Shown here: positions 1 to 64,000 of the stretch, piece by piece
How the letters are laid out: every line of letters starts with the position of its first letter
Position numbering within the stretch: the stretch's first letter is position 1
DNA from: Chiloscyllium plagiosum
Lineage: Eukaryota
Direction of reading: 5' to 3'
Assembly: GCF_004010195.1 (NCBI RefSeq)
Contig: NC_057733.1
Location: 48,181,877 to 48,245,876 of the forward strand
Length of the DNA: 64,000 bases
Made by a program: the position numbers and the translations under genes
The notes under the pieces: generated by a model
The model's input: only the letters and a program-made list of their open reading frames with translations
Database searches by the model: none
Told to the model about the DNA's origin: nothing

Positions 1-1383
1 AAGGGGAGTCGGGATAACCCTAGTAACTATAGGCCGGTGAGTCTCACTTCTGTTGTGGGCAAAATCTTAGAGAGAATTGTAAGGGATAGGATTTATGCAC
101 ATCTGGATAGGAATAATGTGATCAAGGATAGTCAGCATGGTTTTGTGAAGGGCAGGTCGTGCCTCACAAACCTTATTGAATTCTTTGTAAAGGTGAGGAA
201 GGAGGTTGATGTGACGGAAGCGGTAGATGTGGTGTATATGGATTTTAGTAAGGCGTTTGATAAGGTTCCCCATGGTAGACTACTGCAAAAACTACGGAGG
301 TATGGCATTGAGGGTGAGTTGGAGGTTTGGGTTAGGAATTGGCTGGATGGAAGAAGACAGAGGGTAGTAGTTGATGGCAAAGTTTCTTCATGGAGTGCCG
401 TCACTAGCGGTGTTCCGCAAGGATCTGTTTTGGGACCATTGCTGTTTGTCATTTTTATAAATGACCTGGAGGAGGGGTTAGAAGGTTGGGTGAGCAAGTT
501 TGCGGATGATACGAAAGTCGGTGGAGTTGTTGACAGTGAGGAAGGATGTGTCAGGTTACAGCGGGATATAGATAAGCTGCAGAACTGGGCAGAAAGGTGG
601 CAAATGGGGTTCAATGTAGCTAAGTGTGAGGTGATTCACTTTGGTAAGAGTAACAAAAGGATGGGGTACTGGGCTAATGGTCGGATACTTGGTAGTGTGG
701 ATGAGCAGAGGGATCTTGGTGTCCATGTACACAAATCTTTGAAAGTTGCCACCCAGGTAAATAGTGCGGTGAAGAAGGCATATGGCGTACTGGCTTTTAT
801 TGGTAGAGGAATTGAGTTCTGGAGTACTGAGGTCATGTTGCAGTTGTATAAGACTCTGGTGCTGCCGCATCTGGAGTATTGTGTGCAGTTTTGGTCGCCA
901 TACTATAGGAGGGATGTGGTGGCACTGGAACAGGTGCAGAGGAGGTTTACCTGGATGTTGCCTGGTATGGTAGGAAGATCGTGTGAGGAAAGGCTGAGGC
1001 ACTTGGGGTTGTTTTCATTGGAGAAAAGAAGGTTTAGGGGTGACTTGATAGAGGTGTACAAGATGATTAGGGGTTTAGATAGGGTTGACCATGAGAACCT
1101 TTTTCCACGTATGGAGTCAACCATTTACGAGGGGGCATAGCTTTAAATTAAGGGGTGGTAGGTATAGGACAGATGTTAGGGATAGATTCTTTACTCAGCG
1201 AGTTGAGTGTTCATGGAATGCCCCGCCAGTAGCAGTGGTGGACTCTCCCTCTTTATGGGCGTTTAAATGGGCATTGGATAGGCATATGGAGGATAGTGGG
1301 CTAGTGTAGGTTAGGTGGGCTTGGATCGGCGCAACATTGAGGGCCAAAGGGCCTGTACTGCACTGTATTTTTCTATGTTCTAT
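1..1383 (+). mobile_element. CR1-clade LINE, 3' part (reverse transcriptase and 3' tail), relatively young
   Basis: ORF 37-1140 has CR1 RT motifs (QHGFVKGRSCLTNL, DFSKAFDKV, GVPQGSVLGP, FADD); the element ends in a TTCTATG-type tail at about 1383. Confidence 0.95.
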
Positions 1384-1477
1384 GGGAAAGTAGGACAGTC
1401 CAAGAGGGCGGTGCAGATTTGGAAGGCTGGATCTGGGATAAGTGGGGTGGAGGGGTTGGGGGAAGGGGAAAATGGGG

Positions 1478-3760
1478 AAACTGAAGCCTCCTGTGCAGCA
1501 CCTTGTGAAACGCCTTCTTGAAGTTCAGGTAGATAACATCCATTGGCTCTCCTTGGTCTAACCTATTCATTATTTCCTCAAAGAATTCTCGCAGCTTTGT
1601 GAGGCATGACTTCCCTTTGATGAAACCATATTGACTTTGCCCTATTTTACCATACACTTCCAAGTATTCCGAAATCTCATCCTTCACAATCGTCTCAAAA
1701 ATCATTCCACGACAGAGGTTAGGCTAATCGGCCTGTAACTTTCTTTCTCCCTTTTTAAACAGGGGTGTCATGTTCACCATTTAACAATCCTCTGGGACCC
1801 TCCCTGACTCTAGCAATTCCTGAAAGATCACCACTATCTCTCTATCACCACTAACCTCTCCAGCTATCTCCTTTAAAACTCTGGGGTGTAGTCCATCTGG
1901 TCGAGGTGATGTATCCACTTTCAGGCCAGTTTTTCTAACACCTTCACCTTGGTGAATGCCACTATACTCAGTTCTGTCCCAATTCTCTTGAAATTTTTGG
2001 AATATTACTCATGTCTTTCAATGTGAAGACTGACACATACTAACTATTCAGTTCCTCAGCCATTTCCTTATTCCCCACTAGTTTCTCTCCAGCAGATTGA
2101 TGTCCACTTTTGCCTCTCCTTTGCTCTTTAGATATCTAAAGAAACTCTCAGTCTTCCTTTATTACTGGCTAGCTTACCCTCGCATTTAATCTTCTCTCTA
2201 TTTCTTTTTTGTTGCCCTCTGTTGGTCTTTATAAGCTTCCCAATCCTCTGGTTTCCCAGTGCCTTTCACCACATTATATGCTTTCTTTTTTGGTTTTACG
2301 CTATCCCCGACTTCCTTAGCCATAGTTGCCTCATTGTCCCTGTACCATGCTTCTTTTACCTCGGGACGCATTTTTGCTATGTTTCCTTAACTACTCCCAG
2401 AAACTGGCGGCAATTGCTGTTCCACTGTCTTTCCTGCTTGGCTCCTCCCCCAGTCAATTCTGCCCAGCTTCTCCCTAATGCCTCTGTAATTGCCTTTATT
2501 CACATGTAGTTACACAGTCAATAGCCTCCACCATTTCCACTGCTATATCGATGACTATCGGCGTTACCTCATGCTCCCAAGAAGAGGTTGAACAGTTCAC
2601 TAACTTTACCAACACCTTCCACTCTGACCTCAAGTTCACATGGACCATCTCTGACACCTCCCTCCCTTTCCTGGACATCTCTGTCTCCATCTCCGACGAC
2701 CGACTCCCACAGCTACCTTGACAACACTTCTTCCCCCACACACCCAGATGTCCTGTTTCAGGGACCACAAATTTCCCCTCTCACTTGATCAACAATGCCC
2801 GCCAGTGCATCACCTTCGCTCTCAAACCCCACCTCTCCAACCACAACAAGGTTAGAACCCTGGTCCTCACCTTCCACCCCAATAATCTCTGAATTCAGCT
2901 CATTATCCTCTACTATTTCCACCACCCACAAAGATATAATTCCATCCTCACCCCATCTGCGTTCAGCAGAGACCATTCGCTCTGCGACTCCCTTGTTAGG
3001 TCCATACCCCCCAATCAACCCCATCCACACCTGGCACATTCCCGTGCCACTGCACGAGGTGCAAAACCTGTGCCTTCACCTCTCTTCTCACCTCCGCCCA
3101 AGGCCCCAAAGGATCTTTTCACATCCAACAGATTTTCCTGCACATCCACCCACCTCATCTACTGCATCTGTTGCTCTTGATGTGGTCTCCTCTACATTGG
3201 GGAGAGAACACCAACTCGCGGAGTGTTTCAGAGAACAATTCTGGGAAGCACACACCAAACAATCCCACCACCCTGTGGCCGACCACTTCAACTCCACGTC
3301 CCACTCCAACAAGGACATGCAAGTCCTGGCCGTCTCTACCGCCAAATCAAAACCACAAGCCAACTGGAAGAAGAATGCCTTATCTTCCACCTTGGGACTC
3401 TTCAACCAACACAGACTTCACAAGTATCCAAATATTCCCCCTATCACCAACACCCCCCAAATCCCAGATCCAATCCTCCAACTCGGCACCACCTTATTCT
3501 CATCTGTTCATCTTCCTTCCCATTGACCTATCACAATTAACCTCTACCTGCATCCATCTATCACGTTCCCACCTAACTTCCCTCTCCCTCCTACCTCCGT
3601 CCTGATGAAAGGCTTATGCCCAAATACTCCAAGGAGCAGGATAGTGCCTGACCTGCTGTGCTTCTACAGCGCCACACTTTGATTCTTTATTCAGTTGTAA
3701 TACTGCTATCTCTGATACCATCTTCTCCCTCCCAAATTGCATCAATGTCAAAATAACCCA
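1478..3760 (-). mobile_element. Degenerate CR1 LINE fragment, interrupted by a Penelope-like insertion at about 2509-3684
   Basis: The minus-strand ORF 1373-1705 reads SQYGFIKGKSCLTKL...DVIYLNFKKAFHKV. Boundaries are approximate. Confidence 0.75.
2509..3684 (+). mobile_element. Penelope-like element (Neptune-like) remnant: RT, GIY-YIG and degenerate hammerhead terminus
   Basis: Frame fragments read FHSDLKFTWTISDTSLPFLDISV and LIYCICCS*CGLLYIGE. CCTGATGAAAGGCTTATGCCC lies at 3601. CTTTATTCA is repeated at 2494-2502 and 3685-3693 (probable TSD). Confidence 0.8.
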
Positions 3761-4041
3761 TGATACCTGGTAATAATTCACAACTAGCAGTTGTGGCAGA
3801 ACCTATTTCAGCCATCTGCAAAAAATGCACTGCATGAAGATACCTGATCCCCTGTGGACTTGATTTGCTGCATGTCCAGTATCTAACTCAGATAGAAGGA
3901 TGCTGACCATATTTAGTCAGTTATCCCTGCAGCTGGACTGTATCTTCAAATATTATGTGATTATGTTAGCATTGCTAATAGAGCAACTTAGTGAATAGAA
4001 ATCTATAATGAATTGTATTCCAGTAAAATGATTATTGTTAC

Positions 4042-4147
4042 CTTTCTCCACCAGAGCAAACGCTGCCGTATCCAGTAGTCTAGCCATTGGCCTGAAGTCC
4101 GAGGAGAACTAAACCATACTAACGACGCAATGTCCACCTCCCCTGTT
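4042..4147 (-). CDS. POLG2: POLG2 coding exon 3 (mitochondrial DNA polymerase gamma accessory subunit)
   Basis: 106 nt, AG/GT flanked, translating to [35 protein letters not shown]. This matches the POLG2 motif SLVWF..PRTS.QWLD.W...RL.WWRK. Phase-2 entry fits exon 2. Confidence 0.95.
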
Positions 4148-5285
4148 CTTTAAAGTAATGGGAAATTAAAACTGAGAACATAACAAAAGTAATTAATTTG
4201 TACTTTACATTAGTCAAATGATAGAATTCTAACATTTTCACTTGGCACATTGACTTTCTCGCCACACTCCTTTCTCCTCTCCATCTTTTTTTGTTTTAAA
4301 AAGATATTTTTCTTCAGATGACAGAATGATCAACTGAATAGGGTCATTTACTTTCACAGACAATATTAAAATAGGAAACAGTGCAGATGAAGACTGCAAG
4401 ACATTACAATATAATATTAATGAGATGGTGGCATATTCAATTCAATATTAGTAATTATAAAAAGGTTGTACAGCTTTTAGTTATAAAACTAAAAGGAACA
4501 TTGTGAATTGAGACATCTAGGTGATATAGAAGATGAAAGCAATTTGGGTGCTTAAAATACATTAGAAGCAGGAAATCAAGTGATCAAGATCCTGGTTTAA
4601 AAGCAAGAAACATAGAATATACAAGTTGGAACATACAGGCAGTCCCCAGGTTACAACCAAGTTCCATTCCCAAGTCAATTTGTGTATAAATCAGAGCACA
4701 ATACAGTAGAATATAAAAATATTGGGTGGAGGAGGGTTGTTTTTCAGACTGGATGCCTGTGACCAAGAATCGGAGCTGGCTCCACTACTTTTCGTCATTT
4801 ATATAAATTATTTGGATGCGAGCTTAAAAGATGTACAGTTAATGAGTTTGCAGATGACACCTAAATTGGAGGTGTAGTGGACAGTGATGGAGGTTACCTC
4901 AGATTACAAGGGGATCTTAAGCAGATGGGCCAATGGGCTGAGAAGTGACAGATGGAGTTTAGTTCAGATAAATGCAAGGTGCTGAATTTTAGGAAAGTAA
5001 ATCTTAGCAGGATTTATACACTTAATGGTAAGGTCCTAGGGAGAGTTGCTGAACAAAGAGACCTTGGAGTGCAGATTCATAGCACTTGAAAGTGGAGTCA
5101 CAGGTAGGTAGGATAGTGAAGGTGGTGTTTGGTATGCTTTCCACTGATGGTCAAGAATATTGAGTACAGGAGTTGGGATGTCATGTTGCAGCTGTACAGG
5201 CCATTGTTAGAATATTGCATGCAATTCCGGTCTCCTTCCTATCGAAAAGATGGTGTGAAACTTGAAAGGGTTCAGAAAAGATTTA

Positions 5286-5828
5286 CAGAGGAACCTTGAT
5301 TATCAGAATACCAATTATCCGAAAATCGGATTATCCGAAGGAGATCTTGAGGTCCCGATGGAAACATTACATCAAAGACGTGTTTCCAACGGTGGTCTTT
5401 TGTTTACAGAGATTAAACAGGCACCGTCTCCAAATGACTGTCTGCCTACCTTCTCTCTCTCCTCTCACTTTCCCTGGAGTTCTACACAGGGGTGTACCCT
5501 AAACTAAACAGCCCTTCCCCAGATAATCTCTCCAACATTGTCCTGCACTGGGCAAATTGGAACCTGTCAAAAAGTTGCAGCAAAAGGTTGTGTGTGGGGC
5601 TGTGGCTGCATGTGTGTGTGCTTGCGTGCTCTATTTGGAGACTTACCCCACAAAGGCAACTGCAGGAGTCTTGTCGTTGGTGTCCACTCCAGGTGCCTCA
5701 GAGAGGGGGCGGGCGAGTGGGGGAGGGGATGGTGATGTTGATGGTGTCAGGGGCAGGAAGCGTAGTGTTGGAGGCCGGTGCTGCACAGGAGTGGGGGGGG
5801 GGGGGGGGGGGGGGGGGGAAGGGGGGTG
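5286..5828. mobile_element. Probable pogo/Tigger-type DNA transposon end inserted at a TA inside the CR1
   Basis: TA|CAGAGGAACCTTGATTATC... with repeated ATTATCCGAA subterminal motifs interrupts the CR1 exactly at AAGATTTA. The other TIR is not visible and may lie in the gap. Confidence 0.55.
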
Positions 5829-5873
5829 NNNNNNNNNNNNNNNNNNNNNNNNNNNNNNNNNNNNNNNNNNNNN
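5829..5873. other. Assembly gap (N run) after a poly-G tract
   Basis: Run of N bases. Confidence 1.
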
Positions 5874-6466
5874 CAGAGGTTGAGGGGTGACCTTATAGAG
5901 GTTTACAAAATTATAAGGGGCACGGATAGGATAAATAGACAAAGCCTTCTCCCTGGGGTGGAGGAGTCCAGAACTAGAGGGCATAGGTTTAGGGTGAGAG
6001 GGGAAAGATATAAAAGAGACGTAAGGAGCAACTTTTTCATGCAGAGGGTGGCAAGTGTATGGAATGAGCTGCCAGAGGAAGTGGTAGAGGCTGGTACAAT
6101 TACAACATTTAAGAGGCATTTGGATGGGCATATAAATAGAAAGGGTTTGGAAGGTTATGGGCCAGGTGTTGGCAGGTGGGACTAGATTGGATTGGGATAT
6201 CTGGTCGGCATGGACCGCCCCAGCCCCCAACCTCATTCAACACCACCCCATGCTTCCAACATTGTGCAACACCGCCCCCACACCCACTCTCATGCAACAC
6301 CACCTCTCTCCCCCCCCCTCCAACAACACTGGTCCCAACCCTGTCCAAACCGCCCCCACCGCCCCAACACCCCTATGCTGCACATCTCTTTGAGTGAATG
6401 TTAGATTCTTAAAATTAATACTAATAGAGGAACTCACTTGTAATTACGACTTAAAACTTAGAAGGC

Positions 6467-6789
6467 TTAGAATCCCTATAGTGTGGAAACAGGCCCTTCG
6501 GCCCAACAAGTCCACACCGACCCTCCGAAGAGTAACCCACCCAGATCCACTCCCTTATTTCTCTACATTTCCCCTGACTAATGCACTTAACACGATGAGT
6601 AATTTAGCATGGCCAATCCACCTAACCTGCACACCTTTGGATGGTGGGAGGAAACTGGAGCACCCAGAGGAAACCCATGCAGACACAGGAAGAATGTGCA
6701 AACTCCAGACACACAGTGGCCAGAAGCTGGAATCGAACCTGGGTCCCTGGTGTTGTGAGGCTGCAGTGCTAACTGCTGAGCCACCGTGC
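6467..6789 (-). mobile_element. tRNA-derived V-SINE (HE1-like)
   Basis: The minus strand begins GCACGGTGGCTCAGCAGTTAGCACTG (A box) and has GGTTCGATTCC (B box), the V-domain GGAGTTTGCACATTCT and the LINE-shared tail GGGCCGAAGGGCCTGTTTCC. Confidence 0.9.
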
Positions 6790-6997
6790 ATGGTCAGAAG
6801 TAGAACATTCATAAATCAGAGATCCCCTGTGAGATCCAACTGATTGAAAACATGTTGCAGCAAGAGAAGGTCAAGCACAGATTCACCATCACAGAGACCT
6901 TTAAGAAAAAAATTGTTTTATGTTTGTGACAAAGTAATACAGCTGATCAATGACACACTAAGCATGAATTCAACATATCTTGAATTAAATCTCTCAC

Positions 6998-7127
6998 CTT
7001 ACAATGTTATATGCAGTTGGGTGTTTGCTAGTAGGAAAGGGCTGATAACACACTCCAATCTCAGCCAAACCAAATGGTAATTTCCTGTTCACAAGATTTA
7101 AAGACCTAGTATATTCTTGAATAGCTC
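6998..7127 (-). CDS. POLG2: POLG2 coding exon 2
   Basis: 130 nt, ctacAG...GTgaga flanked, translating to GAIQEYTRSLNLVNRKLPFGLAEIGVCYQPFPTSKHPTAYNIVR (POLG2 LVN.KLP.GLA.IGVC motif). Phases 1 and 2 fit the neighbouring exons. Confidence 0.95.
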
Positions 7128-7284
7128 CTGTAGAGAATCAAGAAAATGTGCATTTCAGACTTGAAATAAAGCATTATTTTATGATTAATATTAGAAATAA
7201 AACCGTTCACAAATCATGGCTAGCTTTAACTTTGAAATGCTTACTTTACTTGTCTGATATGATATAATGTAATTAATTTCTATA

Positions 7285-7600
7285 CTTTATTCATTTATGG
7301 GATGTGAGCATCACCGGCTAAGTCAGTATTTATTGCCTATCCCTAATTACCCAAAGAGGCAGTTAGAGCAATCATATTGCTGTGGATCTAAGAGTCAGAT
7401 ATAGGCCAGACTACATATGAATATCAGTTCCCTTCCCAAATGACACTCGTGAACCAGGTGAGTCTTTCTGACAATCAACAAATTGTTTCAGTCATTACAC
7501 CTTTAATCCCAGATTTTTACTGAATTCAAATTCCAAAATCTGATATGGTGGGATTCAAACCCAGGTCTCCGAATTTACAATCTAATGATAATACTTTTAT
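7285..7600 (-). mobile_element. Old SINE with CR1-type tail (SacSINE1/Deu-SINE-like); related copies at about 30940-31160 and 31435-31740
   Basis: B-box-like GGGTTTGAATCCCACC on the minus strand near 7550 and a CR1-like tail at the left end. The same layout recurs at 31435-31740. Family assignment is from memory. Confidence 0.55.
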
Positions 7601-8119
7601 GCAGTCACTTAACAATCTTAGTACAAATCAACTACTTACGACCCCTACAGTACACACGTATGCTAAAATAGTCTTTGCATTTAACATATCTAAATTTTCC
7701 TACATCTTTTGTATGTATGCCTATGTTTTTAAACATTTGCCACTGCAAATAGTGCAAATGTATTCAATGGTAAATTAGACAAGCACAGGAGGAGAAAAGA
7801 ATAGGTTCATAGGATCAGATGAGGCTTGCATGTGTCTACACATTGTTGTGGGCCTATGTCAATAACCTACTTCTGTGTTGGTAATACAATGTAAATATAT
7901 TCTATGCAATGCTCCCATGGACACATCTAGTACAGGGCCATCCGTTTACGTGGATGAGAAGATATGATCGAGAAAGTACGGACAGTGTCCTTTCAGATTT
8001 CCCAAAGCCAGAATACTGTGACCAATTGCAGCGCATCCTTCACTGCCATGACTGAACTGGTTTCTAAGGGCCAGAAGCATCATAGTATTGAGTGAATGAT
8101 CCATCTTATCCTCTTCCAG

Positions 8120-9600
8120 AGGTCCCTTGCATCACTGATCGCAGTTTGCAACCAATTCAATTCACTCCAAATATTTAAAAAAATAGTAGGAGGCATTAGA
8201 TACTGAAAGGCAACAGATCCTGACAACATTCCAGCAATATTACTTAAGACTTGGCTCCAGAAATTGTTGCAACCCTAGCCAAGCTGCTCCAGTAGTGTTA
8301 CAATATGGCAACTGATCAACAATTTGGAAAATTGCCCAAGTATCTTCCATGCATAAAAAGCAGGACAAATCCAACCTGGCCAATTAGCTCTCGGTGAGCC
8401 TGCTCACGATCATCAGTAAACTGATGGTAAGCGCCAAAGTGGTATCAAACAGCAATTCTCAGCAGTAACCTATACCGTGATTCTCAGTTGTGTTCTGCCA
8501 GGGCTAAATTCTAGGTTAAGTGAGTGTGATTGCCCTTGACATCAATGCTACATTTGACTAAGTGTGGCATTAAGGAGCCCTAGCAAAACTGCAGTTACTG
8601 GATATCGGAAAGAAAACTCTCCACTTGGAGTCATTCTTGGCACATAGGCAGATGGCTGTGATCTTTGGATGTCAGTCATGACAACTCCAGGGCATCTCTG
8701 TAGGAATTCCTAAGAAATATGTCCTGGGACCAATCATCTTCAGCTGCAACAATGATCATCTCTCCATCGTAAGGTCAAAAATAGAGCTGTTTGCTGATCG
8801 TTTCACAATATTCAACACCATTTGTCACTCCTAAGATATTAAAGTAGTCTATCTCCAAATGCAACAAGACCCAGATACTACCAAGCTTGGTCTGAAAAGC
8901 AGTACTAACAGTCATACTACACAAAGACCATTTAACAAACACTCCTTGACATTACCATCATTGAATATCCTAACAAAATCATGGGGATTGCCAGTGACCA
9001 GAAACTCAACTGGATTCACCATAAAAATACAGTGGCCAGGAATATTACAGCAAGTAACACCTTGACTGTCTAAAGCCTGTCTATCATCTACAAGGCACAA
9101 GTCAGGAATGTGATGGAATACTTCCCACTTGCCTGAATGAATGCAGCTTCAAAAACACAAGCAGCTTACACAATCTAGGACAAAGCAGCCCACTTGACTG
9201 GCCCCTTATCTACAAACAACCCCCCCCTCCCCCCCAATCGACACTCTATTGCAGCATCTATGTACCATCTATAAGATGCTCGACAGAAATTCACCAATGC
9301 TCCTTAGACTGCACCTTCTAAACCCATGACTACTACCAAGTAGAAGGACAAAGATAGCAGATACATGGGAACACCTCCAACTGCAAGTTCCCTTTCAAAC
9401 TACTCATGACCTTGATTTGCAAAGATATTGTTCCTCCGATGTCACTGGGTCAAAATCCTGACATTGTCTACCTGTGGGTCCACCTACAGCACACGGATTG
9501 CAGTGATTCAAGAAGGCAGCTCACAACCACCTGAAGGGCAACTAGAGGCAGGTAATAAATGCCAGCCTGATCACCAACCACAATCGAGTGAATAATGAAA
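8120..9600 (+). mobile_element. Old degenerate CR1-like LINE fragment
   Basis: Decayed RT motifs (ALDINATFD*VWH, LFAD). The 3' UTR GCAGTGATTCAAGAAGGCAGCTCAC...ATAAATGCCAGCC is shared with other copies in the window. Confidence 0.7.
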
Positions 9601-10012
9601 AACAGATGCCAATTTTCAACCAGTTAAATTATTTCACATAACAAAGAAAGAGGTAAATATACAAAGGTTTTGGGGGCAAATTATATTGCAGTAATACTGA
9701 AGACTTGCACTCCAGAACTAGATGCGCCCATAACCAAGCTATTTTAGTACCCAAATTATAACCGGAATGTGGAAATGGTTGGTTGTTATGTCCTGTCCAC
9801 AAAATGCAGGACAAATTCATAACCAGCCAGTTACACCCCTACAGTCTCCTCTCAGTCATCAGCCAATTGATAAAAGGTGATGTGTACACAGCAACAGCCT
9901 GTGCAATAATGCACACTATGAGCTCCACCGCCACTTGAATTCTGACTTCATTACAGCCTTGCTCCAATTACTGACAAAAGACCTTTTTGTTGCAATGCCA
10001 CTACCAGTTAGA

Positions 10013-10218
10013 AGTAAGCGAGGACTGCAGATGCTGGAGATCAGTCGAGAGTGTGGTGCTGGAAAAGCACATCAGGTCAGACAGCATCTGAGAAGCAGAA
10101 GAATTGATGTTTCGGGCATGAGCCCTTCATCAGGAACGAAAGGGTCATGCCCGAAACGTCGATTCTCCTGCTCCTCAGATGCTGCCTGACCTGCTGTGTT
10201 TTTCCAGCACCATACTCC
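10013..10218. mobile_element. Head-to-head inverted pair of Penelope-like terminal (hammerhead) cassettes, flanked by a 15-bp TSD
   Basis: The arms at about 10049-10130 and 10137-10217 are reverse complements. TSD CCACTACCA(G/A)TTAGA at 9998-10012 and 10219-10233. Confidence 0.85.
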
Positions 10219-10334
10219 CCACTACCAATTAGAGACTGCTTGCCAACCAATCAGCACTTTCCTCTCAAACAGTACAAATATTGTTTTCCATTGACAATGA
10301 TATTTCTTAAGCATTGTCCTGATGTGTGCAAGAT

Positions 10335-13137
10335 GAAGTTAAAGTGTGTCTGCTTTAACACAAGGAGTGTCAGAAATAAGAGTGATGAACTTGGAGCATG
10401 GACCAGTACTTGGAACTATTATGTTGTTGCCATAACAGAGACGCGAGTTTCACAGGCGCAGGAGTGGTATGCTAGATGTTCCAGGATTTAGAACGTTTAA
10501 AAAGAACATGGAGGGTGGAAAAAGAGGAGGGGGTGTAACATTGCTAATCAGAGAGTGCATCACAGCTACCGAAATGAAGGTTGTTGAGGAAGGCTTGTCT
10601 ACTAAGTCAGTATGGATGGGTGGAAGTTAGGAACAGCAAGGGAGCAGCCATCTCACTGGGGGTTTTCTATAGACCCCCTAATAACAGTAGTGAGATTGAA
10701 GAACTCATAGGCCAGCAGATTTTGGAAAAATGTAGATGTAGCAGGGTATTTGTTATGGGTGACTTGAACTTTCCCAATATCGACTGAAACCTCCTTAGTG
10801 CAGATGGTTTGGATGGAGAGTTTTTGTCAGGTGTGTTCAGGAGGGTTTCCTTACTCAATATGTAGACATGCCAATGAGGGGCGGGGTCATTTTGGATTTG
10901 GTGCTCAGCAAAGAGCCAGGACAGGTGTCAGATCTCGCGGTGGGAGAACACTTTGGTGACAGTGAGCACAAGTGCCTCACATTTACCACGGTCTTGGAGA
11001 GGAAAAGGAGCAGTTACCAAGGGAAGATATTTAATATGGGAAAAGGATATCAAGACGCTATCAGACACGAGTTGGGAAATACAGACTGGGAGCAATTGTT
11101 CCACAGGAAAGGCACAGCAGACATGTGGATACCGATTAAGGAGCAGTTGTTGTGACTGTTGCAAGAATTTGGCCCTCTGAGACAGGTTAGAAGGGGTAAG
11201 ATTAAGGAGCCTTGGATGATGAGAACAGAGGAGCTTCTCCGTCAAAAGGAAGAAGGCAGCTTACGTAAGGTGGAGGAAACAAGGATCAGGTACAGCTTTA
11301 GAGGATTACAGGTTTGCTAGAAAGGAGTTCAGAAATGGACTGAGGAGAGCCAGGAGGGGGCATGAGAAAGGCTTGTCAGGAAGGATTAGGGAGAACCCAA
11401 AGGCATTTTACTCATACGTGACGTATAAGAGAATGATCAGAGAAAAGGTAGGGCCAATCAGGGATAGCGTAGGGAACTTGTGTGTGGAGTCTGAGCAGAT
11501 AGAGAAGCCCTACGTGAGCTTTTTGCTTTGGTTTTTACTAAGGAAAGGGACCTGGTTGTGATTGAGAACTTTGAGGAGCTGGGAAACAGGCTTGAACAGA
11601 TCAAGATTGAGGAAGTTGATGTACTGGAAAGTTTGGTAAACAGTAAGATTGCTAAGTCCTCAGGGCCAGACCAGATTTATCCCAAGCTGCTCCGGGAAGC
11701 AAGAAAGGAGGTTGCTAAGCTGGGGAAGAGCTTGGCTTCCTCACTCTCCATGGGAGTTATACCAGAGGACTGGAAGGAGATGAATGTTGTTCCTCTTTTC
11801 AAGAAAAGCAATAGGGAAATCCCTGGCAATTATAGACCAGTCAGTCTTCCATCTGTGGTCAGCAAGGTTTTGGAAAGAATTGAGGGATAGGATTTATGAC
11901 GATTTGGAAAAGCATAGCATGATTAAAGGCACTCAGCATGGCTTTGTGAGGGGCAGGTTATGCCTAACTAACCTTATTGAGTTCTTTGAGGTGGTGACAA
12001 GACAGGTCAACGAAGGTTGACCAGTGGATTTGGTGTATATGCACTTCAGCAAGGCATTTGATAAAGGTTCCCCATGGTAGGCTCATTCATAAAGTCAGGA
12101 GGTATGGCATACAGGGAGATTTGGCTATCTGGATTCAGATTTGGTTGGCTAACAGAGTGGTTGTAGATAGAAAGTATTCTGCCTGGAGGTCAGTGTTGAG
12201 TGGTGTCCTGCAGGACTGTGTTCGTCGGCCTTGGCTCTTTGTAGTTTTTATAAATTACTTGGATGAGGAGGTTGAGAAGCGGGGTAGTAAATTTGCAGTT
12301 GACACAAAGGTTAGAGGTGCTACTGCAGGCTGCAGCGCAACACAGACAGGATGCAGAGTTGGGCTGAGAAATGGCAGATGGAGTTCAACCTGGATAAATG
12401 CGAAATGATGCATTTTGGAAGGTCGAACTCGAATGCTTAGTATAGGATTAAAGACAGGGTTCTTGGCAGTGTGGAGGAACAGAGGAATCTTGGTGTTTAA
12501 GTACATAGATCCCTCAAAGTTGCTACCCAAGTGTGGTTAAGCATACATATGGTGTTTTGTCTTTCATTCATGGGGGATAGAGTTTAAGAGGTTTTGCTAC
12601 AGCTCTACAAGTCCATGGTGAGACCACACTTGGAATATTGTGTCCTGTTCTGGTCGTCCTACATAGGGGAGATACAAAGGCTTTGGAGAGGGTGCAAAGA
12701 AGGTTTACTAGGACGCTGCCTGGACTGGAGGTTGACTAAGCTCGGAATTTTCTCTCGGGAGAGGAGTAGAAAGAGAGGTGACCTGATCGAGTATACAAGG
12801 TAATGAGAGGCATGGATATAGAGTCAATAGCCAGAAACGTTTCCCCAGGGCAGGATTGACTGGCACGAGGGGATGTAGTTTTAAGGTATCAGGAGGAAGG
12901 TATAGAGGAGACGTCAGAGGTAGGTTCTTTACAGAGTTGTGAATGCATGAATACGTTGCCGGGGTGGTGGTGGAAGCCGAGTCATTAGGGACATTTAAGC
13001 AACTGCTGGACATCCACACGGACAGCAGTGAATTGAGGGGTGTATAGGTTAGGTGTTATTTTATTTGACGTTAGGATTAATCCTTGGCACAACATCGTGG
13101 GCCAAAGGGCCTGTTCTGTGCTGTACTTTTCTATGTT
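10335..13137 (+). mobile_element. CR1 LINE spanning endonuclease, RT and 3' tail (frameshifted)
   Basis: ORF fragments LKCVCFNTRSVRNK, GVFYRPPN, MGDLNFPNID, ILDLVL, NYRPVSL, QHGFVRGR; tail TTTTCTATGT at about 13136. Confidence 0.95.
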
Positions 13138-13289
13138 TGTGAAAAGCTTCAACAAAATGTGTTTTTCTTAAGGATTACTTGAGTTCTACACTATCAAACA
13201 ACTGTTCATAGTGAAAAGAAGTGAACTCCAGAGGCAAGCTGCATGTGACTGCCCTGGACGTGAAGACAGTATTTAAACTAGTGCAGCAT

Positions 13290-14405
13290 CGCAGAGCCCT
13301 AGCCAAATTGACATAAGTAGGAATCAGAGGAAAACTCTCTAATGGTCATGCCTAGCACAGAGAAAGATGGTTGTAATTGTTGGAGGTCAATCATCTCTGC
13401 AGAAGTTCATCAGGATAATGTACAGGTCAATTATCATCAACTGCTTCAATGACCTTCTATCAAAGTCTGAAATAGGGATTTTTGTTGATAATTGACATTG
13501 CCCATTATGTAATCAAGATTCCTCAGATTCTGAAATAGATTGTATTCATGTGCAGCAACACCTGGACAACATTCAGGACTGGACTGCTAAGTGGCAGATT
13601 GGTAATTAAATAAGTGCCAGAAAATGTGAACCTCCACAAAAGAACAAAAAGCTCACCTTGACTTTCAATGGCATTATCATTGCTATTATCCACCATTAAC
13701 CTCCTGGGAACCACCATTTTTCAGAAACTTAACCAGATCAGCCATACAAATAGTATGGCTATAAAAACAGATCAAAAGTTGGAAACTCTGGTGCAAGTAA
13801 CTCATTGTAACTCTAAAGTCAGTCCACGATCCACAAGACTCAAAGAGGAATAATTTTCTCTTACCTGGATGCGTGCAGTTCCAATAATACTTAAGAAACA
13901 GCTTTTTCAGGTAAACAGCTTTTTCGATCAGTAGACTATGTTCACTCCCTCCAACACCAATGCAAAATGCCAGCAGTGTGTACCATATACATTCAGCAAG
14001 CTTGACACCATCCAGGACAAAGCAGCCTGCTTGACTGGGATCACATTCATCATTAACATTCATTCCCTTCACAACCAATGCATAAATGGCAGTAGTATGT
14101 ACTGTCTACAAGATGCACTGCAGCAATTTGCCCAAACCTTGTTTGACAGCACCTTCTAAACTTGCAAGTACAACAACTTTTAAGCAGGCATATGGGAACA
14201 TCTCCATCTGCAACTAACCTTCAAGCCACACGTCATTCTAACTATATCACTGTTCCTTTTGTGTCACTGAATCAAATTCTGGCACAGCTTACTAGTAACA
14301 CTGGGCACTTATCTGCACTAGATGCACTTCATTGGCTCAAGATGGCTTGCAGCAATTAAGGATTGACACACTTGTCAGCCATGCCAGTGCCCCACGAAAA
14401 ATAAA
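13290..14405 (+). mobile_element. Old degenerate CR1-like LINE fragment
   Basis: Same family as 8120-9600 (KLDTIQDKAACL motif and shared 3' UTR). Confidence 0.65.
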
Positions 14406-15395
14406 AGGTGAGTTTACTTCAAACAGTTGGGGTTTGAAGTTTTTTTTTCCTTTTCCCTTATTTGTACGCATTGAAATGATTTCCTATATTCTTTCTCTGC
14501 TCTTCGGAGGTGTCAAGTCTTTCCTACAACTTTCAGAGCTTTGGAAATCAATGTTATGTGATTATCAACACAAACAGCAAAACTGACGTCAATTTCTTGA
14601 ACATACATTTGTGAACATACATTTTAAATAGCAAAATACCCAACTGATGCAACCAAGAGATAAATAGCTCAGTAGTGCCATCATCTGGTACAAGTATGTT
14701 TTGTGTTTCATTATTTTCCACTATTTTTCCTTCAATTTAACTACACATACAAAAGCTGTTCTATATACATCAGTCTCACTCTCAAAACTGAAGAACAAGT
14801 AGACTGACATTTTTTTTTTACTGAAGCAGTTTATTCAACACATGAAAACTGATTTTTGCAAACATACACACAATTAAAAATGAAATTTAGCAGATGGGTT
14901 TTGTTACCTTCAATCTGTACATGGGGAGAGTTACTTAAAGCAAATTTAATGAGATAGCAAATTACCCTTGTATTCACTCATTCTTAATATGTGCCAAAGC
15001 AGCTTACTGAGAAATCCAAATCGGGTAATTGGTATTTATAAATATATGACATACAATATTCTTCCCTCAGAAGGCACTTACTTGTATCGACCAAAGGAAG
15101 GTATACACTATAATAGCTGTGTGCCATTAATCTTAACTCCAAAAAAGGTTGATATTGATTAAGATTAAACAGTACAGCTTACAAGCACAAAACACGAGTA
15201 AGTCTGCTTTCCCAGCTGGTCAAATCTTTTTTAAAATTGACTTGCAATGTTAGCAAACTGATGTTAAAGAATTTCAACTTCAAGTAACACCATTGTTTTA
15301 TTTTATTCTTCACAAGTGTCACTGGCTTGGCCAGCATTTATTGCCAATCCCTAAATGACCTTGAAGTGGTGATGAGCAACTTCCTTGAATCTTTA

Positions 15396-18300
15396 CAGAC
15401 TGGAGGCCTGTGACCAGTGGAGTACCACAAGGATCGGTGTGGGGTTCACTGCTTTTTGTCATTTATACAAATTATTTACAATGTGACCATAGGAGGAATA
15501 GTTAGTAAGTTTGCAGATGACACCAAAATTGGAGGCGTAATGGACAGTAAAGAAAGCTACCTCGGAGTACAACAGGATCTTGATCAGATGTGCCAATGGG
15601 CTGAGGAGTGGCGGGGGAGTTTACTTTAGATAAATGTGAGGTACTGCATTTTGGAAATCAGAGCAGGACTTAGACACTTCATGGTAAGATCCTGGGGACT
15701 GTTGCTGAACAAAGAGACCTTGGAGTGCAGGTCCATAGTTCCTTGAAAGCAGAGTCATAGCTAGATAGGATCGTGAAGGCAATGTTAGAGCATAGAGTAG
15801 AGGAGTTGGCAGGTCACGTTGCAGCTGTACAGTACATTGACCAAGCCACTTTTGGAATACTGCATGCAATTCTGGTCTACCTCCTATAGGAAGGATGTTG
15901 TGAAACTTGAGGGTTTGAACTTTGAGGGGCTGAATAGAGTGGGGCTGTTTTCTCTGGATCTTTGGAGGCTGTGGGGTGACCTTACAGAGTTTAGGTTGTA
16001 AGTTTGCTTGCTGAGTGGTGGATTTGTTGTCAGATGTTTCATCACCACACTAAGTAACATCATCAGTGAGCCTCTGGTGAAGCACTGGTGTTATGTCCCA
16101 CTTTCTATTTGTGTCTTGGTTTCTTAAGGTGGGTGATATCATTTCCAGTTCTCTTTCCTCAGGAGGACGGTAGATGGGGTCCAAATCATATTGGTGGAGT
16201 TCCAGTTAGAATGCCAGGCCTCTAGGAATTCCGGTCAGTGTCTCCCGACAGTTTAGCTTGTCCTACAATGGACATGTTGTCCCAGTCAAAGTGGTGTCCC
16301 TCTTTGTCTGGGTGTATGGATACGAGTGATAGTTGGTCATGTCTTTTGGTGGCTAGTTGGCGTTCATGTATCCTAGTGGCTAATTTTCTGTTTGTCCGAT
16401 GTAGTGTTTGTTACAGTCCTTGCATGATATTTTGTAAATGACGTTTGTTTTGTTGGCATGATTGCTTCTGTAGTCAAGTATTTGGTTATTTGTATAGGGT
16501 CCTTTTGGTTCATCAGCCACTATTTAAGTGTGTTGCTAGGTTTGTGGGCTACAATAAAGCCAATCGACAGAACACCCAAGGGATCACCAATATCAGGGTT
16601 CCTATCAGAGGCAATAATAAGAGACTCAAACAAACAGCCCTCCCAAATATCCGACCCAAACTCTTGGTCCGCTACCTGGATGATACCTTCGATTACAAAA
16701 CGGAATAAATTAGAGGAAACCTACAACACCATCAACAATATCCTTACTGGCATTAAATTCACAAAAGCGGAGGACAGCGATAACAGACTCCCATTCCTAG
16801 ATGGGACAGTAGAACGAACAGTTAAAGGAGAACTTCAAACCAGCATCTACAGAAAAACACACAAAACCAAATACTTGACTACAGAAGCAATCATGCCAAC
16901 ACCCACAAACGGAGCTGCATCAGGACATTATTTCAATGAGCCACAACACACTGCAGCACCCAGGAACTACGAACAGACGAACAAAAATACCTGTACAGCA
17001 TATTCAGGAAGAACGGACACCCAAAAAAACAGAGCACTGATTTCACAACAACAAACCCAAACAAGCAAACACAACGCACCCAGAAACTCTAGCCACATTA
17101 CCTTACAAAAGCATCTCTGAAATGACTTCCAGACCACTCTGACCCCTTGGCATCATGGTAGCCCACCAACATACTTAAATAGTGGCTAATTAACCTAAAG
17201 GACCCTATACAAACAACCAGCAAAACAAACATCATTTACAAAATACCATGTATAGACTGTAACAAACACTACAATCAGACAAACAGGCAGAAAACTAGCC
17301 ACAAGGATATATGAACACTAACTAGCAACCAAAAGACATGACCCACTATCATTCGTACCCTTACATACAAACGAGGAAGAACACCACTTTAACTGGGACA
17401 ACACATCCATCGTGGGACAACCTAAATAGCAACACAGCTGAGAATTCTTAAAGGCCTGACATTCTAACCAGAACACCAATAAACACATCGATTTGGACCC
17501 TATCATGCTCCGAGGAAAAGAACCGGAAATAATATCACTCACCTTAAGAAACCAAGACACAAATAGAAAGTGGAACATAACACCAGCGCTTCACTGAAGA
17601 CTCACTGATGATGTTACCTAGTGTGGTGACAAAGCGTCTGAAAACAAACCTTCCAGCTCAGCAAGCAAGCTTACAACCTGAACCAAAAGACATGACTAAC
17701 TATCACTAGTACCCATACACACAGATGAAGAGGGACACCAGTCCGACTGGGACAATACATCCATCCTGGGAACAGGCTAAACAAAGACATGCACAGGAAG
17801 TTGTAGAGGCCTGGCATTCAAACCAGATCTCCATCAATAAACATATCAACCTGGAGACCATTTACCAACCTCTCAGAAAAAAACAGAAGTGATGTCACCC
17901 ACCACAACAGACCCAAGACACATAAACAACAAAATGGGACAGAACACCAGAGCTTCATTGGAGGCTCACTGATACCTGACATTTCATCACCATACCAGAG
18001 AAATCTACCAGCTCAGTGAGCAAACTTAGAACCTGAGCTACAAATCTTCTCTAAAATTGCTTCTAGAAGTTTATAAGATCCTGAGGGGCATGGATAGGGT
18101 AAATAGACAAGCTTTTTTCCCTGGGATGGGAAGTAGGGGGCGTAGGTTTAGCATGAGAGGGGAAAAATTTTAAAAGGGACATAAGTGGGAACAGTTTCAC
18201 GCAATGGGTGGTGCATGTATGGAATGAGCAGTCAGAGGAAGTGGTGGAGGCTGGTACAATTACAACATTTAAAAGGCACCTGGATGTGTTTAAGAGGCAT

Positions 18301-18410
18301 ATGGGCCAAATGCTGGCAAATGGGACAAGATTAATTTAGGACATCTGATCGCATGGACGAGTCAGACCAAAGGGTCTGTTTCCACCCTGTACATCTCAAT
18401 GAGCCTATGA
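15396..18410 (+). mobile_element. CR1/HER1-like LINE 3' fragment (15396-15990 and 18066-18410), split by a Penelope-like element
   Basis: SKFADDTKIGG and LEYCMQFWS on the left. It resumes at GAAGTTTATAAGATC at about 18066 and ends with the CR1 3' UTR. Confidence 0.85.
15991..18060 (+). mobile_element. Penelope-like element (Poseidon-like) with inverted 5' segment and partial tandem 3' repeat
   Basis: RT motifs GSPISGFLSEA, VRYLDDTF and LPFLD, then a GIY-YIG region from about 17220. Segment 15991-16560 is an inverted copy of the 3' end, and 17680-18060 repeats the 3' end. Hammerhead-like cores at 16037-16066 (minus) and 17605-17640. Confidence 0.9.
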
Positions 18411-20272
18411 CACTTGAATCCATGTGGTGGAGGTATGCTCGAAATTCTTTTAGGATAAGAGCTCTGGGATTTTGACTCAGCAAGTGAAGAAAAGGCTATA
18501 CAATCCAGGTCAGTATGGTGTGGGATTTGGAGAGGAACGTGCAGGCAGTAATGTTCCCATGCATTGGCTGGCTTCGTCCTTCTATGTTCTAGAGGTCATA
18601 GAGTTGGAAGAGTTGGATGAATTGAAAGAACGTTGGCGAAATGCTGCAGTGCATCCTCTAGTTTGTACACATGCTGCTGCTTTCCTTCGATGGTGGAGGA
18701 AATGATTGTTTTAAATTGGTGAATGTGATGCCAAACAAGCACACTGTTTTGCTGTCAAATCTCTGGAGTGTTGTTAGAGTTGCATCCATCTAGGCAAGTG
18801 AAGAGTGTTGCATCACATTTCTCACATGGTCAGAGATGCAGCTCAAGGATCGGGCTCATCAGCCACGCAAGGACCTATAAAACCCATGGCCAGTGGCAGA
18901 ATCACTCATTAGCGAGTGATTCCACATGTCTTGTAGATGAACAGGTTTTGGAGTATCAGGAAGAGAGCGATCAGCCGCAGAATTTTCAGCTTTGTATCTT
19001 CTCTTGCAGCCACACTATTTATACAGCTGGTCCAGTTCAGTTTCTGGTCAAACAGGAGTTCTCAGGATGTCAGCTGTGGGGGATTCAGCAATATGAAACT
19101 TTCTTGAATGCCAAGGGGAGACAGTTAAGATTCTGTTTTTAGAGATGGCAGTTTCCTGGCATTTGTAAGGTGCAAATGTTACTTGTCACTTTTTGGCCCA
19201 AGCTGTCCATGCAGGGACAAAGTTAAGACACAGATACCTCCTTCAGTGTAATCCAGTCTACCATAGGGAGCCAATTACAAATCAATCATTCTTTCCACGT
19301 ATTACTTTGAATCACCTTTTACTTCAAATACTATAAAAGGTGACAAACTAGATAACCTTCCTTGAGGATGCTTCAGGTACTTCTGATCATTGTAACTAGT
19401 CATTAGCATTCAGGCCACCATGTCTGTGCTGGAATTATAAACTAGCTGCCAATTCTAATGAAACTTTCCAGTTTTTTTTTTTGGCCTAGCAGGTTACAGC
19501 ATTTCAGGTGCAGATCCAGGTACCACTTAAATGAGTTGAACTGGGCAGCAAATTTTAGCTGTCCAGTAGCCATTGGGTGGAAAGCTAGAATTTCTACATT
19601 ATAGTTCTTCATAGTATAAATTAGGAAAATTTGAAAAATGTTAAAAGATAGACATTACAATCCTTCTATAGTATGCAGTCACTCCACACAGGGAGCTTTC
19701 CACAAAAGGTTATTGCTCTCCCTTGCAGTGGGCCAACCCCAACTGGATTCACAGGCTGCTGACAGCCATCTGTGACAGACTGACCACAACAGACCCAGTC
19801 CACCAATCGCCCCACTCCAGGCCTCCAGCCCACTTACTGCCAGCTGCCTAACACTGGGCCCCCAGTCCCTCTTTTCCACTCTGGTCCCACCCCACTATCA
19901 ACATTCTGGGGGTTAGCATTGACCAGAAGCTAAACTGGACTTACCCGTAAACAATGGCTGTAACAGCAGGTCACAGGCTAGGATTACTGTGGTAAATAAC
20001 TCACCTCCTGACTGCTCAAAGCCCATCACCTACAAGGCACAAGTCAGGAGTGTGATTGAATACTCCCACTTGCCTGGATGAGTTTGTCTCCGACAACTCT
20101 CAAGCAGCTCGAGACCATCCAGGACAAATCAGCCCGCTTGATTGGCACTACATCCACAAGCATTCACTCCCTCCACCACCGAATCTCAGTAGCAGCAGTG
20201 TGTACCATCTACAAGATGCACTGCAGAAATTCACGAAATATCTTTAGATAGTTCCTTCCAAACCCATGTCCT

Positions 20273-20628
20273 GCAAGGTTTGTAGCTCAGGTTGAGGTTT
20301 AGGGTGTAGGTTTGCTCGCTGAGCTGTAGGTTTGATATCCAGACGTTTCATTACTTAGCTATCAAACCTACAGCTCAGTGAGCAAACCTACACCCTAAAC
20401 CTCAACCTGAGCTACAAACCTTCACAAACCTTGCAAAAACCTATTGGTGCAACATGCTACAACTTGCCTGAAGATGGGAAAGGAATGCCATCCGAGAGGG
20501 TTCCACCCACGAACAACTGTACTTAACAGCTTCGCTTCACTTGGAGGTCGCCACTGATGATGTTACCTAGCCTGGTAATGAAACGCCTGGATATCAAACC
20601 TACAACTCAGGGAGCAAAGCTATACCCT
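20273..20628 (+). mobile_element. Non-autonomous Penelope-derived, hammerhead-containing element (retrozyme-like), 13-bp TSD
   Basis: TSD AAACCCATGTCCT at 20260-20272 and 20629-20641. TATCAAACCTACA(G/A)CTCAG is repeated at 20360 and 20592 (232-nt period). Hammerhead core at 20554-20587; ~63-bp inverted repeat at 20276-20338 and 20360-20422. Confidence 0.8.
20551..20590 (+). ncRNA. Minimal type I hammerhead ribozyme motif (Poseidon-type); cleavage triplet mutated to GCC in this copy
   Basis: CCA-CTGATGA-T-GTTACC(TAGCCT)GGTAAT-GAAA-CGCC-TGG, giving stem I CCA/TGG and a 6-bp stem II. The inverted partial copy at about 20334-20350 retains GAAACGTCTGG. Confidence 0.8.
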
Positions 20629-21029
20629 AAACCCATGTCCTCTCGATAGGAGTGGTAAAGCAGAGCAGATACATGAGAACACCATCACCTGCAAGTTCCC
20701 TCCAAGCACTTCACCATCCTGACTTGGAAATATATCACCATCATTCCTTACTGGGTTAACATCCAGAAATTCCCTCACTAATGGCATTGTGGGTCAATCC
20801 ACAGCAGGTGGACTGCAGTGGTTCAAGAAGGCAGCTCACCACCACCTTCTCAAGGGCAATTAGGGATAGGCAATAAATGCTGACCAGCTAGCAATGAATA
20901 AAAAAAAGGAGTTATGGGAAGAGAGGAAAGGTAAGCCATTTCTGACTCATTTTCATGCAAATTCCAGCACAAGTAGACTCCAGAGTTAAGCTCAACTCCT
21001 TTCGTAGCTGTCAGGATTTCGGGCCTAGC

Positions 21030-21141
21030 AGAAAGTGAGAACTGCAGATGCTGGAGATCAGAGTCGAGAGCGTAGTGCTATAAAAGCACAGGTCAGGCAG
21101 CATCCAAGGAGGAGAATCGACGTTTCAGGCACAAGCAGGAA
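21030..21141 (-). mobile_element. Short Penelope-like terminal cassette (hammerhead partly deleted)
   Basis: The plus strand reads GAAAGTGAGAACTGCAGATGCTGGAGATCAG...GAATCGACGTTTCAGGCACAAGCAGGAA; same family as 33126-33249. Confidence 0.8.
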
Positions 21142-23035
21142 TTAAGAGCCTAGCCTTTTCTTTGTCTTGTCCTGCTTAACCAAAAAAAGGGGTAAAATTG
21201 AGTTTATTAGCTAGCTGTGCTGTTTAAGACCTTTGAATGGTCATTATCATTAATTATTCAGTTATCAATTTGTAGGTTCAGAATTCTTTTGAACCCTGAA
21301 GTACATGTTTACTGCTGTGGCAAACATTATCTTCCTGAAAGTTGCTCACTGGCTCCGAGTGAGAAAAATAGAAGTGTGCCCGCTTGTGCAAAAACATGGC
21401 CAATCTTGTTCTGAACTGCAGAAAATACAGGCTCAAACTCCTCAGAGGACAGTCCTGTCATCTTAGTCATTAGACTAGTTAACCTCCACCCCACTCTATC
21501 CATAGAAAGTATATCCTTCCTTAGTTAAGTGGACCAAAATTTCTCTCAATATTCCAGAGACAGGATAAATTGAGTGAATCCTCAGAAGAGTAGAAAGGCA
21601 GTAGGAGTATACTTAGGAGAGAAATCAGGAGGGCAAAAAGGAGACATGAGGTAGCTTTGGCAAACAGAGTTAAGGAGAATCCAAAGGGTTTTTTTGCAAA
21701 TACATTAAAGATAAAAGGGTAACTAGGGAGAGAATAGGGGCCCTCAAAGATCAGCAACACAGCCTTTGTGTGGAGCCGCAGGAAATGGGGCAGATACTAA
21801 ACGAGTATTTTGCATCAGTGTTTATTGTGGAAAAGGACATGGAAGATATAGTTTGTAGGGAAATAGATGGTGACATCTTGAAAAATGTCCATATTACAGA
21901 GGAGGAAGTGCTGGAGGTCTTGAAACGCACAGAAGTGGGTAAATCCCCAGGACCTGATCAGGTGCACCCGTGAACTCTGTGGGAAGCTAGAGAGGTGATT
22001 GCTGGGCATCTTACTGGGATATTTGTGATATCATCGATAGTCACAGGTGAGGTGCAGGAAGACTGAGATTGGCTAATGTGGTGCCACTGTTTCAGAAAGG
22101 ACAAGCCAGGGAATATAGACCAGTGAGCCTGACGTCGGTGGTGGGCAAGTTGTTGGAGGGAATCCTGAGGAACAGGATGTACATGTATTTGGAAAGGTAA
22201 GAATTGATTAGGGATAGTCAACATAGCTTTATGCGTGGGAAATCATGTCTCACAAACTTGAAGTAACAAAGAGATTTGATGAGTGCAGAGCGGTAGATGT
22301 GATCTCTCTGGACTTCAGTCAGGCGTTCAACAAGGTCCCCATGGGAGACTGATTAGCAAGGTTAGATCTCACGGAATACAGGGAGAACTCGCCATTTGAA
22401 TACAGAACTGGCACAAAGGTAGAAGACAGAAGATGGTGGTGGAGGGTTGATTTTCAGACTGGAGGCCTGCGACCAGTGGAGTGCCACAAGGATTGGTGCT
22501 GGGTCCACTACTTTTTGTTATTTATATAAATGATTTAGATAGGAGCATAAGAGATTTAGTTAATAAGTTTGCTGATGACACCAAAATTGGAGGTGTAGTG
22601 GACAGCGAAGATTACCTCCGATTACAACGGGATCTTGATCGGATGGGCCAATGGGCTAAGTAGCAGATGGAGTTTAATTTAGATAAATGTGAGGTCTTTG
22701 CAGGACTTATACACTTAATGGCAAGGTCGTAGGGAGTGTTGCTGAACAGAGACCTTGGAGTGCAGGTTCATAACTCCTTGAAAATGGAGTTGCAGGTAGA
22801 TAGGATAGTGAAGACGACGTTTGGTATACTTTCCTTTATTGGTCAGAATATTGAATACAGGAGTTGGGAGGTCATGTTGTGGCTGTACAGGACATTGGTT
22901 AGGCCACTGTTGGAATATTGCGTGCAATTCTAGTCTCCTTCCTATTGGAAAGATGTTGTGAAACTCGAAAGGGTTCAGAAAAGATTTACAATGTTGCTGC
23001 TAGGGTTGGAGCATTTGAGCTATAGGGAGAAGTTG

Positions 23036-24019
23036 GGATTTGGATTAGAATGGTGCTGGAAAAGCACAGCAGTTTAGGCAGCATCCGAGGAGCAGTAAAA
23101 TCGATGTTTCGGGCAAAAGCCCTTCAACAGGAATACAGGCAGAGAGCCTGAAGGGTGGAGAGATAAATGAGAGGAGGGTGGGGGTGGGGAGAAAGTAGCA
23201 TAGACTACAATAGGTGAGTGGGGGAGGGGATAAAGNNNNNNNNNNNNNNNNNNNNNNNNNNNNNNNNNNNNNNNNNNNNNNNNNNNNNNNNNNNNNNNNN
23301 NNNNNNNNNNNNNNNNNNNNNNNNNNNNNNNNNNNNNNNNNNNNNNNNNNNNNNNNNNNNNNNNNNNNNNNNNNNNNNNNNNNNNNNNNNNNNNNNNNNN
23401 NNNNNNNNNNNNNNNNNNNNNNNNNNNNNNNNNNNNNNNNNNNNNNNNNNNNNNNNNNNNNNNNNNNNNNNNNNNNNNNNNNNNNNNNNNNNNNNNNNNN
23501 NNNNNNNNNNNNNNNNNNNNNNNNNNNNNNNNNNNNNNNNNNNNNNNNNNNNNNNNNNNNNNNNNNNNNNNNNNNNNNNNNNNNNNNNNNNNNNNNNNNN
23601 NNNNNNNNNNNNNNNNNNNNNNNNNNNNNNNNNNNNNNNNNNNNNNNNNNNNNNNNNNNNNNNNNNNNNNNNNNNNNNNNNNNNNNNNNNNNNNNNNNNN
23701 NNNNNNNNNNNNNNNNNNNNNNNNNNNNNNNNNNNNNNNNNNNNNNNNNNNNNNNNNNNNNNNNNNNNNNNNNNNNNNNNNNNNNNNNNNNNNNNNNNNN
23801 NNNNNNNNNNNNAGTCTCTAAAGAAGGAGGCCATCTGGTGTATTCTGTGGTGGAAGTGGTCCTCCTGGAAGCAGATACGGCAGAGGTGGAGGAATTGGGA
23901 ATACGGGATGGTATTTTTGCAGGAGGTGGGGTGGGAGTAGGTGTAATCCAGGTAGCTGTGGGAGTCGGTGGATGTGTAAAAAAATGTCAGTGTCAAGTCG
24001 GTCATCATTAATGGAGATG
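23036..24019 (-). mobile_element. Penelope-like element (Neptune-like), largely in the gap, 13-bp TSD
   Basis: TSD TAGGGAGAAGTTG at 23023-23035 and 24020-24032. The minus-strand ORF reads TDSHSYLDYTYSHPTSCKNTIPYSQFLHLCRIC. Hammerhead-like terminus at 23101-23131. Confidence 0.85.
23236..23812. other. Assembly gap (N run)
   Basis: Run of N bases. Confidence 1.
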
Positions 24020-24588
24020 TAGGGAGAAGTTGAATAGGCTAGGGCTGTTTTCCCTGGAGCGTCAGTGGCTGAGGGGTGACCTTATAGAAGTTTATAAAAT
24101 CATGAGGGACTTGGATAGGATAAATATACAAAGCCTTTTCCCTTGGGTAGGGGAGTCCAGAACTAGAGGGCATAGGTTTAGGGTGAGAGGGGAAAGATAT
24201 AAAAGAGACCTAAGGGGCTTTGCTGAGCTGGAAGTTTGGAACTGGGGTGAACTTTTTCCACACAGAGGGTGGTACGTGTTTGGAATGAGCTGCCAGAGGA
24301 AGTGGTGGAGGCTGGTACAATTGCAACATTTAAAAGGCATCTGGATGGGTACATGAATAGGAAAGGTTTGGAGGCATATGGGCCAGGTGCTGGCTGGTGG
24401 GACTAGACTGGGTTGGGATATCTGGTTGGCATGGACGAGTTGGCCCGAAGAGTCTGTGTTTGTTCTGTACATCTCTATGACTCTATACCGTCTCACTAAA
24501 TCCTAAAGAATTGAAATAAGGTATGACATGGAATGAGAGAGGTTAAAAAAAAAAGTTCAGAATACAAAAAATAAAGTTGCTATTGTAC

Positions 24589-25108
24589 CTTTCAGGAGAT
24601 TAGGACGTAGTATAGTGCTCTCCTTCAATACATTATCTAGTAAAGCAACGATTTCTTCTTTCGTCACGTCTTTGTTGCCTGATGGAACTTGCAATGCTGG
24701 AGTCTCTATCAGCCTTAGGGATCTGTTATCTGAACTCTGGCAGTCCACTAATTTATGAGGTGTTGCCACTCCAAATACTTGCTCTCTAGACAATACCATT
24801 GAGTCCCACCATTCAGTAGCCAAGTTCTTGTTCAATTCCATTCCCAAATGTCCATAATTGTACCAACCATTGGTAAGAGCATCTTGTGTAATTATATCTC
24901 CAGTTATAAAATGCCTACTTTGGCAAAGTTCAATCACTGCTTCAGTAAATCCAGAAAGGTCAGTACATTTATTGTACTTTCTTGACAATAGGAAAAGGCC
25001 AAATATTTGCCAATGTTGTTGAAGCATCTGACTGGAGACCAGCTTTTTCTTTAGGAAAGACTGAAAAGGAAATTTCATAATCATTGATCCCATGATAGTG
25101 AGATTCAT
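24589..25108 (-). CDS. POLG2: POLG2 first coding exon (N-terminal presequence-like region and domain 1)
   Basis: Translation contains ELCQSRHF...YGHLGMELNKNLATEWWDSMVLSREQVF...LRPNLLKG, matching POLG2. Donor AAG|GTACAA at 24589/24588 (phase 1). The N-terminus lacks acidic residues. The start codon (25108 or 25093) is uncertain. Confidence 0.93.
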
Positions 25109-26133
25109 CTATCAGGATTCATAAGGGTAAAATTATTGGAATGATCTGAAGTCATCATCACAAAACATCTGCAAGAAAACAAAACATGTAAATATAAAGA
25201 AAAAGTATCCATAGCAAGAAATATGTTTTCACCTTTTCAAAACTTTTACTCAAGTTCAAAAATTTCAAAACTATAGGTTCATACACTTATTGTGATAATT
25301 AAATTGTTCAGATGAGTTCAGATTAAGGACTCATGAACTGTTAAGTATTTTGTAACCCATCTGTTAAGATCCCAATGATTATATTTACTGCAGTACACCA
25401 TTACTAAGGTTAATTACATTTGTACTTTGCATTGAATAAAGTAAACTCAACCTAAAGGACCTAGGATAGCTTGCGTGACAGGAAACATCCAGGGTTCCCA
25501 CCCAATCACTACATCAATCATGTTGGAAATTATCCATTTGGTTTTCATGTGAGGAAGAAATCAAGTGATTGTCATACATTTTCAAGCGATACGTAGCCTT
25601 TTCAACAAAGCACTTACAAAAGTGAAGTACAGCTACACATTAGGAACTCTGCTTTCTCCCCCACAGATGCTGAGTTTCACCAGCAATTTCTGCTTTCACT
25701 TCAGTATTTGCAGGATTCAGTGGGGAGCCTTGCATCCATTTATTTTGGCATCCGCAGACTATTTTAGAAAACACACGAGGAACAAAAACAGATTTTGGAT
25801 GAGGATTAAGAGGAGTCCCTCCTATCATCCTTTCTGCCATCAAACTTTTCCTTCTACCAGTTATCTTACTACCCACTCCCTGTTTACCACCCCTTCACGA
25901 CCAGTCCCTCTCCAACTCTATCTTCAGTCACTTCTTCATACCCTATCCACCCCAGAAACACACACACCCCCTCTCCTCTTCCACATCCCCATAGCTCCTC
26001 CTACCCAACTACATACCCTTTTCCGTCCATGCCTCCACTCCCACCCCACACATACCTCTAACCCAAAAGTTCGTACCTCCCTCCCCTCACCTCCAACCCT
26101 TCCCTATCACCTCCAGACCCCACCCACCTCCAT

Positions 26134-26432
26134 GGGCAACACAGTGGCTCAGTGGTTAGCACTGCTGCCTCACAGTGCCAGAGACCTGGGTTCAATTCCC
26201 ACCTCAGGCAACCGTCTGTGTGGAGTTTGCACATTCTCCCCCTGTCTACGTGGGTTTCCACCGGGTGCTCGGCTTTCCTCCCACAGTCCAAAGATTGGCC
26301 ATGGGAAATCGCCTGTAGTGTTAGGTGAAGTGGTAAATGTAGGGAATGGGTCTGGGTGGGTTGCTCTTCGGCGGGTCAGTGTGGACTTGTTGGGCCGAAG
26401 GGCCTGTTTCCACACTGTAAGTAATCTAATCT
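26134..26432 (+). mobile_element. tRNA-derived V-SINE (HE1-like)
   Basis: A box TGGCTCAGTGG, B box GGTTCAATTCC, V-domain, and tail GGGCCGAAGGGCCTGTTTCC...TAATCTAATCT. Confidence 0.9.
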
Positions 26433-26729
26433 CGCTCCACTTTTAGTTATTATCGCTTCCAGCACCGGCTTCTCAGACTCTTTCTTCAATACCCATTTAT
26501 CTTCAGTCTCCATTACACCCTCATTCCTGAGTGTTGCCTGATCTTCAGCAGGAGACCCCAGTACACAATATCTCACATTCAGACACAATTCTTGGCGGTA
26601 TAAAACTCTACGGGCAAAGTTAAAATAAATTCAGCATTCAAGCTGATAATAACTTAGCATCCTTCAATCTGGTTTAGAGGAAATCACGTACAAAGTAAGA
26701 GTTGTTTGAACTCCCAAATGACACCGTAC

Positions 26730-26960
26730 CCATGGCTGAACAGACGGTTAAACTACCTGTTTGAATCCTGCTCGCGCGACCTCGAAGAAGGCCACGACCT
26801 TATAATGACGCAACTTCCTGGATACCACAGGGATGTCGTGCCTATTCGGCGCGTGCGTGGTTGTTCGAGCATAGCACGCCTACCCTTTGCTCTTGGACTC
26901 GGGCTGTTTCGGCCATATTGGCAAAGGAACAATTATGTCGACGGTCGTCGCCACCCAGAG
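26730..26960 (-). promoter_or_regulatory. POLG2: Probable POLG2 promoter and non-coding first exon (small CpG-rich island)
   Basis: Local CpG enrichment (CTCGCGCGAC, CGGCGCGTGCG, TCGACGGTCG), ETS-like ACTTCCTG, and CCAAT on the minus strand at about 26916. Donor candidates ATGG|GTACGG (26730) and CAG|GTAGTT (26758); strong acceptor TTTTCTTGCAG upstream of 25168. Confidence 0.6.
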
Positions 26961-29744
26961 ACTTAAATTTCAGTATAGGTCCAATTTAATGTCAGTATTA
27001 TCCAGATAAGAAGGAAAATTTGGATTGTTGTGAGTAAATATAACGTTGATTCTTGTTAAAGGGCTTGCCATGTTTTGTTGTAAAACACAACCATGAACTG
27101 CGGATGCTAGAGATCTAAAACAAAACAAATTGCTGGAGAAACTCAGCAGGTCTGTGGGGGGAAAACAGAGTTAACACCTCGAGAGCTGTGATTAAGACTC
27201 ATCGGACGCATACAGCAAAGATACAGCCCTTCAATCCACCATGTCAATGCCGATCATTTACCTACTAAACCCGAAGGTCCACAGACTATTATGCTTTGGC
27301 ACTTTTAGATAGTCATCCAGTACTGCTTAATGTTGCAAGATTACCTGCCTTCTCCACACTCTCAGGCAGTACGTTCCATATAACTACCATTGAAATGTTA
27401 ATCTGTTTTTTCTGTACAGATGCTACCAGAATTGCTGAGTTTCGCCAGCAACGTCTATTTCTGCTGATTTTTGTTTGCTGAGATAAAAAATAATGATAAA
27501 ATTGCTGCAATCTTCCTGGATCATCTGTCTGCTTTCTCATCAGAGAGGGATGACTGGAGGTGGTTTAAAGCGTGCCATAGACAAGGGAAAAATTGAAAAG
27601 GAAAGTCCTTCATGGTAGCTTCATCTGGTGTGGAAGTTGAATGCTTAATGTTGGCATTGTCATGCATCAGGAACCAACTGTCTAGTCAAGTGAACTGAAC
27701 AATATATAATGTGATAATAACAGAAATCTGGCTTAAAGAAGGACATATTCCTGGTGGCATTTGAGAATTTTTATGTCATTGAGCGGAATCGATTTGGGTA
27801 CTGAGCGAAGACGACTATGGTGAAATGTATGGCAGAATCAGACAAGGTCCAACATCAAGATCATCTGGCTCCATCTTTTATGCTTTTCACAAACAATATT
27901 CTTGCTAGTCAGCAGTGAGATGCCAATGGTTTAACACTGGATAAATGCAATGATAACAAACTCATCTCATTAATATTCTGCCTCCCTTCTTATCAAACTC
28001 ACCACAGATGCTAGACATTGGGAAAACATGAGTGGGAAACCAGAGTGCATACGTGGTAGATTCAGTTTGCGGCTTGCTCCAAACAACCTCAACGTTGCTT
28101 ACAACAAAACTGAGGCCAAGTGTACGATCAATGGCAGCAGGTGCACACACCCCACAATCACAACCATCCCGGCACCTCTGCCATGTGAATTCTGTAGGCA
28201 CAGGCTTGCATTCCAGTCAATAGCAGCAATATAATGGGGACATTTTGTGCATGGAGACAGGCACCTAGCTGGTTGGGAAAGCAAGATAAGTGTAAGTGGA
28301 TGTAGATGCTTTGGGTGGGGACATAGGGATTGTGAAACCAAAGGTGTTAACAGGATGAACTACTAGGAAGGCATTGTGAATGCTTGAGGACCAACTAGTA
28401 TGTTCAAGCTGAGGCTGAAAGCCATTGTCAGCAGAGCGCTCATTATTGCCTTCTATTGTGATATAAATCCAAAGTGTGCAATGGGGAAGAAAATGGCAGC
28501 AAGTTCCCTTGGAATGGGCAAGACAACTTATTCAACTTGTGTTTGGGTGGGAGTGGGATGATGCAGCCATAAAAGGGATTAAAGGGGAACATAGGGTCAC
28601 AGGCTCATGCATTGTACAGCTCACAGGCACACAGTCAGCCTACTCCCTGGGCATACTACAGAATTGACCTTCTGTATGTTGCACCTCCCTGGCATGTGCC
28701 ACTGTTAAACATCTGTTTGACAATTAAACTTTGCGCACAGAGGAAGGTGAACATTAGGAATGTTGAATGTTGAACGAGGGGGGACAAAGGTATATTATAA
28801 CCCAGTGGTATGCGTATGTATTATTCTGGCCTCCAGATGGTGCAGCAAGCTGTTATTGCTGACACTCATCCATAAAGCCGTGTCTGTGACCATGAAATGG
28901 CACTAGATGGTGTGAAGATGTGGAGAGCTCTTACATAGAGATGTGGAGCTGGGCGGGGGGAGCCTACTCAGCAGTGGAATCCATTAGCCCAGGAAGATTG
29001 GTGGAGCAACCCAGAGCGCTTGTGTCTGTCTGAGGCAGATATTCTAAGGTTCTGCTTGTCAGAGGCAAGTTAATCTTCCCTCAGCTTGAACTTCCAAAGG
29101 TTGGAAGGGCACAGGCAGGGTGGAGGCGGAGAGCCTGGCCAATCTGTAGTATCCTGCTTAAAGAGGGCCTTTGTGTGATTCCATCTTCAGCTGACTGTCT
29201 CTAGGCACTTTTTCCTTGTGGGACAGAAATTGAGGGTGAGAGGTATCATGGGGATTGATAATTAATAAGGCATGTTTGATAAGATGGGACAGGAGAACTT
29301 GCTTGCTTCTCGTCAAAAACCCCTCAAAAAACTTTGTATTCATCCCAGTATGTTTTCAGTTCAATGGAGAGGGCATTGCTGGAATCCGCTCTGGAGAACG
29401 TGTTGAGTCAGCTGTTTGTTATATTATAATGTTTAGGTTGCTTTTGAAAAGAATAAAATACATTGAGAGAAGGCCTACTACAAAAGGAGGGAGAACAAAT
29501 GTGGTCCAGATAATTTGCAATCATTTGATACATATTGGGTGGAATACACAATTAAGACCCAAGCTAAATATAGAATGCCTTTGGTGGCTGCAGGAGTGTG
29601 CTGGGGATATCATGCCCAAAAGTAATATTTTATTTTTTTAAATATTTGCATTTTTATTTTAGTAAGTTTCTGTTAACATTTATTTTTGTTGATGCAACGC
29701 TCCACCATTGTTGTTTAAGCCATTATTATTTTGTTGTATTAAGT

Positions 29745-30900
29745 CGTGAGACATGGGTGTTGCTGGCTGGTCAGCATTTATTGCCTGTCCCTCGCTGCCA
29801 TTGAGAAGGTGGTGGTGAGCTGCCTCCTTGAAACACTGCAATCCATATACTGGAGGTAGACACACTGTGCCATTAGGGAGGGAATTCCAAGATTTCGACC
29901 CAGTGACATGAAAGAATGATGATACATTTCTAAGTCAGGATGGTGAATGGCTTGGAGGATATCATGCAGATGATGGTGTTTCCATGTATCTGATGCCTTT
30001 GTCCTTCTAAATGTAAGTGGTCATGGGTCTAGAAGGTGTTGTCTCAGAATCTTTGGTGAGTTTTTGCTGTGTCTCGTGTAGATATTACACACTGCTGATA
30101 CTGAGTGTCAGTAGTGGAGGGAGTGGATGCTTGTAGGTGTGATGTGGGCTGCTTTGTCTTGAATGGTGTCAAGCTTCTTGAATGTTGTCAGAGCTGCATC
30201 CATCCAGTCAAGTGGGGACTATTCCATCAAACTAGTTGACCACCATTATTCACAATTGGATGGGCTGCAGATCTAATCTGTAGATTAAGTCACTTACTCC
30301 AGTCTATCACATACTGCACCTGTTGATTAGCATGCATGTAGTCCTGTGTTGTAGCATTACCAAATTGACATCAATTTTTTTTAGGTTTGTCTTGTGCTTC
30401 TCCTTACACTCTTCATTGGACCAGGATTGATTTCTTCCTGTTAGTGGTAATAGTTATGAAATTACAGATTGTACTGACTACAATTCTGCTCCTGCTGATA
30501 GCCAACAGTGTTTTATGTATGTTCAGCACAAGGGTTCCTTGCTCATGTTTCACCTGATGTCATAGAGACATGAGTCAATATTGAGGACTCCTGACAGCAA
30601 CTGCCTCCCAATTATACACCAATGTGCAATCACCTCTGTCTTGATCATGGGACAAGACATACGCAGCAATGGTGATGACAGTATCTGGGATGTTCTTTGT
30701 AAGGTATGATTCCTTGAGGACTACTGTGTCAGGCTGGTCTATGAGACTAGCCTATGGGACAGCTCTCCAAAATTTGGCACAAGTCACCCCATTTGGGGGA
30801 CTTTGCTGGGTTAGCAGAGCTAGGTTTGCCATTGTTATTTCTGGCACCTACATCATGCTGGGCTCTCATCCAGTTTAATGTAGACTTCATAGCATATCTG
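29745..30900 (-). mobile_element. Old CR1-like LINE fragments
   Basis: Reverse complement of the 3' UTR family seen at 9500 and 20800 (CAGCATTTATTGCC...GGTGGTGAGCTGCC). Boundaries are approximate. Confidence 0.65.
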
Positions 30901-31779
30901 AGATAACCAAATAACCGCTAAGGTGGAATCTGAGATAATACAATGCTGTGGGTGTGGAGTCATGTCGGCCAGATTAGGTTAGGAATGCAAATTTCTGACA
31001 ATTGATGAGTGTTTCATAGTCACTCTTTTAATTCCAGATTTATTGATTAGATTTAAATTACACCTGCAGTCGTGGTAAAATTTGAACCAGTATTCCCAGG
31101 GCGTCAACCGGGGCCTCTGGATTACTAGTCCACAAATGTTAGCATTATGCCATGATCTTCAGTAATATGGCATCTCTAGGCATAATAATAAGAGGGCAAT
31201 AAAAGAATTTTGGGGGAATAAAAGAGAATTGTTGTACAGAGATGGGCACAGCTGAAGCACAAAATGAGGACTTCACATCTGAAGATGTTGCTGAATTAAT
31301 AGTGAAAACAAAGAATGCTTAGACACAGCTAGCATTGAAATTGCTTAAGAGCAGGTGTTAGATAGTTTGGCCATACTTAAAAGTTGATAAATGTCTATGA
31401 CTAAATAAGACGCGTCCAAGGATACTTTTCTTAAAAGTTTGTTCATGGGATTTGGGAATTTCTGGCTACGTCAGCATTTATTGGCAATCCTATTTGTCTA
31501 AGGAGTCAATCATACTGCAGTAGGTCTGGAGTCACATGAAGGCCAGATCAGGTAAGGATGGTAAATTTCCTTTGCTAAAGAATATTTGTGATCCAGATGT
31601 GATTTTACAACGATCGGCAATGGCTATAATTGCCATTAGGATGGATTCTTAATTTTTGTCTTTTTAAAATCAGATTTCACCTGGGAACTTTGTAAGTAAA
31701 CTTCGATTAGTAGTCTAGTGACGTTAAAACTGTGCTACCATCTCTTCTGAGGGAACAAAGGATAGAAGTCTCAAAGATC

Positions 31780-33990
31780 ATAAGAACTAGCAGCAAGGGC
31801 AAACAATTCAGTCCCTCGAGCCAGCTCTGCCATTCAACAAAATCGTGGCTCTTCTCAGCTCGATCTCAACTCCACTTTCCTGCCTACTCTGCATACCTTT
31901 CAACCTGTCACTAATTAAAAATCTGTCAATCTCCTTAAATTTGCTCAATGTCTCAGCAAGCATCGCACTCTGGGTAGTGAATTCCACAGCTTCAAACCTT
32001 TGAGAGAAATAATTTCTTGGTATGTTTTAAACCTGCTGCCCCTTATCCTAAAACAATAACTTCTTGTTTTCGATTGCCCCACAAGAGGAAACATCCTCTC
32101 TATGTCTATTTTGACAATCCCCTTTTGCATTTTATATACCTCAATTAAATCTTCTCTCATTCTTCCAAAATACAGAGAGTAAAGGTTGTGAAGCTGTGTA
32201 AGCTGCTCAATCTCTTTTAAGACAAATCCCTCATCTCTGGAATCAATCTAGTGAACCTCCTCTGAACTGCCTCCAATGAAACTACATCCCTCCTCAAGTA
32301 AGGATCCAAACCAATGTACAGTACCCCAGATGCAGTCTCATTAATGTTTTGTACAGTTGCAGCAACACTTCCCTACTTTTTCTTCTATTCCTTTAGCAGT
32401 AAATGCTAAATTTCCATTTGCAAATGCAATTTTCAAAGAAAACAGCTGTAGTCTTTGACACTCCTTGCATACATAGGTGGTCTCAGAGGTCAGGAGAGTT
32501 GTAAATGTTACACCTTGGTTCAAAGAAAGAGTATTAGAATGAGTCCAGCAGCTACAAGCCAGCTAGTTTAACCTTAGTGGTGAGAAAGCTGTTAGAAATA
32601 ATCACCTGGAACAGCATCGAAAATAAGAAGAATCATTGGCACCGATCCCAACAATAAAATGTTCCTGAACTCAATGACAAGAAGAGATTTCTGTCTTTCA
32701 ATCATCCTGGTGACTTTTAAAAAAAAGGTCTTGGGTTCTGAAATGTGGTTTCATGTGTGATGGACAAAATAGCCTATTATTTCAATTAATTGCACTAAAT
32801 ATTATTAATGGCCCATGAGTTGCATTATATGGTTTATCTGGACTTTCAGAAGGCTTTGACAAAGTTCCACGTTGTCTTTTAAAATTAAAGTACATGCGAT
32901 TGGGGCTAGTATATCAAGATGACTAGAAAACTGGCTGGAAGTTAGGAAACGAAGAATAGGAATAAACTGGGTTTCATCTGAATATCAGGCAGCAACTAGA
33001 AGGGTACTGCAGGAATCAATGCTAGGACACCAGCTGTACATAATATATATTAATGATTTAGGAAACTAAATGTAATATGTCCAACTTTGCAGATGACAAA
33101 ACTGAATGGGTGACCTGTGAGGATGGAGGAGAAAGTGAGGTCTGCAGATGTTGAAGATCAGAGCTGAAAATGTGTTGCTGGAACAGCGCAGGTCAGGCAG
33201 CATCCAGGGAACAGGAGAATCGATGTTTCGGACATAAGCCCTTCTTCAGGACCTGTGAGGATGCAAAGATTGATTTGCAGTGTAACTTGGACAAGCTGAG
33301 TGGGCAAATGTAGCATAATGTGATATCATCCAGTTTGGTAGCAACAAGATGACAGATTATCTGAATAGCTGTAAATTAGGATAGGGGAATGTGCAATAAG
33401 ACTTGGGTGTTCTTGTACACCAGTTGCTGAAGGTGTGCATATAGGTACAGTAGGAGTTAAAGGTGGCAAATGGTATGTTGGACTTAAAAGCAAAAGGATT
33501 GGAGTACAGGCGTAGAATCCCCTTTTGCATTTTATATACCTCAATTCAATCTGCTCTCATTCTTCCAAATTATAAAGTATAGACCTAAAACTGCTTACTT
33601 CAGTTATGCACAACCTTGGTGACAACACCTGGAATATTGTGTGCAGTTTTGATTTTTATCTGAGAAAGGGCTGACATGCTAAGGCTGCATTGGTTAGGAC
33701 CACATTCACGAGTTCAGAAGAATGGAGGGGGAAATTCTCATTTAAAACCTGTAAAAATTCTAATAGGACTAAGCAGGTTAGATGGACAGAGATGAAGAGA
33801 AATGTCTTTGCTCAGAGTGGTGAGCTTGTAGAAGTTGCTATATAGCAAAAGGTCAAAATTTTGCAAGACTAAGGAGTTGGATTTAGCACTTGGCTAAAAG
33901 GGATCAAAGGATATTGGGGAAAAGAAAGAGTACAGGATACTCAGTTGGTCAGCCATGATCATAATGAATGCTGGAGCAGGACTGAATGGA
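31780..33990. mobile_element. Two degenerate CR1 fragments in opposite orientation (minus 31780-32420; plus 32810-33990)
   Basis: The minus-strand ORF reads REDLIEVYKM...; the plus strand has YLDFQKA and FADD remnants. Confidence 0.7.
33126..33249 (-). mobile_element. 124-bp Penelope-like hammerhead cassette with 14-bp TSD
   Basis: TSD GACCTGTGAGGATG at 33112-33125 and 33250-33263. The minus strand starts CTGAAGAAGGGCTTATGTCCGAAACATCGA. Confidence 0.9.
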
Positions 33991-34349
33991 CTTCTATCAA
34001 ATTTAATTTGTAAACAGTGGCTCTCTTGCAAAATAATATCTGACCCCAAGACTCTTAAGAGTGCAACTTAAATGCCAAATATCTGAACATAGCTTGTAAC
34101 TTTGAGATTGCCCTGCAAGCCCACTTCAAGAAGACTGAACACAGGAGAGACAGGTACTGAAATACTCAAACTGTAGACAAGTACTAAAAGTGGTATAATA
34201 AGTAGAGCAAAGTTAAAATGGTGTGGAACTCCAGCATTCCAATTCTAGCAAACTTCCACCTTTTTAAAAAGACTTCTAAAATAGGGCAGAGAAGAAACCA
34301 AGTGGCACCAGTATCTTTTGACTAGAATGTGGGACAGGGAGCCATTCAA

Positions 34350-34830
34350 GAGAAGGGGAAGAAAGTCAGAAATAGTATGGTCAGGGGAGAGAGAGATACA
34401 AAGGCTGTGTTGCTGGCCTGGTGCCTTGGTTCAAGATATCTCATTTGGACTGCAGAGGAACTTGGAGTGGAAGGGGAAGATCTATTTGAGGTCCACATTA
34501 GGTATGAATAATATATAAAGAGGAAGGAGGTTCTGCAAGGGAATATGAACAGCTAGAGCCTAAATTAGAAAACAGAACCAGAAAGTTAGCAATCTTTAGA
34601 TTATTACCTGAGCCATGAGTAAATCAGCACATGGTCGACAAAACTGAAGAGGTAAATGCACGGCTCGAAGATTGGCATGAGAGAAATGGGTTTGAATTCA
34701 TTGGACATTGGCACGAGTACTGGGAAATTAGGAAGCTATTCCAATGGGACTAGCTTCACCTGAATCATGCTGGGACCAGAATCCTGGCAAATCACATTAC
34801 TCAGGCTGTGGATAGTGTTTTAAACTAGTG
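34350..34830 (+). mobile_element. Degenerate CR1 ORF1 (SGNH esterase-like) fragment
   Basis: Remnants CCWPGALVQDI, VHIR and W(D)*LHLNHAGTRILA resemble the ORF1 seen at 62199-62489. Confidence 0.6.
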
Positions 34831-35206
34831 TGGGGACTGGTTCACTTACATGGAAAAAGCTGAAGGGTCTGGGAAGCCTCAGCAGAAGTCTTTAAAATAT
34901 CCAGAACAAACAACAGGACAGAAGGGCCTGTTTCCACAGTGGAGGGAATCTAAATCTAAAATCAATCTGGATTTAGTCCAACAGGTTTATTTGAAAACAC
35001 ATGCTTTGAGCATTGCCCCTTCATCTGGTGAATTTTCACATCACTATAATCTGGTGTCATCCAACTTCTGGCAGGATTAGATAATACATGAACATTACTT
35101 TGTCCTGGATGAGTAGTTGGTACCTCAGTTTGTGGTTAATAAACCACAAACTAAAAAAAAAGTGTATTATTCATGCTCACTTATAGACCAAGGAATTTTT
35201 TGAACT

Positions 35207-35212
35207 TTTATT
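35207..35212 (-). terminator. DDX5: DDX5 polyadenylation signal AATAAA
   Basis: TTTATT on the plus strand, about 355 nt downstream of the DDX5 stop, followed by U/GU-rich sequence on the minus strand. Confidence 0.7.
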
Positions 35213-35565
35213 TAAAATGACACATTGGCAGTTACATACATACAGAACTCCAAGACTTTCAAACTTCCTTATTGGAAGGACATGCATCTTTACATATGCT
35301 GTGGTACTTTATGCATAAGTTAAACTTGTATAATATTAATCTGCCATTCTATTAGAAAAACCATGAACAAAAATTTCCAAGGAATGTAAAGTAATAAAAA
35401 AATTAAATAGTGGGGAAAGTGCACCAATTCTACTGCTGCACTGCAGTCTTTCCTGGAATATCAATGGTATTAATATTAAAGAACTTTATCATCCTCTCAA
35501 ACAAAAAAAAAAGGTACAGTACAAGTCAAAAGAGAATGAAAAAACTCAACATTTAGATCAATACA

Positions 35566-36080
35566 TTATTTTTGCAGCCCTGCATAAGCAAGAGGCATAG
35601 GGTAACCAGTCTGCGCCTGGAAACCCATTCCCATCAAAGGCAGGGGTGGATACTGATACTGAGCACCCACAGATGGCTGTTGACCAATGCCATTGCTCTG
35701 CATGGCATTTGGACCAGAATGATTCCCTCCAAATTGCTGGACTTTGCCACCAACAGCCTTGAAACCATTTTGACTTTGACTGCCAAATGAACCTGCCCCC
35801 TGGTTCACAGATCCTGGATAACTGGAGGAATTTCCAAACCGAGATATACTTCCAAAGCTGTTCGTTGAGCCAAATTTTCCAGAACCAAAGGCATTTTGTC
35901 CAGCTGAGGTATAACTTTGAGAGTTAAAACCATTTTCCCTGCCTCCAGGTCCATATACCCTGTCCATGCTCTCCCGGTTTCTAAAACCATTATAACCCCC
36001 ACTCCTGTTGGAACTAGAGAATCTGTCTCTTCTGTCATCACGGCGATCATCTTTATATCCACCCCTACCTCTGGAACGAC
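35566..36080 (-). CDS. DDX5: DDX5 exon 13 (RG-rich and G/S/N/Q-rich C-terminus, stop)
   Basis: Acceptor aaacAG at 36082-36081. Translation GRSRGRGGYKDDRRDDRRDRF...GYPMPLAYAGLQK*, in frame with ORF 35566-35967. Confidence 0.93.
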
Positions 36081-36640
36081 CTGTTTAAAACAGAATGAGT
36101 ACAATTACCAACACTTCAGATTTTCAAACTCAGCATGAATTGTTTGTATAAATTTGCATCACTCTCCAAATGACCCCACAGGCTGTATCAGATTGTTTAA
36201 CTATAGCATTCAACAGAGCCTTAAATTCCCATTTTCATAAGCCATTATTTCAAGTTGCAAATCAGGTCTAGTTATCTGCACAAATCTTCCAATCCCAACA
36301 TTTACAAAAAGCCTTTTCAGGCACACCTCCACAACAGGTGGACATGAACCTGGGGCTACTGGCTTTGAAATAGGGACACTGCACCACAAGAGTCTTGCTT
36401 TCCACTGTTCCCCACACCTTCCCCTCTTCTGCTCCCCCCACACCTCATCTTACCTCTGTTGGTAAATCACATCTAATTTCTACTCTGGCTTAACATCCAT
36501 TAACGTAACCCTGCTCAAAAGATTATTGGAAAGCAGAAACTGTTTATCAATAGCATTACATAAAGCCAAATGGTTACTAAAAATCCTAAAGTAGCTTACC
36601 ACAAGTTTTACTTCACTGAAAAAAAAACAGGTATACCTAC

Positions 36641-36865
36641 CTGATCCTCTGTCTTCGACCATCTGAATTAGCTTTGGGTTGATAGCCTGATTCGCTTCAC
36701 GAAGCACAGAGATAAGGTCATTTGCTTGCTTTATGTTGCCAGGAGTAAAGAACGTGTAAGCGGTGCCAGTTTTGGAACTGCGGGCAGTTCGCCCAATGCG
36801 GTGAATATAGTCTTCAGAGGAGTTAGGGTAGTCATAATTGATGACAAATTTCACATCTTCAACAT
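36641..36865 (-). CDS. DDX5: DDX5 exon 12 (motif VI)
   Basis: 225 nt: [42 protein letters not shown]...MVEDRGS; donor AG|GTAGGT. Confidence 0.97.
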
Positions 36866-36927
36866 CTGTAAAGTGTTGCAGTGTTGCAAAACCAGGTGCA
36901 AATTATGCACACCACAACAGTCAGATC
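36866..36927 (-). ncRNA. mir-3064-like hairpin (tailed-mirtron-type) ending at the intron 11 acceptor AG
   Basis: The 5p arm UCUGACUGUUGUGGUGUGCAU (36925-36905) pairs with the 3p arm UUGCAACACUGCAACACUUUACA (36889-36867). Each is about 2 nt from human miR-3064-5p/-3p as recalled, and at the same intronic position. Confidence 0.8.
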
Positions 36928-38159
36928 AAAAACAGGAGTTAGCAATTGAGCAACCAGCAGCAGCATCATGACTGTAAAGCAAGTGTTAAAAACAACCCTT
37001 AGTTCAAATCCTGTGGGAATACTACTGTGGGAAGAGAAACCAATGCACACTCCCCTTAAAACAAAAACACAACCCAAAATCTGAGAGAGATACTTTGAGA
37101 TCTTACCATTGGGAGTATGCATTCACTAGTCCATTCCCAAGTCAGCGAACTCCCCACATGTTATCAAGTGACATCCGGATGCTTCTACACAGTTGGGGCC
37201 ACTTTGTACATTGTTGCCTCTTCATGTGCCATTCAGGACCTTAGAACAGTCAGGCAAGGTCCTTCCTACACATTCATGAGAAGCTCAGGATTCAGGCCAC
37301 ACTGCACGTCTTGCCAAGACCAAAATAGACTACAATTAAACAGAGCCCAATGGACATCTATACCCCCAAAATCTCCCTACTCAGGTTTTCCTTTTGACAT
37401 CTTGTCTAGGCAAGCACTTCTAAGAAGCCAGTGTTCACTTGAGAAAATGTCTCTGTTTGGCAGGTCCTGACATGACTAATATGTACTAGGTGAGGGAGGA
37501 ACTTCAAAAAGATGAGGGCATTACACTGCTAGATTAGTGTTATCTAAGCTGGGATCCACCAATCTTTCACTACCTTGTGCCAGTACTCACCAATTTCTGA
37601 AAGAGGATCTTACTGATATTAATGCTGCTCTCTCCAAAAAAATATAAACATGAAGCATTGAACAAAGTTTAACAGTTAGACACTTGTTCAGCACACTGCT
37701 ATTTGGGCAAGCTCACTACAACTTGTTGAAAAAAAAAGTTACAAATTTAGGCAAGGGGAGAATGAAACTAGGGCACAAATAGGGAATAATAAAAGTAAAC
37801 AAAAGGAACAAAAGATTTAACAAAAAAAGTGGCAAGTGCTTCAAGTCATCCGGGTGAGAACAGGATTTTAGGGTGGCGGGTTAATGTTGACCATTCCGCC
37901 TTTTGAAGATTACTGGCACACAATTCTCTCTGCTCAGCATCTCTGTACTCGACTGGGTAGCTGCCAGCCGATCACATCGATTAGTCCTCCTTCCCCCTCT
38001 CGAGTCCTCGAACTGTCATGCCTAGGCCCTGCCACAAAGACTGCACCTTTACACAACTTAGAAAAAAAACGCAAAGAAATGTTAAAGAAAGCAATGATAT
38101 ACTTTCTTTAAATTTTTGAATAAAGTGAGGAAAAAACAAATTGAATTGGCATTACTAAC

Positions 38160-38219
38160 CTAAACCTCTAGATGCAACATCTGTGGCAATAAGGATTGGT
38201 GCTTTGCCTGACCGAAACT
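38160..38219 (-). CDS. DDX5: DDX5 exon 11 (motif V)
   Basis: 60 nt: EFRSGKAPILIATDVASRGL; donor G|GTTAGT. Confidence 0.97.
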   Translation of the reverse strand, partial: SFGQAKHQSLLPQMLHLEV

Positions 38220-38306
38220 CTATTGGGAACAAATTTAAAAAATTGTTAAGACAACAAGTGTCTGGAAATTAAAAGAGAACAAGTTACAAATTGGGACTCC
38301 ACTTAC

Positions 38307-38368
38307 CATTTAGAACCCAGTCACGCTCTGGCTGACTCTTGTCACCATGAATGCACATTGCTGGCCAT
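38307..38368 (-). CDS. DDX5: DDX5 exon 10
   Basis: 62 nt: WPAMCIHGDKSQPERDWVLN; AG/GT flanked. Confidence 0.97.
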
Positions 38369-38767
38369 CTACAAGAAATTAAAACATGCACAGAACATTT
38401 ATGTAAATGAGAATTAACAAAGCTCAACATTCTTCAAATGGAGTGTTCAAATCCACCACGACTGCAAACAGCTACCATCACTAATCAGTTAAAGTGCATA
38501 AGAATAGATAAAGCCAGCAAAAAGTCATTTAAGAGTTGTTTTAAAAGCGTAAAAAAAAACGAGAAAAATACATGATACAACAGGAAAGGAGGGGTAGAGC
38601 AGGGACCAGTTCATTAGTTTGAAGCTGTTGAACTGTTTTGCATCTGTGATTCCTCATATTTCCATTTTATGTCAAACTTTGTCAAAAAGAGTAAAACTAG
38701 CTAAAGTTACTGATTATCTTGCAAGGACTATTTAAGCAGTATGACAACATTTAACCAGGCTACTCAC

Positions 38768-38878
38768 CCATCTCTCCTCATTCGCCGTGTAAGCTCATCA
38801 CATCTCCGTTTGGTCTCTACAAAAATGATAGTTTTGTTTTCTTTTTCACTCATTATCTCCTCCATCAACCTTAGCAGC
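38768..38878 (-). CDS. DDX5: DDX5 exon 9 (motif IV)
   Basis: 111 nt: LLRLMEEIMSEKENKTIIFVETKRRCDELTRRMRRDG. Confidence 0.97.
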
Positions 38879-39231
38879 CTAGAAAAAAAAAAGTAGAAGC
38901 AATAACCACTTAAATTAGTGAGATTTAGACAAAGATATATAAAAAAAGACAATAGCCATGTAGGTTATATGGTCCTATAACATGAGGAAGGGTTGGTCAG
39001 AAAAAAGTGCTGCTTTGAACAAGGTGAGAAGTTTGTAAGTGTTGATCTTCAGAAGGATTTGTACATATTCATGGCACAGTGTCCATGGACAGCAAATCAG
39101 AGATAAAACACAAGTTGGTCTTCAGACATCTATTGCAGCTCCCTTGCAATAAAATAGCCTTATGACAACAATTGTAGAGGGCTACAGTGACACCACAACC
39201 AGAGTGCAGTTTTGTCTCCACGTTTAAGAAT

Positions 39232-40013
39232 TGCATTTGGTAAAGCAAATCTTAGCAGGACTTATACACTTAATGGTAAGCTCCTAGGGAGTGTTGCTGA
39301 ACAAAGAGACCTTGGAGTGCAGGTTCATAGCTCCTGGAAAGTGGAGTCACAGGTAGATAGGATAGTGAAGGCGGCGTTTGGTATGCTTTCCTTTATTGGT
39401 CAGAGTATTCAGTACAGGAGTTGGGAGGTCATGTTGCGGCTGTACAGGACATTGGTTAGGCCACTGTTGGAATATTGCGTGCAATTCTGGTCTCCTTCCT
39501 ATCGGAAAGATGTTGTGAAACTTGAAAGGGTTCAGAAAAGATTTAAAGATGTTGCCAGGGTTGGAGGATCTGAGCTATAGAGAGAGGCTGAACAGGTAGG
39601 GGCTGTTTTCCCTGAAGCGTCAGAGGCTGAGGGGTGACTTTATAGAGGTTTATAAAAATGAGGGGCCTGGATAGGGTAAATAGGCAAAGTCTTTTCCCTG
39701 GGATTGGAGAGTCCAGAACTAGAGGGCATAGGTTTAGGGTGAGAGGGGAAAGATATATAAAAAAAAAGACCTATGGGGCAACTTTTTCATGCAGTGGGTG
39801 ATACGTGTATGGAATGAGCTGCCAGAGGATATGGTGGAGGCTGGTACAATTGCAACATTTGAGAGGTATTTGGATGGGTATATGAATAGGAAGGGATTGG
39901 AGGGATATGGACCAGGAGCTGGCAGGTGGGACTAGATTAGGTTGGGATATCTGGTCGGCATGGACGGGTTGGACCGAAGGGTCTGTTTCCATGCAGTACA
40001 TCTCTATGACTCT
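39232..40013 (+). mobile_element. CR1/HER1-like LINE 3' fragment in DDX5 intron 8 (antisense to the gene)
   Basis: ORF 39212-39580 reads LEYCVQFWSP...LERVQKRF; tail CTCTATGACTCT at about 40013. Confidence 0.92.
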
Positions 40014-40652
40014 AATTAGATGTATTGGAGACTGTGGAGTTAGGGTATGCCAAGATGTATACCTACGAATGAGTGTGGTGCTGTGTAAATTAGGTTGTTC
40101 AGATATGTACAGTAGTACTATTCTACGGTAGAGGACAATTCTCAATGCAAATATTCTAGCATAGCACCGAGGGATAGATCACAAACCCAACTAACAAAGT
40201 TATGGAGTAGGCCACCTGAGCGTTTCAGGATAATGGCTGATATGATTCAGAGCAGAGCAATGGACAAATTCATTGCCTTGTAAGTTTTTCTAATGAGCTG
40301 GTAAGAACAGGTGCAAAAAAATGTTAACCTTGCTTTGAAGCCAGGTTAGTTGGTAATTATTTGACGTTATCAAAAAAGGTCACTTGAAAGCAATTACATG
40401 ATACACTAGAAGGAAAATCCAGTAATGCCTTAAATCAGGAGCTGCGTCCCCAAGGGTGCCCTTTCCTTGAATTTTGAGGTCATGGTTTCCTAAAGCACCT
40501 GGGTGGCTGTTCAAAGGTAAGCAATGCTCCAAATTCCTACACATTTGCCAATACACATCTTCGACATCCTCATACAATCTTAAGGGCTACAACACAGAGA
40601 TTTATGTCATCCTGACGGTCACGAATCCAAAACATTTTCTAAAGCTCACTTA

Positions 40653-40847
<195 letters not shown>

Positions 40848-41050
40848 TTAAGTCCACAAAAAAAAAAGCAGTAACAGAAATTCAGCTATACTAGCAGATT
40901 CTCAATATCAAAAAAGTTTTTCTGAAGTGAACTTGCTCTATAGTGACACTCTTGGTCAACAATGAAAGTGCAATAGATATTTATTGCTCATGTATTCAGG
41001 GCCATTTTAAAGCTAATCTGTCAGACATTTTAAAATTATTTGCAAAGTTA

Positions 41051-41471
<421 letters not shown>

Positions 41472-41566
41472 CTAAAGAAAAAGCAAGTTTTTAAATTTTA
41501 GCTTTTGATTATATTTCCCAGCAATCCTTGTAATACAAGAAATACACTTGAAATTCAAGAACTTAC

Positions 41567-41632
41567 TATGGGACCATCTCCACGTTCCAGGAAAGGTTGA
41601 TGATTTATGTGGACAATGGCAGGCAGCAAATA
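41567..41632 (-). CDS. DDX5: DDX5 exon 5
   Basis: 66 nt: YLLPAIVHINHQPFLERGDGPI. Confidence 0.97.
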
Positions 41633-42318
41633 CTACAAAAGAAATTACAATTGGCAGGATTCAATATTATACTGAGTCAGTGTGTTCAGCAATATAATTA
41701 ACTAATAACTGGTTAGTCAGGGTAAAAGTAGTTACGCAAGACATTCTCAGCCATCCCCTTCTAGTTTTCGATGGGTACTAGAACCAGAGACTCAGAATAA
41801 AGAGGCTGGTCAATTTTAGGAAGACTACATTGGAGGCTCAGTCATTAACTGTTCAAATTGAAAAACAAATTTCTACATATTGAAAACCATGAATGCAAGG
41901 GTGCAAAATGGTTGAGTGTTGAATTCCACAGATATGCAATTTGCAACCTAAGTTACTGTACCTGACAAAAAAGTTAGAAAATAAAACTTCTACTTAACAA
42001 GAGACATTGCACGAGAAGCCACTAACTATTTAAGATTGGATTTCAGGTCCTGGCCAATTCTGTATCCTGCCAGTGGATAATCAGTGTCTTTAAAAAAGAT
42101 TCTATCACATGGTATTACTTTGTGAGCACACTATGATGAGACTGGCTGTTGCATTTTCTACACTTCACACATACTTTGGTTGTAAAAGGAGACATGTAGT
42201 CATTATACAAGTTACAAAGCTTCCTCATTAGTACACTATGACCCTTAAAACAATGAGAATAGATCAAGTAATCTGACACATAAAACATTGACCAGCATTC
42301 TGAGAACGCTTGTTTTTA

Positions 42319-42591
<273 letters not shown>

Positions 42592-43234
42592 TTAACTAAC
42601 CCTAGTAAAAAAATGTTTCCACTTTGCCATTAACAGTAAATTTTCTATTGGCTCTAAAGAACAGAAAAGATCTTCAAATACTAATCGTTGTCCAAGTTAC
42701 TTAGTTGACAGGACAGATGTGAACATTGAGCTGTTCTCATTGTCCTTTGGAACTGAACTGTGACGATGACATAACTTATTAGCTAGTTTCAGGCAACTCA
42801 GAAGTTCTGGTACAGCTTAGTGTTTCCGGTCCTCCTGCCATTCCCTACATTACTCCAATATACATAGTAAAGTTGTCAGTTTTCTTAACCGTCTTGGTGA
42901 GCTGGCTTGCATTCTCAATATCCTGATATTCAAGTGAATCAGAAAAATTTCCAAGAGAATGATCACAACAGATTAAGAAAACCAATATACCATGCCCCAG
43001 AAATTTCTCAATCAGCCACGACAGTCATTCCTTACTAGAGTTCAGTGCTGCAAGCAACTCAACTTGAGGAATTCACAATCAGCCTGAATCACATCTAATA
43101 GCATTTTGTATAAAAGGCACAATATAAAGTAGAATACAGGAAGGAAATGACAGGCCCACTAACAGAAATATTTGTGTCATCTATAAAAAGGTGAAGTATC
43201 AGAGCATGGGGGGTGGCTAATAGTGTCATTGTTT

Positions 43235-44375
43235 AAGATGGGTTAGGGATAGTCAGCATGATTTTATGCAAGGAAAAAAAAAAGTGCATCGCAAACTACA
43301 GACTAGTAAGTTTGAAGTGACACCAAAATTGGTGGTATTATGGAAAGTGAAAGACTATCCAAGATTATAAAGAGACCTTAAATCAATTGGGTCAAGGAGT
43401 GGCAGATAGAATTTAATCCAGATAAACTGGAGGTATTGCTAACTGGTAAAAATAAACAGGAATTATACATCCGGGGCAGTGTTGTAGAAGACCTAGGGGT
43501 TCAGATACATAGTTCCTTGAAATTTGATTCACATGTAGCCAGGTGGTCAAGGCGGCATTTAGCATGCTTGCCATCATTGCTTAGACCTTTGAGTTAGGAA
43601 TTCACATTGGAATCATACTGGACATTGAGGCCTCATCTGAACAGTTCTGGCCACCCTGTTAAAGAAAGGATAATTCTGAACTCTGCAGTTTCACACACAA
43701 AAGGGGTCAGGAATGGAAGATTTGGAGATGTAAAAATAGGCTGGAAAGGTTGGGACTTCATTTCCCTCTCCCCACAAACCTAGGATGGGGAGTAGGCATA
43801 TTTTTAAAAGAGAAAAATTAAATAATTTTTGAAAAACAATGATGAATTGCTAGAGGAAATGGTGAATGTAGGTACAGTTACAATATTTAAAAGACATTTG
43901 GATAACATTTGAATGATCCTTTGTCACATACACGAGTATAGTATAAACTTTCACTATACTCGTTGAGTGTATGTGACAATAAAGGCTCAATTATCCAAAT
44001 GCCTTTTAGATGTTGTAACTGTACCTACATCCATTTCCTCTAGCAATTCATTCCACATACAAACCAATCTTGTTTTTTTCCCCCAAAAAGGTTGCCCCTC
44101 ATGTCCTTTGGAAAAGTTCTTCTCACTTTAAAATATGCCTCTGCTAACCTCTAGGATCCAGTGAAATAAGTCACAGCCTTTTCAATTTTATATTTCAAAC
44201 CTTCCATTCCTGGTAAATCTTCTGAAGTCTCCCCATTTTAATAACTGAGCAAGTTAATGAATAGGGAAGATTGAAGGATATGGACCATGCACAGTCAGGT
44301 AGACTAGTTTAGTTTGGGAACATGGTCAGCATGGACTGGTTGGACTGAAGTGTGTTTCCCTGCTGTACAACTCTT
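43235..44375 (+). mobile_element. Degenerate CR1 fragment in DDX5 intron 3 containing an internal inverted duplication
   Basis: Decayed SQH, DTKIGG and 3' UTR sequence; the 3' UTR resumes at about 44255, after the inverted copy. Confidence 0.75.
43708..44212. repeat. Long imperfect inverted repeat (fold-back), 10-nt spacer at 43943-43952
   Basis: Matching arm pairs: CGAGTATAGT/ACTATACTCG, TTGTCACATACAC/GTGTATGTGACAA, ATGTAGGTACAGTTACAA/TTGTAACTGTACCTACAT, TGAATTGCTAGAGGAAATGG/CCATTTCCTCTAGCAATTCA, CAGGAATGGAAG/CTTCCATTCCTG. Confidence 0.92.
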
Positions 44376-44486
44376 GATGTTATAACAACCAGAGTACAAC
44401 TTTACCTCAAAAAAAGTAGTTTCATTGCAATCAGGTCACTTGTAATAAAAAGTTAAAAATTGAAATGTACAGTCATAGGTGCTCTA

Positions 44487-44627
<141 letters not shown>

Positions 44628-44711
44628 TCAGATCAAATTTAAAATTAAATTAACATTCATCTACCTAACCTCAACCCAATTACAGGAGTGTTCCAAGCTG
44701 CCATAAAAACA

Positions 44712-45017
44712 GGCAGCACGGTGGCAGTGGTTAGCACTGCTGCCTCACAGTGACAGAGATCTGGGTCCAATTCCCGACTCAGGCACCTGACTGTGGAGTT
44801 TGCACATTCTCCCCGTGTCTGCGTGGGTTTTCTCCAGGTGCTCCGGTTTCCTCCCACACTCCAAAGATGTGCAGGTCAGGTGAATTGGCTATGCTAAATT
44901 GCCCGTAGTGTTAGGTAAAAGGGGTAAATGAAGGGTAATGGGTGGGTTGCGATTCAGCGGGTCGGTGTGGACTTGTTGGGCCGAAGGGCCTGTTTCCACA
45001 CTAAGTAATCTAATCTA
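44712..45017 (+). mobile_element. tRNA-derived V-SINE (HE1-like) in DDX5 intron 2
   Basis: GGCAGCACGGTGGCAGTGGTTAGCACTG head, V-domain, and tail GGGCCGAAGGGCCTGTTTCC...TAATCTAATCT. Confidence 0.9.
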
Positions 45018-45802
45018 AAAAAAAACAAACCAAGATAACTAGTGGCTGGCAGTCAAACAAAAACAAACTGCGTGAAAAAAAACTTCAGATTGGTCTGAAG
45101 GAGGGTCACTGGGGCCAAAATATTATTTCTCTCCATAAATGCTGCCAGACCTGCAGAGTTTTTCCAGTAATTAGTTTCTGTTTCTAATTGGTCATCCGTT
45201 GTGATATAGCCCCCATAGTATCAATTCACAGCTTAAAATACATAATCAGTTACATATCTACAATGGGAAAACTGAAAACTTGATAGGCATAAAAGCTTAC
45301 TTTCTCAGATGTACTAATCAGTCCAAGTTTAACTTATTGAAACAAGTACAAGAACCATCAGCACTGAGTAATACTTCCTCATTTAAAAATGAAAGATAAA
45401 TGTCTATAATTCTCCCTTGCCTGTTAGATTATATGTCCACCAGGGGGATGCCAAACATTAGCTAAGAATAAACTGCACCTACTGTTATCTGTTCAGCAGT
45501 CATAAATATTTCAGTGGGTGGGGAAAGATGGCCCTTTCGTGACTAATAAGAATGAATCATCGGCCCACTTAAGAATAACCCATCAGCTACAACCGTCATC
45601 CCAACATCCTCTACCACCTTTGCCAAGTCAAACTTCGTTTCCTTTATTGTCTCCCTGAAAGGAAAGTGAACTTTCAAATGAAAGAGCTGCCATTTTTTTC
45701 GGGGACTAACACTATTTAATTTTCGACTATATCTCACCACACATGCAATATACAGAGGTTTAGGAATAGAGGAGAAAAAGAGAGAATGCCAGCCAGTCCT
45801 AC

Positions 45803-45974
45803 CACAGGTCGGTTCATCACATCTACGTGCTCGACGTAGAAGTTCTTCTCGAATTTGGGCAGCTCGTCCAGGTCCCATTTTCTTTTCCTCAGCTTCTCCC
45901 CCGGCTGCCCGAATTTCCTACCGGGAGGAGGCGCGTTCCTGCTACCGCCGAAGCGAGGGCCACCCGAACCGAAT
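45803..45974 (-). CDS. DDX5: DDX5 exon 2
   Basis: 172 nt: FGSGGPRFGGSRNAPPPGRKFGQPGEKLRKRKWDLDELPKFEKNFYVEHVDVMNRPV. Confidence 0.96.
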
Positions 45975-46528
45975 CTGGAATATTGATTTTGGAAGGGGTT
46001 AACAAAAAAAAAACTTACGTTTTCTTAAATAAGGAAAAGCGACCGTAGACGGCCGATGTGTTTTTTTTAAGAAATAAAGCCTCTAGACATAGAGGACTCC
46101 GTAAGCTCTTCACTAGATATCTTTAACACCCACCGATCGACTTTGCACCCACCCCACCATCACCACCATAAAACAGCATCTCCCGGCCATTTTAGATATA
46201 GTACAAGGAAGAAACCTGCAACACGAGGTCAAGTGGAACATCGAAATATAGGGATAAACAACAGACCCCGGCAAGACAAATAAATGGAAAGTTGGACGAA
46301 TATTTAAATGACTTGAGCCCCCCTCCCCAAAGAAAATCTCAATTTCCTCTACGAATTCTTTTTGGTAAAATTACGGTCCACAGGCCAGCTAGGATTTTGT
46401 TCAATCGGACCGCGTGGCACCAGCTTCTTCTCAGCCTCCAGAACGGAACCGGCTTCTTTTTTTAAAAAAAAATCTGAAGCTTAACAAGAATCGAACATGC
46501 ATTTTTCGAAAGAAAATTACAAACTCAC

Positions 46529-46572
46529 CCGCCACGCTCCCGACTGCGATCACCTCTATCGTAACCAGGCAT
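46529..46572 (-). CDS. DDX5: DDX5 exon 1 (start codon)
   Basis: 44 nt: MPGYDRGDRSRERGG; donor GG|GTGAGT. The 13 exons sum to 1962 nt (653 aa plus stop). Synteny with POLG2 and CEP95 favours DDX5 over DDX17. Confidence 0.93.
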
Positions 46573-46599
46573 CACGAAAAAGCGGCGAAGAAGGCAGCA

Positions 46600-47385
46600 A
46601 CCGAGATACTTGACGCTCGATGTGGAGCTGAGCTGGTGAAGGGGCGAAAAGAAGGAAGCCGGCTGGAACCTGAAGCTAAAATGCCGGTTCCTTGTCCGCC
46701 TTTAGTCAAAGCCGGCAAAGGGAGAGCCCGGAACTTATTCCGCATATTCCTCCGCAATTCAAATCCACGTAGCTGCTCCTCGACCCAAATACCTCCAAAC
46801 CCCTTTGCCACTTCCCTCACCCTTATCCCACTAATAAGGAATCAAATTGTCCCAGACTTCCGGCGGCGGGGTGTGTTTTTTAAAACCAAACTTCATCGCC
46901 CCATCTTCGATTTGACAGGGTCTACTTTGCCTCGCGGATGGTTACGAATGATCGAAGAGGGGGAGCTCTTTCTTCCCCATGGCGACTGCGTGACGTCAAT
47001 CAAACGGTAACGAAGGAGCGGCGCAAACATGAAGGACGATGATTAAATAATAATTATTCACACGCTCGCTGTTTCTGAACGAGGTGGGGGAAACATGTAT
47101 TCGTGATTTTTTAAAAAAACTTTAAAAACAAAAAGACGGGTGTTGGAGGGCGGTGCTTGGAGCTGTGACATAGTTCCGTGGGTGGGCGGTTGGTGATGTC
47201 ATGGACGGAGCCAATGGGCGGCTGGAGACGGTTTAAATGTACGAGTGTCCAGGGGATATGGTAGCGAGCTGACAACAAACTGATTAAATATAACTTTGAC
47301 TAGCTTAAGCTATTGGTGATTCTTCCTTGGTAATCATTATACATCTCTTCGAAGGAGGGAGAGTTTCTGTTCCGTATCGCTGGAG
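46600..47385. promoter_or_regulatory. Bidirectional CpG-rich DDX5/CEP95 promoter
   Basis: About 810 bp separate the divergent ATGs. Motifs: perfect CRE TGACGTCA (46991-46998), ETS ACTTCCGG (46856-46863), YY1-like ATGGCG (about 46979), GC boxes GGGCGG (about 47148, 47184, 47216) and CCAAT (47211). Confidence 0.85.
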
Positions 47386-47407
47386 ATGGAGGCTCAGGAC
47401 GAGAGAG
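47386..47407 (+). CDS. CEP95: CEP95 exon 1 (start codon)
   Basis: GAGATGG Kozak context, MEAQDER plus G, donor AG|GTCGGT. Phase 1 joins exon 2 as D-W-I-T-I-A-N. Confidence 0.75.
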
Positions 47408-48917
47408 GTCGGTCGCTGTCGATTCGCCTTCAGTTGTAGGCCAGCAGCCGCGCTGACAACTTTCCCAACAAACTTTCCTAGTGTTTCGATTTTAATGAAG
47501 TCTACTGCAATGCCTTTTACCTGTCATCGTACTTATTTTGTGTGAAATGATTGAGTTATGTCAACCAAGAAATCACTTCGTTTCTACCTCCATAGTCATG
47601 TTTTTAGCTATAGTCTACCCCTCCATTAGGAAAGGCCTTCGTTTAATATACTATAATATAAAATATTTGTGTGGTGGTCATTTTTATATCAAATTTGAGC
47701 TTCTTCACCTAGCCCACAGTGTCAAGGTAACCCGGAACTTGTTTAGAGGCGCCTGTTATCTGTTAACATAATGATCGGGGAGGTTGCCTTCGAACGTATT
47801 ATTAATTAAAACTGAAGCTACTGGCGAAACTCCGGTCTGGTAGCACTTCGAGTCCAATGACTCTTATGCTATTAGTTAATGCGATTGCTAGTCCGATACA
47901 AAATTGCAATTTGTTGCGTCTTATTCTTCAAGCGATGTTTTCTCTCAGTTCCCGCAAAGTCTCTTGTCTCAGCCTGACCCCGCATTTTTAATGCGTTTAC
48001 TATGATTCGTGTAATGTCCGAAACAACTTATTACTTTGAGAGGGTTGAAGCCATTAGTCGTCATAAAATGGAATCTATTGGTTTTACTCCCTCTTCCCTT
48101 CGCCTAAAGTGAATGAAGTATTGCGTCTTCCGGGTTGATTTGTGGCGCAGCATGTTCTACCTAAGCTCAGTTTCCAATGATTCTTTCAAATGCTTCCATT
48201 ACTGTTCCATCCCTGCGACTTTCTTACTGACCCTGGTTATGTCTAATAGGGGCAAAGGTACTTCTTTTAGTTATCTATAATGGACCTCCAAATTATTTTC
48301 TTTCTATATGTTGTAACAAATTGCCATTATGTCCTCTTGTGAAATATTGAACCTGAGAATGCTGGTATTATCCAGACCTGCTTTAATAGATAATTGTCAG
48401 TATTAGTTTATATTTTGTTTAAAAAAAAAAGTCTGTTTAAATAGTGTTCCTATAAATTTGTTTGATCAGATGGTAAGGAATTTCTGTAGAATAAAGTGAC
48501 TTTGGAGTGCTTGTAGCTCTTTTGAAGGTGGATGGGTATGTAAGCGTGATGAAAAAGGCACATGGGACACTTGTATAATCTATGCTTTGATTGATAAAGA
48601 CAAGAAGGCAAGTCAAGTTGGAGTTGTTTAGAACTTTTGAGATCACAGCTGGTGTTCTGATTACCAATTACAGGAAGGAGTGCAGAGGAGACTTACCAGG
48701 ATGCCCCCTAGGGTGGAAAATTTGAGGTGTAGGTGCTGGAATTAAGTTATACCCAAAAGATCAACTTCTCCACCACCTGATGCTGCCTGGCTTGCTGTGT
48801 TCTTCCAGCCTCCTGCTTGTCTACTTTGTTTTTGTTGAAACAGAGAAGATTGAAGGGTAATCTGATTGCGGTGTATGAGGTTGAGAGGCGTGGACAGTGT
48901 GGATAAGGAGGAACTCA

Positions 48918-49900
48918 GAGTCATAGAGATGTACAGCATGGAAACAGACCCTTCAATCCAACCCATCAATGCCGAACAGATATCCCAACCCAATCTAGTC
49001 CCACCTGCCAGCACCCAGCCCATATCCCTCCAAACCTTCCTATTCACATACCCAACCAAATGCCTCTTAAATGTTGCAATTGTACCAGCCTCCACCACTT
49101 CCTCTGGCAGCTCATTCCATACACATACCACCCTCTGTGTGAAAAAGTTGCCCCTTAGGTCTCTCTTATATCTTTCCCCTCTCACCCTAAACCTATGCCC
49201 TCTAGTTCTGGACTCCCCGATCCCAGGGAAAAGGCTTTGCCTATTTATCCTTTCCATGCTCTTCATAATTTTGTAAACCTCTATAAGGTCACCCCCTCCC
49301 CTCCCCCAGCCTCCGACGCTCCAGGGAAAACAGCCCCAGCCTGTTCAGCCCCTCCCTGTAGCTCAGATCCTCCAACCCTGGCAACATCCTTGTAAATCTT
49401 TTCTGAACCCTTTCAAGTTTCACAACATCTTTCCAATAGGAAGGAGACCAGAATTGCACGCAATATTTCAACAGTGGCCTAACCAATGTCCTGTACAGCC
49501 GCAACATGACCTCCCAACTCCTGTACTCAATACTCTGACCAATAAAGGAAAGCATAACAAATGCCTTCTTCACTATCCTGCGACTCCACTTTCAAGGAGC
49601 TATGAACCTGCACTCCAAGGTCTCTTTGTTCAGCAACACTCCCTAGGACCTTACCATTAAGTGTATACGTCCTGCTCTGATTTGCTTTCCCAAAATGCAG
49701 CACCTCGCATTTATCTGAATTAAACTCCATCTGCCACTTCTCAGCCCATTGGCCCATCTGGTCAAGATCCTGTTGTAATCTGAGGTATCCCTCTTCGCTG
49801 TCCACTACACCTCCAATTTTGGTGTCATCTGCAAACTTACTGACTGTACCTCTTGTGCTCGCATCCAAATCATTTATGTAAATGACAAAACAAAGTAGAG
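48918..49900 (-). mobile_element. CR1/HER1-like LINE 3' fragment in CEP95 intron 1, nested in an older plus-strand CR1 (about 48450-50300)
   Basis: Minus-strand ORFs SKFADDTKIGG, YCVQFWSP and RGHRFRVRGE; tail at about 48918. Confidence 0.92.
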
Positions 49901-49907
49901 GACCCTG

Positions 49908-50000
49908 TTTTCCTGATGAAGGGCTTTTGCCTGAAACGTCGTTTTTTTTTCCTGCTCCTCGGATGCTGCCAGACCTACTGTGCTTTTCCAGCACCACTCT
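49908..50000 (+). ncRNA. Short Penelope-like cassette with an intact minimal hammerhead core (Neptune-type)
   Basis: TTC-CTGATGA-A-GGGC(TTTT)GCCT-GAAA-CGTC at 49910-49940. Confidence 0.75.
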
Positions 50001-51542
50001 GGTGTAAACTCCTTAGTTGAAGAGTCAGCCAGAGTGGACACCAGTTCAACGTAAGGGATGGATTTTGAGGAGGGGGGGGATTGAGGTCAACCTTTTTTTA
50101 CCCAGGTGGTGGTGGTGATCTGGAATGCACTACTTAGGAGGGTGGTAGAGGAAAACTGTCTCAAATCATTTTTAAAAGAACCTGGATGCACACTTGGTAC
50201 ATAATGTTCAAGGCTATGGGCCAAGTGCTGGTAAATGGGATTGGGTTGAAGGTCAGGTGTTTCTTGTGTGTCAATGCAACTTCTGTGGTGGGAGGGCCTT
50301 TTCTGCGCTAACTCTGTGAAAGTAGGATGAGTATTGTAAATAGTTATCTCATCATAACTTTGCAGGGTTTCTGTGCCAATTGACTTTTATTTTAAACCAG
50401 TCTGCAATGAAATCAGAATAAAGCACATTTTGTATCATAAACATTTGACATGTGTTTCCACCTGTTAGCTGCACCCCAACTAGTGTTCTGCTTTCTGTTG
50501 AGGAACAGTAGAAATGCAGTTGCTTTCATCACTAGTCCTTGTGCCCACCCTGTCATCTTTTTAGTTGATTGGAAATCATTGCATGAATACCAACAAAGCC
50601 TCTGTAATAATACAGAAAATGTTTAATTTAATTGTGGGTCTATTATGTAAGATTTGAGATCTGAGTGGAAATTTGTAAGCAGAAAATATCTTCAGATGGA
50701 AGAAATACAAATTTATATGTGTTAACTTCTATAATTGCAGATTCAAAGAACACTGCAGTCAATGAAATGTAATGTTGGAGGATGAATGTACATTAGGTGG
50801 TTAGGATCTGCTTCAAGACTGGTTACTCTTCAATGTCTCCTATATGACCATAAGATATAGGAGGAAAAACTCGATTACTTGGCCTCTTGAATCTGCTCTG
50901 CCATTCAATCATGGCTGATCTATTTCTCAACCCCCATTCTCCTGCCTTCTCCTAACTCTTGATCCCCTTACTAACTAAGAAGCTACCTATCTGTCTTAAT
51001 TACACTAAATGACTTGGTCTGCACAGCCTTCTGTGGCAATGCGTTCTGTAGATTAACCATCCTCTAGCTGAAGAAATTTCCCTTGTAAGTTCTAGGCTTG
51101 TGCCCTTAGGATATGCCATAAGCCTCCCCTCTTTTTTTCTTTACCCAATCCTATATATCTCTACTTCTCCAGGGTTCCCAGAATGTGTTGGTCGCACCTT
51201 TTTGTCATTATTGGAACATGTTGGTTGCAGTTTCTTCCCAGTGCTCTGAATGTAGCTCAGGTTGACAAGAAAACATCAGATATCAAACCAGAACATGTGG
51301 CTACTATGAGAATACAATGTGTAAACTTGCTCCTGTGGGGAGCATTATGGGGCTACCTACACAAATGGACTGCAGCAGTTCAGCTTGGTAGCTCACTAAC
51401 ACCTTAAGGGCAAATAAGGTGGGTGTTAAATGCTGGCTTGGCAAGTGATGCCTACATCCCACGAATGAGTACAAAAAGGTACACTATAAGCAGCAAACAT
51501 GCTCTTTCATTTTCACCATCAGGTCTATTCTGAAATTCACTA

Positions 51543-51670
51543 GGAAAAAGTGAGTACTGTAGATTCTGGAGATCAGAGTCGAGAGTGTGGTGCTGGAAAA
51601 GCACAGTAGGTCAGGCAGCATCTGAGGAGCAGGAGAATTAACACTTCAGGCATAAGCCCTTCATCAGGAA
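51543..51670 (-). mobile_element. Short Penelope-like hammerhead cassette
   Basis: The minus strand starts TTCCTGATGAAGGGCTTATGCCTGAAG; same family as 33126-33249. Confidence 0.85.
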
Positions 51671-52312
51671 TTGTGCTTATATTTGAAGCCAGTAGATGAG
51701 TTCTTCTCAATTGGATGTGTCCAATTGGAATTAGCTAGACCCATCAGGATGTTACAAAATGTAAAGATTGGTTAATCAATCACTTGATTCTTATTGTGTA
51801 TATCTTTTAAGCAGATATTAATTACATAATCGCTTTAGGCAGACACTAAAATTCATTAATTAAAAGTTATTATAAATAGAGGTTGGTTTCTGATTGAGAG
51901 ATGTCGACATGTGAAACAGTGCATAATTCTAGTTGAGGCACTCAAGAAAATTTAACAATCCAAGATTTTAACTAAGTTTTAATGTTTACCCAGTTACGTA
52001 CTAGAGTGTGGATTATGCTCAATTTTATGTCAGATCTAGATGTGCAAGGAGATAGAATAGTTTTGACTTGCAAATAGATTATTTTGTAGTTGTGTTGAGC
52101 ATGCAGGCAGGATAAGTGCTAAAATGCATGCTCACTTGAGGAAAAAAAAACTGGTTAATTGAAAAACTTGGCATTCTAGACCATAATCGAATTAGCTTTT
52201 CATTTTGATGTACCTTTTTTATATAGCTAATGAATAAATTGTGAACCATGGCAGTCACAATCTTCTTCCATATGTGAGACTTGAGCCATTGCAGTATCTC
52301 ACTAATTTACAT

Positions 52313-52832
52313 AGTCATAGAGATGTACAGCATGGAAACAAACCCTTCATGCCAACCAGTCCCACCTGCCAGCACCCAGCCCATATCCCTCCAAACCCTT
52401 CCTATTCATATACCCATCCAAATGCCTCTTAAATGTTGCAATTGTACCAGCCTCCACCACATCCTCTGGCAGCTCATTCCATACATGTACCACCCTCTGC
52501 CTGAAAACATTGCCCCTTAGGTCTCTTTTATATCTTCCCCTCTCACCCTAAACCTATGCCCTCTAGTTCTGGACTCCCCGACCCTAGGGAAAAGACTTTG
52601 CCTATTTATCCTATCCATGCCCCACATAATTTTGTAAACCTCCAAGGTCTCCCCTCAGCCTCCGACGCTTCAGGGAAAACAGCCCCAGCCTGTTCAGCCT
52701 CTCCCTGTAGATCCTCCAACCCTGGCAACATCCTTGTAAATCTTTTCTGAACCCTTTCAAGTTTCACAACATCTTTCTGATAGGAAGGAGACCAGAATTG
52801 CATGCAATATTCCAACAGTGGCCTATCCAATG
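52313..52832 (-). mobile_element. CR1/HER1-like LINE 3' fragment
   Basis: The minus-strand ORF reads LEYCMQFWSP...LERVQKRFTRMLPGL; CR1 3' UTR follows. Confidence 0.9.
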
Positions 52833-54569
52833 ATATAATGGAAGTATTATTGTCCAGTTTATGCTTTGTTACTACAATTTCTGTGAAGTACCAGTACGCC
52901 TGGCCTGAAACACTGCCATATCCTTAATGTCCTCTACTTAGAGTTGCCAGATCTATGGGCTGTGGACTGTGCACAATTTGCCAAAGCATTTCACATGGCC
53001 TGAAGTTTGCTTTACTGGAAGCTGTGAACAGCCTGAGGTGGGAAGCTGTGCTGGTGCTTTTATGGGCCATGTTTGGGAATTTGAGGCTTTCAAGGAGATT
53101 CTGGCTTGAAGGACATGTGCTGCAATATGGGGAGAAGGCAGTGAGAGTTCGATTGTGTCAGGTTGTGGTGGTAAAAGGGGTGGGTAGGATTGATAGTCAG
53201 GCTGCTGCGTCGTTCCTATTAATTTGTCTTTCCCAAAAACATTGCACACTGATTAGGTTTTTCCTGCCCTGATTTGTATTACTGCTTCCTTTTTGTCCAT
53301 TCAGTCAGGAAGCTGGGAATCCCTACTCAAAGAAATCACTCTTTAACAAATTAGTTTCCAGGGGAGGAATGTTGGAGAGGAATAAAAAGCAAATTGAGCA
53401 CTGCCTATTTCAGTGTAAAATATTTGGGGTAATGTTTATGGAAAGTTTTTCAATTACATAATCCCATGGATTGTTTTCATGAAGTAAATGGCTGCAAAGA
53501 AAGACAAAGAGAAGAGGGATTGGGGGTAGTAAGGGTTGACAGAGATAGAAAAGAGGGGAGTGCAGCTGAGGAAAAAGATGGAGGGAAAGCACGATGAGAG
53601 GAGCAAATGCTATGCTAAAACTCAACTTAAAACCACCATTTTCATGTGAATCCTACCTAGGCCAGCTGTGTGTATGCCTCACACGTGCTTGGCCCCAGTC
53701 ACTACCACCTCCCCTGGTGACCATGATTTGGGGCTAATTTTTTTTTCCCTCTCCCCTCTCTTTGTAACTCTGCTTATTCTTTGGCAAAGTTTGGCTTTAT
53801 TTTTGAGTTTTGTTTGGTACTTTTTAATAATTTCTATTTACTAAATTATCTGCCTTTTAAAATTAAACTTTGAATAATTCAGATTGTGGCAACCCTTTCT
53901 GAAATTTGCCTACCCTGAGGAAGAGTAAAATTGAAATGTTGATCATTGCCAACGTTTGAAAAGGTTTGACAATCCTATTTTTCTATCTGTTCATATTCCT
54001 TTTTTATTATAACTATAGAGTCCAAAAATACAAATATTTTCTCAAAAAATATTTGTGTACTCAAAAGGCCCAAGCACTGTTCAATTTTGATTCCTGTGGG
54101 AACATTGCTGCCTCGACTTGCATCTCCCCTTTTTTATTTCTGCTTCTTTAATTATTTAGTTGGCTCTAAGTCTCACTTCTCTTGCTATCCTTTTCCTAAT
54201 GCTCTCTATCGATTATGCTGTAACAAATTTAAAAAATCAAATCACACGTTCTTATTTTTGTTACAACTAAGCACAGATCCTCAAATAACAAGAGAATGTT
54301 CTGCTGGACCCAAAATTAACAACTTCTAAAGATTTATGATCATTGTCATGAGATGATGGCTACAACACATGCCAAGGATTTATTTCAAGAACCCTGCGGG
54401 CAGAGAGATAATTTGTTTCCAGCTTTGCCAACACCAGTTTGAGATAGTTGCCTGGTAGTCCTTGTGTATAGTGTTATGTAAACATTGACTCACTTCCTGC
54501 TGAACTAGATTTTATTACCTAAATCCCTAACAGTAACATAATCATTAGTCCCTCGAACATGACTAATCA

Positions 54570-55085
54570 TTTGAAGAGTTCCGCCAGGGTCAATGTTGGG
54601 ACCATAACTATTCATGTTATACATTAATGATGTGGACAAAGGAGTTGAGTGCATTGTTGCTAAGTTTGCAAGTGACCCAAAGGTGGGAGGGACAGGTAGC
54701 GATGAGGAAGTGGGAAGACTGCATAAGGATTTTAAGCTAGGACAGTGGGTAAAAAAGTGGAAAATGGAATATAATATGGGAAAATGTGAGATTATACATT
54801 TTGGAAGGAAGAGTATTCCCTAAATCGGGAAAGGTTTGGGAAATCTGAAGCACAAAGGGACTTGAAAAAATCCTTAACTAGGACTCCTAACTTTAACATG
54901 CAGGTTCAGTGGCAGTTAGGTAAATGCAATGTTAGCATTCATTTAGAGAAGGCTAGAATACCAGAACAGGCATGTACTCCGGAGGCTGTATAAGCCTCTG
55001 GTCAAACCACATTTTGGAATATTGAACAGTTTTGGGCACTGTAATCTAAGGAAGAACGTGCTAATGTTGGAAGCAGTTCAGATTC
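54570..55085 (+). mobile_element. Old CR1 RT fragment
   Basis: PPGSMLGP and YINDVD...KFASDPKVGG...KCEIIHFGRK. Confidence 0.75.
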
Positions 55086-55512
55086 AATAGATTAATTTGG
55101 ATGAAGTGATGGAATGTTATTTTGTGGAGGCAACTGTCCAAGACACCATTGCCTACGGTGAAGGTGAAATTGCTAATTTGGAGTAAGTAAGGAACTCTCG
55201 CATAAGAGTATGAGGAGGAAATGATGACTAACTTGGCTTTAGATATTGATTTGAATAGACCTAACAGTTTTTTGTGTTCCTCATTTTAAGTAAACTTCCT
55301 GTATTTGACTGGGAATAGTTAGGATAAGGTGAATGTGGTCTAAATTTCACTGATTCAAGTTGTTGAGTCTGCTATTGGAAGATTGTTTATTTGAGTCCAA
55401 CATAGACCTGACTTCCATAATCTGGTAGTTTTGAGTTTAGAATCCTGCTATAGTTCTAGAGCAATTTTCAGCCAATTTTCTCTTGTCAGTGTTTTGGGCT
55501 TAGATGCACCCT

Positions 55513-56390
55513 TGAGGTCCCAGGAGGACCAGTTCCACCATAGAACACACCAGATGGCCTCCTCCTTTTAGAGACCACAATTTCCCTTCCCACGTGGTTA
55601 AAGATGCCCTCCAACGCATCTCGTCCACATCCTGCACCTCCGCCCTCAGACCCCACCCATCCAATCGTAACAAGGACAGACGCCCCTGGTGCTCACCTTC
55701 CACCCTACCAACCTTCGCATAAACCAAATCATCCATCAAAGTTTTACCTGCACATCCACCAATATCATTTATTGTATCCGTTGCTCCCGATGCATTGGGG
55801 AGACTGGGCACCTCCTAGCACAGCGCTTTAGGGAACATCTCCGAGACACCCGCACCAATTAACCACACCGCCCCGTAGCCCAACATTTCAACTCCCCTCC
55901 CACTCCTCCAAGGACATGGAGGTCCCTGGGCCTCCTTCACTGCCGCTCCCTCACCACCAGACGCCTGGAGGAAGAACTCCTCATCTTCTGCCTCGGAACA
56001 CTTCAACCCCAGGGCATCAATGTGGACTTCAACAGCTTCCTCATTTCCCCTTCCCCCACCTCATCCTAGTTTCAAACTTCCAGCTTCGCACTGTCCCCTT
56101 GACTTGTCCAGACTTGTCCGACCTGTCTAACTCCTTTTCCACCTATCCTCTCCTCCCTGACCTATCGCCTTCATCTCCTCCCCCACTCACCCATTGTACT
56201 CTATGCTACTCTCTCCCCTCCCCTAGCTTATCTCTCCACGCTTCAGGCTCTCTGCCTTTATTCCTGATGAAGGGCTTTTGCCCGAAATGTCGATTTCGCT
56301 GCTCCTTGGATGCTGCCTGAATTGCTCTGCTCTTCCGGCACCACTGATCCAGAATCTGGTTTCCAGCATCTGCAGTTATTGTTTTTACCC
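55513..56390 (+). mobile_element. Penelope-like element (Neptune-like) 3' part with hammerhead, 14-bp TSD
   Basis: TSD CTTAGATGCACCCT at 55499-55512 and 56391-56404. GIY-YIG remnant FTCTSTNIIYCIRCSRC; TTCCTGATGAAGGGCTTTTGCCCGAAATGTCGA at 56261-56293. Confidence 0.9.
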
Positions 56391-57390
56391 CTTAGATGCA
56401 CCCTGACAGCTGGTCTTGTTCATTTTAATTGCAGATAACACAAGATCACTGGTTTGGTGTGTTGGCTAAAGTTTATAGATTTTTATGCTAGTAAGCCACT
56501 TAGGTACTTTTGACTAGCTAAAGCTATGTAGAAAATTTAATGTGGAATCTCCTCCCTATTGGAATTGTGGGGTACCTACACTAGGTGGACTGCAGTGGTT
56601 CAATGTGGCTCACTACCTTCTCAAGAACAATGAAGGTTGGACAATATATGCTCGACCAGCTAGCAAACCCCACATCCCATCACTGAATTGTTTAAAATTG
56701 GTCATAGTGCATCTTAACAAATCTAATTTTATATATTCTTTATTGTTGATGTAAACATTTTACAATGACGTACTGTTTCTTAAAGCAACAGTGGGGAAAT
56801 GTAAACATGTGCTTCAAAGGATATCAGTCATTTTGAACTTTTGAACTGCAATTGGAAGCAGGATTAGGCAGTTCAGTTCCTTTGGACCTGCTCAATCATA
56901 TAATGAGGTCATCGCTAATCTGATTAGAACATCAATTCCACATTCCCACTTTTACCACCTTGCTTAATAAGAATCTATCCATCCCAGCCTTTTAAAGTTA
57001 AACAAAGTTTCTGTTCCCTCCTCTTTGGAGGAAACTTCCAATGACCCTTGAAGAGAAAGTTTCGCCTCCTCTCTACTGGTGATCCCTAGTTTTAGATTCT
57101 CTCTCAAAAGCAAACATCCGCCCTGTCAAGGCGCCACAGGATTTTATATTTCAATCAAGTCACCTCACTCTTCGAAGTCCAACAGACTTTCGTTCTTTCG
57201 TTCTCTCTCTCTCTCTCTCCTGGCCTGTTAAGTGTCATTACAGTTTTTTTTAAAAGTACTCCTGGTTCAATGAGCTTCATCTTCTGTGGAAGATTATACA
57301 TGCCATTTTGTTATTTACTTTAATTGTCTCACTGCTTAACACAAATTTTGTGGGGTACACTAACTTTGGTACTTTGATCCTTTATTCTAG

Positions 57391-57519
57391 ATTGGATTAC
57401 TATTGCCAATAATCTTCTTCACAAGTGCCATATTAATCAGAGGGTGACAAAGCTTTGTGAGTGTGATGCAGGTGTATTTATTGCCCTTTATGAAGCCATT
57501 CTTGGTGAAAAGGTCCCAG
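57391..57519 (+). CDS. CEP95: CEP95 exon 2
   Basis: 129 nt: [42 protein letters not shown]; AG/GT flanked; matches the CEP95 N-terminus. Confidence 0.95.
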
Positions 57520-57728
57520 GTAAGTGAGTCACAATTAATAATTCATTTGTAATAAATCCTAAGTTGAGAGTGTAGTGCTGGAAAAGGTCAGGTAGCATCC
57601 GAGGAGCAGGCGAATTGATGTTTCGGGTGAAATCCTGTTTAGTACTACAGTGATTTTCAAAGTTCTATTATGCTGTGCAATGTATTCAATGAGAAGTTGT
57701 AACATGTAACTTTTAAAATCTATTACAG

Positions 57729-57836
57729 ATTACATAGCTACTCCCAAAAGTCAGGAAGATGATGTCCATAACGTACAGGCAGTGATAGATTCATTGGCTT
57801 TGGACTACTTGCAAATCAGCTTGTCGCATATAACTG
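57729..57836 (+). CDS. CEP95: CEP95 exon 3
   Basis: 108 nt: [35 protein letters not shown]. Confidence 0.95.
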
Positions 57837-58070
57837 GTCAGTAATAAATAAAGCTTGAACCTCGATGGAAAACACAATCTGGGGGTGGGGAGGAAAATGT
57901 TCGCACAACGTTTAGTTGAATACAGACAATGGATTATTTATCTATTGTTCACGAGGTGCTGTGTTCAGAATTTGCTTTCTGATTGTCAGGCTGCCTTTTT
58001 TTAAATTAACATTGGCAACAATTTGAAACAAACGATCATGCAACGTTCTGTCCTCGGTTGCATCAAAGTA

Positions 58071-58420
58071 CAGTAGCACCTCGACATACGAACAACCCCG
58101 TTCACGAACAAATCAGTTTACGAACAGAATTGTACGTAAAATTTTGTTTCAACGTATGTGTGAAATTCAAGGTCCAAACGCAAAAAGCCAGTGTGTGACC
58201 ACGTGGTTTCATTGTTCTGCTTTGCTACGCACTTGAACGCAAAAGCTCTCTGGCCCCGCGTGATCTCATTCAGTTCGTCTTTGGCGCGTGCACTGTGAAC
58301 AGCGTTCGTTGCTACGTCCAAGCATTTCGAACAATGGGAAAAATTGATTCAGTTCGCCAACTTTTCGGTTCGCAAACCGGGAGCCAGAACGGATTAAGTT
58401 CGTAAGTCGAGGCGCTACTG
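58071..58420. mobile_element. 350-bp pogo/Tigger-type MITE
   Basis: TA|CAGTAGCACCTCGACATACGAAC ... GTTCGTAAGTCGAGGCGCTACTG|TA: 23-bp TIRs with 2 mismatches, TA TSD, CpG-rich (young). Confidence 0.92.
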
Positions 58421-58515
58421 TATTAGAAATATGGGCATAAATTTAGGGTAACAGAAAAAAGTAATTTGTCAAAGCATTTGTGTAAATTGATGCTTTTTTG
58501 TTTCCTCTTGCTTAG

Positions 58516-58626
58516 GAGAGAATATTATTCAGAGTGACCAAGAAAATATACGGAATTTGTTAGAAATCTTTGATGGTTTGTTAGAATATCTCACAGAACA
58601 GATAAGCGATGCTTCCTCCCAGCACG
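58516..58626 (+). CDS. CEP95: CEP95 exon 4
   Basis: 111 nt: [36 protein letters not shown]; donor G|GTGAGT. Confidence 0.95.
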
Positions 58627-59296
58627 GTGAGTAGTTGTGATTTTAATAAACTCAGCAGAATGAAGAGCTGTCTAGTTGACTAGCCTTTGAAAATTGTTTT
58701 ATTCATTGATCATAACCCACTTTTTTTATGACACAACTTAAATTAAATGTGAACTTGAACTTTGGCCTTAGTACTTACAGGAAACATCCCTACACATGCA
58801 TTGCAGAGGTTCAAAAAAACTCACCACAACTTTTAGGGTAATTGAGGATGACACAGTCAGCAATGTCCATGTCTCAGAATTGCAAATAAAACAAAACTTA
58901 GATTGTGCAAACTGTGCTGAAGTGCTCTTTTAACTCCTTCCATTTCCTTCAGATCAAAGTGGTGTGGCATGGGTACCTTCATAGGCCTTAATAATGCCTG
59001 TCTCTTTGTTTCATGTACTCCACATTCCTCCCTCCAGTCCTTCTCTGGCCCATTCCAACACCTTCCTCCAGTATATCAATGACATCATCCATGCTGCCTC
59101 CCTCTCTGGGATTAGAGAAAATTATCTATTTTGTTTTCTACTCTGCTGTCAGCTTTACCTGGTCCATCTGATTTCTCCCTTCTCCTCCTCTTTGACATCT
59201 GTTTCCATTTCTGGGGATAGGCTGGTCATCAATATCCACTATATTTACTCCCATATTTACTTTGACTGTACATCCTCACACCCTGTTTCCTAGAAA

Positions 59297-62200
59297 GAAC
59301 ATAGGACATAGAAATGGATAGCACAGAACAGGCCCTTCAGCCCATGATGTTGTACCGAGGATTAATCCTAATATAAAATAAAATAACCTACCTACACATC
59401 CTTCAATTCACTGCTGTCCATGTGCATGTCCAGCAGTCACTTAAATGTCCCAAATGACTCTGCTTCAACCACCGTTGGCAACGCATTTCATGCGTTCACA
59501 ACTCTGTGTAAAGAACCTGCCTCTGACGTCGTCTCTATACCTTTCTCCTAATATCTTAAAACTATGACCCCTCGTGCTAGTCATTCTTTTCCTGGGGAAA
59601 AGAGTTTGGCTATCGATTCTACCCATGCCTCTCATACCTTGTACACCTCGATCAGGGCACCTCTCTTCCTCCTCTTCTCCAGAGAGAAAAGTCTGAGCTT
59701 AGTCAACCTCTCTTCGAAAGACAAGCCTTCCAATCCAGGCAGAATCCTGATAAACCTTTGCACCCTTTCCAAAGCCTCTGCATCTTTCCTGTAATAGAGT
59801 GACCAGAAGTTGACACAATATTCTAAGTGTGGTCTTACCAGGGTTTTGTAGAGCTGCAGCAAAACCTTGTGACTCTTAAACTCAATCCCCCTGTTAATGA
59901 AAGCCAAAACACCATATGCTTTCTTAACAACGCTATCCACTTGGGTGGCAACTTTGAGGGATCTGTGCACTTGAAAGCCAAGATCCTGCTGTTCCACCAC
60001 ACTGTCAAGAACCCTGTCTTTAATCCTACATTCAGCATTCGGGTTTGACTTTCCAAAAGGCGTCACTTCACATTTATCTAGTTTGAACTCCATCTGCCAT
60101 ATCTCAACCCAGCTCTGCATCCTGTCAATGTCGAGTTGCAGCCTGCAACAACCCTCGATACTATCAATAGCACTTCCAATCTTTGTGTCATCTGCAAATT
60201 TACTAACCCACCCCTCAACCTCCTCGTCATAGTCATTTATAAAAACTACAAAGAGCAGAGGCCCAAGAACAGAGCCCTGTGGGACACCACTCGCCACTGA
60301 CCTCAAGGCAGAATACTTTCCATCTACAACCACTCTCTGCCTTCTGTCAGCCAACCAATTCTGAATCCAGATAGCCAAATCTCCCTGTATCCCATATCTC
60401 CTGACTTTATGAATGAGCCTACCATGGGGAACCTTGTGAAATGTCTTGCTGAAGTCCATGTACACCACATCCTCTGCCAAACCTTTGTCAACCTGTCTCG
60501 TCACCTCCTTCATAAGATTTGTGAGGCATGACCTGCCCCCTCAAAGCCATGCTGACTGCTTTTAATCATGCTATGCTTTTCCAAATAATCATAAATCCTA
60601 TCCCTCAGAATTCTTTCCAAAACTTTGCTGACCACAGACATAAGACTGACTGGTCTGTAATTGCCAGGGATTTCCCTATTATCCTTCTTGAAAAAGGAAC
60701 AACACTCACCTATTTCCAATCCTCCGCTACACTCCTGTGGAGAGTGAGGAAACAAAGTTCTTCGCCAGCAGCTTAGCAACCTCCTTTCTTGCTTCCCGGT
60801 GCAGCCTGCAATAAATCTGGTCTGACCCTGGAGACTTACAATCTTACTGTTTACCAAAGTTTCCAGCACATCAACTTCCTCAATCTTGATCTGTTCAAGC
60901 CTGTTTTCCTGCTCCTCAAAATTCTCATTCACAACAAGGTCCCTTTCCTTAGTAAAAAACTGAAGCAAACAACTAATTTAAGGCTTCCCCTATCTGCTTT
61001 TACTCCCACACACAAGTTCCCTACGCTATCCCTGACCGGCTCTACCTTATCTCTGATCGCTCTCTTATTCCTCACGTATGAGTAAAATGCCTTTAAATTC
61101 TCCCTAATCCTTCTGAGCCTTTTTTTGTGTCCTCTCCTAGCTCTCCTCAATCCATTTTGAGGTCCTTTCTAGTAAGCCTGTAATCCTCCAAAGCTTTGTT
61201 AGATCCTTGTTTCCTCCACCTTACGTAAGCTGCCTTCTTCCTTTTGACGAGAAGCTCCTCAGTTCTTGTTATCCAAGGCTCCTTTTAATCTTGGCCCTTC
61301 TTGCCTGGCTCATTGCCGAGTACCAAATCCAAAATGGCCTGTCCCCTCATTGGCCTGTCTACATCCTGAGTAAGGGAACCCTCCTGAATACACCTTACAA
61401 GAACAGCGCTATCCAAACCATCTGCACTAAGGAGGTTCCAATCAATATTGAAGTCACCCATAACAGCAACCCTGCTACATCTGCATTTTTCCAAAATCTG
61501 CTGGCCTATGAGTTCTTCGATCTCCGTACTGCTATTAGGGGGTCTGTAGAAAACCCCAATGAAGTGGCTGTTTCCTTGTTGATCGTAACTTCCACCCATA
61601 TGACTTCCTCGACAACCTCCCTTTCTGTAGTTGTGACACACTCCCTGATTAGCAATTCTACACCCCCTCCTCTTTTTTTTTTTCCCCTATCCCTGTTCTT
61701 TTTAAATGTTCTAAGCCCTGGAATATCTAGCAACCATTCCTGGTTGTGTGAAACCCACGTCTCCATTATGGCCACAACATCATAGTCCCAAGTACTGATT
61801 TATGCTCTTAAGTTCATCACTCTTATTTCTGACGCTCTTTGCGTTTTAAAGTAGACACAATTTAATCGGTCTCTTTGTTTCATCACATGAGAAACCTCCC
61901 TGATAGATTCACCACATCCTGTCACTGCCCCATCTACAACTACCCCCCTCTCCGATGTTTAGCTCTGGTTCCTACCCCCCTGCCAAACTAGTTTAAACCC
62001 TCATTAACCACACGAGCAAATCTCCTACCCAGGAAATTTGTGCCCCTCCAGTTCAGGTGCAACCCGTCCTTCATGTACGGGTCCCACCTTCCCCAGAAGG
62101 CATCCCAATGGTCTTAAGTATCTGAAGCCCTCCCCCCTGCACCAGCTGCGCAGCCATGTGTTAAACTGTACTTGCTGCCTGTTCCTCACCTCACTATCTT

Positions 62201-62505
62201 ATGGCACCGGGAGCAAACCTGAGATCACTACTCTACTTGTCCTGCTCTTCAGTTTCCAACCTAACTCTCTGTAGTCACTTCTCAGATCCTCAATCCCTTT
62301 CCTGGCTATATCATTGGTGCCAACGCGTACAGCGATTTCTGGCTGCTCACCCTCTCCTTTAAGAATCTTGTAAACCTGATTTGGCAACATCCTGGACCCT
62401 GGCACCGGGGAGGCAACATATTTCCAGGAGTCCCGTTTCTGATTACAAAATATCCTGTCAATCCGTCTAACTATTGAGTCCCCTACCACTAGTGCTTTTC
62501 TATCC
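59297..62505 (-). mobile_element. Near-full-length CR1 LINE (ORF1 esterase, endonuclease, RT, tail) in CEP95 intron 4
   Basis: VGDSIVRR...VGTNDI (SGNH ORF1), GVFYRPPN and MGDFN (endonuclease), and RT ORF 59632-60513 with FADD. Same family as 10335-13137. Confidence 0.95.
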
Positions 62506-62509
62506 AGCC

Positions 62510-63138
62510 AGACTGCTGACTGCTGACTGCCAGACTACTGCGACCCCTAGGACTCATAACGGCACACAAACCAACAGCCACGCTCAGACAACAACTCACC
62601 AGAACGAAGGACCCGATACCCAACATGAGCAAAACGAATGTAGTGTACAAAATACCATGCAAGGACTACACAAAACACTATATAGGACAAACAGGAAGAC
62701 AGCTAATAATCCGCATACATGAACATCAACTAGCCACGAAACGACACGACCAGCTATCCTTAGTAGCCACACACGCAGACAACAAGCAACATGAATTCGA
62801 CTGGGACAACACTACTATCATAGGGCAAGCCAGACAGAGAACAGCCAGGGAATTCCTAGAGGCATGGCATTCATCCACAAACTCCATCAACAAACACATC
62901 GACCTGGACCCAATATACCAACCACTACAGCGGACAGCTGAAACTGACAACCGGAAGCGGCAGGGACAGACTACTATAAATACCAGAGGAAACATCAAAG
63001 AAGCGCTTCGCAGGAGGCTCCCAAGCACTGAGGATGTCGCCTAGCCAGGGGACAAAACGTTTGCAACAAAAACTTGCAGCTCGGCGAACAGAACCACAAC
63101 AACGAGCACCCGAGCTACAAATCTTCGCACAAACTTTG
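62510..63138 (+). mobile_element. Penelope-like element (Poseidon-like) 3' part with open GIY-YIG endonuclease frame
   Basis: ORF 62625-63044 reads NVVYKIPCKDYTKHYIGQTGRQLIIRIHEH...REFLEAWHS...INK. Hammerhead-like GCA-CTGAGGA...GGGGAC-AAAA-CGTT-TGC at 63025-63064. Confidence 0.92.
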
Positions 63139-63139
63139 A

Positions 63140-63790
63140 AGGTTCATAGTTTGTTGAAAATGAAGTCACAGATAGATATAGGACAGGACAGTGAAGAAGG
63201 CATTTGGCATGCTTTCCTTTTACCGGTCAGACCATTGAGTATAGGAGCTGGGAGGTCATGTTGCAGCTATACAGGACATTGGTAGGGCTACTTTTGGAAT
63301 ACAGCATGCAATTCTGATCTCCCTACTATAGAAAGGATTTTTTTGATACTTGAAAGGATTAGAAAAGATTAACAAGGATATTGCCAGGTTTGGAGGGTTT
63401 CAGCTATACTAAGAGGCTGAATAGGCTGGTGCTGTATTCCCTGCAGCATCAGAGGTGGGGAGTGGGGGTGACCTTTTTAGAGGCTCATGATATCATGAGG
63501 AGCATGGTTAGAGTAAATAGGCTAGGTCTTTTCCACTGGGTGGGGAGTCCAAAATTGAAAGCCATAGTGGAAAGATTTGAAAGACACCCAAGGGGCAACT
63601 TTTTTTCACGCAGTGCTGCATGTATCAAATGAGCTGCCAGAGGAAGTGGAGGTGGCTGGTATAATTACAACATTTAAAATAATAGGAAGGGCTTGGAAGG
63701 ATATGGGCCAAATGCTGGCAGATGTGACTAGGTTGATTTAGGATATCTGGTTGGCATGGACAAGTTGGATCAACTCTGTTTATGATTCTG
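63140..63790 (+). mobile_element. CR1/HER1-like LINE 3' fragment
   Basis: LQLYRTLV and PGLEGFSY..RLNRL, followed by the CR1 3' UTR. Confidence 0.85.
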
Positions 63791-64000
63791 TCTGTTCTGA
63801 TGATGCAAACTTCAACAAGGGGGCCACCAAAAGGTCAACCTTCTTCCTCAACTGAGGTTTCCTCACCACTGTGATTGATAGGGCCCTCAGCTATGTCCAA
63901 ACAATGCAGAACCTTGGCCCTAACTGTATCTCTCCTTCAACTGCTGATGGGGTTCTCTTTGTCCTTACCTACAATCTCAACAGCATCCACTCCAAAGATC

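Follow-up and report, generated by a model that had tools for sequence, protein, structure and literature searches.

A rearranged Penelope-like element insertion with a degenerate hammerhead in Chiloscyllium plagiosum, probably formed by template jumping during reverse transcription

Penelope-like elements (PLEs) of the EN+ type insert as a characteristic unit, which the available passages of PMC3846280 and PMC8557442 describe as an inverted, 5'-truncated pLTR with a 30-40-bp tail on one end and a short TSD. The head-to-head repeats were ascribed to self-priming on an antisense template (PMC3846280, available passages). For PAc, a Poseidon element of Anolis carolinensis, the accessible part of PMC11167929 describes two internal start sites of reverse transcription which bound the tail in vitro, and a template requirement that includes the first 172 nt of the ORF.

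An origin of retrozymes from PLE pLTRs has already been argued, and retrozymes are recorded in one cartilaginous fish, in the accessible text of bioRxiv 10.64898/2026.07.22.740005; the supplementary retrozyme list for that fish could include a unit of the family described below. Tandem and inverted PLE inserts, hammerhead cutting in vivo and the origin of retrozymes from PLEs are treated as open questions in the available sections of PMC8557442, PMC11167929 and bioRxiv 10.64898/2026.07.22.740005.

The locus analyzed here lies in a 64,000-nt stretch of Chiloscyllium plagiosum DNA, called the window below. An earlier note on the window had read a short insertion in it as a non-LTR retrozyme, a non-coding 232-nt hammerhead unit derived from a PLE and mobilised as a small, possibly circular RNA. 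The analysis points to a single dead PLE insertion with head-to-head arms and two standard ends, made by two-sided priming of one cut and one template jump; we put the probability of this reading at roughly 0.7. The locus is an inert one-off stub of a known element type.

The derivation from a Penelope-like element was confirmed: all three pieces of the insert map to one abundant PLE family. The 28-nt hammerhead core motif of this family has 2,934 exact matches in the 3.56-Gb genome, and long copies measure about 2.5 kb from pLTR to pLTR. A domain scan of five stop-free stretches of the parent element gave a match in three of them. A reverse transcriptase (RT) domain was recognised (Pfam RVT_1, E=7e-12, L047) and, C-terminal to it, a weak GIY-YIG match lying under the Pfam cut-off (E=0.005, L049), which together give the domain order of EN+ PLEs. 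A CxxC motif is visible between the equivalents of GIY and YIG in parent copies, and three degenerate copies inspected by eye had no Zn-finger-like linker between RT and EN; a C-terminal GIY-YIG with no such linker is also found in PAc (PMC11167929, available part). By the linker criterion in the accessible portion of PMC8557442, the parent would fit the Penelope/Poseidon group, as judged from its sequence. The parent pLTR has a TATA box and a TCACT initiator-like motif and overlaps the first codons, as in the EN+ units described in the available parts of PMC3846280 and PMC8557442, and a minimal type I hammerhead (core motif, long stem II and ACGU palindrome) lies over the ORF start.

Sequence inspection located an exact 13-bp direct repeat, at 20260-20272 on the left and 20629-20641 on the right, with 356 bp in between. 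After removal in silico of the insert and one copy of the repeat, the empty site aligned collinearly with two paralogues of the host repeat found elsewhere in the window, and the 13-bp repeat is therefore considered a true TSD; the last base of its left copy is common to the end of the inverted arm. The older host repeat that holds the insertion (19941-20900), which we take to be LINE 3'-end-like, has paralogues that are 72-75% identical at 9083-9562 and 29760-30233. The 356-bp insert with its exact TSD, the inverted terminal piece (20273-20361) and the absence of RT or endonuclease coding, all of which had been claimed before, were verified.

Element positions are numbered from the ATG at hammerhead position A9 (+1, window position 20560), the predicted cut following +28; A9 and U16.1 below refer to the standard hammerhead numbering scheme. 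When mapped on family copies, the left arm (20273-20361, minus strand) was found to be an inverted pLTR piece extending from +9 to +108, with a 10-nt slip between two ACAAACCTT repeats. It terminates at the long ('tail') end of the family, contains GAAACGUC but no CUGAUGA, and differs from the commonest family letter at 2 of 89 positions, both at the arm junction. A 63-nt arm within this inverted piece is 98% complementary to 20360-20422. The two arms meet head to head in a 2-nt microhomology (TA, 20360-20361), seen as an overlap of the mapped segments.

The middle segment (20360-20524, plus strand) is the front of the PLE ORF, from +33 to +197, with 7 differences in 165 positions from the commonest letter; it begins 4 nt past the predicted hammerhead cut and contains a premature stop at 20469-20471. 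It is followed by a blunt, private junction, +197|-35 (20524/20525, plus strand), with neither microhomology nor added letters. The right segment (20525-20633, plus strand; 6/109 differences) is a pLTR piece without the TATA box, from -35 to +74; it terminates at the short end of the family and its final 5 nt (AAACC) are in common with the TSD. Over the whole insert, 15 of 363 positions differ from the commonest family letter. The head-to-head arms, one-end tail, TSD and 5' truncation of this insert are those of the EN+ PLE unit in the available descriptions (PMC3846280; PMC8557442).

The 232-nt period reported by the earlier note, as slightly more than one copy of a unit, is real, but only 42 nt occur twice in the insert (90% identical), which amounts to 1.18 units. 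The '232-nt unit' is likely to be just the span bridged by one template jump.

The ends of the insert were compared with those of other family members. Sampling started from the 100 core matches listed first for contig C1, 98 of which were taken as 90 loci; 86 loci remained after 4 duplicates were dropped. Two-armed head-to-head inserts were found at 37 of the 86 loci, 36 of them with a TSD of 7-17 nt. In 37/37 a short end (+60 to +74) was paired with a long end (+90 to +115), where long-end values near +95 mostly reflect the 10-nt slip and L136 counts as such a pair only if the outermost end is used, as was done here. The window insert has the identical pair of ends, one short and one long (+74 and +108).

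The earlier note had taken the insert for a permuted copy of a circle or concatemer. Because the outer ends are the two standard 3' ends of the family, they are not the permutation points of a circle, and random permutation of a circle was ruled out by the 37 two-armed loci. A circular template is possible and is not needed, and copies of more than unit length are, alone, no evidence of circular RNA. The strictness of the short/long pairing leads us to infer two-sided priming, which would fit the pairing better than the self-priming set out in the available passages of PMC3846280.

A minimal type I hammerhead had been claimed for the insert, and a core of this type is indeed present at 20551-20590 (plus strand; predicted cut after 20587), with CUGAUGA at 20554-20560 and GAAAC at 20580-20584; it is the one core in the whole insert. 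This copy, however, is degenerate according to its sequence, its folds and the triplet counts: U16.1 is replaced by C at 20586, stem II is changed at 20573, and the cut triplet is GCC (20585-20587) in place of GUC. Among the 116 family cores sampled, GAAAC was followed by GTC in 64 and by GCC in 1. The GAAACGUC element is confined to the inverted arm, the arm that has no CUGAUGA. Cofolding of dimers gave an intermolecular ACGU helix III for an intact copy and none for the window copy, whose ribozyme is predicted to be inactive. Single-strand folds of the hammerhead region were no better than those of shuffled sequences (z scores of 0.69 and -0.32 for the window and -1.37 for L033), as expected for so small a motif. 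An Rfam scan of the locus returned no hammerhead family; sub-threshold matches to miRNA-type and lncRNA families fell mostly, or were best, on the inverted repeat.

The ATG at 20454, which had been proposed as the ORF start, was dropped. The corresponding triplet is ACG in 29 of 43 family copies and ATG in 13, so that ATG 20454 is likely a product of CpG decay, and the reading frame starts 42 codons upstream of it, at an ATG in stem II of the hammerhead (the equivalent of 20560). An ORF that opens at the hammerhead ATG is also reported for the anole Poseidon, with the start in stem II and the cut 26-28 nt downstream as here (PMC11167929, available part).

The search for further copies of the junction which the earlier note had proposed was carried out, with the junction placed at 20524/20525. 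No other +197|-35 junction was found in the genome, a gapped assembly, with a 35-nt query (2 mismatches), with two exact anchors separated by a gap, or with a 21-nt query (2 mismatches); the second match of the 21-nt search (L211) was unrelated DNA. Two cores within 450 nt of each other gave 29 matches genome-wide, a set that includes other subfamilies and local duplications and one locus, L088, not mappable to the reference copies; no long array of one unit was present among those that were mapped. Gaps in the assembly could hide collapsed arrays. The junction thus occurs at one locus, outside any tandem array, an outcome which the earlier note itself had named as speaking against a mobilised unit.

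Like the metazoan non-LTR retrozymes in the available portions of PMC7229834 and bioRxiv 10.64898/2026.07.22.740005, the insert is non-coding, falls on the 150-450-nt scale, bears a type I hammerhead and has its ancestry in a PLE pLTR. Unlike them, it has no tandem array or second core, is single-copy, and has a minimal ribozyme with a broken triplet. Retrozymes are recognised by a run of two or more units, every one with a complete hammerhead (bioRxiv 10.64898/2026.07.22.740005, as far as the accessible text goes), whereas the insert has 1.18 units and one core; by a multi-copy family with a common unit, whereas this junction is found once in the gapped assembly; and by an intact ribozyme core, whereas this one carries GCC and makes no intermolecular helix III in the cofold. 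It is therefore hardly credible that the insert is one of a family of mobilised non-LTR retrozymes built on a 232-nt unit, even though its size, its hammerhead and its PLE descent are what such a family would show. The insert is probably not a mobile circular-RNA element in its own right.

Some support for short mobile units comes from another junction of the family, +246|-76, at L054 (G000:C6:113159516-113162665, about 1560). This junction is single-copy in the present assembly and was recovered at a contig depth of 104 (X1) and 684 (X18) in two public runs, which are RNA or DNA runs. It represents either an expressed orthologous locus or a unit of about 325 nt amplified in relatives, and short units of the PLE family may accordingly have been amplified or expressed elsewhere. 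The junction +166|-26 of L197 (G000:C4:128164602-128167693, about 1575) was seen in 2 raw RNA reads (X21) and at a contig depth of 156 (X18). Reads on the front end of the family (L033) showed no clustering of start or end points, a weak test with 0 reads in X22 and 234 in X21 (from about 2% of the run). Among the indexed runs, which are contigs or poly(A) single-cell data, none is recorded as an RNA source that contains the window locus, a result with no bearing on its expression.

The position at which the jump lands was examined with one search design at four anchors, a 13-mer anchor followed by a gap of up to 190 and then the core motif. The anchor at +149 gave 11 matches (10 events), that at +260 gave 1, and those at +646 and +1226 gave 0. 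In the C1 sample the same four anchors are covered at 0, 1, 2 and 7 of the 86 loci, so that deletion at random would be expected to give the reverse order, with more matches at the deeper, better covered anchors. The probability that at least 9 of 10 events fall in one of four equal cells, with the window left out, is approximately 3e-5. A jump was present in 26 of 28 loci checked, corresponding to 24 events when L004, L005 and L199 are counted as one; 22 of the 24 landed at +155 to +289 and the other two at +512 and +1199, a distribution biased by the use of anchors near the ORF front to gather the list, so that the four-anchor comparison is the test. The landing zone of the shark family starts near the 172-nt minimal RNA of PAc (PMC11167929, available part).

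A full-length element that lost about 2.26 kb after insertion, through DNA repair, would also show a unique and blunt junction, and deleted Penelope copies are on record in the available part of PMC3846280. The shared flanks of L004 and L005, which yet differ by small deletions, show that junctions can shift after insertion. Such losses, however, should land anywhere in the ORF and favour the deeper anchors, contrary to the 10, 1, 0 and 0 events observed, and the described cases are mediated by microhomology, of which the window junction has none. A later deletion is for this locus quite improbable. The insert very probably arose while a small RNA was being reverse-transcribed, an origin that the earlier note had already proposed and that the four-anchor bias now supports.

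L004, L005 and L199 are one insertion found three times, with common flanks and small deletions, on an unplaced contig and at two C8 sites 20 kb apart; they represent an allele or a segmental duplication.

The window locus alone does not decide between a linear and a pre-joined template: it jumps off at -35, a position not among the recurrent 5' ends of the family (-26 and +29), and no letters were added at its junction. The reading of the mechanism draws on sister loci. L205 (G000:C28:27595219-27598256, at 1476-1789) is a TSD-flanked, direct-tandem insert of three pieces, whose starts (+28, +30 and +29) coincide with the predicted hammerhead cut; the jumps landed at +169 and at +166, the latter with AAA added. 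Of the loci examined, it gives the clearest genomic indication of what may be hammerhead cleavage in vivo and jumping on linear RNA. Pieces starting at +28 to +33 are also present in L015, L017, L021, L022, L104 and the window.

Of the 5 events that jumped from -26, 4 have an additional G with no template (L004/L005/L199, L046, L197 and L201; not L008), and these starts sit about 30 nt below the TATA box. Copying of a cap leaves an extra G, and about 30 nt is the usual spacing between TATA box and transcription start. From the sequences, the extra G is likely a copied cap that would mark the start of transcription. In L003, L004, L006, L010 and L197 the piece that follows the jump ends 0-4 nt from the jump-off point, and a closed circle would not explain such stops. 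Taken together, the best-resolved sister loci suggest reverse transcriptase jumps between the ends of linear RNAs.

Other sister loci fit a template that was already joined, be it a circular molecule or a source copy with a deletion, for one insertion contains its junction twice: L048, L058 and L063 show it in each arm, and L028 shows it as a tandem (unit of about 975 nt). The window insert could likewise be a one-off copy of a circle with -35 to +197 ligated, or of the transcript of a deleted source, read 1.2 times and never amplified. Its blunt junction is what ligation would leave, and the landing-zone result is equally compatible with this origin. On the other side, the genome searches for the junction found no source copy; +197|-35 lies off the cut (+28/+29), so that ribozyme cutting followed by re-ligation would not make it; and L205 shows two landings in one insertion, while five other loci show stops at the jump-off point. 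A pre-joined template is therefore unlikely at this locus.

The junctions of L010 and L020, which lie on different contigs, are both at about +218|-76 and differ by one A; this could be a recurrent jump guided by microhomology or a two-copy mini-family.

Under the favoured reading, of a dead insertion with one jump, both 3' ends of a staggered cut would prime reverse transcription, at the internal start sites +74 and +108. The cDNA begun at +74 would run to the 5' end of the RNA, or to a break, at -35, and would then jump to about +197, in the zone where short or trimmed RNAs of the family likely end. Copying would continue as far as +33, stopping 4 nt before it reached the hammerhead cut, possibly on a cleaved RNA, and the cDNA arms would be joined through the 2-nt microhomology. 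Drift of about 4% and loss of the GUC triplet would have followed. Two-sided priming of this kind recalls the twin-priming model which is reportedly applied to LINE-1.

A wider reading, to which we give somewhat less than even odds, regards the window insert as one of a few dozen fossil 'retrozyme seeds' left by a PLE enzyme that would bind short RNAs and jump from their 5' end to their 3' end, so building copies longer than one unit with no circle involved. Such RNAs would have their 5' end at the capped start (-26) or at the cut (+29), and their 3' end at about +155 to +290. If true, this would be a birth mechanism for non-LTR retrozymes, and L205 would be genomic evidence that cleavage by a minimal PLE hammerhead takes place in vivo and that the resulting RNA is retrotransposed.

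Two internal reverse transcription starts bounding the tail and an AC-rich priming region are shared with PAc. In the available part of PMC11167929, PAc yielded no RNA reads that terminate at the cut and did not require cleavage in vitro, whereas several genomic pieces of the shark family begin at +28 to +33; PAc also primes in vitro without homology, whereas the two ends of the window insert have 5 nt and 1 nt in common with the TSD. The narrow landing zone at the ORF front, the cap-like G and the starts at the cut site go beyond the descriptions of EN+ PLEs in the accessible portions of PMC3846280 and PMC8557442. The landing zone is not described in the literature on PLE template jumping and twin priming as covered by titles and the beginnings of abstracts, nor were the cap-like G and the cut-site starts found in that literature, in which subscription journals were sparsely covered. 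The value of the locus lies in its junction class, which offers a testable lead on the PLE mechanism and on the birth of retrozymes; the end pairing, the landing zone, the cap-like G and the cut-site starts are all predictions that can be tested in the in vitro system of PAc.

In arms with the long end, some 10-20 nt are often skipped around +40 to +56 or +70 (L006, L081, L087, L106, L116, L135 and L167). The skips are close to the priming site of the other arm and may be due to the presence of two cDNAs on one RNA.

Elsewhere in the window, older pLTR stubs (69-80% identical) of a related PLE subfamily are located at 15989-16068, 17575-17684 and 17970-18060, and minimal hammerhead-like motifs of other families occur at 3602, 10133, 33249, 49913, 56264 and 63028.
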